Positions 1 through 64,000 are shown, numbered from the stretch's first letter. The stretch: 64,000 nucleotides of DNA from Bdellovibrionota bacterium (GCA_041739995.1 JBGSMV010000059.1:32001-96000), one strand, 5' to 3'. The notes: generated from the letters alone by a model not told the origin. Numbers and translations are program-made.

Positions 1-326
1 ACGGTAGTTACGTCGGACGAGTTCAGTAACGACCGAGGCGAAAAGATTTTCCAACTTCGTGCGAGGGGTCATCAAAGTAACCCATGTTTCTACCTTCGTG
101 CGCTTCGTGGTCTTCAAAGGTTAATAAAATTTCAGCCAATTTCTAGAGTTTGCTTGCACCACTAAGATTTAGATTCTCAGCGTCTTCCTAGTGTTCTGAG
201 GGAAGAGTTCGATGAATCATTCTTGCCGATCTCGTTTCTCTCTATGTGGGCATATCAAATGAATCACACAATGAGTTTAGCGAGAACAGCGAGAAAAATA
301 CTTAAATGAACCTCTGACTCAGCACA

Positions 327-2297
327 CTAGCTTGATAATCGCGAGCGAACCTCCTTCGCAATGACATCAACGACGCTCGGATCTGCCAGCGTTGAGACGT
401 CCCCAAGACTACCAAATTCCCCTTCTACCATTTTTCTTAAAATGCGGCGCATGATTTTGCCTGAACGTGTCTTGGGAAGTCCGGGCACAAAGTGAATTTG
501 GTCGGGGACCGCGAAGGCACCGATGTGTTTGCGTACGGAGGCTCGTACCGCATCTGCAGCTTTCGCGAGTTGGTTCTCGGAAGTGTCAGCCGAGCGTAAT
601 ATGCAAAAGGCATAAATCCCCGTGCCTTTCACATCGTGCGGAAACCCAACCACGGCAGCTTCTGCAACTACTTGAGAGTGAACAATGGAGCTCTCTATCT
701 CTGCGGTTCCGAGGCGGTGCCCAGAACAATTTAAGACATCATCCACTCGGCCAGTTATCCAATAGTAGCCGTCTTGATCGCGAATGCAGGCGTCTCCGGT
801 AAAATATTTTCCTGGAAAAGTAGTGAGGTAAGTATCTATGAACCGCTTATGGTCGCCCCACACGGTGCGCATCATCCCTGGCCACGCTTGCGTAAGACAA
901 AGTCGCCCCTTTACTCCGTTTCCCTTTAGCTCAGCCCCCGTCTCATCTACGATGACCGGGCTCACTCCAAAGTACGGTAGAGTGGCCGAGCCGGGTTTTA
1001 GATCCGTAACTCCAGGCAGTGGTGTAATCATGATGCCGCCGGTTTCAGTCTGCCACCACGTGTCCACGATCGGGCAGCGCCCTTTGCCAATCCTATTGTA
1101 GTACCAAGCCCAAGCGTCTTCGTTTATTGGTTCACCGACGGAGCCAAGTATGCGCAAGGACGAAAGGTCGTAAGAGTCGACCAAATGGTCACCCTCCTTT
1201 GCCACTGCTCTGATAGCGGTGGGTGCGGTGTAGAATATAGAAACCTTATGTCGGTCAATAACGTCCCAGTAGCGCCCGGCGTCCGGGTAGGTAGGAATCG
1301 ACTCGAACATCACCGTGGTAGCGCCATTACTGAGCGGTCCGTAGACGATATACGAGTGTCCGGTCACCCAGCCGCAGTCAGCGGCGCAGAAGTAAATGTC
1401 ATCGGGCCGAATATCAAACACATCGCGGTGTGTCATGGTGGCATGCAGAAGGTAGCCGCCTGTGGTGTGAAGCACGCCCTTGGGCTTTCCTGTTGAACCG
1501 GAGGTATAGAGGATAAAAAGCGGATCTTCCGCTTCCATCACCTCAGCTCCGCCATCGGCGGGCGAGTCGTGCATGGCTTCTGCAAGCCACAGGTCTCTAC
1601 CTGCGGTCATAGAAACCTCGGTAGGCGTGCGGCGCGCCACCATGACAGTAGTGACCGACAGGCAGTTCAAGAGAGCTTCGTCTACCGTTTGCTTAAGTGG
1701 GATAGTCTTCGCTCCTCTAAGTCCCTCATTCGCGGTTATGACGGCGACGCATTGACAGTCATTAATGCGGTCTGAAAGAGATTCGGCCGAGAAGCCAGCA
1801 AACACTACCGTGTGAATGGCCCCAATGCGTGCGCACGCCAGCATTGAAAACGCCAGCTCAGGAATCATGGGCATGTAAATGGCGACTCTATCACCACGCT
1901 TCACGCCTCTCGATTTCAATACATGCGAAATCTTGCATACAGCCTCAAGAGATTCCTGATAGGTATAGGTGCGGGTTTCGCCCGGCTCGTTTCCTTCCCA
2001 AATAATCGCTGGTTTGTCGCCCTGCAGCGGGATGTGTCGGTCCAGGCAATTCACTGAAACATTGAGTCTGCCGCCCTCGAACCAACGAATATGTCCGGTG
2101 GTAAGACTGCAGTTTCGCACCGATTTCCAAGGAGTTTCCCACTCTAGAAGGTCTGCCGCCTTCTCGGCCCAGAATTGCTCTGGCTGCTCAATCGATCTGC
2201 GGTACTCACGCTGGTAGGTACCTGCATCAATGAGCGCACCGATTTTTGCTCTCTCGATTACCGGAATCTTCGCAACGCCAGACATCATATCGCTCAT
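327..2297 (-). CDS. acs: Acetyl-CoA synthetase (acetate--CoA ligase)
   Basis: Motifs YTSGSTGKPKG, DTWWQTETGG and PKTRSGKIMRR. Start moved to ATG 2297, which follows a GGAG RBS (the ORF track gives GTG 2309). Confidence 0.96.
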   Translation of the reverse strand: MSDMMSGVAKIPVIERAKIGALIDAGTYQREYRRSIEQPEQFWAEKAADLLEWETPWKSVRNCSLTTGHIRWFEGGRLNVSVNCLDRHIPLQGDKPAIIWEGNEPGETRTYTYQESLEAVCKISHVLKSRGVKRGDRVAIYMPMIPELAFSMLACARIGAIHTVVFAGFSAESLSDRINDCQCVAVITANEGLRGAKTIPLKQTVDEALLNCLSVTTVMVARRTPTEVSMTAGRDLWLAEAMHDSPADGGAEVMEAEDPLFILYTSGSTGKPKGVLHTTGGYLLHATMTHRDVFDIRPDDIYFCAADCGWVTGHSYIVYGPLSNGATTVMFESIPTYPDAGRYWDVIDRHKVSIFYTAPTAIRAVAKEGDHLVDSYDLSSLRILGSVGEPINEDAWAWYYNRIGKGRCPIVDTWWQTETGGIMITPLPGVTDLKPGSATLPYFGVSPVIVDETGAELKGNGVKGRLCLTQAWPGMMRTVWGDHKRFIDTYLTTFPGKYFTGDACIRDQDGYYWITGRVDDVLNCSGHRLGTAEIESSIVHSQVVAEAAVVGFPHDVKGTGIYAFCILRSADTSENQLAKAADAVRASVRKHIGAFAVPDQIHFVPGLPKTRSGKIMRRILRKMVEGEFGSLGDVSTLADPSVVDVIAKEVRSRLSS

Positions 2298-2523
2298 CGG
2301 GAACTCCACTAGAACAATGCTTCAAAGGCGCTTATGTAAGATCAAAGAAGCAAGAATATGCTCGAACTGAGCTCATCATGCACCATCTTCACTTAGGACA
2401 GCAGGTATATTCAACCGCAGTTTAGCGGGAGCCGTCTAGTCGAGGGAATGAGAGCTGCACGGTGCTTCTGCCGTGAGTTTATATGAGCATTTCTACTGTG
2501 GGCCACGTTAGACTAGTCTTTCA

Positions 2524-3038
2524 ATGCGCGCAGTGGAGCAGGTAAACACGGGGCGAAAGATAGAAATTTCAGCAAGTGCCCATTTGGGAAACTTTGTGCT
2601 TGGCGCCGTCGACGGCACAGTAGCTACTTTCGCCATAGTTGCGGGAGCGCATATCGATCAGGGGGTTCGAGTGGCTCTCATTCTTGGAGTCGCAAACTAT
2701 TGGCCGACGGTTTCAGTATGGGCTCCAGCAATTTTCTTAAGTCCAAGTCCAATGAGGCTATGAACGGTGGAGCAGTCTTGCTAAGCGCACCGGCCGGGTC
2801 TGTCAGCGTCGAGGCGTGGCATGCGGCGATCGGTACCTTTATCGCTTTTATCGCGGTGGGCATGCTTCCTCTCCTACCTTTTGCCATTTCCGTTATGTGG
2901 GGAGGCGAAGGTTACGGGAATATGGAGGCGCTCCACACGCTGTCCTTGATTAGCGCAGCAATTACCTTCGCCTGCTTCGTCGGCACAGGGGCGCCTGCAT
3001 ACCTCTTTGGGCATGCTCATTCGGCGCTCGTTCAGTAG
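2524..3038 (+). pseudogene. Frameshifted VIT1/CCC1-family Fe/Mn transporter
   Basis: ORF 2524-2763 reads LGNFVLGAVDGTVATFAIVAG...LILGVAN. ORF 2700-3038 continues LADGFSMGSSNFL...TFIAFIAVGMLPLLPF in another frame. Adding one base near 2697 restores GVANLLADGFSM. Confidence 0.75.
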
Positions 3039-3064
3039 TGACCAGCGACTCGGGAGCGCGAAAT

Positions 3065-5686
3065 CTATGCGGCTTCGGCTTCCGTCCGAGCACTGGCCTG
3101 AACCGAAAGCTCGCCATCCTTTAACTCAATGGTCACCAGAGAGTGATCTGCGAGTTCTCCCGAAATTATCTGTCTTCCAATTTTAGTCTCGAGCTCACGC
3201 TGTATGAAGCGCTTGAGCGGTCTGGCGCCATATACCGGGTCGTAACCTGATGTCGCGATAAACTCCTTGGCCTTCAGTGTAATCTCTAGAGCGATGTGCC
3301 TGTCCTTAAGACGTTGGCGAACTTCGTCCAAGAGTAGCTCAACAATCGAAGAAATCTCCGAAATACTCAGTGGCTTAAACAGCACGATATCATCAACGCG
3401 ATTTAAGAATTCGGGTCTAAAGTGCTGGCGCAACTCGCCCATTACCTTATTTCTCGCGCTCTCTGATATTTGCCCTTGAGCATCAATTCCCTCGAGCAAA
3501 TGCGGCGATCCTATATTTGAGGTCAATATGATGACCGTATTTTTGAAATCTACTGTTCTTCCCTGGGAATCAGTGACACGTCCATCATCGAGAATCTGCA
3601 AAAGAACGTTAAAAACGTCATGATGAGCTTTCTCAATCTCATCGAAAAGCACTACTGAGTAGGGCTTTCTACGAATTTCTTCGGTCAGCTGTCCGCCCTC
3701 TTCGTAGCCTACATATCCAGGAGGCGCTCCAATCAAGCGTGACACGGCATGGCGCTCCATGTATTCGCTCATGTCAATGCGTACAAGGTTGTCCTCTGAG
3801 TCGAACAAGGTAGCTGCCAAGGTGCGGGCAAGTTCGGTTTTCCCTACCCCGGTTGGCCCAAGAAACAAAAACGACCCTATCGGGCGTTTGGGGTCCTTAA
3901 TCCCCGCGCGCGCTCTGATTACTGCGTCCGCTACTAGCTGCACTGCTTCATCTTGGCCAATCACGCGCTGATGAAGTACTTCATCGAGCTTCAGTAGCTT
4001 CTCTCGCTCTCCTTCGACTAATCGCGCTACTGGAATTCCGGTCCAACGAGAAACAATCTCTCCGATCTCCTCTTCGGTAACTTGCTCACGCAACATGCGG
4101 TCCGCGCCCGCCACTTTGCCTTCGAGGTCACGCAATTCGGTCTGAAGGGTCGGAAGTGCGCCGTGTCTCAGTTCCGCTGCGCGGTTAAGGTCGTAATCTC
4201 TCTCGGCTTTAGCCATGGCGAGCTTCGTTTGTTCTATGCGCTCGCGGATCGCTTGCACTTTGTGAATGGACTGCTTCTCGGCGTCCCAACGTGCACGCAT
4301 GGTCTGGGAGTTGTTCTTCAGACCTACAAGCTCCTTGCGAAGCTCTTCGAGGCGCTTGAAACTCCCCTCGTCGTCTTCTTTCTTAAGCGCTGCTTCTTCA
4401 ATCTCTAATTGCATTACCCGTCTGGTAACTTCATCAAGTTCGGTTGGCATGGAATCAATTTCAGTGCGAACAGTCGCACAGGCTTCGTCCATCAGGTCGA
4501 TGGCCTTATCAGGAAGAAATCGGTCAGAAATATAGCGATGCGAAAGATTTGCTGCCGCCACAAGCGCACCGTCCAGAATCCGCACTCCGTGATGCACCTC
4601 AAAGCGTTCTTTAATTCCTCTTAGAATCGAGATGGTATCTTCGACGTCTGGTTGTTCGACTAGTACCGTCTGGAATCGCCGCTCAAGAGCGGCGTCCTTC
4701 TCAATATGTTTTCGATACTCATCTAAGGTAGTGGCACCAATGCAATGCAGCTCTCCACGGGCAAGCATGGGTTTGAGCATATTGCCGGCGTCCATCGAGC
4801 CCTCGGCCTTTCCGGCACCCACAATAGTATGCAGCTCATCAATGAACAGAATAATGCGTCCATCTGCATTTTTGATTTCTTGCAGCACTGCCTTAAGACG
4901 CTCTTCAAACTCTCCTCTGTATTTTGCCCCGGCGACAAGCGAGCCCATATCAAGTGCAAAGATGGTTTTGTTCTTGAGCCCCTCTGGAACGTCTCCGCGG
5001 ACGATACGTTGCGCGAGACCTTCAACAATGGCGGTCTTGCCTACGCCTGGTTCGCCGATAAGAACTGGGTTGTTCTTGGTCTTTCGAGACAAGATGCGTA
5101 TGACACGACGAATCTCGCCGTCACGACCAATCACCGGATCAATTTTTCCGAGCTTGGCCTGTTCAACAAGGTCACGACCGTAGCGCTCAAGCGCTTCATA
5201 AGTAGCTTCCGGATTAGCGCTTTGTACGCGTTGGTTGCCTCGAACGGCAGTAAGCCCTTTCAGGAATTTGTCTCGACTGAGTTTATGACCAGTAAAGAGC
5301 TTTCCAAGCGGCGAGGTTACTGGCTCTTCCAGCATGGCCAGTACTAGATGCTCGACTGAAACGTACTCGTCTTTGAGGCGCTTTGCTTCCTCATCAGCCT
5401 TCACCAGCATGCGGTTGAGTCGCTGGCTGAGATATATCTTTCCGGCTTCAGATCCGGGGCCAGAGACGCTGGGGCGTTGTTCGAGCAAACGTTGGACGTC
5501 GGCACCTAAGGCAGCACCATCAACATCAAGCTTTTCAAGCATGCGGCCAATGAGGCCGTCGGATTGTTCGCAAAGGGCAAGCAGCACGTGCTCTGCGTCA
5601 ACTTCCTGGTGCCCAAAACGGACAGCGAGTTGTTGACCGCTGCTAATCGCCTCTTGGGACTTCTGAGTAAGCTTATTTATATCCAT
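3065..5686 (-). CDS. clpB: ATP-dependent chaperone ClpB
   Basis: Two AAA modules ([16 protein letters not shown]), [12 protein letters not shown], coiled-coil middle domain, 873 aa. Confidence 0.97.
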
Positions 5687-5699
5687 GCATATCAGTTAA

Positions 5700-6737
5700 T
5701 CACTGAGCACGAGGATTAAAAGGGGAAATTTCTGACAGTTTTACGTAAAGTTCTCGCTCCGGGGCGCTGACCTCAGCTGGAGTGACAATCAGGACCTGTG
5801 CATAGGCGTCGCCACGCTCCGTGTCGCTCTTTGGAAGCCCTCGGCCACGTAATCGAAGACGTTGACCGGTTCTTGCTCCCGCTGGAACTTGAAGCTTAAC
5901 GGCCCCGTCAGGCAACTCCAGCTCTACTTCACCACCGAGCACAGCCTCCCAAGGGGAAACCTTTAGGGTAGCGATAAGATCGAAGTCTTTTAGCTTCAAT
6001 TCAGGTGTGTCTCTAAGCTGGATGCGAATCAAAACATCCGTGCCGCTGGGGCCTTGGCCCTTTAACCGAATGACAGAGCCATTCTTGGTACCGGGACGGA
6101 GCTTTACTTCGTACTGCTTTTTCTCTCGCTGCTGTGAGCCATCAGGCTGAGTAGTGACTAGTTCAAGTGAAATCGATTTTGATTGACGTCGCAGCAGGTC
6201 GAGAATGCTTACTTCGAGAGGAAGCGGATCTTGCGCGGGGGCCTTAGGTGCTCTTGATTGGCGAGTCCTTCCCGCATGCTGGGCGCCGGCACCAAAGGGA
6301 GACCCCGCACCAAATGGGCCAGCAGCTTGGGCTCTGGACTGCGCAGATTGTCGTCCCCTGCTGGACTGACTGCCGAATTCACTTCCAAACACGGCACCGA
6401 AGAAATCGCTAAAATCAAACCCCGAATCTCCTCCCGAGGAGAATTCGAAGCCTCCGCCGCCTTGGTTTTTGAACTGACTAAAATCGAAGCCTGGAGGTGG
6501 TTTGAATTCCTGACCTGACTGCCAGTTCGCGCCCAGGGCATCATAGCGCTTGCGCTTCTCAGGGTCGCCAATGACCTCGTTCGCTTCATTCACCAGTTTG
6601 AACCTATCTTCAGCCCCCGCTTCCTTATTCACGTCAGGGTGGTACTTGCGCGCAAGTTTCCGGAACGCACGCTGAATATCGTCCTGTGAGGCCGTTCGAG
6701 ATACTCCTAGTGCTTCGTAGTAGTCTTGGTACTTCAT
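5700..6737 (-). CDS. cbpA: DnaJ class II chaperone (CbpA-like)
   Basis: J domain with HPD, G/F-rich linker, no zinc fingers, C-terminal PWEAVLG motif, directly upstream of clpB. Confidence 0.88.
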   Translation of the reverse strand: MKYQDYYEALGVSRTASQDDIQRAFRKLARKYHPDVNKEAGAEDRFKLVNEANEVIGDPEKRKRYDALGANWQSGQEFKPPPGFDFSQFKNQGGGGFEFSSGGDSGFDFSDFFGAVFGSEFGSQSSRGRQSAQSRAQAAGPFGAGSPFGAGAQHAGRTRQSRAPKAPAQDPLPLEVSILDLLRRQSKSISLELVTTQPDGSQQREKKQYEVKLRPGTKNGSVIRLKGQGPSGTDVLIRIQLRDTPELKLKDFDLIATLKVSPWEAVLGGEVELELPDGAVKLQVPAGARTGQRLRLRGRGLPKSDTERGDAYAQVLIVTPAEVSAPERELYVKLSEISPFNPRAQ

Positions 6738-6967
6738 AGTTCAGTGGCAAATTTGCCTAATCATTAAGTAACCACTGGCGGGGCATTTATAAAGGGGTTT
6801 AGACCATTGGCAGGTTTCTACTACTCCTCAAAATCATGCGAGATTACTTACTGTTAGCTCGATAGCGAAGCATCCTAGTCGTTCAGGTGCTGACTGGGAA
6901 GCGTTGGGATCATATGAAGGGCTGGGTACCTAAGAAAAACGAAAAAAAGAAACATTAACGCGCAACC

Positions 6968-7219
6968 GTGATAGTTCCGCTACGGTTCGTCTCCCTTTGG
7001 GAAGTCACCAGTCTTGCGCCAACCCAGTGGTTTCTATCGAGGAGTCCGCCCTATCCCGAGATGTATAGTGATGCCGTTGTCGGCGATAGCGGTAACCGCC
7101 TGTTCACTTTGGTTAACGGCGAGCTAGTGCTCATGATGACGTTCTTCTCCAATGGCGGTGGCCCGCTATACACTTCAAAAACTCGGACGGCCTTCTCACG
7201 GAAGCGATCGATAATCTAG
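6968..7219 (+). pseudogene. Possible C-terminal remnant of a trypsin-like serine protease
   Basis: 83-aa ORF containing VVGDSGNRLFTLVNGELVL, resembling the GDSG nucleophile region. No upstream catalytic half visible. Confidence 0.3.
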
Positions 7220-7494
7220 GCTGGCGCTAGGCTCTCGTTGCCTTCGTTCAAGGCTAGAAATCGTCGTCTTCTCCACGACCACAGCGGTCAAAGCGCGCCC
7301 CCCCCCAGCCCTAGGGCCCGGAGATTCGTCTCACACAGGCAGGCGATTAGACGGGGTGTGTGACTTAATGCCGCCAGCGAAACCGACCCAAACCTCGACA
7401 GGCGGTACTTGGCATAAAGCGACTCGGGGCATCCGTGACACCCTCGAATGGAGCAACAGCGCCCAGGATAGAGCGAAAATAATCGATTCCTCCC

Positions 7495-8295
7495 ATGGCA
7501 AACCTCATCTATTTTAAGCATATGGGCATCGTAGTGCTTCTCATCATTGCCGTCGGTGTGGCGTTCATGGTTCTCGAACGAATCTTCCCCGACCAAGAGC
7601 TCGCGGAAGTGCCTGGGTGGTGGCTGCGGGTGATCTTCCTGAATGTACTTCAACTTGGGGTGGTATTTCTCGGCGGCGTTAGTTGGGAACACTGGTTCGT
7701 CGGATACTCCGCACTCTCGCTCAATGAGCTCTCAATCCTCGTGCAGATACCGATCGCGTACCTGCTGATCACTTTCGTCTTTTATTTTTGGCATAGAGCC
7801 CGGCACGATATCAACGTCCTCTGGCTTAGCTGTCATCAGTTGCACCACAGCCCTAGCCGGATAGAGACGATCACCTCTTTTTACAAACATCCGGTTGAAT
7901 TAATCGCGAACGGAATCATTATCTCCTTTCTTAACTTCGCAGTCTTGGGAATTACCGTTGAGGCGGGAGTTTGGACAACTTTTGTAACTGCGGTCGCTGA
8001 GTTTTTCTATCATATGAATATTCGCACGCCGCACTGGGTCGGATATTTTTTGCAGCGACCAGAGATGCATCGCATCCATCATGAACGTGACAAACACTAC
8101 TACAATTTTGCCGATCTTCCGGTGTGGGACATGATATTCGGCACCTATCGGAATCCACCGCACTTTGCAGGACCATGTGGGTTCAAGCCAGGGCGAGAAG
8201 AGTCGTTTTGGAGGATGCTTTCGTTTCTAAATGTGAATAACCCCTTTTCCGGAAAAAGCGGAATGAGAACCGGGAAAAAGCGGAGCGAGAAGTAG
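7495..8295 (+). CDS. Sterol desaturase / fatty acid hydroxylase superfamily membrane protein
   Basis: His boxes HRARH, HQLHH, YHMN and HRIHH, several TM helices, NFADLPVWDMIFGT motif. Start may be ATG 7522. Confidence 0.9.
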   Translation: MANLIYFKHMGIVVLLIIAVGVAFMVLERIFPDQELAEVPGWWLRVIFLNVLQLGVVFLGGVSWEHWFVGYSALSLNELSILVQIPIAYLLITFVFYFWHRARHDINVLWLSCHQLHHSPSRIETITSFYKHPVELIANGIIISFLNFAVLGITVEAGVWTTFVTAVAEFFYHMNIRTPHWVGYFLQRPEMHRIHHERDKHYYNFADLPVWDMIFGTYRNPPHFAGPCGFKPGREESFWRMLSFLNVNNPFSGKSGMRTGKKRSEK

Positions 8296-8296
8296 A

Positions 8297-8827
8297 ATGT
8301 CCGCCTTCAGAAATCAATTTCTGGTGATTCTAGTGCTCGCTATCGGGAGTCTCCAGCTCGTTGGATATTTAACGGGGGTCGAATCCGTCCGGAAAATCGG
8401 GCAGCTCACTGCCGCGTCTCCTCTACCTTTAGTATTCTCGCACTTTAGAGAGTTGGAAACGTTCTCGCCCAAATTCTCTGTCCTCTTAGGAACTGATGGT
8501 ACTAGAGAAGCGTCGGAAGTTATTTCGATTACTCCGCAAAATTACAGCTTGCTTGCCGGTCCATATAATCGAAGAAACGTCTACGGTGTGGCATTCGCCT
8601 ACGGGGCCGTGCTGCAACAAGAGCAAGAACGAGCGCTTGTTCAAAGTGTGCTGTGCTATGGATTTAGAGACGGCGGACCCGTGCGTCGAATTATTGAACA
8701 AGCCAATATAGAGCGCGCTGGTAAGAAGACCTCCCCGTTCGCACCAGGGACACCGTTGGGCATTCGGATTGACCCAAAGAACAAGCCTACTCAGATGGTT
8801 GAACTTTGGCCGGAGTGCTTGCCATGA
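8297..8827 (+). CDS. Hypothetical protein with N-terminal hydrophobic helix
   Basis: 176 aa, begins 1 nt after the desaturase stop, overlaps the next gene by ATGA. Motif-like segments AASPLPLVFS and GPYNRRNVYG. Confidence 0.75.
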   Translation: MSAFRNQFLVILVLAIGSLQLVGYLTGVESVRKIGQLTAASPLPLVFSHFRELETFSPKFSVLLGTDGTREASEVISITPQNYSLLAGPYNRRNVYGVAFAYGAVLQQEQERALVQSVLCYGFRDGGPVRRIIEQANIERAGKKTSPFAPGTPLGIRIDPKNKPTQMVELWPECLP

Positions 8828-10041
8828 GCGAATTGCACTTAAAGACATTTCGAATCGTGCTCGGCATATATTTGTTGGTTCATTTCTTGATGTTGACTCC
8901 CTATGCAGGGGAGCTGTTCTCGGATTCGGGAATTTTTGCCGATCCTAGCTTGCTCCCTTCTTACGGATTCTTCCCCAATCCGCTATTTAGTTTTGGAACC
9001 GAGCTTTTCGCGCAGCTATTTCTGGTTGGTTTGGCACTGCTGAGTGCGCTGCTCGTTGCTGGTATGCGAACTCGGGTTGTTGCTTTGGCGCTCTGGTTCG
9101 GGTGGGCGGCGCTTTTGTCTCGCGCCCCATTTATAGCGAATCCAAGCATCCCATTTGTCGGATTACTTTTACTCGGACTTGCAGCGCTTCCAAGCGATTG
9201 GTCCAGCACGCAAGCCCGGAGTGCCTCAATGTTGTTGTGGCGGGGCGTCTGGGTTCTTCTTGCGGTTTCCTACTCAGTAAGTGGAGTTCATAAGCTAGGG
9301 AGCCCGAGTTGGGTCGATGGAAGTGCGCTGGCTGAACTCACTCAGAATCCATTGGCGCGGGATTATTTTATTACCAGCTTTCTCGCTTCTTCACCACTTT
9401 GGATGACCGGTCTTATGACGTGGGGATCCTTGGCGCTTGAAATTCTGTTTGCGCCACTTGCGCTCTTTTCTCGGATTAGGCCCTGGGTTTGGCTCGCGAT
9501 GGTGGGGATGCATTTGGGAATTCTCGCGGTGGTTAGCTTTGCTGACCTCACGGCAGGAATGCTTTTGGTGCATCTATTTGTCTTTGATGGGCGCTGGATT
9601 TCAGCAGGAAGCGATAAGGCACACGGCAAAGCAAAGGGATTAGCAGAGATCGTCTTTTTCGACGGGTCTTGTGTCATGTGTAATAGATTCGCGAGAACGC
9701 TGATCTCTGTTGACCATACCGGTCTCCTAAAATTCGCCGCCCTTGATAGTGCCACTTTCAATGCCGCCCTACCGCCGGAGAAGCGTGCGCAACTTCCTGA
9801 CTCAATTCTCGTGAAATCAACTGACGGCTCTATGCTCGAGCGCAGTGACGCTATCATCGCCATCGGTACAACACTGGGGGGCGGACTCGGGCTAGGCGCC
9901 ATGTTGTTGCGCTTGATACCACGCAGAGTTCGAGATTCTGGATACGATCTAGTGGCTAAGTTGCGCTATCGAATGTTTGGGCGCACTGCAGAGAGCTGTG
10001 CTCTTATTCCAAAGGAGTGTCGCTCGCGTATTCTGCCCTGA
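8824..10041 (+). CDS. HTTM-like membrane protein fused to DCC1-like (DUF393) thiol-disulfide oxidoreductase domain
   Basis: N-terminal FRIVLG, YSVSGVHKLGSPSWVDG and GMHLGI motifs. C-terminal FFDGSCVMCNRF...RDSGYDLVAKLRYRMFG. ATG 8824 overlaps the upstream TGA. Confidence 0.82.
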   Translation: MSELHLKTFRIVLGIYLLVHFLMLTPYAGELFSDSGIFADPSLLPSYGFFPNPLFSFGTELFAQLFLVGLALLSALLVAGMRTRVVALALWFGWAALLSRAPFIANPSIPFVGLLLLGLAALPSDWSSTQARSASMLLWRGVWVLLAVSYSVSGVHKLGSPSWVDGSALAELTQNPLARDYFITSFLASSPLWMTGLMTWGSLALEILFAPLALFSRIRPWVWLAMVGMHLGILAVVSFADLTAGMLLVHLFVFDGRWISAGSDKAHGKAKGLAEIVFFDGSCVMCNRFARTLISVDHTGLLKFAALDSATFNAALPPEKRAQLPDSILVKSTDGSMLERSDAIIAIGTTLGGGLGLGAMLLRLIPRRVRDSGYDLVAKLRYRMFGRTAESCALIPKECRSRILP

Positions 10042-10401
10042 GGCATTCTTGCCGCACCCCGCTAGGCCACAGCGTCCTTTTGGGAGGGTCCTTTTGGGTG
10101 GGCATCCACCAAGAGCAACGCATGGTCTCTGCGGCTGCGTTTAGCGCGCATCATCTCTGGCTCCTGCAGCACTTTCGTAGCCTCTTACCCCATGCCCTCG
10201 GCCAAATTCGTAGACCCTCCCAGTTTTACGCACTAGCCGCTGATGCTTATACCACCCTCATCCGTGCTTAAAATATTGAATTATGATTGTGAACGAGGGG
10301 CTCACCAGTGTCTCACTGGAGCAGCGGCTGCCCCACTTCAGACTAGTACCTAGAATGTTCTACGTCGAAGTAGGTTCTCGCTCGAAACGGAGTTATATTT
10401 T

Positions 10402-10710
10402 ATGAAATTTAAGGTTGCGATTCTCACCCTGGTTTTAGCCTCTTTACCAACTCTTTCTCACGCAATTTCTAAAGGTGATGGGGACATATATCTTGGATGC
10501 GGTGGTCGAGACCTACTGGAGTTTTATAGCTGTTTTTGTTCCGAAATGACTGACCGTGCGGAAATAGTTTGCCAAATTTCACCGCCCCCTCCACCAGGCT
10601 CTATCTTGCCTAACCTATGTCGCGCCGCCAGAGAACAGGCGGAAGGCGTATGTTGGTTGTTCGGAATAGAGAAACCTAAAACAGATGTCCCAGATAAGAC
10701 GAACAAGTAA
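10402..10710 (+). CDS. Small secreted Cys-rich hypothetical protein
   Basis: GGAG RBS, signal peptide MKFKVAILTLVLASLPTLSHA, six Cys in the mature part, poly-Pro run. Confidence 0.7.
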   Translation: MKFKVAILTLVLASLPTLSHAISKGDGDIYLGCGGRDLLEFYSCFCSEMTDRAEIVCQISPPPPPGSILPNLCRAAREQAEGVCWLFGIEKPKTDVPDKTNK

Positions 10711-10887
10711 GACCCTAATTAATCAGGACGATTAAACAATGAAGAGTAGGCTATTTGCACATGAACGCTGCTTGTGTGCGGGAGTGAGTCTGACGCCAAA
10801 CTAGATGATATTTGGAGATGAGAGTTCGAGTTCTATTCTCTGAAAGGGTCGCGTCCAAAGAAATATCAGCAGATAGAAGCACGCGAT

Positions 10888-11949
10888 CTACAGCTCAATT
10901 AGATCTTTAAGTGCGGAGAGGCGGTGAAAATCATCCGCGGCTTTCTCGCGTGCCTCCGCCGCTGCGGAGATCCTATCACCTAGCTCTGCCTTTACAGAGT
11001 TAAGCGCTTCACTTGGGCTGGCATGCTCTACTGTTCGCAGTAAGACGGTAGCTCGAAAGTACTCGTCGCTTGAATATCCCATGCGAGCACTCATTGTGAG
11101 CTCAGCCTGTCGATACAGTGCTGACAACACTCCCGGCGAAACACCGGTGAGCTGAGTATCGTTAATCGATCCTTTAATAGAACTCAGATCTGCCTCAGAG
11201 AACGAATCAAAATCTAACCGCAAAGAATCTACAGTGCCGCTGTCGGGAGAATTGCGTTCTATAATATTAGCAATTTCCAAAACCGCACCACGCAACTCCG
11301 GGGTCATTAGAACTACATGCTTACTGGACAAGGGCTGTTCTGGGGCTGGAGAGAGGCTGCGATAGAGTTCTCGGTTCTCCTTACCAATTGTTGAAAGGCA
11401 AGAATACGTATCCCTTAACACTTTTAGGTGTTGAGATAGTTCTCGTTCGCTTGGGCTATTAGTTGGATCTAAAATTCCTAACCGTTTGTTCAACTCTGCA
11501 CTCTCTTGCACTAGAAAGTATGCACTTGAGACCTTGTTCAAATAGTTGCCTGCATCTAAAAGGGCTTTCTGATTAGCTCTTAAAATAACCACCACCTCTT
11601 CGTCTCTCAGAGGCTGCCCATCAGACCCTAAATTTTGTCGCTCTACTACATTGTTCAAATTATCGAGGAACCGAGTAGTCTCTTGCGCTGATAGCTCATT
11701 GAACTGGCGAAACCTTGCCAATTCCTGTCGCGGACCTGCAACGCGTTCGATAAGCTCTTTGTGAAATCTAAGACTCTCAGAAAGTAGGTGTGCCACCCTT
11801 TTGGTATCGATACCCGCAGCATTAGGTGCGCGATCTAAAATGCGTGATTGCTGATTATCCGTCAGCGATGATTCCAAGCGCGGCATAGTTGCAGAGCTCA
11901 GTAGAGTGGCAGCGGAAGCAGCTATTACTTTAAGATGTGGATTCATCAA
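10888..11949 (-). CDS. Hypothetical protein (likely helical)
   Basis: 353-aa ORF with no competing frame and no recognisable motif. Confidence 0.6.
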   Translation of the reverse strand: MMNPHLKVIAASAATLLSSATMPRLESSLTDNQQSRILDRAPNAAGIDTKRVAHLLSESLRFHKELIERVAGPRQELARFRQFNELSAQETTRFLDNLNNVVERQNLGSDGQPLRDEEVVVILRANQKALLDAGNYLNKVSSAYFLVQESAELNKRLGILDPTNSPSERELSQHLKVLRDTYSCLSTIGKENRELYRSLSPAPEQPLSSKHVVLMTPELRGAVLEIANIIERNSPDSGTVDSLRLDFDSFSEADLSSIKGSINDTQLTGVSPGVLSALYRQAELTMSARMGYSSDEYFRATVLLRTVEHASPSEALNSVKAELGDRISAAAEAREKAADDFHRLSALKDLIEL

Positions 11950-12552
11950 ACTTTCCAGACCGAATCATCGGTAAAATGCTTTGTATAGTGTTATGATCAA
12001 CTTTCACGCGAATGTAGCCGCAAACCCCAGAAATTATTAAGTTTCACTAAGGCTTCCCAGTGGTGGTCCTCAGAAATGCAGTTAAGCCAGGTTGATAAGT
12101 TGGGGTCCCCGCTCCGGGTGTCCCGGCGGTATCATTCCGCCGGTACCGGGTTGACCACCTTGCCTTGATAACTAACTCAAATCACGGGAGTTCCATTTCT
12201 TAACCGGGTGGTAGTTACGAATCCATTCTTGGGGACTAGAGCTTGCTTTATTCTGCTTAAAGACTCGATGTTGTCGATTCAGCGACTAACTCCCATTTCC
12301 TTAGAGCTGGCACAGATCTCAGATGTTTTGAACCGTTCACAGGTGAAGTTTCTGTTGGTCCAATAAAGAGCTTCTTGGCCATAGGGTCTACGTGCTTTCG
12401 TGCCACGGCTCCAGCCTATTGCAACGCATATGGTTCTGTTCAGTAAGTCGTTGGGTCATGACGTTTTGTTGTGTCTATGTTCAAAGGCATCCAGTTCCCA
12501 CTATTCGGGATAGTGTCACTCCTCCCAAAACGGAGTCGCCCTAGCTTGGAGG

Positions 12553-13173
12553 CTATGTAAGAGGAGGTTCCCAAAAGTTGTGGGACTTATTGATAGGCGG
12601 TCCGACAAATTCAATGCCAAATTGACGATTCACTTCAAGAAGTCGGTCCTTGAATCCTTCCGTAGGTAATTTAGAAACTGTTGAAAAATAGTCTTCAAAT
12701 CCACCAGGAACTGTAAAAACGAAAGAAGAGCCCTGCGGTGACAAGCAACGAAAACTATGAGGAACTCCCTTCGGTGCGAGAAGTAGGTCTCCGGGTTTGA
12801 ATTCGCGCAATTCTTCACCAACCTGAAAGGCATAATGTCCATCACGTATGAGGAAAAATTCATCCTCTTTGGTGTGTACGTGCAATGGAGGACTAAAATC
12901 CTGCGGATGTTGCATCCCGATGCAACTAAACTTTCCACAAGATTGACTAGAGTCCGAAATAATCGCTGCGATGTGACCACCAATGGAGACTCTCCGAATG
13001 ACCTGGGAGGAGTCCTGCGGAAGAGTATCAACATCTATACCGAGAAACCTAGCAATCGTGCTTCGGTTTCCCTGATGTGCGAATACGTCTGGTACGTTGA
13101 CGTGAATAGATGCAACCAAGAGATGGTTTCGCGGCCCTTCTGGAGCTCGTCCGTCTGATACGTGTATCGCCAT
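12553..13173 (-). CDS. Cupin domain protein (quercetin dioxygenase-like)
   Basis: PPLHVHTKEDEFF...GDLLLAPKGVPHSF...PGGFEDYF. Start taken at ATG 13173. Confidence 0.85.
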   Translation of the reverse strand: MAIHVSDGRAPEGPRNHLLVASIHVNVPDVFAHQGNRSTIARFLGIDVDTLPQDSSQVIRRVSIGGHIAAIISDSSQSCGKFSCIGMQHPQDFSPPLHVHTKEDEFFLIRDGHYAFQVGEELREFKPGDLLLAPKGVPHSFRCLSPQGSSFVFTVPGGFEDYFSTVSKLPTEGFKDRLLEVNRQFGIEFVGPPINKSHNFWEPPLT

Positions 13174-13311
13174 GCCCCCTTTTTTTCTTTGCAAAAATGA
13201 GAACCCGAGGCTCTCCGCAAGTGAATCGCATTGTTATGCCTTAAGCAATTCTAGAGGTGAGCTAAGAGTCGGTGCGGGCGCTCCAAGCCGCATGTTATTA
13301 AGGGGGAAGCT

Positions 13312-13508
13312 AGGAGTTGGCGAACGCGAGATTTGGCCCGGAGTGGCGAACGGGAGATATAGAATAGCGACGGGTGGACTTCCGCCTCCGCCCTATCGGG
13401 CTACGGCGGGATAAACTTCTCGCCCACCCGTTAGCCAGGAGTGGCGAACGCGAGATAGATTTGGCCCGGAGTGGCGAACGCGAGATATAGAATAGCGACG
13501 GGTGGACT
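13312..13508. repeat. Duplication (128-bp offset) containing the tRNA-Met 3' end and four copies of a GGAGTGGCGAACGCGAGAT-type subrepeat
   Basis: 13329-13380 matches 13457-13508 with one mismatch. 13365-13380 equals the last 16 nt of the tRNA. Confidence 0.9.
13382..13409. repeat. REP-like GC-rich hairpin
   Basis: CCGCC-TCC-GCCC-TATC-GGGC-TAC-GGCGG, an interrupted stem-loop between the two repeat copies. Confidence 0.55.
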
Positions 13509-13566
13509 CGAACCACCGACCTCGGCATTATGAGTGCCGCGCTCTAACCAGCTGAGCTACGTCGCC
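13493..13566 (-). tRNA. tRNA-Met(CAT), probably elongator; CCA not encoded
   Basis: Minus strand GGCGACGTAGCTCAGCTGGTTAGAGCGCGGCACTCATAATGCCGAGGTCGGTGGTTCGAGTCCACCCGTCGCTA folds into a cloverleaf with anticodon CAT. Lacks the initiator C1 mismatch and GGG anticodon stem. Confidence 0.95.
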
Positions 13567-13708
13567 ACAATTGAGCTTTCGAAAATACGGCGCCTTCAAA
13601 AATACGGCGCTTTCAAAAATTACGCCTAAACCCCTGCAAGGGCTCAGCATAGTGATGAGGGGGAATAGTGCCCCACGGTGGAGATTGGGTCAATCTTAGG
13701 CGAAAAAG

Positions 13709-14917
13709 TTAGAAGCGTTCGATATCTGCGCCACCGTCAAAGGCGCCCATTCCGGCAGCCATTACGAGCGCGTCTCTGCCGTAGGCGAAGAATCGGTCGA
13801 GACGATGGTCTCCTGGCTCAACGCGAGGAATCTCGAAGTAGCCGCCGCGCTGCCACGAGAATTGCCTCGCCTTCGGATAGAAGGCGTAGGACCGCTCCAC
13901 TACCTGGCCAAACTGGTCGGTGATTCGCAGGGTGAATATCCCGCGTCCGTCCTTTTGATTTCGTCGACTATAGCGGAAGGTGCGAATACCCTCGGAGTCC
14001 GCTCGACCGGGAATAACTCGGTCTAGGCGAATGCCATTTTGATAAATCTCGATTTGGCGCACTTCTCGACCAACCACATAGCCAGAAAATCCTACTAGCA
14101 CTCGAGCGCTGCCTTCTTCGACAAAGCGACGTCCGCGCGTTGGTGAGCGAAATACACTTACGCGGGTCAATGCCAAGTTCGGGCTGAATACTTTTGGTAC
14201 GTCAGCGATCCCCACTCCGCGCTGGGCGTCAAGCACTGGACCAAGGCTAAGAGTAACGAAGCGATTGTAGAATTCGCGGTCCACGCCCTCTTGCTCCATG
14301 CTCCGAACAACAGCCAATCGGGTGTAGTCAACGTAGCGAACCGCCTCGACTGGCTGCATGACTTTCTCAGCGCCATTACGAACTACCCGTAAGGAACTAG
14401 CAAAGCTAAGCAAGGCGAAGCGAGAGGCAGCTGCTCGGGGCGGAAGTTGCTTGGCGATGAGTGCTGCTTCATTCTCGGCCTGCTGCATCTGTGAGGTGCT
14501 TGCGCTTGAGCGCAATGTATCCCAGGAGAGCTTCGGAATACCGTCGCGACTTTCTACCTTGCCCGGTGTTTTGGGCATGGTCTGAACGACCTTTTTCGCA
14601 CGGACTTGTTCAATGTAACCTGGATTCAACATGGCGGAGACTTCGTCCAGCGGATTCATCCCCAGCAGCGAGGTTGAGCGCTCTTCTTGGTCGGTAGCCC
14701 TAGAATCTTGAGACAAGCCTGAATTAAGGGCTGCCAGATCTTGCTGCGCCTTATGAACTTGACTGCCGACTACGTGGTCGACGGAGAGTGTCTTCTGAAA
14801 GTTTACGAGCTCAGGAATGAAGAAGAGTGCGAGCACGAGCAAGAGCACCACGCCAGTAACGATGAACCCTTTGGGGTTAAGGCCCGATTTTCCAAGTGAA
14901 CGAATGGAGGAAACCAC
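13709..14917 (-). CDS. Hypothetical membrane-anchored protein
   Basis: 402 aa, single N-terminal TM helix, beta-rich (possibly Ig-like) C-terminus. Confidence 0.7.
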   Translation of the reverse strand: MVSSIRSLGKSGLNPKGFIVTGVVLLLVLALFFIPELVNFQKTLSVDHVVGSQVHKAQQDLAALNSGLSQDSRATDQEERSTSLLGMNPLDEVSAMLNPGYIEQVRAKKVVQTMPKTPGKVESRDGIPKLSWDTLRSSASTSQMQQAENEAALIAKQLPPRAAASRFALLSFASSLRVVRNGAEKVMQPVEAVRYVDYTRLAVVRSMEQEGVDREFYNRFVTLSLGPVLDAQRGVGIADVPKVFSPNLALTRVSVFRSPTRGRRFVEEGSARVLVGFSGYVVGREVRQIEIYQNGIRLDRVIPGRADSEGIRTFRYSRRNQKDGRGIFTLRITDQFGQVVERSYAFYPKARQFSWQRGGYFEIPRVEPGDHRLDRFFAYGRDALVMAAGMGAFDGGADIERF

Positions 14918-15095
14918 AGTAACTGACTCCCAGAAAGGACTCTATCGACGGCCGAAGCAAGCAACGCTTGCGCGGCAGCGGGTCCTTAGTATGTAACTAT
15001 AAGTGTTTTGGGAGGGTTACTCAAAAGTGTTACACAGCACGTAACCATTCAGGTCGAATTTACAAATACTCGCAAACCGCAGAAATGACTTAACC

Positions 15096-15284
15096 CCTAA
15101 GGGGTCGATTTGCGGAGCAAATCGGGGGTGAAAATCCAACCCCTGAGGGGTAGTTTTCGTCAGCAAATCCGGGGTGAAATTACTATCCGTTCACAAAATG
15201 CAGCCGTTCCCGATCAGGGGACGACCGCGGAATTACCACCACTCGAGTAACTTTTTAGCCCAATACCTACCTAACACCACCAGT
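15096..15284. repeat. ~190-bp structured dispersed repeat, copy 1
   Basis: Matches the reverse complement of 40278-40470 at ~90% by manual alignment. Internal palindromes CCCCTAAGGGG, CGATTTGC-GGA-GCAAATCG and ACCCCTGAGGGGT. Confidence 0.93.
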
Positions 15285-15289
15285 TAGCT

Positions 15290-15826
15290 TTACTCCATGA
15301 CGGATCCCACAGCACCTTCGGTATCGAATTTCAGTAGTTCTTCCACGAAGGTACGTACGATAAAATCCATCATGTCACGCACCGAAAGGATACCAATCGG
15401 AATTTGGTGGTCATCGACCAGCGGAAGGTGCCTAAATCCTCCCTCTGACATCAGATTAAGGGCAAAAGCGATGGTAATATCAGGTGGTTGGGAGACTGGG
15501 TCGGCAGTCATGAACTCAGAGATAGGTTTGTTCCTATTGCTGTCGTAGTCGGGAAGAGCGCGGCGAACACAGTCCCGCTCTGTAAAAATTCCCTTAAGAG
15601 TTCGGTCAGGTGCGGTAATTAGCACTGAGCCAATTGACTCGTCTTTAAAGGCCTTAACTACCTCCCCCAATGTCATTTCAGGTCGCACGCAGTAAGGAAC
15701 TGGAGGATTCATCACTCCAATCGATTGGCACAGAAATTTGTGATCGAGCACCCCAAGTCGACGGTCGCATGCGTCCGCTATAGCTCTATAAACGCTCTGC
15801 TCGGTGCGTGCTTGTTTCTCTGCCAT
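15290..15826 (-). CDS. CBS-domain protein
   Basis: Two CBS repeats: LKGIFTERD and FRHLPLVD...GILSVRD. Confidence 0.9.
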   Translation of the reverse strand: MAEKQARTEQSVYRAIADACDRRLGVLDHKFLCQSIGVMNPPVPYCVRPEMTLGEVVKAFKDESIGSVLITAPDRTLKGIFTERDCVRRALPDYDSNRNKPISEFMTADPVSQPPDITIAFALNLMSEGGFRHLPLVDDHQIPIGILSVRDMMDFIVRTFVEELLKFDTEGAVGSVME

Positions 15827-15828
15827 GG

Positions 15829-17397
15829 TTACCTCTCCCCTTTGTCCTTGTCTGTTGCCGCTTTGCTACCATCCGGCGACGCGGCCGGGGGCGATTGCCC
15901 GGTAGCGGATTGATCCGCCGTATCCTTCTTGCTTACAAGCACGCACTGTAGTGCTTGCAGGTCTCCAGTGATGAATTTGTTCTCAACGGCGTTAAACTCT
16001 ATCGAACACGGTCCCTTTATCGCCTCCGTGGGAGCGAACTCCTCCTTACCGACTCTGACGATTACTCCAGGATAAAGCATCTTTCGAACATTCAGCCGTA
16101 CTACTTGAGCCACTCGTGATGTTTCAAGTAATTTTGTCTGTTTCGTGAGCAGTTCAAGCAGGCTGCGATCTACCTCTCGCTTCTTTCGCAGGAGCGCTTC
16201 AATCCTGGCACGGAACGGTCCCTTTAGGACCTCCACTCTGCTTGCGTTCTTGGCATAGGGGCCCAAATGAAGCTCGAGAAGATGTGCGGCTTTACGATGC
16301 GAAGCGATGCCAACCGAAAGCGTAGTGTATTCGGTGGTCATCTCGATATCACTACAAAGTTCAATGATGGTTGGAATTTCGCTATCATTTCCCAGTTGCA
16401 AGGCGTCAACCCCACAGACACTGTGAATACTTCCTCCTATTATCTTAGCCTTTTCCCCAATTACCGCCGCCTGAGTGCGGAAAGAGCAGCCGATGGCTTC
16501 TTTTCCTATAAGAATATTTCCAATGGCCTCAACGGAAGCTTTGCGAGCAGTGGCACATGAGAAGCTTCCCCCGCATACGATACTGCCGTGATCCCCTCCG
16601 AAGACGAACTGTTTGACCAGCACGTCAGCAGTTCTACTGTGGGCTACGCCGCCTTGAACGGAACCCTGAATCGAAATGGTTTTGTCTGCCCGAACAGTGA
16701 AGCCAGTAAGCAAGTCTCCTTTGACGGTGATTGAACCAACGAAATCAAGATTGCCAACGTGGAAATCGACGTTGCCCCTGACCAGTAGCTCGTCCTTTAT
16801 TGAGAGCGCGCCGGCGTCGTCGAGAAGATACCCGCTAGTCTTCGCAACTATCGCTTGATATCCCTCGCCTGCGGCTTCCGGCTTGAGTTCAAGTGACTGG
16901 TCAAGTTTCAAAGTAAGGGCCTGACTAGCTGGTGCCTTTACCGCCTTTCCGAGCGCATCCCTACCGTCCGTGCCGGCCTTTGCCGGATAGAAACGGGCTA
17001 CGATGGTGCCTACTCGAATATTGTCAAAGAGATTAAGGTCACGCAGCGATGGCCCAGCCTCTTCCTGCGAATTCGGATCCTTCTTTTTGGTGGGGTCGAC
17101 ATAGCGCTTCACCAGGAATACTAATCGCGCGGCTAGTCCTTCTTGTGGTTCGACGCCTTTGGCAATGCGGCGCTGCTCGATTTTCTCGCCCTTACTAAGG
17201 TGTATGGCACAGTCATGCAGTACATCGGAGTGAACCAAATCGGACGGGAGCAGGTTCCCTAGTAGAGCCTCGATATCGGTTCTTGCGATATAACCAGACG
17301 CAAGGCATTCAGCCGAGAGAAAAACCTTCATCCCATCGTCAGAGATGACCACGGTGATTTTGAGCTTGTCTGAGGCTTTAGAGAGGATCTCCTTCAT
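15829..17397 (-). CDS. FapA/DUF342 family protein
   Basis: AGTDGRDALGK, VRGNVDFHVGNLDFVGSITVKGD and YPGVIVRVG motifs. Confidence 0.85.
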   Translation of the reverse strand: MKEILSKASDKLKITVVISDDGMKVFLSAECLASGYIARTDIEALLGNLLPSDLVHSDVLHDCAIHLSKGEKIEQRRIAKGVEPQEGLAARLVFLVKRYVDPTKKKDPNSQEEAGPSLRDLNLFDNIRVGTIVARFYPAKAGTDGRDALGKAVKAPASQALTLKLDQSLELKPEAAGEGYQAIVAKTSGYLLDDAGALSIKDELLVRGNVDFHVGNLDFVGSITVKGDLLTGFTVRADKTISIQGSVQGGVAHSRTADVLVKQFVFGGDHGSIVCGGSFSCATARKASVEAIGNILIGKEAIGCSFRTQAAVIGEKAKIIGGSIHSVCGVDALQLGNDSEIPTIIELCSDIEMTTEYTTLSVGIASHRKAAHLLELHLGPYAKNASRVEVLKGPFRARIEALLRKKREVDRSLLELLTKQTKLLETSRVAQVVRLNVRKMLYPGVIVRVGKEEFAPTEAIKGPCSIEFNAVENKFITGDLQALQCVLVSKKDTADQSATGQSPPAASPDGSKAATDKDKGER

Positions 17398-17467
17398 GGT
17401 GAGCGCTCACTAATGGCCAGCAACGGTCTTATCACCAATTGGTTACCTCTACCGTTATCGAAGAACT

Positions 17468-18490
17468 TTAGGCAGCGGTTGAAACCGTGGCCGACTGCGG
17501 GTCTGCCTCCAATCCCTCACGCCAATAGTCCTTAAGTCCGGTTTGTATTCTCGCACCATAGCGGGTGATGACCTTCATCGATAGATAGCAGGCCGCGCGT
17601 GCCGCCTGGCGCGCGGGGATGCCGCTACAGATTCCGTATAAGAAGGCTCCAGCGAACATATCTCCCGCCCCGAGCAAATCGATTGGCTCACAAGGAAACG
17701 CGGGCACACTGAAGGCTTCTCCGTTACAGGATACCAAAGCACCACGGGCGCCTTGGGTTACCACTACGCCCTTAGTTTTGCGCGCTAGCTCTCTAAAGGC
17801 CTCTGTGCTGTCTGTGGCTCCGCTTAGGGCACAAGCCTCAGGCTCGTTGCAGAAAACTAAGTCACTGTGCTCAAGAACTGCTGAGACCTGCTGACCAAAA
17901 ACGTTAGGGATGAACTGCTCGCTCATAGTCAAAGCGATTTTGGTGCCGTGCTTAAGAGCATATTTTACGGCAGTTTGAATAGCTTCCAAACTAGACGGTG
18001 GGTTTGCGAACACGTAGCCCTCTATAAACAGCCATTCGGACTGTCGAATTGATTCCTCACTGACATCCTCGGGGCATAGAAGGCTCGCAGCTCCAAGGCA
18101 AGTGCGCATGGTGCGTTCAGCATCGGGAGTTATCAGAGCAGCGCAGGTACCTGTGGACTTGCCCACCTTGAGCGCGGCACCAAGTTCCACATTTAGATGT
18201 TCAGCTTCTTGGCTATAAAAAAGGCCGTAGCGGTCATCTCCGAGCGAAGTGACGAATGCGCCCGAGCCTCCCAGCTGAGCTATTGCGATGATGGAGTTTC
18301 CTACGGAACCGCCGCTTACGAGTCTTGAAGTTCTTTCACCTAAGGTACTGAGCAATTTCTGCTGTTCCTCGAGTTCAACCAGGGTCATGGTGCCACGTTC
18401 AAACCCGAGTTCTTTGAACTCGTTCTCGGTAACATTGACCAGTACGTCTACAATTCCATTGCCCAATCCGCATGCGGTGTATCGCTTCAT
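17468..18490 (-). CDS. PfkB-family carbohydrate/adenosine kinase
   Basis: SGGSVGNS, ITPDAERTMRTCLGA and DLLGAGDMFAGAF motifs. Confidence 0.9.
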   Translation of the reverse strand: MKRYTACGLGNGIVDVLVNVTENEFKELGFERGTMTLVELEEQQKLLSTLGERTSRLVSGGSVGNSIIAIAQLGGSGAFVTSLGDDRYGLFYSQEAEHLNVELGAALKVGKSTGTCAALITPDAERTMRTCLGAASLLCPEDVSEESIRQSEWLFIEGYVFANPPSSLEAIQTAVKYALKHGTKIALTMSEQFIPNVFGQQVSAVLEHSDLVFCNEPEACALSGATDSTEAFRELARKTKGVVVTQGARGALVSCNGEAFSVPAFPCEPIDLLGAGDMFAGAFLYGICSGIPARQAARAACYLSMKVITRYGARIQTGLKDYWREGLEADPQSATVSTAA

Positions 18491-18597
18491 AAAGTACTCC
18501 TACAATAGGAGCTGAGTTTCCCCCGCGGATAGTGCGATTACAACCCCAGCTTTGTTGGTAAGAAGCGAAGTCTATGGGACTGGTAGGCTTCGAGCGG

Positions 18598-19092
18598 TTA
18601 TGGGCCTAAGCCGTCGCCGGCGACTTTAAGTGAGACTTCGATTCCGTCACCTGTTCGCGTCCAACGCACAAAGTGGCGTCCGTCCATGTGGCGCACGTCG
18701 AAGCTGGTCTGAACCCCGCAGAATTCGTCTCTGCATGTCGGATCGTGGAAATAGGATATCTTTTGGCGGCGGCCGAGCTGGAAGCCAGGAAAGAGCTCTC
18801 GTGCGGTCACGTCAGTCAGCGGGCCAGGGACAAGCTGTTCATCGTCTAGCGCGGGAAATGTTGCTGCATCGACACCGGGCTGAGCATAGGCGGCATACAC
18901 CGACTTCATGGCGGTATCGGCGCCGCTTTGTGCAACCGCGTAGGCGGCATAGGGTTTGTATAGGGTAAACCCTTGCAAACTTAAGGCAGCAAGCACGCCG
19001 ATAATTGAGATTACCGTCAACAGCTCGATTAGGGTGAATCCGGCCTCGCCGCGATTACGTACTACGCTTGACTGCGGTGCATGCATACTCAT
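18598..19092 (-). CDS. Prepilin-type N-methylation domain protein (type IV pilin/pseudopilin)
   Basis: Class III signal G|FTLIELLTVISIIGVLAALSL. Start ATG 19092 follows AGGAG. Confidence 0.85.
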   Translation of the reverse strand: MSMHAPQSSVVRNRGEAGFTLIELLTVISIIGVLAALSLQGFTLYKPYAAYAVAQSGADTAMKSVYAAYAQPGVDAATFPALDDEQLVPGPLTDVTARELFPGFQLGRRQKISYFHDPTCRDEFCGVQTSFDVRHMDGRHFVRWTRTGDGIEVSLKVAGDGLGP

Positions 19093-19292
19093 GCGAAATT
19101 CTCCTAGTTGAAGGCTCCTTGGCTCCGCACCGAAACGACTCCGAGAGCTAGAAGGGAGTATCGGAGTATCGCCCAAAATAAATTAGCATGAACTTTAAAA
19201 ATCCGAACACTTCGTATCTAAACGAAGTTTATCAAAAGCGTGCAGCGGTGTGGTGAAGTTGGCGCTAGAGCAAGGCGCCCCCTGCGCAGTTT

Positions 19293-20576
19293 TCAGTCGA
19301 GAGGCGCGACAAGGGGGTTCTCAGCTATTACAGAAAAATCTGAAAGTGTCTGGGATACCGCGGCGTCGAGACGGTCGCGAGCTCCAAGAATTTCGCAGAC
19401 GCGCTGGATCACTCGGTCTACTAGACTGTCAGGACAGCTCGCGCCAGCGGTCATTAAAACGCGCAGTGGATTCTGAGCCGAAATGTCGCTTCGGGGGAGC
19501 CAGTTCTGGGTCATTTTTACCTGCATAGAATGAAGGTCTAAGTGCCGAACTTCGGACTCGGAAATTATTTCGCCTTCATCCTTGATATAAAAAGTGGGGA
19601 CGTGTTGTTCAAGTAGCTCAACCAGATGTGATGTGTTGGAGGAGTTATAGCCGCCAACCACTATCGCCAAATCTGCCTGATGCTTCATCAGTGCTAAAGT
19701 CGCATCTTGGTTCTCTGAGGTTGCATAACACAAAGTGTCTCGCGTATCCGCAAAGTGGTGCTGAGAATTCTCTGGATACGTGCGATGCATTGACAACTTA
19801 AGCAAGTTGCTAATCTCTAGCGTTTCAGAGGCAAGCATTGTGGTTTGGTTTACCACTCCTATGCGGATAAGATCTTGCTTTGGGTTGAAGCCAGGAGAGT
19901 AGCGCCCCGCAAAATCACCCTCAAAACCATCGGGCGTTCGCTCGCCACTAATGTAAGAGGCGAGGATTGTTGCTTCCGCTACGTCACGAATGACAAGACT
20001 CGGCGCGGTAATTTTCGCATGCGAAAAAGTGGCGCGAGTCTCTTCGTGGGAATGTTTTCCGTGAATAATTATTGTGTAGCCCTGCTCCCCAAGCTGCTCA
20101 GCGCGTTTCCAGACCTTCTCTACAAAGGGGCAGGTTGCGTTATAGCGAGTGATATCTACCCCAATGGCAGCAAGCTGCTCGAAAAGCTCAACAGTGGTGC
20201 CGAAGGCGGGCACGATAACGATGTCCTCTGGCTTCAATTCATCAAAGGAAATCAGCGGCTCTCCTTCTGGAGTGCGCAGGAAACGAATGCCTCGGCGGGC
20301 AAGATCTGCATTGACGTGAGGGTTATGAATCATTTCACTCAACAAAAAGACCCGACTCCCTGGGTTTTCGTGAAGAGCACGATAAGCGCGCTCGATGGCG
20401 TTCTCTACGCCAAAGCAAAAACCAAAGTGCCTGGCGAGGATGAATTCGACTGGACCCACTCTGAGGAATGTGGGGGCGAGATCTTTCTTGCGCTGGTCTG
20501 CGCTAGAACGTGCAAGCTTTAGAGTTGATACGATCGGAGAGCGATAGAACTCCGGGATGTCAAACCTTCTTCCCAT
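19293..20576 (-). CDS. ispH: 4-hydroxy-3-methylbut-2-enyl diphosphate reductase
   Basis: FGFCFGV, IHNPHV, ATCPFV, DTLCYAT, SSNT and AGASCPD motifs. Start uncertain (20576-20645). Confidence 0.95.
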   Translation of the reverse strand: MGRRFDIPEFYRSPIVSTLKLARSSADQRKKDLAPTFLRVGPVEFILARHFGFCFGVENAIERAYRALHENPGSRVFLLSEMIHNPHVNADLARRGIRFLRTPEGEPLISFDELKPEDIVIVPAFGTTVELFEQLAAIGVDITRYNATCPFVEKVWKRAEQLGEQGYTIIIHGKHSHEETRATFSHAKITAPSLVIRDVAEATILASYISGERTPDGFEGDFAGRYSPGFNPKQDLIRIGVVNQTTMLASETLEISNLLKLSMHRTYPENSQHHFADTRDTLCYATSENQDATLALMKHQADLAIVVGGYNSSNTSHLVELLEQHVPTFYIKDEGEIISESEVRHLDLHSMQVKMTQNWLPRSDISAQNPLRVLMTAGASCPDSLVDRVIQRVCEILGARDRLDAAVSQTLSDFSVIAENPLVAPLD

Positions 20577-21582
20577 CGGTGTCTCTGTCGCTATTTGAAA
20601 GGGCTTGTTTTCGACGGTTCCCCCTGGCGGGCGAGCCAGACTCAAACGACACTCGGAAGTCGCCTTCCGGCGACGTGCCTGAGGTATACGATGCTTTTGG
20701 GATCCATACCGAGCTTATGACTTCCTTTAGAGGAGTGGGCAATTTTTCAGGAGTCTTCACAAGTTCCCCGAGGACCTTTCGAGTATCAGCCTGAAGTGGC
20801 CCAAGGAATGCCCCGAACGGTCCTATCATACCGCGGAAATGGCGCTCACGAGCCGCACCAAGAATAAGTGGCGCGGAACTAGAAGGAATCACCGTAGTGC
20901 CGAGCTCATACCCGCCGAGTAGTTTAAGCGACGCCCCTTGAGATGGACCGTTCGTTGACTCGGCAGCACCGAGATAGAGCCCAAGATAGCGCTGCTCTGA
21001 AAAACTCAAGGCAAGCAAAAACCAGTCTCGAGAATTTATGTCAATTGCGGGGAAGTCATACCACTTTCCGGTGGTACCTTCGTCACCCCAGAAAACCATA
21101 GGGCGGAGAGAGACATCGTCGCGCTTGAGTGCAATGGCATAGCCATTATTAGGTAGCGGGGTACCTTCATACTTTGAAAGCAATACTAACTGCTCCCCTG
21201 GGGAAGGTAGACGCTTTAAATTCATCCATACGGTCAGAAGAAATGGCGCGCTCTTCGATGGGTTCGCTACAAGCCCACCCTCTAGGCTCACATAGGAACC
21301 TTGTGAAGAAATGACAAACGGTTCGGAAAACAGCTCCTTAGAAACTTCAGAAGAACTTTTTGACCAAGGAAAAAATTGCCACGGAAATTGAAGGAGGCCT
21401 CCGACGTGCAGTGCGCCGGATAGGGGAATCGCGAAGGCTAGGAGGAACCCAACTCCGAGCACCGCCCAGTGCCATACCGCAAGTCCAACGCCAGTATGCC
21501 CAGTGCCAGTATGCCCGGTGCCAGTGTGCCCAGTGCGGGTATCGCCGCGCGTCATTCGAATATTGCCCCGTGCCTGTTGCAT
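20560..21582 (-). CDS. Membrane-anchored LamG/concanavalin A-like domain protein
   Basis: N-terminal TM helix and beta-sandwich-like motifs (LTVWMN, WFLLALSF, PLILGA...FRGMIG). Start possibly 21555. Confidence 0.65.
   Translation of the reverse strand: MQQARGNIRMTRGDTRTGHTGTGHTGTGHTGVGLAVWHWAVLGVGFLLAFAIPLSGALHVGGLLQFPWQFFPWSKSSSEVSKELFSEPFVISSQGSYVSLEGGLVANPSKSAPFLLTVWMNLKRLPSPGEQLVLLSKYEGTPLPNNGYAIALKRDDVSLRPMVFWGDEGTTGKWYDFPAIDINSRDWFLLALSFSEQRYLGLYLGAAESTNGPSQGASLKLLGGYELGTTVIPSSSAPLILGAARERHFRGMIGPFGAFLGPLQADTRKVLGELVKTPEKLPTPLKEVISSVWIPKASYTSGTSPEGDFRVSFESGSPARGNRRKQALSNSDRDTDGKKV
21491..21535. repeat. 15-bp tandem repeat x3 (encodes TGHTG repeats)
   Basis: CCAGTATGCCCAGTG / CCAGTATGCCCGGTG / CCAGTGTGCCCAGTG. 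Confidence 0.9.
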
Positions 21583-21793
21583 TCGAAGAAATTCCTACTC
21601 ACTTCACCTTCCCGCGCTAGCGCCACTGTTCTCGAGCGTCTCGATCTGAGAGCTGACTCTCTGACGAAAAGCTCTTGAAATAGCGGTGTGCAGGTTGAAA
21701 CCGATGGAGGCTCCACGCGACTCTCTGATGGACACCAATTGGGCGCCCAATCAGAGCATAAAACTCGCAGCAGCATCAGCGAGAAACGAGCTT

Positions 21794-22399
21794 CTAGCTC
21801 GCTTCAGAGTCCGGTGCTGGTTCGGCTGCAACAGATTGCTCCTCTGCTGAACCTTCCGTTCCCTGACCCGAATCCTCAGCGCGAGCCTTTTTCGAACGCC
21901 TTGCGCGACCGCTAGGTGCTCCCTCAGCGCCCTCGTCTGAGATTGCGGACTTAACAACATCGGCACGGACAATAACTGGGACCGAAGCCGAAACTTCTGC
22001 GTGAAGCTTAATTTGTACAGTCGACTCACCGGCGCGCTTAATTGGCTCAGGAAGACGGATCTGGCGACGGTCGAGCTCAACCCCCTTTTCTTTCAACTGC
22101 GCTTCGATGTCTCGAATCGAGATGGAGCCGAAGCTTCGACCGCCCGCGCCAATCTTGATGTTGAATTCAAGCACCATCGACTCGAGGGTTTTGGCGAAAT
22201 CAGCCGCTTCACCGCGAAGCTTCACTCGTTTAGCGTTGATTGCTGTGAGTCGGTGCTTCAATACTCGCTGGTTACGAGAGGAGGCTTCTACTGCGATTCC
22301 TTGAGGAATAAGGAAGTTTCTTCCGAATCCTGGTTTTACCTTTACTCGATCCCCGACATAGCCGAGTGCGTGAAAGTTCTGCTGTAAAATAATTTCCAT
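21794..22399 (-). CDS. rplI: 50S ribosomal protein L9
   Basis: MEIILQQ...LGYVGDRVKVKPGFGRNFLIPQG, with a long charged C-terminal tail. Confidence 0.95.
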   Translation of the reverse strand: MEIILQQNFHALGYVGDRVKVKPGFGRNFLIPQGIAVEASSRNQRVLKHRLTAINAKRVKLRGEAADFAKTLESMVLEFNIKIGAGGRSFGSISIRDIEAQLKEKGVELDRRQIRLPEPIKRAGESTVQIKLHAEVSASVPVIVRADVVKSAISDEGAEGAPSGRARRSKKARAEDSGQGTEGSAEEQSVAAEPAPDSEAS

Positions 22400-22553
22400 A
22401 TCTAACTCACCAATAAATTCGAAGTTCCTGAGCCTCGTTGTTCTGCTGCGTTCATGAGGAGCGCGAGGTAATAACTCTCTCAGCAAAGCCTGGTTCGTGA
22501 CACTCGTTCGCAGGGCTCGCTGTTACTGAAACTACTGTTCGACCGAAGTCCTC

Positions 22554-22916
22554 TTAGTCTGAATCGCTATCAAAGCCAAAATCATCGGCGTTGGCTGGAC
22601 GACGAGATTCTCGCACTTTGCGAACGCGATCGCTTATGCGATGCGTCTGAAACTTAAGAATGTGCTCATTGATTCGAAGCAATGACGTCATCTCGTCAAC
22701 CAGTTCGCTGGTGTTGCCTTCGAAATGAACCGAGACGTAACTGCCAACGGATTTCTTCTTCATCCGATAGCCAAGCTCTTTCTTACCCCAACGATCTGAG
22801 CGAATCGACTGAGCCTTGTGAGACGTGAGCTGTGACTCAATCTTAGAAACCTCGGTCTTGAGGTCGCCCTCAGAAAGATCCGGATTCATGATCAAAATGG
22901 TTTCGTACTTTCGCAT
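22554..22916 (-). CDS. rpsF: 30S ribosomal protein S6
   Basis: MRKYETILIMNPDL...WGKKELGYRMKK. Confidence 0.93.
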   Translation of the reverse strand: MRKYETILIMNPDLSEGDLKTEVSKIESQLTSHKAQSIRSDRWGKKELGYRMKKKSVGSYVSVHFEGNTSELVDEMTSLLRINEHILKFQTHRISDRVRKVRESRRPANADDFGFDSDSD

Positions 22917-23237
22917 AGCTAAACTCATGTATTACTTTCCTATATCTGCGTGTCTCGCGTTCCTGCCACACACCCTAAGAGCCAAACACTCAAAGAGTCG
23001 ACCGAAGGATGCCAGCGAAGCTAGCCCATCCAATCTAGTAGGGTAAGGTCTCGGCGCACCGATTGCTCCTGGACCCAACTGCTCCTGGACCCAACTTAAT
23101 GCAGGATCCATTTGCCACAGGACAACTCAGACCTGCGACGGCAAAGAAGGGACGACAGGCGGGATAGTACCGGAAGCTTCCGAGGCGATCAATGATCCCA
23201 ATAGGTTGAAAATGAAAGAGTTTGAGGCCGAAATCGC

Positions 23238-23972
23238 CTATTTTGGGTCGGTCTCTGTCGAGTCCTTAGGTGAATTTGAGCTGCGAGGGGGCTTCTCCCT
23301 ACCTTGTGTTGTCGGAGCGTGATGCAGTCTTTGAGCTGCGGCGAGCCCTTTCAGGATAAGTGAAGCGGTGGCCTGGCACGCCTCAGCAAGCATGGTAGGC
23401 AGAACGTCTCTCTGCACTGGAGGGAAATCAGAAAGAACCCAGTCGCTTACCGAGTCGTGCCTCTCCTTAGTCACCGACTGCGTGGGGCCTGCGTTAGAGT
23501 CAGAATCCGAGCTTAAAAGGGCGTCAGGGCGCCCTACTCCGATGCGAATACGAAAATAGTCCTTAGTGCCAAGTGACTCGGACAAGGAACGCAGGCCGTT
23601 GTGACCACCCTCTCCGCCTCCTTTCCTGAGTCGAACGGTGCCAAATGGAAGGTCTATCTCGTCGTGAGCTACAAACACATCATCCGGCTTTATCTTGAAA
23701 AATGAACAGAGCTCGGCCACCGCAGCGCCACTTCGGTTCATGAAGGTCTGGGGCTTAATGAGTATAATCTTTTCTGGTGCGGAGGAGCCCTCAAAAATGC
23801 TGACGTCGGCCGTTTCCGCTTGGAAGCGCTGGCGCCAAGAGGAATCGAAACGGCAAGAGTACGGAGCGGAAAGTCCACTTGCTTCAAGGGAGTCTAAAAG
23901 CATGAAGCCTGCGTTGTGGCGAGAACGCGAATACCGAGCTCCGGGATTTCCAAGTCCAACAAGAACTTTCAT
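23238..23972 (-). CDS. pth: Peptidyl-tRNA hydrolase
   Basis: VGLGNPG, RHNAGF, KPQTFMNRSG, HDEIDL and GGHNGL motifs. Confidence 0.96.
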   Translation of the reverse strand: MKVLVGLGNPGARYSRSRHNAGFMLLDSLEASGLSAPYSCRFDSSWRQRFQAETADVSIFEGSSAPEKIILIKPQTFMNRSGAAVAELCSFFKIKPDDVFVAHDEIDLPFGTVRLRKGGGEGGHNGLRSLSESLGTKDYFRIRIGVGRPDALLSSDSDSNAGPTQSVTKERHDSVSDWVLSDFPPVQRDVLPTMLAEACQATASLILKGLAAAQRLHHAPTTQGREKPPRSSNSPKDSTETDPK

Positions 23973-24044
23973 TGGGGTCCCCGATCGAGGAAAACGAATG
24001 GCTGTTTTAGCGAAACAGAGTGCGCAATAGAGAGCGGAGCAGAG

Positions 24045-24107
24045 TTTGCGACAGTGCGAAGTCTTTTCGCGACACCGTGAAGTCTTTTCGCGACACTGTG
24101 AAGTCTT
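24045..24107. repeat. 21-bp tandem repeat x3
   Basis: TTCGCGACACNGTGAAGTCTT units between rplY and pth; the first copy is degenerate. Confidence 0.9.
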
Positions 24108-24332
24108 AAAGCATCACCGCTGAGGATCGTTACCTTAGTCTGAAGACAACGCTTTCTCACTGGAACTTGTTCTCCGTAGCGCCCCTACTCCAAATCCTTA
24201 TGCCGGCGCAGTGTCAATCGCGCACCCCATGGAGGAGCACTTCGAATGCGCTCGCGTCGTCTCACGCTCAAATTAACGCATGCCTAGTCCAAAATCGAGA
24301 TGTCGAATTTCCAGGGGTATCGAGCGTCTTGG

Positions 24333-25010
24333 TTACTTCTTTTCCTTCTCTGGAGTAGCTGCTGGAGATGCTGCTGCTGCGTCCCCGGCAGGAGCCGCGA
24401 CTGCGCCTTTAACTGCTGCGGCCGCTGCTGGTGCTTCTTCGACAACCTGTCGAATTGCTACAACGCTGACGATAGTTTCGTCTCCGTCCACCTCAAGTGT
24501 TACGCCTTCAGGAAGTGGCAACTCACGTGCGTGTATGCTGTCACCAATCTTCAACTCAGAAATATCAAGAACTACTTCCTCAGGGATAAGTCTGGGCAAG
24601 CAGCTGACGCTCAGTTGATGGGCAGTGATGGAGAGAATGCCGCCTTCGGTTTTCACACCGTAGGCTTCGCCGGTGAGCCGAATTGGAATTTCAACAATGA
24701 TTGCCTCGTTCTCACGAAGGGCTTGAAAGTCGATATGAAGAACCGAGCCTGAAAGATGCTCGCGCTGAATTCCCTTGACGAGCGCCTTTCTTCCATTAAG
24801 TGCAGCGATTTCACTTTTTAGAGTAAAAATCTGAGAGCTTCTAGAACGGCTTGCTGCAGTGACGAAAGCCTTAGTGGGAACCTGAGCAGATACAGATTGC
24901 TCGCCACGAGCGTAGACGATTGCAGGCAAGAATCCATCGCGACGAATTCGCCGACAAGCGCTGCTTCCTGATGACTGTCTCGGATGAACATCTATCTCAA
25001 TGACTTGCAT
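24333..25010 (-). CDS. rplY: 50S ribosomal protein L25/Ctc
   Basis: RRIRRDGFLPAIVY, LHIDF and Ctc C-terminal domain; prs-rplY-pth synteny. Confidence 0.95.
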   Translation of the reverse strand: MQVIEIDVHPRQSSGSSACRRIRRDGFLPAIVYARGEQSVSAQVPTKAFVTAASRSRSSQIFTLKSEIAALNGRKALVKGIQREHLSGSVLHIDFQALRENEAIIVEIPIRLTGEAYGVKTEGGILSITAHQLSVSCLPRLIPEEVVLDISELKIGDSIHARELPLPEGVTLEVDGDETIVSVVAIRQVVEEAPAAAAAVKGAVAAPAGDAAAASPAATPEKEKK

Positions 25011-25153
25011 ACAAACTCACAATTATCGTTCTGTCTAAATTTTCGAACCGACAGTGTCACCGCTAAGCGCACGATCTGATTCGTCGCTACAGGCCCAACG
25101 CCGTGTTGCAATGCTCCCGTTCTGCGAACGAGGCACGACAAGAGTGGCGCACC

Positions 25154-25193
25154 TCTGGTGCTAGCCTTCACTGTCTGGTGCTAGCCTTCACTG
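25154..25193. repeat. 20-bp perfect tandem duplication
   Basis: TCTGGTGCTAGCCTTCACTG x2. Confidence 0.9.
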
Positions 25194-25416
25194 ACTGCAT
25201 CCTCTCAGAGACGAGAGTATAGAGCTCGCTGGGTGAAGCATCGGACTCTGTAGAATGGCGTAAACAATCATAATTTGGGCACTTGGTAAAGAGCAGCGAC
25301 AAAAATCCGTATAGCCTAGCGCCTCCTACCCTAACGCTGCGAGTGAGCCATGGCTCAGTATCGCCGAGTCCCCACGCGCAACAGCAGGACTCAGGCGCTG
25401 GTGGCGAGTCTAAGTA

Positions 25417-26367
25417 CTAATGAAATAGGCCACTTACGGAATCGTCGCAATGAATGCGCTTAATCGCTTCAGCCACCAATGGCGTTACGGATAGTACCGA
25501 AATCTTCTCGTTCGGTGATGAACGTGCGATGGGAATCGTGTCACACACAACCAGTTCGACAAGAGGAGACTCTGCTATTCTCTCGGCAGCGCTTCCCGAA
25601 AGAACAGGATGAGCACAGCAGGCAACTACACGCTTAGCTCCTTCCATCAGAAGAGTTTCAGCCGCCTTCACTAGGGTTCCGCCGGTATCAACCATGTCAT
25701 CTACGATGATAGCGGTCTTGCCTGCCACCTCTCCGACTACGTTCATCTCTGCGATTTGATTTGGGCCAGAGCGACGTTTGTCGATCACCGCAATTTCAGT
25801 GTTATCGAAGCGGGTGGCGAGAAGTCTAGCTCGCTCAACCCCTCCCATATCGGGTGACACGATTACTCGCTCCTCATTGCCATATTTCTCTCTGAGGTAC
25901 GGAAGAAGAATCGGAAGCGAATTGAGGTTATCTACCGGGATATTAAAGAACCCCACAATTTGACCGGCATGTAGATCTACGGTCAGGACTCTATGTGCAC
26001 CTGCTGTGGTAATGAGATCCGCTACAAGCTTTGAAGTGATAGGAACTCGTGCTTTGAGTTTGCGGTCCTGTCGCGCGTACCCAAAGTACGGAATAACCGC
26101 AGTTATGCGCCACGCCGACGCGCGCTTGAGCGCATCGATCACAATCAGGAGCTCCATGAGATGGTCGTTGCCAGGAGCGGAAGTGCTTTGTACGACGAAA
26201 ACGTCACGACCACGCACGTTGTCGGCGATCTCGACGGAAAGTTCGCCATCACTGAAGCGCACCACCTCGAGGCGACCCATCTCAAGCGAGAGCAGGTCAC
26301 ATACGGACTGGGTAAATCTAGGAATTGATCTTCCGGAGAATACTCTAATCTCTCGTCGGCTCGACAC
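25417..26367 (-). CDS. prs: Ribose-phosphate pyrophosphokinase
   Basis: FSDGE, PYFGYARQDRK, DLHAGQ and VDDMVDTGGT motifs. Confidence 0.97.
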   Translation of the reverse strand: MSSRREIRVFSGRSIPRFTQSVCDLLSLEMGRLEVVRFSDGELSVEIADNVRGRDVFVVQSTSAPGNDHLMELLIVIDALKRASAWRITAVIPYFGYARQDRKLKARVPITSKLVADLITTAGAHRVLTVDLHAGQIVGFFNIPVDNLNSLPILLPYLREKYGNEERVIVSPDMGGVERARLLATRFDNTEIAVIDKRRSGPNQIAEMNVVGEVAGKTAIIVDDMVDTGGTLVKAAETLLMEGAKRVVACCAHPVLSGSAAERIAESPLVELVVCDTIPIARSSPNEKISVLSVTPLVAEAIKRIHCDDSVSGLFH

Positions 26368-26644
26368 TAGTTACCTCGCGGAAAAAAGTCCGTGAAAAAA
26401 GTCACGTCGATCTAAAACCACTCTGGAGACGAAAACAAGGCTATCACGATATTTAAACATTGTCCTGCCCCTGGACTTCCTAATTCGCCGATAATTTCTT
26501 TGGCGGGCGAAGAAAAACTCTCTCAGTCGTATTGACCGCAGTCCCAATTTCAGGAAAGCCCGCTGGAATGGTGTATGAACGCGCCCGAAGGCGCGAAGCG
26601 GGTCCGCGAAAATACAAGCAAATTACAAAGGGAAAGTTCATGAG

Positions 26645-26716
26645 TTGGCCGGGCAGGGTTCGAACCTGCGTATGACGGGATCAAAACCCGTTGCCTTACC
26701 ACTTGGCTACCGGCCA
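26645..26716 (-). tRNA. tRNA-Gln(TTG); CCA not encoded
   Basis: Minus strand TGGCCGGTAGCCAAGTGGTAAGGCAACGGGTTTTGATCCCGTCATACGCAGGTTCGAACCCTGCCCGGCCAA, U1-A72 pair, usual ispE-tRNA-Gln-prs position. Confidence 0.96.
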
Positions 26717-26832
26717 GTACGAGCGAAGAAGCCTGTACAATCGAAACGGTACAAAGACCTTCAATAAAGATCAATTCCGTATATCAGGTAGTTTTGGTTC
26801 CTGCGAGTTCTACTGTCTGAATACTTCGGCTT

Positions 26833-27780
26833 TTATGCCGAAAGTTCGGTAAGTAGCAGCTTTGCCCCAAAACGCTCCGCTACTTTTTGGATCGCAAGCG
26901 CTTGGGAAGAATTCGGCAGGTCTAAATTCAGCGCGTATAGGGCACTACCGCTGCCTGTAAGGTGCAGTTCCAGGTCGCACTCCTCCAGAAAGACCGCGCG
27001 CAGCCTGTTTAGCTCGGGAGAAAGTGCCTCGGCAGCGGGCAAAAGGTCATTGTGAAGAAGGGGCCTTGCCGCTTGTGCCGGCGTCATAGAGCGACACACC
27101 TCGTTCAAACCGCGCTGAGCCACAGCCATTCTGCCGGAGAAATCAGTTCCTTCGGGATTGAGCTGCTTGAATCTGGCATACACCGCAGGAGTAGAAAGCG
27201 GCCACGGCGGGATGACCAGCATCACCGGCGAAGATTCAAAAGGGGCAGAAATAGATGATAGTTGCTCCCCAATGCCCCCTACTCGACAGGCGCCACCACG
27301 GACGAAATAGGGCACATCGCTCCCAAGCGAAAGCGCGACCGCCGAAAAACGCGGGTCGTCGACAACTATTCCTAGTGTCGTCGCTAGAAATCTCAGAACT
27401 GCTGCGGCATCACTGCTGCCGCCCCCAAGGCCAGCACCGCAGGGGATATGTTTTATAAGTTCAATCTCTACCGAAGCCTCAATCGCAAAGCGATTGAGAA
27501 ATTCGATGGCGGCGCGAGAGGCGAGATTGCGGGTGGGCTCAACGTCCTGTGGAGGAAGAGAAACGGAACTCGAGGGCGAGAGAGTCAGACGAACACGCGC
27601 GGAGCAACCTTTGGTGACCCTAACAAGAAGGCGATCGCACAGACTGAGGGTGCAATTAAGCATCTCCAGTAAATGAAATCCGTCACTGCGCCGACCTACG
27701 ACATGCAGAAGTAGGTTCAACTTAGCCGGCGCGCGTACTTCAGCTTCGACCGCCTGCGTCGTAGTTTCTAATCGTGACAT
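26833..27780 (-). CDS. ispE: 4-diphosphocytidyl-2-C-methyl-D-erythritol kinase
   Basis: APAKLNLLL, KHIPCGAGLGGGSSDAA, LGSDVP and LTGSGS motifs. Confidence 0.96.
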   Translation of the reverse strand: MSRLETTTQAVEAEVRAPAKLNLLLHVVGRRSDGFHLLEMLNCTLSLCDRLLVRVTKGCSARVRLTLSPSSSVSLPPQDVEPTRNLASRAAIEFLNRFAIEASVEIELIKHIPCGAGLGGGSSDAAAVLRFLATTLGIVVDDPRFSAVALSLGSDVPYFVRGGACRVGGIGEQLSSISAPFESSPVMLVIPPWPLSTPAVYARFKQLNPEGTDFSGRMAVAQRGLNEVCRSMTPAQAARPLLHNDLLPAAEALSPELNRLRAVFLEECDLELHLTGSGSALYALNLDLPNSSQALAIQKVAERFGAKLLLTELSA

Positions 27781-27862
27781 GCTAAAGCCTTACGCACTGA
27801 AAGAATCACGGGCACATATCCCCGCGTGGACTAAATCAATATCTTCCCCTACTCTGGTCTCG

Positions 27863-28696
27863 ATGGTCGCCACCAGAGACTTTTCTGAAATTCTTACCTT
27901 CGCTACGGCCCTCGCGAAAAAGGCGGGCGAAGGCATAGTCCGCGCTCGAGAGAATACTGAGTTCTCTGTTTCTGAGAAACATGTTCGTGACTTGGTCACG
28001 ACAGCCGACATTGAGGCAGATGCGCTGATTACCGGAGCCATTCGCTCGCGCTTCCCGGACCACGCCATTCTCTCAGAAGAAAGCTCTCCAACCCTTCCTA
28101 TAGACTCACTTCGCCGTGGTCATTTGTGGATAGTTGACCCAATCGACGGCACCGTCAACTTCGCCTCTGGCCAGCTGCATGTAGGGGTTTCAATTGCATA
28201 TGCGCTCGACGGCGTGGTGCGTGCGGGGGTGGTATATGCTCCGTTTCTTGATGAAATGTACACCGCATCAAAATCCGGAGGTGCCTTTTGCAATGGAGCA
28301 GCCATTCGTCCCTCGTCCAATGCGTTGCTAGTACGCGCACTAATTGCGACCGGGTTTCCCTATGATCGCACTGAAATTAGAGAGATCTTGTGGCGCGTCG
28401 AGCAGGTGCTTACGCGCGCTCAGGATCTTAGGCGTCTGGGAGCAGCCTCTATCGACACATGCTGGGTGGCTCGTGGGCGCTTAGACGCCTACTACGAAAA
28501 CGTAGCTCCGTGGGATATCGCTGCTGGAGGGCTAATTGCGCGCGAGGCAGGAGCGATCGTAGGAACGCTGGCGCATTCAGAGAAAAATGCGGCGATGCCT
28601 GAAGATCTTCGTTCAGAGCAGTTCATTGCCTCATCACCGACGCTGTTTGAGGAAATAAAAGCGCTACTTACTTCCGGGCCAAAGGTCACCTGCTAG
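27863..28696 (+). CDS. suhB: Inositol monophosphatase family protein (SuhB-like)
   Basis: DLVTTAD, WIVDPIDGTVNF and PWDIAAG motifs. Start moved to ATG 27863 to avoid head-to-head overlap with ispE. Confidence 0.9.
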   Translation: MVATRDFSEILTFATALAKKAGEGIVRARENTEFSVSEKHVRDLVTTADIEADALITGAIRSRFPDHAILSEESSPTLPIDSLRRGHLWIVDPIDGTVNFASGQLHVGVSIAYALDGVVRAGVVYAPFLDEMYTASKSGGAFCNGAAIRPSSNALLVRALIATGFPYDRTEIREILWRVEQVLTRAQDLRRLGAASIDTCWVARGRLDAYYENVAPWDIAAGGLIAREAGAIVGTLAHSEKNAAMPEDLRSEQFIASSPTLFEEIKALLTSGPKVTC

Positions 28697-28778
28697 GCAG
28701 CGCCTCTAGCGCACGGTGTAAACGCTCAGTGTAAGCGCACCGAGTAAGCACATACAATGAAATAACGGGTAGAAGCGA

Positions 28779-29627
28779 CTATCCCTCTTCCGACTCTTCC
28801 GAAATCTCGGACTCATCATCGGAGCTCTTCTCTCGGGTTGAGAATCGGCGCTCTTCGCTTTCCTGGTCTGTTTTACAATCAATGCAAAGTTGCGCTACTG
28901 GCCGAGCCTGCAACCGTGGAAGCGAAATGGGTTCGCCACACGACTCACATGCCCCGTAGGTGCCTTCCGTAATCTTAGTAAGTGCCAGCTCAATCTTCTT
29001 GAGCAAGTAGCCTTCTCGCTTGCCGATCTTCTGCAAGCTCGCTTGTGTCATCTCAAGAGAAGCAATGTCGGCCGCGTCACCGCTAAGAACGGTGGTGTCG
29101 AGCTGCTCTTCAGAAGAAGCGCTCACTTCTTCAAGGTGCCTAAGAAGCTTTATCTTCTCTGAGAGAAGGATCTCCCTGAGAGCTTCGATCTCTTTCTTCT
29201 TCAAGGGAGCAACTTCTGGACGCGGTGAGACTCTGTCCTCCCCTGCACTTGCCCGCTCGCCCGGAGTATCCACCCAACGCGATTCAACTCTCATTTGAAT
29301 CTTAGAATGAATTTTAGGTGGGCCGATGACCTTTGGCGCGGCGCTTACCGGAGCGGTCATTGCCTTGCCAGCTACTGCCTTGCCTTTGCCTGCGAGTTTG
29401 CTTACCGCGCCTTTGGCGCCAATTGCCTTATTGCCTGAAGGCTTGTTGCCAGCGCCTTTAGGTGCTGGCTTTCCGGACTTCGTTTTCGATACGGGGGTCT
29501 TTGCTTTCACGGTTACCTTACTTGATACCTTTTTGCCCGAACGCGAGCCGGACTTTGATACTGATTTTTTTGCGCCAGACTTTCTGGGCTTTGCACTGAC
29601 GGAGATTTTTCTCGTTTTTGTTTTCAT
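28779..29627 (-). CDS. dksA: DksA/TraR C4 zinc-finger protein with Lys-rich N-terminal extension
   Basis: Coiled-coil tip DAADIA (DxxDxA) and CESC...CIDC zinc finger. Confidence 0.85.
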   Translation of the reverse strand: MKTKTRKISVSAKPRKSGAKKSVSKSGSRSGKKVSSKVTVKAKTPVSKTKSGKPAPKGAGNKPSGNKAIGAKGAVSKLAGKGKAVAGKAMTAPVSAAPKVIGPPKIHSKIQMRVESRWVDTPGERASAGEDRVSPRPEVAPLKKKEIEALREILLSEKIKLLRHLEEVSASSEEQLDTTVLSGDAADIASLEMTQASLQKIGKREGYLLKKIELALTKITEGTYGACESCGEPISLPRLQARPVAQLCIDCKTDQESEERRFSTREKSSDDESEISEESEEG

Positions 29628-29942
29628 GGACCTACGCACCGCCTTTGAAGATTACCCCTTCTAAAGATTAGCTAAGAGCGGCCAAGAACAAGTGGGGACG
29701 ATTCTCATTTTTCTCATTCGTAACGAGCGAGATCCGAACAAGTTGAAAAAATAAACTTGCGCAAAAAACTCTCTCGAAGAGCGAGAATACCTCGTCACCG
29801 ACCTCCTTCATGACGCGTCTCAACCTGGCTGGGAGACGAAGTTCCTGCCAAATGGATTTCCTGCCAAATGGACACTGACCGCTCGTCAAGTAATTAAAAC
29901 AAACGACTCGAAGCCGAATACCGCACAAGTGCACTTCGTCGC

Positions 29943-29978
29943 CGCGGACTCTACCAGAAACGCGGACTCTACCAGAAA
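29943..29978. repeat. 18-bp perfect tandem duplication
   Basis: CGCGGACTCTACCAGAAA x2. A second pair, TTCCTGCCAAATGGA x2, lies at 29842-29872. Confidence 0.9.
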
Positions 29979-30268
29979 CTTCGTTACTTTCCAGTATATC
30001 TAATGGGTCTTTACCCCCTCTATCGCAGCGCGCGACTCTGAGCCGCAGCGCGGGATACTATACTGGGTCTTGCCGATGGGCCACCACGTTAATAACAAAT
30101 CAGGATCGAAAACAGCTAAAAAGAGCTTAGTTGCCCTTTTTCGAGTATCCCCTCTGGAACCAGGCCGGCCTGTAGTACGAGGTACCGGGGGCGCATCGAG
30201 CTCCAAGAAAGCGAGGGCAGCATGATCGGCGGGAGTCTAATGTCCCGAATTTCAGGGTTCAAGTGGAA

Positions 30269-30298
30269 TTGACAGCCTAGGAAGTGCGCCCCTAGACT
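30269..30298 (+). promoter_or_regulatory. Candidate sigma70 promoter for the carboxyltransferase gene
   Basis: TTGACA-18 nt-TAGACT about 140 bp upstream of 30441. Confidence 0.5.
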
Positions 30299-30440
30299 CC
30301 CTCCCTAGGGTTAAATTTACGCCGTGAATGCGTTCTTTGTTTATTTTACATAATGCGTGAATTGGGGTGGTGGGCTGAGATTCCCGCACGGTTTCACCTA
30401 GTAACGGCAATCCCCTACTTCAATAGGACACTTATTTCTC

Positions 30441-32069
30441 GTGGCAGCATCCTCAAGGAAAGATTCATCGAAAGGCAGCGGGTCTCCAGCTTCGAATAAT
30501 TCGGCTTCAAATAGTTCGGAAGGGGCCAGCGCTGAGTTGGCGAGAAGGATGGAGCTTGCTACCCGCGGGGGTGGCGAAGAGAGAATTCGAAAGCAGCACG
30601 AACAAGGCAAGCTCACTGCCCGAGAACGCGTAAATGCCTTGCTTGATGCGGGGTCGTTCCGAGAAATCGATGCTCTGGTGACCCACCAAAGCTCAAATTT
30701 TGGGTTAGCTGATAAGAAATTTTACGGCGATGGGGTGATTACCGGTAGCGGGCTGGTTAATGGACGGCAGGTATTCGTCTTTGCGCAGGACTTCACCGTA
30801 TTCGGAGGAGCACTCTCTGCCGCCCATGCCAGAAAAATCTGTAAGGTAATGGATCTCGCCGAGCGCACCGGCGCGCCCATTGTTGGCTTAAATGATTCCG
30901 GAGGAGCGAGAATACAGGAAGGAGTGGAAAGTCTGGCCGGCTACGCCGACATATTTCTCAGAAACACTCTGATGTCTGGGGTGATCCCGCAGATATCTCT
31001 GATTCTAGGCCCTTGCGCAGGAGGCGCGGTGTATTCTCCCGCAATCACCGACTTTACCTTCATGGTCAGCGGCATTGGACATATGTTTATCACTGGCCCC
31101 GACGTGATTAAGGCAGTTACCAAAGAAGACGTCGACAAGGAGACCCTCGGTGGAGCAAGAACCCACAATGAGCAAAGTGGTGTCGCTCATTTTCTTTCAA
31201 GCTCCGAGCAGTCATGCTTCGAGGCCTGTCGTGCACTGCTTGGATTTCTTCCTCAAAACAATGTGGAGCTAGCGCCCAGGGTTTTCACTGGCGACCTTCG
31301 TAACCGAGGCGATGCACAGCTCGAAGAGCTCATTCCGGAACAGTCTAACAAGCCATATGACATGCGACGACTGATTAGCAGTGTAGCGGATGGTGGCGAC
31401 TTTCTGGAAGTACAAGAGCATTTTGCTAAGAACATGCTGTGTGGATTCATCCGCCTCGACGGGCATTCCATAGGCGTCGTTGCTAATCAGCCAGCGGTCT
31501 TAGCGGGCTGTCTGGACATAGATGCGAGCGTTAAAGCAGCTCGCTTTGTGCGTTGTTGTGATGCGTTCAATGTTCCTCTGTTGACTCTAGTGGACGTGCC
31601 AGGGTTCTTGCCAGGAGTTCATCAAGAGCACGGTGGCATTATCCGCCACGGTGCGAAGTTACTGTACGCCTTTGCTGAAGCGACAGTGCCCAAGGTAACG
31701 CTGATTACACGCAAGGCCTACGGCGGTGCATATGACGTTATGGCATCTAAGCACATCCGAGCTGATATGAACTTTGCTTACCCCTCAGCTGAGATTGCAG
31801 TGATGGGCGCAGAAGGCGCAGTGAACGTTATCTTTCGAGGAGAACTTAAGCAGGCTGCTGGTCGCGGCGAGGAAGCTGAAGCCCGTACAAGACTAGTGGC
31901 CGACTATAAGCAGCGCTTTGCAAATCCTTGGCAAGTTGCTGAGCTTGGGTTCATCGACGCAGTCATTCGTCCCAGTGACACGAGGCCCGTGCTGATCGAT
32001 GCCTTTGAGATGCTCAAAGGTAAACGCCAACAAAATCCCAGGAAAAAGCATGGCAACATCCCGCTCTAA
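30441..32069 (+). CDS. pccB: Acyl-CoA carboxylase carboxyltransferase subunit (PccB/MmdA-like)
   Basis: [30 protein letters not shown] and KKHGNIPL motifs. Confidence 0.93.
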
Positions 32070-32487
32070 GAGCAGCAAATCGAAGGTGAAGCCAGCGTCG
32101 GGGACTTCTAAGCGAGGCCTTAAAAAGAAATCGGCACTTCGATCGCGAAAGGCTAAGGGGGTTGGCAATTCTCCCCGTTCTGGTTCTGTGCGTGGCACTG
32201 GTAGTTCAATGCGCGCTGATGCGACTCACCCGTCAGCTTTTGTTACTCCACAGGCCATGAGTGACTTCGGGGTCCTGCTTGGCGATGACGCCATTCCTTT
32301 TGTTCCTTTTGTGCTCGGGCTTCAAAGCAGCAGCTCGGAGCAGCAGCGACTTCCTCAAGAGATTGTCGCCGCGATAGCTCTCTCTTTGTATTCGACTTTG
32401 GGACTTGAAGAGTATGGCGACGGAGCGGCTTCTGAAGGTGACTGGGCGCTCGATGCCAGACGCTCTGCTCTTTCGACAAGGTTCTAG
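32050..32487 (+). CDS. Putative carboxylase accessory subunit (epsilon/delta-like) with basic N-terminal extension
   Basis: Overlaps the pccB end. C-terminal [10 protein letters not shown]...WALDARR pattern resembles AccE/MmdD-type subunits. Confidence 0.5.
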
Positions 32488-32524
32488 CAGGGTTGTGAAA
32501 GACTCTTTTCACAACCCTGCTAGA
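32483..32524. repeat. Perfect 18-bp inverted repeat bounded by CTAG
   Basis: TCTAGCAGGGTTGTGAAA-GACTCT-TTTCACAACCCTGCTAGA, with no following U tract. Confidence 0.9.
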
Positions 32525-32695
32525 GCTTGAGGGAATTGTATGCTTCCCTCCCCTTAGGCGGTTATGGTCGTAGATTCTAGGAGATCGCCTTCTGTTGCAG
32601 GAGGGGATAACATGGCGCTGCTGAAACTTTGGTATTTGGCTGCATAGCGGCTTAGCAAATTAAGGACGAAAATGGCGCGCAGAGGTGGAACGGGA

Positions 32696-33187
32696 ATGCA
32701 GTATCGGGTGTGTGTGGGTGACACCGGATACGATGTGCGCATTTCTTCAGTGTCTAGAGAAACTCTCGAGCTTGAGATCGATGGACAGACTTATAGCGTT
32801 CAGGTCTCAGCTGCACTTTCTTCCCACACGGGTTTCAGCGATACCGCTGTGGCGCTTGGGTCTTGCGGTGGCGTAGCTACCATTACCGCTCAGCCCAATT
32901 CTCCAGCTAAATCAGTGCCTGCGTCCAATGGTAGCCACCCGAGAGCCTCCAACAACGTTTCTTCGACGAGCGGCTCCCCCTCAGTCATTGCTCCTATGCC
33001 TGGAGTAGTAGTGGCGATTTCCGTGGCGGTTGGGCAGACCGTGCAACAGGGCTCGGTAGTAGCGGTTATCGAGGCTATGAAGATGGAGAATAGTATCTGT
33101 GCCTCCTGCACTGGAGTCATCTCTGAAGTCCATGTTGAAGTTGGCCGTGAGGTAGAAAGAGGTCAGGCTATTTTGTCGCTCGCCTAG
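32696..33187 (+). CDS. Biotin carboxyl carrier protein
   Basis: APMPG and EAMKMEN biotinylation motif. Confidence 0.92.
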   Translation: MQYRVCVGDTGYDVRISSVSRETLELEIDGQTYSVQVSAALSSHTGFSDTAVALGSCGGVATITAQPNSPAKSVPASNGSHPRASNNVSSTSGSPSVIAPMPGVVVAISVAVGQTVQQGSVVAVIEAMKMENSICASCTGVISEVHVEVGREVERGQAILSLA

Positions 33188-33207
33188 TTAAGCTTGTCGC
33201 TTGCCGA

Positions 33208-35382
33208 ATGATGAATTCCCGATCGAATTTCACACAAAATAACTTCATCACCACTTCCCTATTATTGATTGGAGCGCTCGCTTCTGCTGCTCTGCTTTTT
33301 AGCCTCGCGGCCAGCGGTGCTATCTCGACCTATGCGGGGCTACTGCTAGGTTCCGTTGCCTTCGTTGCGGTGCGTTTTGACCGAGCTTCGGTGCTCTTCT
33401 TTCTTCTACTGCTTCCCTTGTTTGGTAATCGCCCCGGCTCTGATCAGGCCGCGGTGCTTTTAATGATTGCTGCGATCTGGCAGCTCGTCACGCTGCCGCG
33501 CATTCTCACACGACTTGCTCGCAACCATTATACCCCAACCCTCTGGAGGCTATGCACTTTCTACGTGCTTGTGTCGGCGGCGAGCCTGCTTGCAATACCT
33601 CTGCAGGACTGGTGGCACGAGGCGCTTTCTCAAACCCCGGCGTTTCGGGATACGTCGGCTTGGACTTCATACGTAGTAAGTGCCTTTAGGGTCACCGAAG
33701 AGAAGCTTTTGTATGGCTTGCTGTCGGTATACTGGACCATCGCGGCTTGGCAGCTAGGGCTCTACATATTTCTCGCTCAACGTAGCACGCGACTAAGCTC
33801 ATCTCATGCATGGAGTAGCATTCAAGCTTCGCTCGTGGTGGCGCTCATCGCGGGACTCCTGGACTACTACCAAGTGATTGACCTACGAGCGCTGCGCGCC
33901 TTAGACGCAGTGGTTAACCCAGAGGACACCCAGTTTCGGTTACAGTCCTGGTTCGGGCACTCGGGCTGGTTTGCGGAGTTCATCACCCTCGCCGCCCCTT
34001 CCGCGTTGGTGTGGCTGACTCTACGCGCTTCAATGTGGGTGCGACTTGCCGCGATGTTGATTGTTCTCGTGGTAGGGGAGCTGGTTTTAATTCTCACTTT
34101 TCAACGTGGGGGCTGGCTCGCGTATCCCATTACCCTGATCTTTGTGTGGGCTGCCGTGTATGCATCTCATCGTGTGTCTAAGGGCGACATCACCTTCCTT
34201 GGCGCTCTTCGCACTTCAATTGGGAAAATTGCGGTCACCTTGCCCTTAACGCTCATTGTTAGTGCAGGAGCAATCTGGCTTTTAACGCAGCTAAATCAAA
34301 GTGGCGCCGCTAAGCAGGCTTCGCTCGATAAGTACCTTTCGCGAGCGGGTGACATTACTCGCACCAGTGATCGTACCGACTTCATGCGAGCTGGATTTAT
34401 GCTGGGCATGCAGTCTCCCATTCTTGGGGGCGGAAGCGAGCTGTTTGCCTATCAGTACCGGCGCGAGTTTCGGAATAGTTCTGGCGCCTTTCACGGCAAG
34501 ATAGATCTTCCTTTGCATGGCTCGGCCCACAATGTGTATGCGCAAACGTTTGCAGGAAAGGGATTCGCGGGGCTCTTCGCGTTATTGGCCGTGCTCTTGA
34601 GCCTGACAGTGGCATCTACTCGTGCGGCATTGAGTACTACTGATAGAGAGACGTCAGAGCGGGCCTGCTTGCTTGCGGGAGCTGCCAGCGGAGTCGCGTT
34701 TTTGATTTATGGGAATGTGCAGGAGTTGTTTTACATACAACCATTACAGTTTCTATTCTTCGCCATCATTGGAACTACCTCAGCGCTATTACCGGTCGCC
34801 AAACCTGGGAGATTGGTAGATCGGCTTATCGCAAAACCGGCCCCTTTGTTGGTGTTGCTGTGCATGCTCCAATTAACCTGGAACTACGCCTGGCCCGGAT
34901 ATGTGAAGGACCGTGCACAAGCTTGGGAGCAGTTCGGCTGCTTTGCCTCTGAGCAAGACGGAAGTGAGTCTTTTCGTTGGTGTGGCCCTCGCGCACAGAT
35001 TCTGGTCGGTCCTGAGGTCAGCGAGCTGCTCATTGAAGCAGCACCCTTTGTGGGCGACCGGCGAGAGCGAGTCCTTCAGATTAGCCAGAAGGGAAAAGTC
35101 TTAGCTTCAGAGGTCCTGAGGCCAGGTGCGAGGAGATCGATCTCGCTGACCCGTACGTCATCTGAGAACTCATTGCTTCGCCTGAACCTTGGAGGCTGTT
35201 ATATTCCTGCGAGAGATTCTCCGGTCACCAAAGTGCCGACGCAACGAATCCCTAAGAACGAATCAGCTCTGGAACGTACACTTCGCATGGAACCCTCCTC
35301 GCTTTTGGCCAAAATCAGTCCTTCGTCTGGCGACCGTCGCTGCTTGGCATTTCGAATTTGGAACTCTTCTGGCCTGAAATAG
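33208..35382 (+). CDS. O-antigen ligase (Wzy_C) family membrane protein
   Basis: Multiple TM helices, RLQSWFGHSG, TFQRGGWL and SAHNVYAQ motifs, soluble C-terminal domain. Confidence 0.8.
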   Translation: MMNSRSNFTQNNFITTSLLLIGALASAALLFSLAASGAISTYAGLLLGSVAFVAVRFDRASVLFFLLLLPLFGNRPGSDQAAVLLMIAAIWQLVTLPRILTRLARNHYTPTLWRLCTFYVLVSAASLLAIPLQDWWHEALSQTPAFRDTSAWTSYVVSAFRVTEEKLLYGLLSVYWTIAAWQLGLYIFLAQRSTRLSSSHAWSSIQASLVVALIAGLLDYYQVIDLRALRALDAVVNPEDTQFRLQSWFGHSGWFAEFITLAAPSALVWLTLRASMWVRLAAMLIVLVVGELVLILTFQRGGWLAYPITLIFVWAAVYASHRVSKGDITFLGALRTSIGKIAVTLPLTLIVSAGAIWLLTQLNQSGAAKQASLDKYLSRAGDITRTSDRTDFMRAGFMLGMQSPILGGGSELFAYQYRREFRNSSGAFHGKIDLPLHGSAHNVYAQTFAGKGFAGLFALLAVLLSLTVASTRAALSTTDRETSERACLLAGAASGVAFLIYGNVQELFYIQPLQFLFFAIIGTTSALLPVAKPGRLVDRLIAKPAPLLVLLCMLQLTWNYAWPGYVKDRAQAWEQFGCFASEQDGSESFRWCGPRAQILVGPEVSELLIEAAPFVGDRRERVLQISQKGKVLASEVLRPGARRSISLTRTSSENSLLRLNLGGCYIPARDSPVTKVPTQRIPKNESALERTLRMEPSSLLAKISPSSGDRRCLAFRIWNSSGLK

Positions 35383-35400
35383 AATGCGGCGGCCATGCGC

Positions 35401-35748
35401 TTAAGCTGAGAAGAAGCTCTTGTATGCAGTTAGAAACTGATCAGTCGCTCTAGACATGCTGGCGAACGCCAGTTTTGAAGCTGCAAGGTCGTTTTCCTTT
35501 GCAGAAATCTCAAGATCGCGTGCGCTCTGATATGCTAACATCGCACCGAGATTGCCAAGCGCACTCTTTATTGCATGGGCTTGGCTCGCCGCTGCACTGA
35601 GGTTTCTGCTCTCAAGTGATTGAGCGAGTTCTGCCATGGCGCGAGCATTATCTGCGGCGAACATTTCGCAGAGTTCCTGCAAAAGCTCTCGGTCCTGATC
35701 AACCCGCTCCATCGCTGCGGCGCTATCGAAAACAAAGTTCTCGCTCAT
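35401..35748 (-). CDS. Stand-alone Hpt (histidine phosphotransfer) protein
   Basis: AHAIKSALGNLGA, 115 aa. Confidence 0.88.
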   Translation of the reverse strand: MSENFVFDSAAAMERVDQDRELLQELCEMFAADNARAMAELAQSLESRNLSAAASQAHAIKSALGNLGAMLAYQSARDLEISAKENDLAASKLAFASMSRATDQFLTAYKSFFSA

Positions 35749-35770
35749 CTAGGCCCCTTAATCTGGTAAA

Positions 35771-36928
35771 TTAATCTCGCAACAGCTCGCGCGCGATAAC
35801 AAGGCGCTGCACTTGGCTGGTGCCCTCATAGATTTGCATTAATTTAGCGTCGCGCATCAGTTTTTCAACTGGGTAGTCTTTGGTGTACCCGTATCCACCA
35901 AATATCTGCACGGCGTCCGTGGTAACTTTCATCGCCATGTCAGCAGAAAAGCGTTTCGCCATGCTGGACTCTAATGAAGCATGCAGCCCCGCGTCCAATA
36001 GCGACGAAGAACGTAAGGTCATCAGTCTTGCGGCCTCAATATCGGTGAGCATGTCTGCGAGCATGAACTGAATGGCTTGAAAATTGGCGATCGGCTGCCC
36101 GAACTGGGAACGCTCCTTGGCGTATGCTCGAGCATGAGCATACGCAGCACGTGCTATTCCCACGGCAATAATGGCCGTAAGGGGGCGACTAAGGTCCAAG
36201 GTCTTCATAGCGATGTTAAAGCCACCGCCTTCTGCCCCAATGCGATTATCGGCAGGGATTTCCACATTGTCGAAGGTGATTCGCACTGTGTTCGAGCAGC
36301 GTTGCCCCATTTTGTTTTCATGGTTTCCACGAGAAATTCCAGGGGCGTCGCCGGGTACTACGAAGCACGTAATGCCCTTGTGGCGCTGCTTTGAGTCTAT
36401 GGTGGCAAAGACCGTGAACTGCGCAGCGTCGCCTCCATTAGTAATCCACTGCTTTGTTCCGTTGATAATATATTTGTCACCTTTTTTGGTGGCTGAGGTA
36501 GTAATTCCGCCGGCGTCGCTCCCGGCTCCCGGTTCACTCAAACAGAAAGACGCTAGCTTGGGGGAAGCAGTAATGCTTGGGATAAATCTTTTCTTCTGCT
36601 CCTCTGAGCCACCGACCAGAATAGGCGTAAGGGCTAAATCGTTGGCGACAAAAGACGTGGTGATTCCCGCGCAGCCTGCCGCAAGTTCTTCGATGACTAA
36701 GCAAGCATCATGATTGGAAAGTCCTGTGCCACCGAGTTCGGACGGTTGCAGAAGATTACAAAGCCCCAGTGAGTGCGCCTTTTCAAGAACGGCATGCGGG
36801 AAGTGCGCTGCCTCGTCCCATGCTCCTGAGTGTGGTGTAATCTCATCACGAGCGAAGCCCGCAGCAACGTCGCGTAGCGCCAATTGTTCTTCGGATAGTT
36901 GGAAATTTGAATTAGCGCTCGATGCCAT
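35771..36928 (-). CDS. Acyl-CoA dehydrogenase
   Basis: [28 protein letters not shown] and [10 protein letters not shown] motifs. Confidence 0.96.
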
Positions 36929-37183
36929 GGTGTACCCCTACTCCCAGAGTTTACTCCCATGGGGATATCGTCACCATCAGCAGAATCCTACACTCAAAAG
37001 AGAAGCAGCTTCGAATGCACCCATGGCGGCTAGGTGCACGCATTCGAGCGTCACTGGTCCTGCTGTATTGGATGTGAAGCTGCAACTACGTTCTGGAATT
37101 GAAAACACGCAAGCCTCGAACGGCTCGCAGTTCAAAAGTTACCGCTATTACTTTACTCAATTCTATGAACCAAGACGCGAGAA

Positions 37184-38092
37184 CTAGCCAATCTTGCTTC
37201 TGTACGAACTCTCTGACGTGGACGTAGAACCCACGCCAGGCATCGTGGAACCATCAAGGCCCGCAGTAGCAGGCGGCTTCGCACCGTCGCGAACTACTTC
37301 GCGTTCGACGGAGTTCGAGAGCCCAGCAGTTGCGCTCGCAATGGCACCCGCTTTCAGAGATCCGAGTGCGGTAGAAATTTGAGAAGCAGCTTCCTCTAGC
37401 GCAGGCATAATTGCTTCAACCTTAGCGCGGTACTGAGGCACTAGGACTTCGACAGCACCCACGACTTCGTTGCCGTAGCCCTTAACGATCTTGGAAAGAG
37501 AAAGCACGTCGGCTTCAATTCCACCGCGATCAATAATTGAGCCACTATTTCGAAGTTCGTTAAGCTGACTTCGAATCGCAGCATCGTGCGCTGTGTTGCC
37601 GGCAAGCACTTCACCAACCACTGCATCGGGGAATTGAGCAAGAAGTAAGCGACCTGCTGCGTTTTGCTTAGCGGGAAATGATACCGCTGCGCGTGGTGCC
37701 ACCTTCACTGACCGACGTGACTCAAAAGTCACTGGGTACTGCACGAGCCCGCTTTGAAGAACGGCAAGACTTACTGTCTCCCCGAGCTGCTCCGCGAGAC
37801 CTTTAAGAATAGGCGCTGAACGAGATACCAGCTTGCTTTGGAGAATGTAGGACTGTCCGAGCTGGAGAGCTTTGACGCCAAGGCGATAGTCTTCGCTGTC
37901 CTTGTTCTGCTCAACATAACCGCGCAACTCCAGAGTAGCGAGCAATCTGAACACGTTGTTCTTGTGGAGCTTAAGGCGCTTTGAAAGCTCAGTAACCCCA
38001 ACCTCTCCGGCGGCCTTGGAGAGTTCTTCAAGAACATCCAAAGCATGAGAGACCGACTGAATCATGTAGTTGGCCTTCTCGCGCTTAACCAT
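37184..38092 (-). CDS. IclR-family transcriptional regulator
   Basis: IQSVSHALDVLE...GVTELSKRLKLHKNNVFRLLATL HTH, followed by an effector domain. Confidence 0.92.
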   Translation of the reverse strand: MVKREKANYMIQSVSHALDVLEELSKAAGEVGVTELSKRLKLHKNNVFRLLATLELRGYVEQNKDSEDYRLGVKALQLGQSYILQSKLVSRSAPILKGLAEQLGETVSLAVLQSGLVQYPVTFESRRSVKVAPRAAVSFPAKQNAAGRLLLAQFPDAVVGEVLAGNTAHDAAIRSQLNELRNSGSIIDRGGIEADVLSLSKIVKGYGNEVVGAVEVLVPQYRAKVEAIMPALEEAASQISTALGSLKAGAIASATAGLSNSVEREVVRDGAKPPATAGLDGSTMPGVGSTSTSESSYRSKIG

Positions 38093-38366
38093 ACTTACTC
38101 CTTTTTGACGTCCTCGGCGGTCTCATTTATTTAGCGATTCCAGTACTTTGGGCTAAGACCGTGTATAGCTGGGTTCATAACAGGCAGATAGTGAAAAAGC
38201 AACCCGTATTTTATTCCCAAATTCAATATTCTCGAGAGGTTGCCACCTAACGATCTAAGCTCTCGATCTTCCGCCCGATGCCGAAGTTGTAAACTAGACC
38301 TACTTCCAAGCGTCGCAACTGGGCCATTGCCTTATCTAACTTGGAGCCAACTACTAGGACCAACAA

Positions 38367-39407
38367 TTAGGAATAAAGACCCACTGGCAAGTCCGTAGCG
38401 CTCCCCGTCACCTCTTGAGCAAGCGTAGCGCCTATACGACCCACGCTGCGCGTTACCTCCTCGGTGAAGATAGTAACTACACGACGCAGCGAAGGGTGAT
38501 TAACGGCAACCATGCGAGCCGCGCATGCGGCGAGAGCAGCACACGGCGAGATTGAAATGTGTGGGTACTTTTCGAAGAGCTCTCTCTGGGTGGCGATAGA
38601 GACATCATCGGGAATATCTATGGGCTCCTCGGTCACCAATGAACGATCGAATACCGGTGGCTCAAAAGTGCTTCCAACCCCTTCGACTTTCCAAGGATGA
38701 GGGGTCTTTCCTGGACGCGCGAACACTGAACCTTCTGGCTGCGCGAGAAAGGTTCTAATCGTTGGGTTTCTTGCCTTCAGCGCACGGGTAACGCCGCAAA
38801 AAGTTGCACCAGAACCTGCAACAATGACCGCAGCATCAATCTTTCCGCCCATGTCCTCCCACATCTCTGGGCCGGTCTCCATCTCGTGGGTCAAAACGTT
38901 TAGCGGGGAAGAAAACTGCTGAGTGTATATAGTGTTTGGGAATGTCTCGGCCATCACTCGTGCCGCTTCGATAGAGCCACGCATTACCTCAGATTTCGGG
39001 GTCAGCACCACGCTGACTCCAAAGTGGCGCATCAAGTTACGCTTCCCGACAGATCGATCTTCAGGGATACACATGATTACTCGGTAGCCGCGTTCGGCGG
39101 CGAGCACGCCCATAGCGAGTCCAAAATTACCGGAGGTGGCGTCAACGATCGTGGAAACGCCTCGTACCAGTAGTCCGCGCCGCTCTGCATCATTCAAGAG
39201 CGAGCGAGCCACCCTGTCCTTAACGCTGCCAGTAGGATTGAAAAACTCAAGCTTCGCATAAACTGAAGGATGAAACTTCTCCAAATGAACCATCGGTGTT
39301 GACCCGACTCGCGAGCTAAACACCAGATTCGCACGCTCAGGAGTTACTGAAATTTTACTTGGGGCAAATTGCTCTGAATCAATATTGCCCATCTCTCCCA
39401 CCCACAT
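38367..39407 (-). CDS. PLP-dependent cysteine synthase / cystathionine beta-synthase family protein
   Basis: KLEFFNPTGSVKDR, ATSGNFG, HEMETGPE and EGVG motifs. Confidence 0.88.
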   Translation of the reverse strand: MWVGEMGNIDSEQFAPSKISVTPERANLVFSSRVGSTPMVHLEKFHPSVYAKLEFFNPTGSVKDRVARSLLNDAERRGLLVRGVSTIVDATSGNFGLAMGVLAAERGYRVIMCIPEDRSVGKRNLMRHFGVSVVLTPKSEVMRGSIEAARVMAETFPNTIYTQQFSSPLNVLTHEMETGPEMWEDMGGKIDAAVIVAGSGATFCGVTRALKARNPTIRTFLAQPEGSVFARPGKTPHPWKVEGVGSTFEPPVFDRSLVTEEPIDIPDDVSIATQRELFEKYPHISISPCAALAACAARMVAVNHPSLRRVVTIFTEEVTRSVGRIGATLAQEVTGSATDLPVGLYS

Positions 39408-39466
39408 TTTTATTTACCTCTTCAATGCTAATGATGTCTCGCATGGTGCGCCTCTCGCTTGAGTCT

Positions 39467-40069
39467 CTACTCAAACGTGAGCTCTTCCGCTTCATTGGTC
39501 TCTAGGCTCTGAATCTCTGAGCGCTCACCTTGAAAAGTCACGATGTGTAAAATTCCAGACTGGCCCTTTTCGCCTCCTTGGTTGAAAGGAACAATGCGAT
39601 ACACATAGCGTTCACCGGGAGAAACGGTGCTGTCCAGATAGGTGAATTTCATAAGGGAGGAATTTGGCTCTACTCGCCTTGTCGGCTTACCTTCGGCTCG
39701 AGCGATATCTCGCCGATTGTTGAGCTCAACAAGGTACTGATCTTCGAGGGTTGCAATCTGATCATACTCGACATCGGAGTCAAGCAAATCAGATTCGCGC
39801 GTCAGATGTTTACGCTCAATTAAATAGCCTTCGATGGTCTTGAGCTCGTCGCCTCTTTGATCGACTCGAGGAGATTCCCAGGCGAACTGCACTCCACTGA
39901 CTGAGCCCACCACGGAAGTCTCGCGAACTCGAGCCGGGGCAAAGCTTTCGGGCGGCAGAGGTGGCGCATACTTTCCGCATCCCGACAGCGACATGGCAGC
40001 AATGCCCACTAATAAAAGCGTGATCGAACGAAGTTTAACTGTACTTTGAAAGGTGAAGATTCTCGACAT
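39467..40069 (-). CDS. Lipoprotein with fibronectin type III-like domain
   Basis: Lipobox LSGC followed by GKYAPPLPP; FAWESP, YLDSTVSPGERYVYRIVPFN. Confidence 0.8.
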   Translation of the reverse strand: MSRIFTFQSTVKLRSITLLLVGIAAMSLSGCGKYAPPLPPESFAPARVRETSVVGSVSGVQFAWESPRVDQRGDELKTIEGYLIERKHLTRESDLLDSDVEYDQIATLEDQYLVELNNRRDIARAEGKPTRRVEPNSSLMKFTYLDSTVSPGERYVYRIVPFNQGGEKGQSGILHIVTFQGERSEIQSLETNEAEELTFE

Positions 40070-40277
40070 AACCGGTTCCTAAGACAATAAATCGAAGCAA
40101 CGTCTCGCGCGGCACAGGTCCACAAAGATTGAAGCCTGCACAACCGTACCTCGAGGAATAGTACATAGCGAGGGAGATATAAATGCTTCTATCCTGCGAC
40201 CATCTGCTAGTTAGCCCGATCGCTTTGGGATTGCTATACTGGGCGTCAGGAGTGTCTCCGTTCACGGGGTCAAATTT

Positions 40278-40470
40278 ACTGGTGGTGTTAGGTAGTTATT
40301 GGGCTAAAATTTACTTGAGTGGTGGCGATTCTGCGGTCGTACCATGCCTGATCGGGAACGGCGGCATTTTGTGAACGGATAGTAATTTCACCCCGGATTT
40401 GCTGACGCGAATCCACCCCTGAGGGGTTGGATTTTCACCCTCGATTTGCTCTGCAAATCGACCCCTTAGG
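40278..40470. repeat. ~190-bp structured dispersed repeat, copy 2 (inverted relative to copy 1)
   Basis: Reverse complement matches 15096-15284, including an identical 44-bp block CGTCAGCAAATCCGGGGTGAAATTACTATCCGTTCACAAAATGC. Confidence 0.93.
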
Positions 40471-40539
40471 CGTAACGCGGACGGTTTACGCCTGGAGTAG
40501 ACAGTTCGGCTGGGAGCCAGAAAAGAGGCGATACCTATT

Positions 40540-41574
40540 ATGACTGAGGACGGAGCAGCACAGGACCATCCAGCAGAGGAGCCCGGCTCGGCCCCGTGCC
40601 GTATCTTTCATCTCGGAGTTCCCTCGTTTCTCGCGCACTCACTAGTAGATGCTGAGTCAAAGCTCGGTCTTTCCAGCGAACTACTTGGCAATCTTAACCC
40701 GCCATTTCTTCCGGTGTTTCCCGAGCCACTGCTCAAAGGGTTAGAGCACCCAAGGAGCTCCATCCTCGTGGTGCACGGTCTATCTTCATTTTCGCCTTGG
40801 TCTGCGACAGGTTATGAGCAGGTTGGGGAATTGTTCGGGGCACTGCGCGAGCTGGGGACTCGGATAGTTTTATGGGTGCAGCCCAGCGACTTTTTGAGTT
40901 TTCGCGGACGCCCAGACGACCACGCAGAGTTTGCCGCTCAGATCCAGGCCTGCTCCGATGCTGTGGTTTCCGCACCTAGCCTTCTTAGAATCAGCGGCGC
41001 TACTAGTGCGAGCACCACAGAAAAGAGCTTACAAACCGCCATTCCTTTTGCACTGTCTCCTCAAGTGTTGAAAGCTTCCGAAGCGAAGGAGTACCAACGA
41101 GACACTTCATATCGATTTAGGGTGCTGGTGGTGCCCTTCCAGAGCTCGCCGGAGGATATTGCCTCGCTTAGGGACGCGCTAGCTTCCCTGCGTTCAGCCG
41201 AGTTGGTGGTGCGCTCCCCAGAAGATTTTCTAACCTTTGACTCTCTCGTCGAGGAAATTCGGGCTTCAGATGCAGTGGTAGATCTGGCTCACCCAGACGC
41301 CTATGGCCCGATTGGCGCCCTCGCCTTGAGTCTGGCGCGGCCGGTATTCTCAGGGAGCAGCGCCGGGTTCAAAGAGGCCTGGCCCGCTATGGAGCTTTGC
41401 CCGGTCATTCACTGTTCCGGCGCTACTGCTGCTAAAAAACTGCAGTCCTGCTTCCTTGAGCCGCGCACCTTGCGTGATTTTGGTCGGAGAGGACTCGCCT
41501 TCGCTCAGCAACATCATGACGCAAGTCGAGTGGCGCAGCTTACGCAGAGGCTCTACCAGCAGTTGATAAGCTAG
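40540..41574 (+). CDS. Hypothetical protein, degenerate glycosyltransferase (GT-B)-like
   Basis: C-terminal SDAVVD...YGPIGALALSLARPV...GRRGLAFAQQHHD...LYQQL resembles GT4-type C-termini. Confidence 0.55.
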   Translation: MTEDGAAQDHPAEEPGSAPCRIFHLGVPSFLAHSLVDAESKLGLSSELLGNLNPPFLPVFPEPLLKGLEHPRSSILVVHGLSSFSPWSATGYEQVGELFGALRELGTRIVLWVQPSDFLSFRGRPDDHAEFAAQIQACSDAVVSAPSLLRISGATSASTTEKSLQTAIPFALSPQVLKASEAKEYQRDTSYRFRVLVVPFQSSPEDIASLRDALASLRSAELVVRSPEDFLTFDSLVEEIRASDAVVDLAHPDAYGPIGALALSLARPVFSGSSAGFKEAWPAMELCPVIHCSGATAAKKLQSCFLEPRTLRDFGRRGLAFAQQHHDASRVAQLTQRLYQQLIS

Positions 41575-41621
41575 AGTTACCGTAGATTATGGATTCGCCG
41601 TCTGGACCAGGCGTGCAGGAA

Positions 41622-43988
41622 TCAACCGTCCATAAATGTTCTAAGACGCTTGCTCCTACTAGGATGTCGGAGTTTTCGAAGAGCTTTAGCTTCAATCTGT
41701 CTAATACGCTCACGAGTCACGTCGAAGTTCTGACCTACTTCCTCTAGGGTGTGATCGCTCTTCTCGCCGATCCCAAAACGCATGCGCAGCACCTTCTCTT
41801 CTCGAGGGGTGAGAGTCGCAAGAACCTTTCGAGTTTGCTCTTGCAGGTTCATGTTAACCACTGCAGTCGCAGGAGAAACGACGCGTTTGTCTTCGATAAA
41901 ATCACCAAGATGTGAATCTTCCTCTTCTCCGATTGGGGTTTCGAGGGAGATAGGCTCTTTGGCAATCTTTAAGACCTTGCGAACCTTCTCTAGCGGAATC
42001 TCCATCTTTGCGGCGATTTCTTCAGGAGTAGGTTCCTTACCAAGCTCTTGCACGAGCTGGCGTGAAGTTCTGACCAACTTGTTGATAGTCTCGATCATGT
42101 GCACAGGAATACGAATAATGCGCGCTTGATCTGCAATGGCACGAGTGATCGCTTGTCGAATCCACCAGGTGGCATAGGTCGAGAACTTGTAGCCACGTTG
42201 ATATTCGAACTTATCAACGGCCTTCATCAGACCAATGTTGCCTTCTTGAATAAGGTCCAAGAACTGCAACCCTCTGTTGGTGTACTTCTTCGCAATAGAC
42301 ACCACGAGACGTAAGTTGGCTTCAACAAGCTCTTGCTTCGCATTCTGGGCGCGAATCTCTCCGTCAAACAGTTTGTAGGCGCGCTCCTTAAACTCTGTGG
42401 CGCTCATGAGCGCCTTAAGCTCAAACTCCTCGTAGTGAGATGAAAAGGACTCTAAACGCTGAGCCAATCGGCGCGCATCATCAGCCTTCAACTTTAGGCG
42501 ACGAGATACACGCTTCAAGTCAGTCTGATCTCCTGATTGCAACTCAGGGAGCGCAGCAAGAAGCTCTTCTGCGGGTCGATTTCCGCCAAGTTCTCGTACC
42601 CGACGCATTTCTCTGAGCAAATCATCAAGACGAACCTTGAAGTCCTTAATGCACTGAGCCATTGCGTTAAACTGCTTCTGGTTCAGCTTGAGTGCTTCAA
42701 TCTTCTGAGCATTTTTCTGCAAGAGCTTGAACCACTTCTTCTCAAGATCAGCGAGGCTCTTGCTCTCCGTTTTGCGAGCTTCCTTGAGCTTTAGGTACAT
42801 GTCGCGCGTATCCTTAAGTGCGCGCTTGTAGGGGCCAGCCTTCTTGAAGAAAGCCTTCTTGGCCTCCTCTTCTTCCTTGTTGATCTGCGGCGCCTTTTCC
42901 TCTTCGACAGAAGCGTCATCATCGTCGTCGGATGTAGCCGGACGACGTTTTTCCTCCTCCTCTTCTTCCTCCTCTTCCTCACCTTCCTTGGCCTCGACCT
43001 CTTCTTCCTGGAAGAGATCTTTCAGGCGCACATCGCCGTTCTTTACACGCTCAAAGAGGTCTACCACGTAATTAAGTGCAATCGGCTGAGTAAGAACTTC
43101 GCTTTTGACTTCCAGCAGACCGGCCTCAATGCGCTTGGCGATTTCAACCTCGCCTTCGCGCGTGAGAAGTTGCACGTTGCCCATCTCGCGCAAGTACATG
43201 CGCACTGGGTCAGTGCTCTTTCCGAGAGCTGACTCGTCAGCAATCTCGTCTTGAGAAGAGCTCTCCGCCTGAGCAGGCTCAGCGGCGTCGCCAAATCCAG
43301 CGGCGCCGCGCTCGCGGATGTCGATATCATGCTCACCAAACATCGCGACCACGTCGTCTATTTGGTCTTCCGACACCAGCTCATTGGAGATCGCTTCATT
43401 AAGATCGTCCATGGTAAGGAATCCCTTTTCCTTACCAAGATCGAGAAGCCTGGTTACCTCAGTTTCTCCATCGCCGCGCTTCTCCTCGGAACCGTCGAGG
43501 CTTTCCGCTCCAGCTTCTCGCTCGAGTGCACGTTCTCGCGCGGCACTGCGCTCTTTAAGACGCTTTCTTAGGTCTTCGAGGCTGATTGCCCTTTGAGGTT
43601 TTGGTGGAGCTCCGCGATAAAGTTTTGGAGCGGCGCCATTCGCAGGCGCGGCTCGCTTCGGAGCTGTTGGGCCTGCCTTTCTGAAACGGGAACTAGATCG
43701 ACCGAAGGCCCACTTGCTTGGAGCTGGACGTGGCGGTGCGGCGACCGCAACGCTTACATCAGGCTGCGCGCTGCGTGGTGCTACCGTTTTTAACTGTGAT
43801 TTTGCCGAAGAAATTTTTAGGGCAGCGGGCGCCTTGGAAGAAGCTGGCTTCGCCGAGCTACTGCGAGCAGTATTGGCAGCAGTCTTATTGCGACCAGAAC
43901 GTGCTTTAAGTTTGCTAATGGCCGAGCTACGACCGCTCGAGGGCTTTGAGGTTTTGCGCATGGGGGTACGGGTCTTCTTGGAAGTCAC
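41622..43988 (-). CDS. rpoD: RNA polymerase primary sigma factor
   Basis: [38 protein letters not shown] and [13 protein letters not shown] motifs; long basic N-terminal extension. Confidence 0.97.
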
Positions 43989-44253
43989 TGGATAGACTCT
44001 TCTGTAAAAAGGATGAAACTACGTGAAAGTAGCGAGTTAGCGCAAATTAATCCACCCGGGAAGCCCCTGAAACTTAATTCAACTAGCGAAAAAGTATAAA
44101 CCGAACCTCCATTGCACTGAGCGGCAGGCCTGTGTCGCTCTTCTTTAGCGAATGCTCGCTTTATGCCCGCATGTTAACCATCGAAAATGCAAGATTATCT
44201 GTTTAATTGCAGTAGGTTAAGCGACCACAAGCTGGGTCGCTGCGCAGGTACTC

Positions 44254-46155
44254 CTAGAGTTTCGTGAGGTGACGCTTCAAGGTAACTGACTGCTGAGAAA
44301 GCGACATACGCTCCTCGTCCGTGGTAGCAGCGCGTGCCAGCCGATCGAGCTCTTTCAACTGAAGATTTCCGGAAGCCTTTGCGTAGGCGCGCTTACACTC
44401 GACAAATATGTTTGAAAAATCGACCTCCTTGTCAGTCGACATCGCATATGCTTGCTTCCAGTGCTCGCGCCACGAGTCACCAAAAAGATCGAGCAAATCT
44501 TTGAGTGCTTCCTTCTTCTGATCGGGTCCAATGGACTGTTCCGCCATTATCGCACACAGTTCCTCGGCAAAGCGCAGCGTCGAGCGATTCACTTGGGTGC
44601 TAAGGTCAGGGTCGCTTAAAAGCTCTCGTGGGAGGTCTTCCTTGTGCGCCATGAGTGCAAACAGAAGCTCACGGTCCAGTCGTGGAAGTTCACTGATGGG
44701 GCTTGGAGCAGAAACAACATCGTCTCGATTCTCACTCGAAGAGCGTTCCTGCGTCTCACTACCGGACGACGCGCGAATGCTAGATGAGCGAGTAGAGGCA
44801 CTGGATTTTGCCGTTACCATCTCACGCAGAAGTGTTGAGTCCACCGATAATTTAAGAGAGGCGCGCTCTATTAACTCACTTTGCTCAATCGGATTACCTA
44901 CTTCTCTAAGAATAGGAACAAGCTCCTCACAAAGCCGGCCCTTCGAAGCTCCACCGAGCTCTGAGGCAGAAGAAGCACCTGCTTTCTCCACTTGGAGGTC
45001 TATATAACACTCTATCAGCGGTACTCTCGGCAACTCAGAAAGCTTGGCAGAAGTTTCCGCTCCATGCGCCAGAGCAAAGGTGTCCGGGTCTTGGTCAGAG
45101 GGCAGAAATGCTGCACAAACATCCAATCCAGAATTAACAAACAATGGATAGCTTTTTCCGGCGGCAGCGCGCCCCGCAGAGTCCCCATCAAAAAGCAGTG
45201 TAACTTTTCGCGTCAAATGTTTTAGCCTGCGCACGTGCTGAGTGGTAACGGCAGTACCACAGGTTGCCAGCGCTGTTCGCACCCCGACCTGCCAAAGACC
45301 CACCACATCCAAGTAGCCCTCGACTAAATAAACTTCTCGCGATTCACGAATCGCAGCGAGCGCCTGAGGGAGCCCGAAGAACACTGCTTGTTTGTGGTAC
45401 ACGGGCGTATCGGAAGAGTTCAAATACTTAGGCGCCTTGGTGAGAGTCCCCTCTTCCACCAATGAAGGGATGAGCCTGCCGCCGAAACCGGCGATGTGCT
45501 TTGAGTCAGTTGCAATCGGGAAGATTAGGCGCGCACGAAAGGTGTCGTAGAGGTCTCCTCGCTGACTACGTCGAATAAGCCCGGCTTGAAGCATGATGGG
45601 CTCAGTAATTTTCTTTTGCTTGAGAAATGAGTGCAGGGCAGAACGCTCTGGCGGAGCAAAACCAATATTAAAAGCTTTCTGTGCCTCGGCCGAGATGCGA
45701 CGCTCTTCGAGATAAGCCTGCACGCGGCCTGCCGCGATCCGAACAGATTCAGGCGCATTCTTGCTAGAACCGGCCTCCAGGCAGGAACTGAAGAACCGGG
45801 CAGCCATGCTGTTTGCGGCATACAATGCATTCTTGTCGGCACCATCGCCCTGAGGCTTTCGAACGCCCTCATAGTCGACCTTGATGCCCAGCCGTCCCGC
45901 TAATTCTTCCACCGCCTCCGGAAATCCGAGACCGCGCGCACGCATCACGAAGCTAATCGCGTTGCCTGAGACACCACATCCAAAGCAATGGTAGAAACGA
46001 TCGTCTCTTAGGTGAAAGGACGGGGACTTCTCGGCATGAAAAGGACAAAGTCCCACCACGCTGGTGCCCTGGCGCTTAAGCGAGACCCCTTCGGCGACAA
46101 TCTCATAGAGACTCGCCCTCTCAAGGATCTCGTCGATCGTCCTTTGGGCAATCAT
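44254..46155 (-). CDS. dnaG: DNA primase
   Basis: CPFH...CFGC zinc finger, KYLNS, VEGYLDV and FDGDSAG motifs. Confidence 0.97.
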   Translation of the reverse strand: MIAQRTIDEILERASLYEIVAEGVSLKRQGTSVVGLCPFHAEKSPSFHLRDDRFYHCFGCGVSGNAISFVMRARGLGFPEAVEELAGRLGIKVDYEGVRKPQGDGADKNALYAANSMAARFFSSCLEAGSSKNAPESVRIAAGRVQAYLEERRISAEAQKAFNIGFAPPERSALHSFLKQKKITEPIMLQAGLIRRSQRGDLYDTFRARLIFPIATDSKHIAGFGGRLIPSLVEEGTLTKAPKYLNSSDTPVYHKQAVFFGLPQALAAIRESREVYLVEGYLDVVGLWQVGVRTALATCGTAVTTQHVRRLKHLTRKVTLLFDGDSAGRAAAGKSYPLFVNSGLDVCAAFLPSDQDPDTFALAHGAETSAKLSELPRVPLIECYIDLQVEKAGASSASELGGASKGRLCEELVPILREVGNPIEQSELIERASLKLSVDSTLLREMVTAKSSASTRSSSIRASSGSETQERSSSENRDDVVSAPSPISELPRLDRELLFALMAHKEDLPRELLSDPDLSTQVNRSTLRFAEELCAIMAEQSIGPDQKKEALKDLLDLFGDSWREHWKQAYAMSTDKEVDFSNIFVECKRAYAKASGNLQLKELDRLARAATTDEERMSLSQQSVTLKRHLTKL

Positions 46156-46194
46156 GATTTGTCCTACTGCGGAAACATAAAAAAGGCAGGCCGA

Positions 46195-47382
46195 TCAAGC
46201 CGCCCGTCGGATGATCATCGCAATGCCTTGGCCACCCCCAATGCATAACGTCGCTAGTCCAATCTGCTTTGAGCTGCGCTGGAGACCATAAATCAGAGTG
46301 GTGAGCACTCTTGCGCCACTGGCACCAATAGGGTGCCCTAAGGCGATGGCGCCTCCGGAGACGTTGACCTTTAGAGGGTCGAGCCCAAGTTCGCGTTGAA
46401 CCACCAATGCTTGTACCGCAAAGGCCTCGTTCGCTTCGACAAGTTCAAGGTCGCCCACCGTCAGCTTGGCCGATTCACAGGCCTTTCTTGCGGCCGGGAC
46501 CGGTCCGTAGCCCATGCGCTCTGGAGCCACACCAGCGGCACTGACCGCCAAGACCTCTGCAAGCGCGGTAGCGCCAGACCGAGCGAGAGCCTCTTCGGAC
46601 ATGAGGACCAGCATGGCGGCGCCGTCGTTTATTCCCGAGGCATTCCCGGCGGTAACGGTGCCATCTTTTTGAAATGCCGGAGAAAGCTTCTTTAGGTCCG
46701 CCGTGGACGTTTGCGGTCGAATATATTCATCAGTGTCAAAGGAGCCGACTACCGCGCCACGTTTGAGTAGCGGAACTGCTGCGATTTCGTTTTTAAAATG
46801 CCCAGCTTGTTGAGCTATCCCCGCCCGACGCTGACTCTCTGCGGCGTAAGCGTCTTGTTCTTCCCGCGATATCTTGAATTCAGTGGCGAGGTTCTCCGCC
46901 GTGATGCCCATATGATATCCGTGAAAGGCGTCGGTAAGGCCATCACTGAGCATTAAATCTTTAAACTCCACTGCCCCCATTTTCTTACCCCAGCGCACAT
47001 CGCTGGAGACATGCATGGCCTGGGACATGCTCTCCACGCCGCCTGCAAGTACACACTGAGCGTCACCAGCGCGAATGCTCTGAAACCCAAGCGCAATCGC
47101 TTTGAGTCCTGATCCGCACACTTGATTGACCGTGAAGGCCGGGACCTCAGACTTGAGGCCACTGTCGAGCGCTATCTGGCGAGCGATATTCATGCCATGG
47201 CCCGCGGCGAGAACATTGCCAACAATCACCTCGTCAACGCCTGCCGTGACCTTTTCAGAAAGCCCGGAAAACGCCGCACGCGCACAAGTGCTGCCCATCG
47301 ATCGGGCGCTCACACCCACAAGCGCCCCACCGAAACTTCCGATAGCGGTGCGCTTTGCTGCAACGATGAAAACTTTCTTCAT
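46195..47382 (-). CDS. atoB: Acetyl-CoA C-acetyltransferase (thiolase)
   Basis: [21 protein letters not shown] and LCIGGGQG motifs. Confidence 0.93.
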
Positions 47383-47440
47383 GCTCAATACCTCGACCTC
47401 AAACCACTTCTAGAATTATTCAGCGCAGCCACCACTCATA

Positions 47441-47950
47441 CTATGCGCCATCATCGAGCTGCTCTTCCTCTTCGGGTGTATAGTTTAGCGCGATACTGAG
47501 CACCTCGTACTCTCGAGTGCCACCTGGCAGTGAAACTTTGGCCACGTCTCCTACGACCTTTCCTATCAAGCCCTTCGCAAGAGGTGACTCAAACGAGATC
47601 ATGCCGCGCTCAACATCCGATTCGTCGCTTCCCACTAAAGTAAGAGTCTTCTCCTCACCGGAGTCTAAGTCGCTGATAGTTACCGAAAGTCCGAACACTA
47701 CTCGCGAGTGATCGGAGAGTTTTCGCGGATCAATAAGTTCTGCATTTGAGAGCTTGGTTTCCACGTCACGAATCTTAGCCTCTACCATGCCGGATTTCTC
47801 TTTGGCGGCGTCGTAATCGCCGTTCTCGGATAAATCTCCGTGACCACGTGCAATCTCAATCGCCAAAGCCAGCTCTGGACGCATAGCTTTTAACTTCTTA
47901 ATTTCGCGTCGCAACGCGTTGTACCCATTTGGGGTCATTGGTCTTTTCAT
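47441..47950 (-). CDS. greA: Transcription elongation factor GreA
   Basis: HGDLSENGDY and SFESPLAKGL motifs; carB-greA synteny. Confidence 0.95.
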   Translation of the reverse strand: MKRPMTPNGYNALRREIKKLKAMRPELALAIEIARGHGDLSENGDYDAAKEKSGMVEAKIRDVETKLSNAELIDPRKLSDHSRVVFGLSVTISDLDSGEEKTLTLVGSDESDVERGMISFESPLAKGLIGKVVGDVAKVSLPGGTREYEVLSIALNYTPEEEEQLDDGA

Positions 47951-48000
47951 ATTTCAGTTCCTGAAGAGCACCAAGCTCTTTGTTTTGGTGCCGCTGTTCT

Positions 48001-48068
48001 TGGCGCTGTTTTTCGTAGCGCTGCTTTTTGTAGCACTGATTTTCGTAGCACTGCTCTTCGTAGCACTG
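48001..48068. repeat. 15-bp minisatellite x4.5
   Basis: TAGCACTGNTNTTCG-type units at 48001, 48016, 48031, 48046 and 48061. Confidence 0.9.
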
Positions 48069-48113
48069 TGGTGCGCCAGCGCTCAATTAATCTACAACGT
48101 ATCATATCGTGCT

Positions 48114-48172
48114 TGCACGCTTAGCAATATAGTGCATGCACGCCTAGGAATATAGCGCCTGCACGCTTAGCA
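48114..48172. repeat. 23-bp minisatellite x2.6
   Basis: TGCACGCTTAGCAATATAGTGCA / TGCACGCCTAGGAATATAGCGCC / TGCACGCTTAGCA. Confidence 0.8.
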
Positions 48173-48190
48173 CCCGTCTAAAGTTCCTCT

Positions 48191-51100
48191 TTATACGGCC
48201 ATTTGGGTTTGAGTGGCGCTCGATGCTCGCTTTTGCAGAACCGGGCGCGCTTGATGACAGTCCTGCAAGCACGCAACTGAGGTCACCTCGCCACTTCGCA
48301 CTGAGGCAATTGCCTCGGTCGCCGCCAGCGCTGCGGCCATAGTGGTATACACCGGGATGCCCATCTCTGTCGCTACTAGTCTAATCGAGCGAGAATCCAG
48401 TAGAGAACCAATAGTTTTAGGACTACTGCTCTCGGGGGTGTTAATCACCCAATGCAATCTGCCTTCTCCAAGCAAGTCCACCACGTGAGGAGAGCCTTCA
48501 AGCACTTTGTTCACGACCGTAGCGGACACGCCACGCTGCTTCAAATACTGAGCGGTACCACTCGTAGCAAAGATGTTGAAGCCGAGAGAAGCGAGGCTCT
48601 TTCCCAGCTCCTCTAGCTCAGGCTTATCAACATCCGCGACACTTAAGAATACATTGCCTTCAGCGGGAAGCTTAATCGAAGCGCCCATCTGGGCCTTGGC
48701 GAAAGCACCACCGAAGGTCGAATGCATCCCCATGACTTCGCCAGTAGATTTCATTTCGGGCCCTAAAATTGTGTCGACTCCCTGGAACTTGGCGAACGGA
48801 AAGACGCAGGCCTTCACCGCGTATAGTGCAGACTCGCTCCTCAGTTGTGGAACCCAGTCAGAGAGGCCAAGGGCGCTCAACTTAACTCCAGCCATTACGC
48901 GCGCAGCGACTTTGGCCCAAGGAATGCCGGTAGCTTTTGAAACATAGGGCACAGTACGAGAAGCACGCGGATTCGCCTCGAGTATATAAACTCGATCGGT
49001 AGCCATCTTACTGTTGCCTGACCTTTCCGCCGCGACATCTGCTCGCTCCACGGCAAACTGCACGTTCATTAAGCCCACAACGCCCAAGGCTTTTGCGAGT
49101 ACCTTTGTTTGACGTACTAACTCATGCACAGTTTCGTCCGACAAAGTGGGCGGAGGAGTGCAGCATGAACTATCCCCTGAGTGAATCCCCGCGCGTTCGA
49201 TATGCTCCATCACTCCAGAAATAATGCAGTCCTGCCCATCACTGACGCAGTCGACGTCAACCTCCACCGCTTTGTGTAAGAAGCGGTCTAACAATACCGA
49301 GCGCTGCTCCGACGCTTGCAAGGTTTCTTGTATGAAGTTTGCAAGCTCCTCAGAACTATGAACTACGCGCATCGCCCTTCCGCCAAGAACAAACGAAGGT
49401 CGCAACATTAATGGATATCCCAAATCAACCCCGGCCTTTAACGCTTCCTCAAGGGTCTTTGCGGTTCGCGATTTAGGTTGCTGAAGTCCCAGCGTGTCTA
49501 CCAGGTCAGCAAAGCGCCCGCGATCTTCTGCGGCATCGATAGAATCAACTGAGGTGCCCAAAATCGGCACGCCACGACGACTAAGTTCGGCGGCAAGTTT
49601 TAGCGGAGTCTGGCCACCAAACTGTACAACCACGCCCCACGGTTTCTCTCTCTCAATAATATTAAGCACGTGTTCCAGAGTAAGCGGCTCAAAATATAGC
49701 CGGTCGCTAATGTCATAGTCAGTGGAAACAGTCTCAGGATTGCAGTTCGCCATGATGGTTTCGAAGCCATCTTCGCGAAACGCGAGCACTGCGTGAACGC
49801 AGCAGTAATCGAACTCGATTCCTTGCCCAATACGGATAGGACCAGACCCAAGAATCAAAATCTTTCGTTGCTTGGTAGGCGGAGCCTCGTCCTGACAGAT
49901 TGGAGGAGTGTTGCCAGATGCGGCCTGAACCGCAGGTTCATAGCTCGAGTATAAGTACGGAGTGTGTGCGACGAATTCGGCGGCACAGGTGTCTACGCGC
50001 TTGAATATCGGTTGGATGCCCATGTCGGCTCGATGTTGTCGAACTTTATTTTCAGAAGAATTACAAAGGTCCGCAATCCGCTTATCAGTGAAACCAAGCT
50101 CTTTAAGCGAACGGAGCGCATCAGCGTCCTTTAGAGAGAAGGTTGAACTCTTAACCTGCTCAGCAAGCTGAACTTCCACGTTTATAATCTGTTGCATGTG
50201 GGCCAGGAACCAAGGATCGATTCCGGTAACTCGCGCGACATCGTCAAGCGTCGCCCCACCCCTAAAGGCCTCAGCGACAAGCCAAATACGGTGAGACGAG
50301 GGAGTCTTGGTAAGCTCAAGCAGCTCTGAGCGTCCAAGGTCCTTTGCCAGTTCTGCGCGATCGAATCCGGCGCTTCCAAGTTCCATTGAGGCGAGTGCTT
50401 TTTGGAGCGCTTCAGGGAAATTTCGCCCGAAAGACATCACTTCACCAACTGAGCGCATCTGTGTGCCGAGCTCGTTCTTCGAGCCAGGAAACTTCTCGAA
50501 ATTAAATCGAGGCATTTTTACCACGGTATAGTCTATTGAAGGCTCAAAGCAGGCTGGAGTCTCGGCAGTAATATCATTCGGGATTTCATCTAGGGTGTAC
50601 CCCACTGCGAGCTTGGCCGCGATCTTGGCGATGGGAAACCCAGTTGCCTTTGAAGCCAGTGCAGAACTGCGCGACACTCGCGGATTCATCTCGATGACAA
50701 TTAGACGTCCGTTCTCTGGATTAATCGCAAACTGAACATTGGAACCTCCGGTATCCACACCAATGCGTCGCATTACCTTGATGGCAGCGTCGCGCACACG
50801 CTGATACTCACGGTCGGTTAGAGTCTGAATAGGTGCCACCGTGATTGAGTCGCCGGTGTGCACCCCCATGGGGTCAAAATTCTCAATGCTGCAAACCACC
50901 ACCACATTGTCTTTAAGGTCACGCATTACCTCGAGCTCTAATTCCTTCCATCCAATTAGAGACTCTTCTACAAGAACTTCGTGATTGGGGCTCAAGGACA
51001 ATGCGTAGGACACCATCTGCGTGAGCTGCGAGGGACTACGTACGATGCCTCCGCCAGAGCCACCCAAGGTGCGTGAGGGGCGAAGTATCAGAGGGTACCC

Positions 51101-51586
51101 GATGATCTCGGCGTACATAGCAGCTTCTTCCACCGTGCGGGCGAGTCCGCTTTTCGCAGATTCAAGACCAATTTCTTGCATGGCTACTCGAAATAACTCG
51201 CGGTCCTCGGCGGTGCGAATCGCGTCGAGCTTTGCACCAATAAGTTCAACACCATATCTTTCAAATATACCGAGCTCAGAACACACAATCGCGGTATTCA
51301 AAGCGGTTTGACCTCCCATGGTGGGAAGCACCGCTTCGGGACGCTCAATTTGAATGATACGCTCAACGACCTCAGGAGTGATTGGCTCAATATAGGTGCG
51401 GTCCGCAAATTCAGGGTCGGTCATTATTGTGGCGGGATTAGAATTGAGCAGGACGACCCTATAGCCCTCCTCCCTCAACGCCTTGATTGCCTGAGTGCCG
51501 GAATAGTCAAATTCACAGGCCTGTCCGATCACGATTGGACCAGAACCGATCAGCATGATCGTCTTAATGTCTGTGCGCTTTGGCAT
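48191..51586 (-). CDS. carB: Carbamoyl-phosphate synthase large subunit
   Basis: [18 protein letters not shown], duplicated ATP-grasp domains, MGS domain. Confidence 0.98.
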
Positions 51587-51635
51587 TGGCGTCCCCTTTT
51601 CTTCTCTTACTCTAAACCCTAATTGCCGTTCCTAA

Positions 51636-52817
51636 TTATACCACACCGGCGACACGTTCATAAAAGCGCCGAAACAGGTAGCGCGAGTCGTGAGGCCCTG
51701 GCGAAGCCTCAGGATGGTGCTGTACACAAAAGATCTTTCCGTCTTCTGACTCAAGGCCCTCGACGGTTTGATCGTTAAGATTCAAGTGCGAGACCGCGCT
51801 GCCACTTTCAAGTCCCTCAGGTGAAACCGCGAAGCCATGATTCTGTACCGTAATCTCTACCGCCCGGGTGCGAAGATCCATCACGGGATGGTTTCCGCCA
51901 CGGTGGCCAAACTTCAATTTAAAAGTCTTGGCACCAAAGGCTTGAGCAACGATCTGATGACCAAGGCAAATACCAAAAATCGGCAGTCGACCACGCAGGT
52001 CCTTTACCACCTGAACTAAGTAACCCAGCGTCGCTGGATCTCCCGGACCATTGGATAGAAAAAGCCCCTCGGGCCTAAGTGCAAGAATCTCGGCAGAAGA
52101 AATAGTGCTTGGCACCACAGTCACTCTAAAGCCGTTACCGGTCAACAAACGAAGAATGCTGCGCTTAATGCCACAGTCTATGGCAATAACGTGGGGGCGA
52201 GACGCAAGCTCTTGGTCATCAATTCTTGCAAAACCCGTCCCGGTTCTCTGCAAATGCTCTAGAGACCACGGAAGTTCGTGCCAAGTATAGGGTTTTTTGC
52301 AGCTAACTTCTTTGACCAAGTCGCGCCCCTGCATAGAGCCATGGGCTCGTGCGCGAGAAATAAGATCGTCGGAAGAAACCTCGGTGCCACTTGCCATAGC
52401 GCCCATCTGAGCTCCGTGGTCCCTTAAATGCGAGACCAAAGCGCGAGTGTCGATACGCGCGAGCCCCATTACTCCGCGCTGCGCAAGATAGTCATGCAAA
52501 GACTGCGATGCTCGAAAGTTACTAAACTGAGGACTAAGTTCTCGTACAATCATTCCAGTGGCATGAACGCGATCGCTCTCGTCGTCTTCAGAATTGCATC
52601 CCACGTTTCCGATTAGTGGATAGGTAAAGCAGACCATTTGCCCGCAGTAACTTGGGTCAGTCAAAATCTCTTGGTACCCAAACATCGAGGTATTGAAGAC
52701 CAACTCGCCAATGGCAGGAGATGAGGCTTCGAGTGCTGTGCCGAAACACACACCCTTGAACACAGTGCCGTCGGCGAGTGCCAGGGTTGCGGGAAGATGT
52801 TCTGGACCGAAGCTCAT
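51636..52817 (-). CDS. carA: Carbamoyl-phosphate synthase small subunit
   Basis: GYQEILTDPSY, SNGPGDP, GICLGHQ and HPEASPGPHD motifs. Confidence 0.98.
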   Translation of the reverse strand: MSFGPEHLPATLALADGTVFKGVCFGTALEASSPAIGELVFNTSMFGYQEILTDPSYCGQMVCFTYPLIGNVGCNSEDDESDRVHATGMIVRELSPQFSNFRASQSLHDYLAQRGVMGLARIDTRALVSHLRDHGAQMGAMASGTEVSSDDLISRARAHGSMQGRDLVKEVSCKKPYTWHELPWSLEHLQRTGTGFARIDDQELASRPHVIAIDCGIKRSILRLLTGNGFRVTVVPSTISSAEILALRPEGLFLSNGPGDPATLGYLVQVVKDLRGRLPIFGICLGHQIVAQAFGAKTFKLKFGHRGGNHPVMDLRTRAVEITVQNHGFAVSPEGLESGSAVSHLNLNDQTVEGLESEDGKIFCVQHHPEASPGPHDSRYLFRRFYERVAGVV

Positions 52818-54130
52818 AATCTAGACTCCTTGGTTTCAAGTGCTGCTCGCGAAAGGCGCGCCTGGCCATCCACCATAACAAAGTCGGTCTTGCCCTGCAG
52901 TTCGCAGTCCAGCCATGGTGTGTTGGCGCTCTTAGACAGAATGTCGGCCTTCGTCAGGGTCCACTGTTTGTTGGTGTCAACAATACAGAGGTCGGCGCGC
53001 TGTCCAATCGAAAGCGTGCCGCAGTCTTTAAGCCCAATCACTCGGGCGGGAGCGGTCGAGAGTGCTTCCACTGCGCGGGTAAGCGACAATCTGCCGCTTC
53101 GCACTAGACCAAGCATCAGGGCGAGGGTTGTTTGCACCCCAAGAATTCCAAAGGCGGCCTTATCAAATTCAAGCGCCTTGGCGTCCCAGTGGTGGGGGGC
53201 ATGGTCACTCGCCACGCAATCAATCGTGCCGTCTGCGAGACCCTGAATCAGCGCCTCGCACTCAAATTGCTCCCTCAGTGGAGGACTCATTTTGGCGTTT
53301 GTATTGTAGCCCTCCACTGCATTCTCAGTCAGCAACATGTGATGGGGAGCGACTTCGCAGGTAATCGGAATGTTATCCGCCTTTGCACGACGAATCAGCT
53401 CAACTGTTCTTGCGCTCGAGACATGGCAAATGTGCACTCGCGCACCAGTGGTACGCGCGAGCTCAATGTCTCGCGCCACCATGACTTCCTCTGCGACCTT
53501 GGGCATTCCCTTCAAGCCCATTCGCAAAGAAAGCGCTGACTCATTCATAGAACCACCACAAGAAAGATGCTTATCCTCCTCGTGACAACAAATCGGCACT
53601 CCGAGCTCCGCTGCCCATTCGAGCGCTCGGCGCATCATGCCCGCATTATAGATAGGTTCTCCATCATCGGAGAATGCAACGCAGCCCGCTTCGCGCTGCT
53701 CGACCATGCTGGCGAGTTCTACACCCTCTAACTTTCGCGAAACGGCGCCAATCGGAAGTACTCTTGCCGCCTTGGCCTTGCCCGCCTCTTCGAGGATATA
53801 GCGTGAAATTTCTGCATGGTCATTTACCGGGGAGGTGTTGGGCATGCACAGTACGGTGGTGAATCCTCCGTCAATTGCCGCGTGGGCCCCGGTCGCAATG
53901 GTTTCCTTCCACTCGAAGCCCGGTTCACGCAAGTGAACATGAATATCTACCAATCCTGGAAGGACAATCCGATTCGCCGCTGAGATTCGTTGCGCCCCTT
54001 GGAACTTGGAGCCAGTGAGTGAGCCTTGAGGACCGATTTCCGCGACCTTACCGTCAGATACGAAAATGTCATACAGTCCGTCGCGACCCGCTGCGGGATC
54101 AATGAGACGACCACCTTCAATGAGGATCAT
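52814..54130 (-). CDS. pyrC: Dihydroorotase (type I)
   Basis: DIHVHLREPG, MPNT and SDHAPH motifs. Start ATG 54130 overlaps the pyrB end. Confidence 0.95.
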   Translation of the reverse strand: MILIEGGRLIDPAAGRDGLYDIFVSDGKVAEIGPQGSLTGSKFQGAQRISAANRIVLPGLVDIHVHLREPGFEWKETIATGAHAAIDGGFTTVLCMPNTSPVNDHAEISRYILEEAGKAKAARVLPIGAVSRKLEGVELASMVEQREAGCVAFSDDGEPIYNAGMMRRALEWAAELGVPICCHEEDKHLSCGGSMNESALSLRMGLKGMPKVAEEVMVARDIELARTTGARVHICHVSSARTVELIRRAKADNIPITCEVAPHHMLLTENAVEGYNTNAKMSPPLREQFECEALIQGLADGTIDCVASDHAPHHWDAKALEFDKAAFGILGVQTTLALMLGLVRSGRLSLTRAVEALSTAPARVIGLKDCGTLSIGQRADLCIVDTNKQWTLTKADILSKSANTPWLDCELQGKTDFVMVDGQARLSRAALETKESRL

Positions 54131-55127
54131 GCGCTTCTCCCTGTCCTGATACTGATGCAAATAAGGCGGCCATTCTCACCGCCACTCCATTGGTAACTTG
54201 CTGCCTGACCAAGGAACGAGGCCCATCGATAAGCTCGCTAGTGAGTTCCACTCCACGATTGGCGGGGCCCGGATGCAACAGTACCGCATTCGGAGCGTGT
54301 GCACGCATAAGCGCCTCACTGACACAGTAGGCGCGAGAATAGTCTTCAAGCGAAGCAATAAAGAACTGTGAAAGACGTTCGACTTGAACGCGCAAGCACA
54401 TCACCACGTCCGCATCTTCAATTCCTTCATGGAGACTGTTGGTAATAGTGAGACGACCGCGTGGGGAATCGTCCGCGGCACCGTCGATTTCGGAGGCTGA
54501 CTCAGGCGCAGCCAAAAACTCAGAGCTCACGAACTCCTGGGGCAAAAGAGTTCGCGGTCCAACCAGACGAACATCACTGCCAAGCAGAAGGTGCGCCCAA
54601 ATGTTGCTGCGTGCCACACGAGAATGAAGCACGTCTCCCACAATAGCGATCTTTAGACCGCGCAGTTCAGGATTTGTCTTAAAATGCTGCCTCAAGGTCA
54701 GGCAGTCGAGCAGAGCTTGTGTAGGGTGCTCGTGCATACCGTCTCCGGCGTTGATCACCGAGACGTTAGAGAGGTGGTTTGCCAGAAACTGCGGCGCACC
54801 AGAAGAGGCGTGACGAACTACCAGCACGTCTGCTCTCATCGCCTCAATAGTCCTGGCGGTATCGAAAAGCGTCTCTCCTTTCGAAACCGAGCTGGTCGAC
54901 ACTGAAAGATTGATTACATCTGCACTCAGACGTTTGGCCGCGATCTCAAAGCTTGTTCGCGTTCGAGTGCTAGCCTCAAAAAACATGTTCACCACCGTCT
55001 TGCCGCGCAGCGTGGGAACTTTTTTAAGGTCACGCTCGGAAACTTCCGCCATGCTGCTGGCGGTGTCCAACAACTGCAGAAGCTCTTGGCGCTTGAGCTT
55101 TCTTATTTCGAGAAGGTGGCGTGCCAT
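54117..55127 (-). CDS. pyrB: Aspartate carbamoyltransferase catalytic subunit
   Basis: FFEASTRTRTSF, HPTQALLD and HPGP motifs. Confidence 0.97.
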   Translation of the reverse strand: MARHLLEIRKLKRQELLQLLDTASSMAEVSERDLKKVPTLRGKTVVNMFFEASTRTRTSFEIAAKRLSADVINLSVSTSSVSKGETLFDTARTIEAMRADVLVVRHASSGAPQFLANHLSNVSVINAGDGMHEHPTQALLDCLTLRQHFKTNPELRGLKIAIVGDVLHSRVARSNIWAHLLLGSDVRLVGPRTLLPQEFVSSEFLAAPESASEIDGAADDSPRGRLTITNSLHEGIEDADVVMCLRVQVERLSQFFIASLEDYSRAYCVSEALMRAHAPNAVLLHPGPANRGVELTSELIDGPRSLVRQQVTNGVAVRMAALFASVSGQGEAHDPH

Positions 55128-55142
55128 GTCTTAACGTTCCTA

Positions 55143-55775
55143 CTATGGTTCGCATTCAGTGGCGCTGGCCCTGAGAGCTGCGGAATTACGTTGATCGGCA
55201 GGAATCACATAGACACCGTCTTCATGACCTTGCTCCGAGAGTCTAAGGCGCACGAAGTCTCCACGCTCTGACGGAATGTTTTTGCCAACATAGTCGGCGC
55301 GAATAGGGAGCTCTCTATGACCTCTGTCGACCAGTGCGGCCAGCTCTACTCTGGCCGGACGACCGAAATCGATAATGGCATCGAGTGCGGCCCTGATAGT
55401 TCGTCCGGTGAAGAGCACGTCATCGACCAGCACTATGCGTGAGCCCGTAACAGAGAACGGTAGGTCCGTGCCTCGCAATGTTGGTTGAGAACGAGAGCGA
55501 GAAAGGTCATCGCGGTACAAGGTGATATCGATGACGCCAAAGGAAGGCTCTGTGCCCCCAATTTCGGCGAGGCGTTGCTGAATGCGGCGCCCGATCACCT
55601 CACCGCAGGTTCTTATGCCGACTACGGCCAAGCGGTCCATGGCGCGGTCTCGCTCTAAAATCTCATAGCAGATTCGAGAGATGGAGCGACTAATACTTTC
55701 CCCGTCCAAGACGCGCTTCCACCCCGCTGGAGTGGCGGAAGGATTCTCTCGTTCTTCTGTTTTCTTCTGTCCCAT
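55143..55775 (-). CDS. pyrR: Bifunctional pyr operon regulator / uracil phosphoribosyltransferase
   Basis: DITLYRDDL, VDDVLFTGRTIRAA and DRGHRELPIRADYVGK motifs. Confidence 0.96.
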   Translation of the reverse strand: MGQKKTEERENPSATPAGWKRVLDGESISRSISRICYEILERDRAMDRLAVVGIRTCGEVIGRRIQQRLAEIGGTEPSFGVIDITLYRDDLSRSRSQPTLRGTDLPFSVTGSRIVLVDDVLFTGRTIRAALDAIIDFGRPARVELAALVDRGHRELPIRADYVGKNIPSERGDFVRLRLSEQGHEDGVYVIPADQRNSAALRASATECEP

Positions 55776-55954
55776 TTTACCTCTCGTATAGACTCATCAG
55801 ACTTTAATCCAAATGCAAGCAGGGCTCACGCGAAGCCGGTCCCCGCCAGAGATCGATCCCGGCCCGACATAGAGCCCAGCGAACCTAGAAATCTTAGGAG
55901 TAGAATTATTCGACCTGAGGAAATCTGGCCAAGCCTGAAGAAATAGAAATTTGG

Positions 55955-55990
55955 GCGAGGGATATAGCGAGGGATATAGCGAGGGATATA
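55955..55990. repeat. 12-bp perfect tandem repeat x3 in the pyr leader
   Basis: GCGAGGGATATA x3 (transcript sense UAUAUCCCUCGC). Confidence 0.95.
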
Positions 55991-56062
55991 TATACTGCCC
56001 GGTCTGAGATGGCGCGCAAACGCTAAGGGCGCTGTACGAGAAAACTTCAATCATTTCCACTT

Positions 56063-56094
56063 CCTTCGCGTCCTCACTGGAACGCAATTAAAGG
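56063..56094 (-). promoter_or_regulatory. PyrR-binding RNA stem-loop
   Basis: Minus strand CCTTTAATTGCGTTCCAGTGAGGACGCGAAGG matches the known CUUUAA...UCCNGNGAGG...AAGG PyrR motif and lies upstream of pyrR. Confidence 0.85.
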
Positions 56095-56495
56095 CAGCCT
56101 CGCGGCTAAGTTCCCGTCTGGTTTAGCCGGAATTGCTTAGGAAAGTCAAGCGAGTATGATGTGGACTGCAATCGCCAAGGTTTTCGATTGAACCTTGGCG
56201 CGGCGGTGGAATGGTGGGATTTGTTTCCTGTGAGTGCTCTGGACCATTGCATTCTCGCGATAGCTTTAGGGTGCGGCCCTTTAAGAGCGAGTCCGGCATT
56301 GCGCTAGTGTGCTGAGTCAGAAGTTCATTTAAGTATTTTTCTCGCTGTTTTCGCTGAGCTCATTGTGTAATTCATTAAATATATTCACAAAGAGAGCAGC
56401 GAGCTCGGCCAGAATTATTCATCGAACTCTTAACTCAGGACACTAGGCTCTGGTGAACTTAACTGGTCACATCGACGGTTTCTTCTATAGAGGTC

Positions 56496-57431
56496 ATGTG
56501 CGTGGCGCTCGATAAAAAAAGGTGTATGCCGAGCAAGCAACTTGGAAATGACAACCCAGCACTCGCCCTTGGCGATGTGCTCGACCGTCGCTATCGCGTG
56601 ATCTCCTACTTGGGCGCGGGAACTTCTGGTCAGGTCTATCTTTGCCGCGACAATGCACGCGCGGACAGTCGCGTGGCGGTAAAAGTGCTCTCTAAGGACT
56701 TAGCGGCACGCCCCTTTGCGCGCGCTGAGTTTTTAAGAGAGTTCTTGATTGGTTCGCGCCTTGATCACCCAAATTTGCTGCATTACTTCGACACGGTTCG
56801 CCAATCTGACCTTACCGCGTTTTCTATGGAATATGTCGGCGGCGGAAATCTTGCGCTGTTAATTAAAAAGCGCACACCAATCTCCATTCGGGAAAAGGTC
56901 AGAATTCTGATGGAAATCTCGCGCGGACTGGGCGCTCTGCACAAGTTGCACGTCATTCACCACGACTTGAAACCTGCCAACATCCTGCTCAGCAACCGAA
57001 AGGAAGTAAAAGTCTCTGACTTCGGGATTTCACGCTTTCGGGGGCAACCGCCGGATGAGGCTTCTGACGCCCGCATTGGAACGCCACAGTACATTTCACC
57101 AGAGTATCTGACCGACGGTGTAGTTACCCCCCTCTCAGACATCTATGCGTTGGGTCTCATGGCTTACGAGCTCATCACCGGGAAGCCTGCGTTCGTGGGA
57201 AAGACGGCGGTGGAGACCATCCAGCTGCGCTTTAAGACTACTCCGGTAGAGCCACACCGCGTCGTCGACGACTGCCCACGCATGCTTAGTAAAGCAGTTC
57301 TTAAGGCAATGTCTCTAGACCCAGTGGCCCGACCACAAACGCCCGCGGAATTTGAGAACATGCTGCATGATTGCATGCGTCCATTTTGGGTCTCCGCAAC
57401 CGCAACGCCCGCAACAAGAGTTGATGCCTGA
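56496..57431 (+). CDS. Hanks-type Ser/Thr protein kinase (catalytic domain only)
   Basis: GAGTSG, VAVK, HHDLKPAN, DFG, GTPQYISPE and SDIYALG motifs. Confidence 0.93.
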   Translation: MCVALDKKRCMPSKQLGNDNPALALGDVLDRRYRVISYLGAGTSGQVYLCRDNARADSRVAVKVLSKDLAARPFARAEFLREFLIGSRLDHPNLLHYFDTVRQSDLTAFSMEYVGGGNLALLIKKRTPISIREKVRILMEISRGLGALHKLHVIHHDLKPANILLSNRKEVKVSDFGISRFRGQPPDEASDARIGTPQYISPEYLTDGVVTPLSDIYALGLMAYELITGKPAFVGKTAVETIQLRFKTTPVEPHRVVDDCPRMLSKAVLKAMSLDPVARPQTPAEFENMLHDCMRPFWVSATATPATRVDA

Positions 57432-57860
57432 GAAATTGCGTCACAGGTGGGGTGCCAAAAAAATCATCACAAATTCCTCGCTGTGCTGCCTAGCGTTTGG
57501 GCGGCCTAAGGACGCTCCGACAAGCTAAAATTAACAGGAACCCTGAAGGACCCGAGAACCTAGTCGTTGATACTGCGGTGCTTTAGCGGAGAAGCGCAGT
57601 TTTTGGTTATCGTCTTTTATCGCGGGAGTGTACCCCTCTCTCAGTGCATGAAAAGGCACATACAAGACAGTGAGAGAGCGGAGAGGCTGGACTCTGACTG
57701 TTGCAGGGATAGACCAGTGCACATGATGTGCCACAAACAGCCTTAGTCTAGTGATGCTGCTTGATCTCTTCGCTCTCTCCGAGGTCTCCGCGTAGATAGA
57801 AACTAACTAGAAAGCGTGAAGAATCTGAAAATTTACTCGGTGTACCGGCCTCACAGACTC

Positions 57861-58715
57861 CTAGAACGCACCCTCAGAGGAGACGTAGAAGGGAAACTCC
57901 CAGCGAAAGTACTCTTTTCCATCCCATTCAATAAGGAACAATTCTCGGTAATGCAGACTTATGCTGAGCGACCTTCCTGAGCGGTTAATTTGTAGCTGCT
58001 CTTCGTCCACCGGCAACTCGTAGCGCCGCACGTAGTAAAGCAATCTTCTTCGAATCTCTAAGTCTGTCTCGGTAGCTGCCACAGGAATCATTTGGTCGAA
58101 GTGGTTCTGCAGTTCGTAGTAGTAATAATAAAAGGGGGCAATTGAATAGGCCACGTAAAGCACTGAAGCGATAATCGCGCCAAAGACTATGGCTGTTAAT
58201 GCGCTTACTCCGTCCTGAATGGTTCGCGGTCGCGGAGCCTCGGCCGATTCAGGCTGAGCTGAAAACCTCTCTTTGAGCTGTGATTGAAGTAACTCCAGTA
58301 CTGCTGCGGGAAGCTGAGAACGGGGGACGACCTCGTCGCACCCATTGTCGACGGCTTCCCGCAGCAGCTCAGTCTCAACGTGGGGCCCAAATGCAAGTAC
58401 GGGCGGCAGAGCGCTCGACTGACTAGCAGCTTTGGCTCTTTCGACCGCGAGCAGCGCAAAGAGCTGCTCTAACAAAGACGATTTCTTGGAGGGGTCACTA
58501 GAATCTGGAATCGGAGTGTCTCTCGCCTTGGCGAGGTCAATGACCACAATGCGGGCCTGTGCAAGCATAGAGGGCAAATCCTCAACTCTTCGCATGCGTC
58601 GCAGAGACAGTTTTGTTCCAGACTGAGCCGCAAAGTTCGCTAGTGCGGGCTCAATGCGACCTGCTGAGAGCAAGTCACAGCCAATAGTAATTACGAATTC
58701 TTCCGGATTGTTCAT
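57861..58715 (-). CDS. Hypothetical protein: degenerate receiver-like domain + TM helix + small external domain
   Basis: VVIDL...AFGPHVETELLREAVDNGCDEVVPRS, then TM segment AIVFGAIIASVLYVAYSIAPF. Coupled to the upstream regulator by an ATGA overlap. Confidence 0.65.
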   Translation of the reverse strand: MNNPEEFVITIGCDLLSAGRIEPALANFAAQSGTKLSLRRMRRVEDLPSMLAQARIVVIDLAKARDTPIPDSSDPSKKSSLLEQLFALLAVERAKAASQSSALPPVLAFGPHVETELLREAVDNGCDEVVPRSQLPAAVLELLQSQLKERFSAQPESAEAPRPRTIQDGVSALTAIVFGAIIASVLYVAYSIAPFYYYYYELQNHFDQMIPVAATETDLEIRRRLLYYVRRYELPVDEEQLQINRSGRSLSISLHYRELFLIEWDGKEYFRWEFPFYVSSEGAF

Positions 58716-60133
58716 TGCGCCTGCTCGATTGGGTCTTCAAGAGCGTACTCTTGAACCTTGGCAATCAAATTACTTCGAGATATTCCTAAACTTCGTGCAG
58801 CCTCACTCTTATTTCCTCCGGCCTGCTTAAGAGCTTGAGTAATGAAATCCCGCTCGAGATCGGCCAGCGCATCCTTGAGTGCTCCAACGGTAGCTGAGCC
58901 ATGAGAGGGAGAACTTCGGTTCTCGACCGAGCGTACCGCTTTAGAAAGGTCATCAACCCCAAGCGGGGAACTCGAGCTACTCATGATACACATGCGCTCT
59001 AGCTCGCTCTGAAGCTCTCGAACATTTCCTGGCCACGAATAGGAACACAGTGCGGCAATCGCCTGCTCGGTCAATTGCTTTTCTCCCTTGCCCGCACGTA
59101 CGCGCTGAGAAAGGAAGTACTGAACCAAAAGCGGAATATCTGACTGGCGGTCGCGAAGCGCTGGAATCTCAATGCCAACTACGTGCAAGCGGTAATATAG
59201 ATCTTGTCGAAAGGTCCCGACACGAACCATTTCTGCCAGGTTACGATGAGTGGCGGTGATAACGCGCACGCTGGTCTTTCGATGCTGGGTGGCACCTACG
59301 GGGGTGAATGTGCCGTCTTGGAGAACTCGAAGCAACTTGGCCTGAAGCGCAGGAGACATTTCCCCTACTTCGTCCAGAAACAGACTTCCACCATTGGCAG
59401 CCTCGAACAATCCGACGCGATCACGTAGGGCTCCAGTAAATGCCCCCTTCACATGCCCAAACAGCTCAGACTCCAAAAGCTGCTCATTGAGAGCTGCGCA
59501 ATTCTGAATGATGAATACCTGGTCACGTCTGACGCTTTGGTAGTGCAAAGCTGCGGCCACCAGCTCCTTTCCGGTCCCCGATTCGCCGGTTATCAAAACG
59601 GGAACATCGGCGTCCTTGACCTTCTCGATTAGGTTAAACACTGCTTGCATCGCTGCAGAGCGTCCGATGATATTTGCGTAGTCTGTTCGTTGCTCAGCCA
59701 CACGACGGAGCGCCGTGTTCTGATCTTCTAGAGTGTGAAGCTGTTGATAAAGGGAGCGAATGCGAAGCGCTGCGGCCACCCGCGCCAGCAGCTCCTCTTT
59801 TGAATATGGCTTTTTAATGTAGTCGTCAGCCCCTTGGTCGAGTCCGAATACCACGTCATCGAGAGAGTCCTTGGCGGTCAGAAGTACCACGGTGCAGAAC
59901 TTTAGCTGAGGATCGCTTTTGATCGCTCTGGTTACCTCGTAACCATCAGGCTCTGGCATGTTCACATCAAGCAGCACCAAATCGGGATGCTCAGCATGCG
60001 CTTGCGCCAGTGCTTCTGTTCCGTTTGTGGCAGTGAAGACTTCGTAGCCCGCGCCCACCAGCAGCGTCTCAAGGGCGAACAACCCATCAGTTGAGTCGTC
60101 TACCGCGAGCACTTTTCGAGAGGGGCCAACCAT
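58712..60133 (-). CDS. Sigma54-dependent response regulator (REC-AAA-Fis HTH)
   Basis: VDD...LLDVNMP receiver, [22 protein letters not shown], Fis HTH. Confidence 0.95.
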
Positions 60134-60148
60134 GCGCTACCTCTTCGC

Positions 60149-61858
60149 TCAACCGCCCTTCATGGAGTCAATGAACTCTTTATTGGTCTTGGTGCCGTCG
60201 AGCTTACTCAATAGCCATTCCATTGCTTCAACTGTGTTCGATTCGGACAAGAGCTTCCTGAGCAGACGAACCTTGGTGAGGACGTCCGGCTTTAGTAGCA
60301 GTTCTTCCTTTCGAGTACCTGATTTATTCAGGTCGATCGAAGGGAACACTCTTCTGTCGGCAAGTTTACGATCGAGTACGAGCTCCATGTTACCGGTGCC
60401 CTTAAATTCTTCAAAAATAACCTCGTCCATTCGGGATCCGGTCTCGATCAGAGCAGTACCGATGATGGTCAAGCTGCCACCCTCTTCGACGTTTCGTGCC
60501 GCTCCAAAGAAGCGCTTTGGCTTGTGAAGTGCGTTTGAATCAACACCACCAGAGAGAATCTTTCCGCTCGGTGGTACCACCGTGTTGTAAGCACGGGCGA
60601 GACGAGTAATGGAGTCAAGTAAGATGACTACGTCGCGCTTATGCTCGACCAGTCGTCTGGCCTTCTCGATAACCATCTCAGCAACTTGTACGTGACGAGT
60701 TGCAGGTTCATCGAAGGTTGAGCTGACCACTTCGCCCTTTACCGAGCGCTGCATGTCGGTAACCTCTTCTGGTCGCTCGTCGATAAGCAACACAATCAGC
60801 ACAACTTCTTTGTGGTTTTCGGTGATGGCGTTAGCGATATTCTGAAGCAGTACGGTTTTACCCGTACGAGGAGGAGCAACGATTAGCCCTCGTTGTCCTT
60901 TTCCAATCGGAGAGAATAGATCGATGATTCTTGTCGAAACATCAACTTTCTTGGTCTCTAGATTCAGTTTCTCTGCAGGATATAGCGCCGTGAGATTGTC
61001 AAAGTGCAGCTTGGTCTTGATTACCTCCAAGCTGTCATGATTGACGGAGTTCACTTTTAGAAGTGCAAAGTAGCGCTCGCCTTCCTTCTCGCGTGGCGGT
61101 CTAACCTGCCCCTCGACGGTGTCGCCGGTTTTTAGTCCGAAGCGACGGATCTGAGCGGGACTGACATAGATGTCATCAGAGCCGGGTAAATAGTTGAAGT
61201 CAGGAGATCGTAGGAACCCGAATCCATCAGGCAGACATTCAAGCACGCCCTCAGCGTAGATACTGCCGTTAGACTCTGCCTGAGCGGTCAACAACTGAAA
61301 TATCAGGTCCTGGCGACGTAAGCCGCTGGAACCTTCAATCTCAAATTCATTCGCGAGTTTCACCAGCTCCTCATTCTTGAGTCGCTTGAGTTCATTAAGG
61401 TTCATGTCCATTCCGTTCGAAGCGCGTCGACTCGGGTCAACGCGAGTGTTTTCACCGTCAAGATCGCCTCCGCTCTGCCCCTCAGGCAAGCCCTCAGTTG
61501 CTGAAGCCTGTCGAGGTGCCGAGGGTTCATTCCCTTCCATAGGGTCTCCACCGAACTCCTCATCGCGAGGCAGTCCTTGTCGGGAAATGGGAGTGCGTGA
61601 ATCAGAATTACGGTAGGGAGCAGGCGCTCTGGAATTCGCCTCGAGTTCCGGCCGATCGCGCGAATCGCCACCTCGTCCGCCTCGCCCTGCGCTCATGCGA
61701 GAACCGCTTCCACGTGCGGGACCGTCGTCACGATAGCTATCCTGTCGAGCCGGTGGACGACCACCAGACCTAGGTCCACTCGCGCTAGATGGGCGAGGGC
61801 GACGAGGCCCCCCGCTACGTGAAGAACCACCACGGGAATCAGAAGTAGAAGACGTCAT
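60149..61858 (-). CDS. rho: Transcription termination factor Rho with N-terminal low-complexity extension
   Basis: [26 protein letters not shown] and FKGTGNME motifs. Confidence 0.98.
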
Positions 61859-62572
61859 TGAGGACCCTTACAACAATCAAATTTAGATACAGTAATTAAA
61901 AAATTGGCCAGATGCGGGTGTGAGAAGCGCTACCGGAGTCGGGAATACTAAGCAAAGCCTTCTTAGGTGACCTCGGAATGAGGCGCTTGAATATACAAAC
62001 GATGCGTTCAAGTTATGTTCTCATTCGTGATGAATGCTCTTCTTGGACCTGCTCTTCTGCCGCTCAGCAGGAGCTCTCCAACAAGTAACTAGACATTCTG
62101 GCGATACCAGCCAATTAACCCAAATTCGCGCACGTCGACAGGCACAACAAAAGGCCCATTTCCGTTCCGCTTCTTTTTTAGCAACTTTTCCCCGCCGGCA
62201 GTTAGGAGAACAAAATACACAAGTTACAGAATTGATTAACAAGTTACAGCGTGATTTCGCAGGTTCGTAAATGCCGGATTCGATCTCAGGGACTGCGGGG
62301 ACTGCGCGATGGACTGTCTTTAAAGGCTATATCTTACCGCGCCTCCTCGTCAAGCATCAAAACACCTACTTCTGCCAACAAATCTATCATTCTACGACGA
62401 TAACCCCCTACAGACACGAGGGTTCTCCCCCCTTCGAGAAATTGGTGTTTGGTGCCACCTAAATCCCAAGGCCAACACCCTGAGAGTCTTTCGCAGTGAT
62501 GCACACCCGACCAGATTTGAACGCTCGCAGATTCAACCAGTCACCAATTCAACACCGGCATTGCTCCAAGCT

Positions 62573-63292
62573 TTACACCAGGCGTTGAGGGGCTTTAATT
62601 CCCCTATCCTGCAGAGACCGAGCCTCCGCAGACCGAACATAGAACGGCTCAGTTTCTGAAATCTCTATAGCGGAGCTGGCATGACGAACTCCGAAAGAGT
62701 CAACCGGCGAGGCATCCGAGAAAATCTCACAAAACCCAATCGCCGCACCTTCAGAATCCGAAACCGCCGAGGGGGGAAGCTCCTGGTCGGGCTCGCCGGT
62801 GCTTACCCAATACGCTGACTGTGCGGAATGCAGCGCATAAAAAGCAGTGTCTCCCAGATCTCCAATGCGATGAATGAACGGAGGTGTCAACACTGCGGGC
62901 CAGCGCGGCCCGGATATCTCTGTGATAAACAGCAACCCAGTTCCCGCTGGAGAAACCACCACTACCGACTCTGCATCTGTGCGGTAGCGCCAGGCCGTAC
63001 CAATGGGGCTCAGAATGACCCACAACGGGCACTTATTTGCCCATGCAAGCCCCTTGGCGAATGAAAGCGCAATGCGGATTCCGGTAAAGGAACCTGGCCC
63101 GCCACCTACGATTATCTTAGTGACTGAACAAAGCGTAGCACCGGCTTCTGACAGTACTTCGCCCAGAACCACGCTGAATTTTTCGTCATGGCTTTGCTGC
63201 GCGCGAATACAGCGAGCAACCCGGGCGCCACTAGCCGTCTCGCACGCGAAACTTAAAAGCGGTCCGGCGCAGTCAATCGAAAGGGTCGTCAT
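62573..63292 (-). CDS. tsaB: tRNA threonylcarbamoyladenosine biosynthesis protein TsaB
   Basis: LSIDCA, GPGSFTGIRIAL and C-terminal PFYVR motifs; downstream of rseP. Confidence 0.9.
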   Translation of the reverse strand: MTTLSIDCAGPLLSFACETASGARVARCIRAQQSHDEKFSVVLGEVLSEAGATLCSVTKIIVGGGPGSFTGIRIALSFAKGLAWANKCPLWVILSPIGTAWRYRTDAESVVVVSPAGTGLLFITEISGPRWPAVLTPPFIHRIGDLGDTAFYALHSAQSAYWVSTGEPDQELPPSAVSDSEGAAIGFCEIFSDASPVDSFGVRHASSAIEISETEPFYVRSAEARSLQDRGIKAPQRLV

Positions 63293-63335
63293 CTCAAGTC
63301 GCTCATTCGAAACTTTATAAGAGCAAGAGATCCGC

Positions 63336-64000
63336 TCAGAGCAGCAGACGCATCAGGTCATTCGAAATGGCAAACAGCATTAAGCACAGCAGCAGGGTTA
63401 GCCCCACCTGATTTGCAAGCGCGAGCCAGCGAACACTCAATGGTTTTCCTCGAATTGCCTCAATCAGAAAAAATGCGAGATGACCACCGTCAAGAACAGG
63501 GACTGGCAGCAGGTTAAAAATTGCTAAGCTGACGCTCAACAATACAAGAAAACTCAGCACTGACTCAAAACCCTGAGCCGCGCTTTGCGCCGCACCAGCG
63601 AAAACCGCTACCGGTCCGCCAATGGTCTGAGTGGGACTAATGACGCCGGCGAACATTGCACCGAACATCTTACCCGTAAGCTCGATTATCGCCCATACAT
63701 GCCGAAAGCCTAGTGGTACCGCCTCGAAGAAGCTTACTGGCTCACTTACGGTGGCCTGCGCGATTCCGATGCGATATGGACGTGCGTTGGGGTCTTTGTC
63801 GTAGGTTCCGTCAAGCACGTTGAGCTCAGTATTATCCGAGGTTCCAGTCACCAAGATTTCTATTTGCTGTCTTTCGCTTGCACCTTCGTTGGTACCGCTG
63901 CTGGAGCCCTCGATAGCCGCACTCTCCACCGCCCTGTCAACAACGATGGTGAGCGGAGCCCCCGCAGAACCTCGCACCGTTTCTGCGAGATTTATCCAAG
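63336..64000 (-). CDS. rseP: RIP metalloprotease RseP, C-terminal part (truncated by window edge)
   Basis: IGGPV, SLAIFNLLPVPVLDGGH and NDL motifs. Confidence 0.9.
   Translation of the reverse strand, partial: WINLAETVRGSAGAPLTIVVDRAVESAAIEGSSSGTNEGASERQQIEILVTGTSDNTELNVLDGTYDKDPNARPYRIGIAQATVSEPVSFFEAVPLGFRHVWAIIELTGKMFGAMFAGVISPTQTIGGPVAVFAGAAQSAAQGFESVLSFLVLLSVSLAIFNLLPVPVLDGGHLAFFLIEAIRGKPLSVRWLALANQVGLTLLLCLMLFAISNDLMRLLL

What the first reader, a model, noticed from the sequence alone, without database searches (positions are those of the whole stretch)
7495..10041. Coupled operon: di-iron hydroxylase + small protein + gamma-carboxylase-like HTTM protein fused to a CxxC redox domain
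Seen: three genes joined by a 1-nt gap and an ATGA overlap. Gene 3 has YSVSGVHKLGSPSWVDG and GMHLGI, then DGSCVMC. Known: HTTM is the membrane domain shared with vitamin K-dependent gamma-glutamyl carboxylase, whose catalytic Lys lies in a similar AGVKKLDADWVEG motif, and with Bacillus SdpB, which works with the small partner SdpA. DCC1/DUF393 is a thioredoxin-like fold. Inference: genes 2 and 3 may form a split, quinol-dependent membrane enzyme with a built-in thiol relay, acting with the His-box hydroxylase/desaturase to modify a lipid, quinone or exported peptide. I know of no characterised pathway with this combination. It is the best candidate for a new system here.
Basis: partly seen in the sequence, partly recalled or inferred. 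Interest (0 to 1): 0.8.

Follow-up and report, generated by a model that had tools for sequence, protein, structure and literature searches.

The report
Bacterial vitamin-K-carboxylase-like membrane oxygenase trio
Three tightly joined genes encode what looks like one membrane enzyme, a cut-down relative of the blood-clotting vitamin K carboxylase with a small cap protein and an iron-dependent lipid oxygenase, a widespread but biochemically untested machine also seen in giant viruses.

Summary
In detail: g1 (7495-8295), g2 (8297-8827) and g3 (8824-10041) are joined by a 1-nt gap and an ATGA overlap. g1 is a His-box di-iron FA_hydroxylase. g2 is a single-pass protein of no Pfam family. g3 is a truncated GGCX-like membrane domain fused to a DCC1-like CxxC domain.

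- Conservation: 65 of 80 related loci from many phyla keep g1-g2-g3. Natural fusions exist: 59 FAH-g2, 18 HTTM-FAH-g2, 1 g2-HTTM.
- The lysine: K157 maps to GGCX K218 through two chained alignments and is present in 150 of 150 relatives. E206 maps to D263 and W163 to W223. The carboxylation-site residues H160 and F299 are not kept.
- Binding: g2+g3 co-fold scores 0.88 against 0.00 for the best control.

Most likely this is one menaquinol/O2-dependent epoxidase-like unit coupled to a lipid oxygenase. It is the bacterial counterpart of the VKOR-epoxidase-desaturase module described in giant viruses in 2026, with DCC1 in place of VKOR. The g2 domain was also found in a giant-virus contig. The substrate and chemistry remain inferred. 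I class it as a new variant of a known kind. Other readers of this scan have met the two-gene core in other genomes.

The parts
7495..8295 (+). g1: His-box di-iron membrane oxygenase (FA_hydroxylase / 'sterol desaturase' superfamily), 266 aa
   Evidence: Pfam PF04116 3.1e-27, above its cut-off. Eleven His are present in 67 of 67 orthologues: H100, H104, H114, H117, H118, H132, H173, H192, H195, H196, H201. The NCBIfam OlsE equivalog scores far below its cut-off, 62.5 against 475.
7792..7848 (+). g1 His boxes 1 and 2 (H100-x3-H104; H114-x2-H117-H118)
   Evidence: Read from the sequence. All are present in 67 of 67 orthologues.
8068..8082 (+). g1 His box 3 (H192-x2-H195-H196)
8176..8178 (+). g1 C228, a conserved Cys in the cytoplasmic C-terminal tail
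   Evidence: At least 97% conserved among 67 g1 of DCC-type trios. In 6 DCC-less HTTM-g1 fusions it is Thr in 5 and Cys in 1. It is Ser in the viral copy.
8297..8827 (+). g2: single-pass membrane protein of no Pfam family, the predicted periplasmic cap of the g3 active site, 176 aa
   Evidence: No Pfam or NCBIfam hit. Of 70 family members, 0 hit SdpA or DUF5819. There are 68 homologues. AF2 model pLDDT is 82.4. The co-fold with g3 gives ipSAE 0.88 against 0.00 for the best control.
8300..8374 (+). g2 N-terminal transmembrane helix (residues 2-26)
   Evidence: Helix 2-26 in the model. It packs on g3 residues 113-146 in the co-fold.
8402..8443 (+). g2 motif ASPLPLVFSHF (residues 36-49; P42, V46, F47 invariant)
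   Evidence: Alignment A2. Residues 36-49 are all in the predicted interface.
8558..8587 (+). g2 motif GPYNRRNVYG (residues 88-97; G88, Y90, R92, R93, N94, G97 invariant)
   Evidence: Alignment A2. These residues are in the predicted interface. All 11 invariant g2 residues lie in the 65-residue interface, hypergeometric P about 1e-5.
8824..10041 (+). g3: truncated GGCX-like (HTTM) membrane domain fused to a DCC1-like CxxC domain, 405 aa
   Evidence: Pfam. AF2 model pLDDT 90.9. Fold searches.
8824..9594 (+). g3 HTTM / vitamin-K-epoxidase-like domain (residues 1-257)
   Evidence: VIA-align to human GGCX: Z 16.5, rmsd 3.6 A, 236 residues aligned, model 1-257 to GGCX 59-315. The 16 best rows are all GGCX and the next unrelated row has Z 6.2. 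hhalign to a canonical bacterial HTTM gives probability 96.7%, E 4.3e-10.
9292..9294 (+). K157 codon (AAG), the counterpart of the GGCX catalytic base K218
   Evidence: Chained alignments. Lys in 150 of 150 family representatives. Part of the predicted g2 interface.
9439..9441 (+). E206 codon, the counterpart of GGCX D263
   Evidence: Chained alignments. Glu in 147 of 150. The giant-virus enzymes show the same D-to-E change (PMC13486548, passages).
9652..9984 (+). g3 DCC1-like thioredoxin-fold domain (residues 277-387), inferred to be cytoplasmic
   Evidence: Pfam PF04134 1.4e-18. Residues 272-357 align to Grx, NrdH and Trx at Z 3.5-4.0. D280, G281, C283, C286 and C392 are invariant in 24 sequences.
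9670..9681 (+). CxxC (C283-V-M-C286)
   Evidence: Read from the sequence. Invariant in alignment A1.

Best explanation
The three genes encode the subunits of one inner-membrane enzyme. The N-terminal domain of g3 has about 8 helices and is a truncated relative of the vitamin K-dependent carboxylase. It keeps the half-site that deprotonates and oxygenates the quinol (K157, W163, E206) but lacks the lumenal domain and the residues used for Glu carboxylation. g2 inserts one helix beside g3 helices 4-5. Its periplasmic domain puts its invariant motifs over the K157 pocket and so completes the quinol site. g1 is a His-box di-iron oxygenase held next to this pair; in many organisms it is fused to g2, or to both g2 and g3. 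The proposed working model is as follows. Menaquinol is oxygenated with O2 at the periplasmic face, in a vitamin-K-epoxidase-type reaction. This is coupled to desaturation or hydroxylation of a membrane lipid at the cytoplasmic di-iron centre. The cytoplasmic DCC1-like CxxC domain supplies the thiol redox step that VKOR supplies in the viral and some bacterial versions. That step would be recycling of the oxidised quinone, or thiol exchange with g1 C228.

Shown here: gene structure, homologies, conserved residues, synteny, fusions and a predicted g2-g3 interface. Inferred: topology, every catalytic activity, the coupling, and the substrate, which is unknown.
For: Identity of the parts: Pfam. 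The g3 fold matches GGCX at Z 16.5, rmsd 3.6 A, 236 residues aligned; the 16 best rows are all GGCX and the next row has Z 6.2. The 15 best Foldseek rows are also all GGCX.

Active site: K157 = K218, W163 = W223, E206 = D263. In 150 relatives these are K 150, W 150 and E 147. The roles of the GGCX residues were taken from passages of PMC12647623 and PMC13486548.

g2-g3 binding: ipSAE 0.88 (runs 0.89, 0.88, 0.88) against a best control of 0.00. That mark was reached by 116 of 157 solved complexes and 2 of 215 mismatched pairs. The runs share at least 97% of their contacts and the partner pLDDT is at least 81. All 11 invariant g2 residues lie in the interface.

One functional unit: 65 of 80 loci are canonical g1-g2-g3, and 3 more plus L014 carry g1 elsewhere in the locus. 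No other neighbour is conserved; the next gene cluster is present in 8 of 80 loci. Of 78 longer proteins that carry a g2 domain, 59 are FAH-g2, 18 are HTTM-FAH-g2 and 1 is g2-HTTM-DCC.

Quinone link: one HTTM-VKOR fusion, P0256. A giant-virus contig has FAH-g2, a g3-like HTTM, VKOR and a START protein side by side. The window's own genome has menA above its cut-off and a VKOR-DsbA-type fusion elsewhere.

The His boxes are intact in 67 of 67 g1 orthologues.
Against: No activity has been measured for any member, bacterial or viral. By inference the two centres lie on opposite faces of the membrane, so the physical coupling is unexplained. g2-HTTM pairs also occur without g1: 4 of 80 loci, and L106-L109. 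They also occur with an Lnt-like acyltransferase instead (L094, L095, L105, P0270, P0275). The pair can therefore work without a di-iron partner. DCC1 is missing from 106 of 150 family representatives and is found in pairs that lack g1 (L108). Some carriers are labelled as anaerobes (Kuenenia L053, Omnitrophota L031), although both half-reactions need O2. The Pfam HTTM score is below its gathering cut-off, and profile searches of the g3 family against PDB sequences did not reach GGCX. The co-fold is the model's own confidence, not a measurement.
Confidence: 0.6

Rival explanations
1. The quinone itself is the product. g3 and g2 hold the naphthoquinol head group while g1 oxidises the polyprenyl tail or ring substituents. 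The result would be a modified menaquinone, such as an epoxy-, hydroxy- or differently saturated form, rather than a modified bulk lipid.
For: The g3 pocket residues are those that bind and deprotonate vitamin K in GGCX. From general knowledge, not tested here, FA_hydroxylase relatives commonly act on isoprenoid-derived lipids such as sterols and carotenoids. The listed carriers belong mostly to phyla that I recall as menaquinone users (the quinone types are recalled). The window's own genome has menA. Its second FA_hydroxylase gene lies about 8 kb from menA.
Against: The association with VKOR suggests the oxidised quinone is recycled as a cofactor and not kept as a product. Variants coupled to Lnt-like and patatin domains point to acyl lipids. 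No quinone analysis exists.
Confidence: 0.15
2. g3+g2 is still a true vitamin K-dependent carboxylase, or another strong-base C-H functionalising enzyme like GGCX or MloH. It would act on a peptide or a lipid head group, and g1 would tailor the same substrate in a two-step pathway.
For: The K-E-W triad that generates the strong base is intact. g2 could supply substrate-binding residues that the missing lumenal domain provides in GGCX. MloH shows that bacterial relatives carboxylate non-Glu substrates, as cited in passages of the bioRxiv preprint and of PMC12647623.
Against: GGCX H160 aligns to A105/N106 and no His lies nearby. The CO2-stacking F299 aligns to L242 (alignment confidence around residues 99-110 is low). 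No VKGC lumenal domain is present, and g2 shows no profile similarity to it (hhalign probability 0.3%). No substrate-like gene is conserved nearby.
Confidence: 0.12
3. g3+g2 is only an electron-input module. It deprotonates menaquinol and passes two electrons to the g1 di-iron centre, replacing cytochrome b5, and no epoxide is formed. The DCC1 CxxC and g1 C228 would be an alternative thiol route for the same electrons.
For: From general knowledge, bacteria lack the cytochrome b5 partner used by eukaryotic family members. The trio is tightly fused in many genomes. g1 C228 is kept in DCC-type trios and is Thr or Ser in 6 of 7 DCC-less copies.
Against: The Lys site and the His boxes are inferred to lie on opposite membrane faces, and no intermediate redox cofactor is evident. 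The pair occurs without g1 and with a non-redox Lnt-like partner. The C228 pattern rests on few, related sequences.
Confidence: 0.08
4. It is an SdpAB-like maturation system for an exported peptide: the HTTM protein plus a small partner process a secreted toxin or signal.
For: The HTTM-plus-small-partner layout recalls SdpB and SdpA (recalled, not tested). ESM Atlas feature hits for g2 include clusters in which 11% of members carry the SdpA Pfam family (a lead only).
Against: 0 of 70 g2-family proteins match SdpA or DUF5819. No peptide gene is conserved next to the trio. The constant partner is a lipid-type di-iron oxygenase.
Confidence: 0.04

Closest known systems
Giant-virus VKOR + gamma-carboxylase-like epoxidase (VKE) + sterol desaturase module (VKED). 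Collins et al., PNAS 2026, PMC13486548; abstract and passages read
   Same: Both have a truncated GGCX-like domain that keeps K218, with D263 changed to E and N290 changed to a hydrophobic residue (g3 K157, E206, I233). Both are adjacent or fused to a His-box 'sterol desaturase'. The Lys is on the outer face and the His boxes on the cytosolic face. A giant-virus contig encodes direct homologues of g1 (37% identity, E 1e-46), g2 (38%, E 6e-16) and g3 (37%, E 5e-51), next to VKOR.
   Different: The window's version is bacterial and has three separate genes. It carries a fused DCC1-like CxxC domain and no adjacent VKOR; the genome's VKOR-DsbA fusion is on another contig. It also has a distinct g2 subunit. 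[quoted passage not shown] In the viral contig seen here the g2 domain is the C-terminal part of the desaturase ORF. In that paper the function is a hypothesis; only the VKOR activity was reconstituted.
DUF5819 protein + HTTM-DCC1-like protein pair of Melghirimyces thermohalophilus, an AlphaFold 3 prediction. bioRxiv 10.64898/2026.08.19.745780; passages read
   Same: Both pair an HTTM + DCC1-like protein with an adjacent small protein that has an N-terminal TM helix and a domain of about 150 aa. Both are predicted with high confidence to assemble into a GGCX-like whole, with partner residues lining the vitamin K pocket.
   Different: g2 does not match the DUF5819 model: 0 of 70 members, and 0 of 124 genomes of the phylum, where the controls also gave nothing, so that test is inconclusive. 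The passages I read do not mention a di-iron oxygenase partner.
[quoted passage not shown]
   Same: The fold of residues 59-315 matches at Z 16.5. The catalytic Lys, its stacking Trp and the neighbouring acid are kept.
   Different: There is no lumenal domain. H160 and F299 are not kept. No propeptide-binding parts are present. The cap is a separate protein, and a DCC1 domain is added.
Canonical bacterial GGCX orthologues (HTTM + VKGC_lumenal_dom), e.g. the L082 ORF in the same phylum; MloH of malonomycin biosynthesis, as cited
   Same: They belong to the same superfamily. hhalign of the g3 family against the L082 ORF gives probability 96.7%.
   Different: Those proteins score 270 bits on Pfam HTTM, carry the lumenal domain, and hit human GGCX at E 5.7e-43. 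g3 scores 25.7 bits and has no lumenal domain.
Bacillus subtilis SdpA/SdpB
   Same: An HTTM membrane protein works with a small partner.
   Different: No detectable sequence match of g2 to SdpA. No SdpC-like gene is present. A di-iron oxygenase is present here.
FA_hydroxylase superfamily enzymes (e.g. ornithine lipid hydroxylase OlsE, sterol desaturases, carotene hydroxylases)
   Same: g1 matches the Pfam domain and has a complete His-box set.
   Different: g1 is not an OlsE equivalog: 62.5 bits against a cut-off of 475. Obligate linkage to a GGCX-like pair is not a known feature of the characterised members (from general knowledge).

Membership tests
HTTM / GGCX superfamily (g3 residues 1-257) | Match to Pfam HTTM (PF05090) at or above the gathering score | tested here: not met
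   25.7 bits against a cut-off of 27.7, E 1e-05. 26.6 bits in the genome search.
HTTM / GGCX superfamily (g3 residues 1-257) | GGCX transmembrane fold | tested here: met
   VIA Z 16.5, rmsd 3.6 A, 236 residues aligned. The 16 best rows are all GGCX and the next has Z 6.2. The Foldseek top 15 are all GGCX. hhalign to a canonical HTTM gives 96.7%.
HTTM / GGCX superfamily (g3 residues 1-257) | Catalytic base Lys (GGCX K218) with stacking Trp (W223) and adjacent acid (D263) | tested here: met
   K157, W163 and E206 by chained alignments. K in 150 of 150, W in 150 of 150, E in 147 of 150. A structural superposition at residue level was not available.
[quoted passage not shown] | Carboxylation-site residues N159/H160 and F299 | tested here: not met
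   H160 aligns to A105/N106, with no His in FIANPSIP. F299 aligns to L242 (residue roles from PMC12647623 passages). Alignment confidence is low around residues 99-110.
[quoted passage not shown] | VKGC lumenal domain (PF22777) | tested here: not met
   Absent from g3. g2 against a protein that carries it: hhalign probability 0.3%. It is present in the canonical L082 and L084 ORFs.
Giant-virus VKOR-VKE-desaturase module | Truncated GGCX-like epoxidase domain next to or fused with a His-box sterol-desaturase-family protein | tested here: met
   There is direct homology to the ORFs of a giant-virus contig.
Giant-virus VKOR-VKE-desaturase module | Adjacent VKOR gene | tested here: not met
   No VKOR in the operon. 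The genome's only VKOR match is a VKOR-Thioredoxin_4/DSBA fusion on contig C52. A DCC1-like domain is fused to g3 instead.
DUF5819 + HTTM-DCC1 pair | HTTM + DCC1-like architecture, with an adjacent small TM-anchored partner predicted to bind it | tested here: met
   (ipSAE 0.88 against a best control of 0.00).
DUF5819 + HTTM-DCC1 pair | The partner matches Pfam DUF5819 (PF19136) | tested here: not met
   0 of 70 g2-family proteins, scanned at E up to 10 or up to 1. ESM Atlas features give weak leads only, scores of 0.85.
FA_hydroxylase superfamily (g1) | Pfam PF04116 above its cut-off, and a complete set of His boxes | tested here: met
   96 bits against 31. 11 His are present in 67 of 67 orthologues.
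Ornithine lipid hydroxylase OlsE (g1) | NCBIfam equivalog score | tested here: not met
   62.5 bits against a cut-off of 475.
DCC1-like thiol-disulfide oxidoreductase (g3 residues 277-387) | Pfam PF04134 above its cut-off, and the D-x-x-C-x-x-C motif | tested here: met
   68.6 bits against 27.8. D280, C283 and C286 are invariant in 24 sequences. Thioredoxin-fold matches have Z 3.5-4.0. Redox activity was not tested.
SdpA/SdpB system | Partner matches SdpA (PF17418), and an SdpC-like substrate gene is present | tested here: not met
   0 of 70 match SdpA. No further conserved neighbour.

The most novel reading that the evidence does not exclude
The trio is a self-contained bacterial vitamin K cycle used for lipid C-H activation. 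g3+g2 would oxygenate menaquinol to the epoxide at the periplasmic face, and that energy or base would drive the g1 di-iron oxidation of a membrane lipid. The cytoplasmic DCC1-like CxxC domain would be a previously unrecognised thiol-driven quinone or quinone-epoxide reductase that stands in for VKOR. On this reading the split g2+g3 form is the ancestral state, from which single-chain GGCX arose by fusion of a cap domain and from which giant viruses took their module.
Probability: 0.15. Interest if true: 0.85.

Novelty: new variant of a known kind. Interest (0 to 1): 0.66.

Why it matters
GGCX chemistry, in which quinol oxygenation generates a very strong base, is so far known only for protein carboxylation and for one natural-product pathway. 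This work shows that a cut-down form of the enzyme is hard-wired to a di-iron lipid oxygenase, by operon and by gene fusion. It occurs in hundreds of bacterial species from many phyla and in giant viruses, and it always carries a third, unannotated cap subunit.

- It gives the 2026 giant-virus hypothesis, vitamin K epoxidation coupled to lipid desaturation, a bacterial system in which it can be tested genetically. One listed carrier, Haloferula chungangensis, is a cultured strain.
- It assigns a first structural role to a protein family that has no Pfam model (g2).
- It suggests a concrete job for the poorly understood DCC1/DUF393 domain.
- It bears on the question of what the carboxylase fold did before blood coagulation existed.

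Tried and rejected
- PDB sequence searches: profiles A1 and A3 of the g3 family, and g1 alone, found no GGCX or other relevant hit. The link to GGCX needed fold search and a bridge through a canonical bacterial HTTM.
- g2 fold: Foldseek found nothing at E <= 0.001. The wide VIA search aligned only the N-terminal helix, Z <= 4.8.
- g2 against the GGCX lumenal domain by hhalign: probability 0.3%.
- DUF5819 HMM over 124 genomes of the phylum: 0 matches, but the 14 control genomes also gave none, so this is inconclusive.
- Promoter and terminator scan of 6700-10500: 3 and 4 sites found, against 3.0 and 5.0 expected from shuffles, so uninformative.
- GC content of the trio (0.49-0.535) is like its surroundings (0.46-0.55), so there is no sign of recent transfer.
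- Sequencing runs: no RNA holder listed. Read laying was not used, so expression and co-transcription are untested.
- The search for related loci with A3 failed for lack of a conserved stretch. A1 was used instead.
- The mention of a DCC-family protein in PMC8743628 is only a row in a GWAS table and has no bearing here.
- MqnA (futalosine route) was not found in the window's own genome, which is 91% complete.
- Search for print coverage of a bacterial FA_hydroxylase + small protein + HTTM-DCC1 trio: searches found only the two 2026 papers cited. Subscription journals and bioRxiv supplements were not searchable.


Full report
**Observation.** Searches confirm three co-directional ORFs.
- g1 is 7495-8295 (266 aa).
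- One base follows, then g2 is 8297-8827 (176 aa).
- g3 runs from the ATG at 8824, which overlaps the g2 stop as ATGA, to 10041 (405 aa).

The quoted peptide strings are all present. The ATG start of g3 is supported by the database gene call and by 24 aligned homologues, rather than the upstream TTG that the ORF listing offers.

The flanking genes are unrelated. A DnaJ-type gene and a ClpB-like ORF lie on the opposite strand upstream. A Cupin_2 gene and ORFs of no family lie downstream. The GC content of the trio is like its surroundings.

**What the proteins are.**
- g1 matches Pfam FA_hydroxylase (3.1e-27). It keeps eleven His in 67 of 67 orthologues, including the three His boxes. It is not an OlsE equivalog: 62.5 bits against a cut-off of 475.
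- g2 has no Pfam or NCBIfam match. None of 70 family members matches SdpA or DUF5819. Its model (pLDDT 82.4) has an N-terminal helix at residues 2-26 followed by a mixed alpha/beta domain.
- g3 has a DCC1-like domain (1.4e-18, residues 277-387). Its HTTM match (25.7 bits) is just under Pfam's cut-off of 27.7.

**g3 is a truncated GGCX-like enzyme.** The AlphaFold2 model has pLDDT 90.9. The 15 best Foldseek matches are all human GGCX. VIA-align gives Z 16.5, rmsd 3.6 A over 236 residues, with model 1-257 aligned to GGCX 59-315. The 16 best rows are all GGCX and the next unrelated row has Z 6.2.

Sequence profiles of the g3 family do not reach GGCX in the PDB, so I built a bridge.
- A canonical bacterial orthologue from the same phylum (L082 ORF; HTTM 270 bits plus VKGC_lumenal_dom) hits human GGCX at E 5.7e-43. 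That alignment displays AGVKKLDADWVEG.
- hhalign of the g3 family against this protein gives probability 96.7%, E 4.3e-10.

Chaining the two alignments gives this mapping.

| g3 residue | GGCX residue |
|---|---|
| K157 | K218 |
| W163 | W223 |
| E206 | D263 |
| H230 | H287 |
| I233 | N290 |

Among 150 family representatives, K157 is Lys in 150, W163 is Trp in 150, and E206 is Glu in 147.

The passages I read of PMC12647623 give the roles of the GGCX residues. K218 is the base, W223 stacks on it and D263 lies next to it. N159, H160, Y395 and F299 form the Glu and CO2 site. In g3, H160 aligns to A105/N106, with no His nearby, and F299 aligns to L242. Alignment confidence is low in the first of these regions. 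The lumenal domain is absent. The quinol-activating half-site is therefore kept and the carboxylation half-site is not.

**g2 is the cap.** The co-fold of g3 and g2 scores ipSAE 0.88 (runs 0.89, 0.88, 0.88) against 0.00 for the best of three controls.
- That mark was reached by 116 of 157 solved complexes and 2 of 215 mismatched pairs.
- The runs share at least 97% of their contacts and the partner pLDDT is at least 81.
- The g2 helix packs on g3 residues 113-146.
- The two invariant g2 motifs (36-49 ASPLPLVFSHF; 88-97 GPYNRRNVYG) touch g3 H20, 156-157, 159-163 and 171-180.
- All 11 invariant g2 residues lie in the 65-residue interface, P about 1e-5.

No two-chain complex of this kind has been solved. 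However, GGCX itself may inform the model, so the pass shows likeness and plausibility, not binding.

**The three genes are one unit.** A scan of one genome per species found 323 loci that encode a g3 relative, and the best 80 were kept. They are labelled as Bdellovibrionota, Oligoflexales, Acidobacteriota, Planctomycetota, Verrucomicrobiota, Bacteroidota, Nitrospinota, Myxococcota, SAR324 and others. The 80 loci break down as follows.

| Arrangement | Loci |
|---|---|
| g1-g2-g3, same order and strand | 65 |
| All three, with g1 elsewhere in the locus | 3 |
| g1 downstream, contig too short upstream to see g2 (L014) | 1 |
| g2-g3 with no g1 | 4 |
| Contig too short to judge | 5 |
| g3 without g2 | 2 |

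g2 lies beside g3 in 76 of 78 evaluable loci. No other gene is conserved nearby; the next cluster is in 8 of 80 loci.

Gene fusions say the same.
- Of 78 longer proteins that contain a g2 domain, 59 are FAH-g2, 18 are HTTM-FAH-g2 and 1 is g2-HTTM-DCC.
- The fusions align colinearly with g1+g2.

Within the window's own phylum the g2 profile is found in 14 of 124 genomes, or 10 of 73 good ones. It is absent from the same-genus genome and from the three same-family genomes. It is therefore a patchy accessory module.

**Variants.** The HTTM part has 1027 cluster representatives at E <= 1e-3. Of the 150 listed, 44 carry DCC1 and 74 are short forms without it. Twenty long ones were scanned against Pfam, with these results.

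| Pfam result | Proteins |
|---|---|
| FA_hydroxylase | 7 |
| Lnt-type domains | 2 |
| VKOR | 1 |
| Peptidase_C92 | 1 |
| ARPP-1 | 1 |
| DCC1 | 2 |
| HTTM only | 2 |
| Weak CP12 match | 1 |
| Nothing | 3 |

In the phylum, g2-HTTM pairs also occur in other settings.
- Alone: L106, L107, L109.
- With DCC1 but without g1: L108.
- With an Lnt-like acyltransferase, either fused to g2 (L094, L095) or adjacent (L105).
- One protein is patatin-FAH-g2.

So g2+HTTM is the core, and its partners are lipid-handling enzymes.

**Giant viruses.** Five IMG/VR giant-virus contigs encode a g3-like HTTM (37% identity). In L096 it sits divergently next to a 398-aa ORF that is FA_hydroxylase plus a C-terminal g2-like domain. 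A VKOR gene and a START-domain gene follow.

**Literature.** Six searches found two relevant papers, both from August 2026.
[quoted passage not shown] That epoxidase retains K218, has D263 changed to E and N290 changed to I, and lacks residues 374-418. The paper proposes that vitamin K epoxidation is coupled to lipid desaturation. Only VKOR activity was reconstituted. The passages I saw mention no bacterial trio, no small subunit and no DCC1.
- The bioRxiv preprint 10.64898/2026.08.19.745780 (passages) predicts that a DUF5819 protein and an HTTM-DCC1 protein of a Firmicute assemble into a GGCX-like whole.

Its supplements were not readable. Two earlier notes of this scan describe the two-gene core in other genomes.

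**Mechanism: shown and inferred.** The parts, the residues, the synteny, the fusions and the predicted g2-g3 interface are shown. The rest is inferred.

Topology is inferred from helix positions, charge distribution and the fusion order.
- g3 is N-in with about 8 helices. K157 is at the outer end of helix 129-159, and DCC1 is in the cytoplasm.
- g2 is N-in with a periplasmic domain.
- The His boxes and tail of g1 are cytoplasmic, because g2 follows directly in the fusions.

From this I infer an O2-dependent menaquinol oxygenation at the outer face. It would be coupled in an unknown way to a di-iron oxidation of a lipid at the inner face. The genome has menA.

The VKOR fusion and the viral VKOR suggest that the oxidised quinone needs a thiol-driven recycling step. 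DCC1 may do this from the cytoplasmic side, or may exchange thiols with g1 C228. That Cys is kept in DCC-type trios and is Thr or Ser in 6 of 7 DCC-less copies. This is a lead that rests on few, related sequences.

Points against this model:
- The two centres are on opposite membrane faces.
- The pair occurs without g1.
- Some carriers are labelled as anaerobes.
- No biochemistry exists for any member.

**Verdict.** The locus is the bacterial, three-gene, DCC1-bearing variant of a module first described, as a hypothesis, in giant viruses in 2026. It is wider and more modular than published, and its third subunit is unannotated.

Noticed in passing
L096 (IMG/VR giant-virus MAG contig) 2675-6512; the same layout in L097-L100: The giant-virus locus holds four genes side by side. 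A 398-aa ORF combines FA_hydroxylase with a C-terminal g2-like domain. A divergent 249-aa ORF is a g3-like HTTM without DCC1. VKOR and a START lipid-binding protein follow. The viral 'sterol desaturase' therefore carries the cap domain.
   Followed up: partly
L094 2300-5151 (G058) and L095 1345-4078 (G121); L105 4296-7282 (G005): This is a second configuration of the core pair. In L094 and L095 an Lnt-like protein (LNT_N + CN_hydrolase) is fused at its C-terminus to a g2-like domain, and a short HTTM gene follows. In L105 the order is g2, short HTTM, then an Lnt-like gene. HTTM-Lnt fusion proteins P0270 and P0275 also exist.
   Followed up: partly
L082 1558-2796 and L084 850-2313: The same phylum also has canonical single-chain GGCX orthologues (HTTM of about 270 bits plus VKGC_lumenal_dom). 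The L082 ORF hits human GGCX at E 5.7e-43. The neighbouring ORF in L082 has weak CarboxypepD_reg-like matches.
   Followed up: partly
window 8176-8178 (g1 C228): This Cys is at least 97% conserved in 67 g1 of DCC1-bearing trios. In six DCC-less HTTM-g1 fusions it is Thr in 5 and Cys in 1, and it is Ser in the viral copy. A thiol link between DCC1 and g1 is possible, but the sequences are few and related.
   Followed up: partly
own genome G000:C79:98205-98606 and C79:106563-107405: The genome's second FA_hydroxylase gene lies about 8 kb from menA, the menaquinone prenyltransferase.
   Followed up: no
proteins P0256, P0336, P0201, P0207 (database representatives): Other fusions of the g3-type HTTM or the g2 domain were seen: HTTM-VKOR (P0256), patatin-FA_hydroxylase-g2 (P0336), HTTM-Peptidase_C92 (P0201) and HTTM-ARPP-1 (P0207).
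   Followed up: partly
own genome G000:C52:32874-33287 (L101 1474-2787): A 437-aa VKOR fused to a Thioredoxin_4/DSBA-like domain. This is the usual bacterial disulfide-forming arrangement and it is unlinked to the trio.
   Followed up: partly
window 10402-10710 (+), 10888-11949 (-), 13709-14917 (-): ORFs downstream of the trio have no Pfam match. The first is a 102-aa protein with a signal-like N-terminus, several Cys and a PPPPP run.
   Followed up: no
window 8615-8650 (g2 residues ~107-118): In most g2 homologues a Cys follows YGF (YGFC). In the window's protein that position is Arg and a Cys sits three residues earlier (VLCYGFR). The C-terminal Cys (C174) is kept.
   Followed up: no
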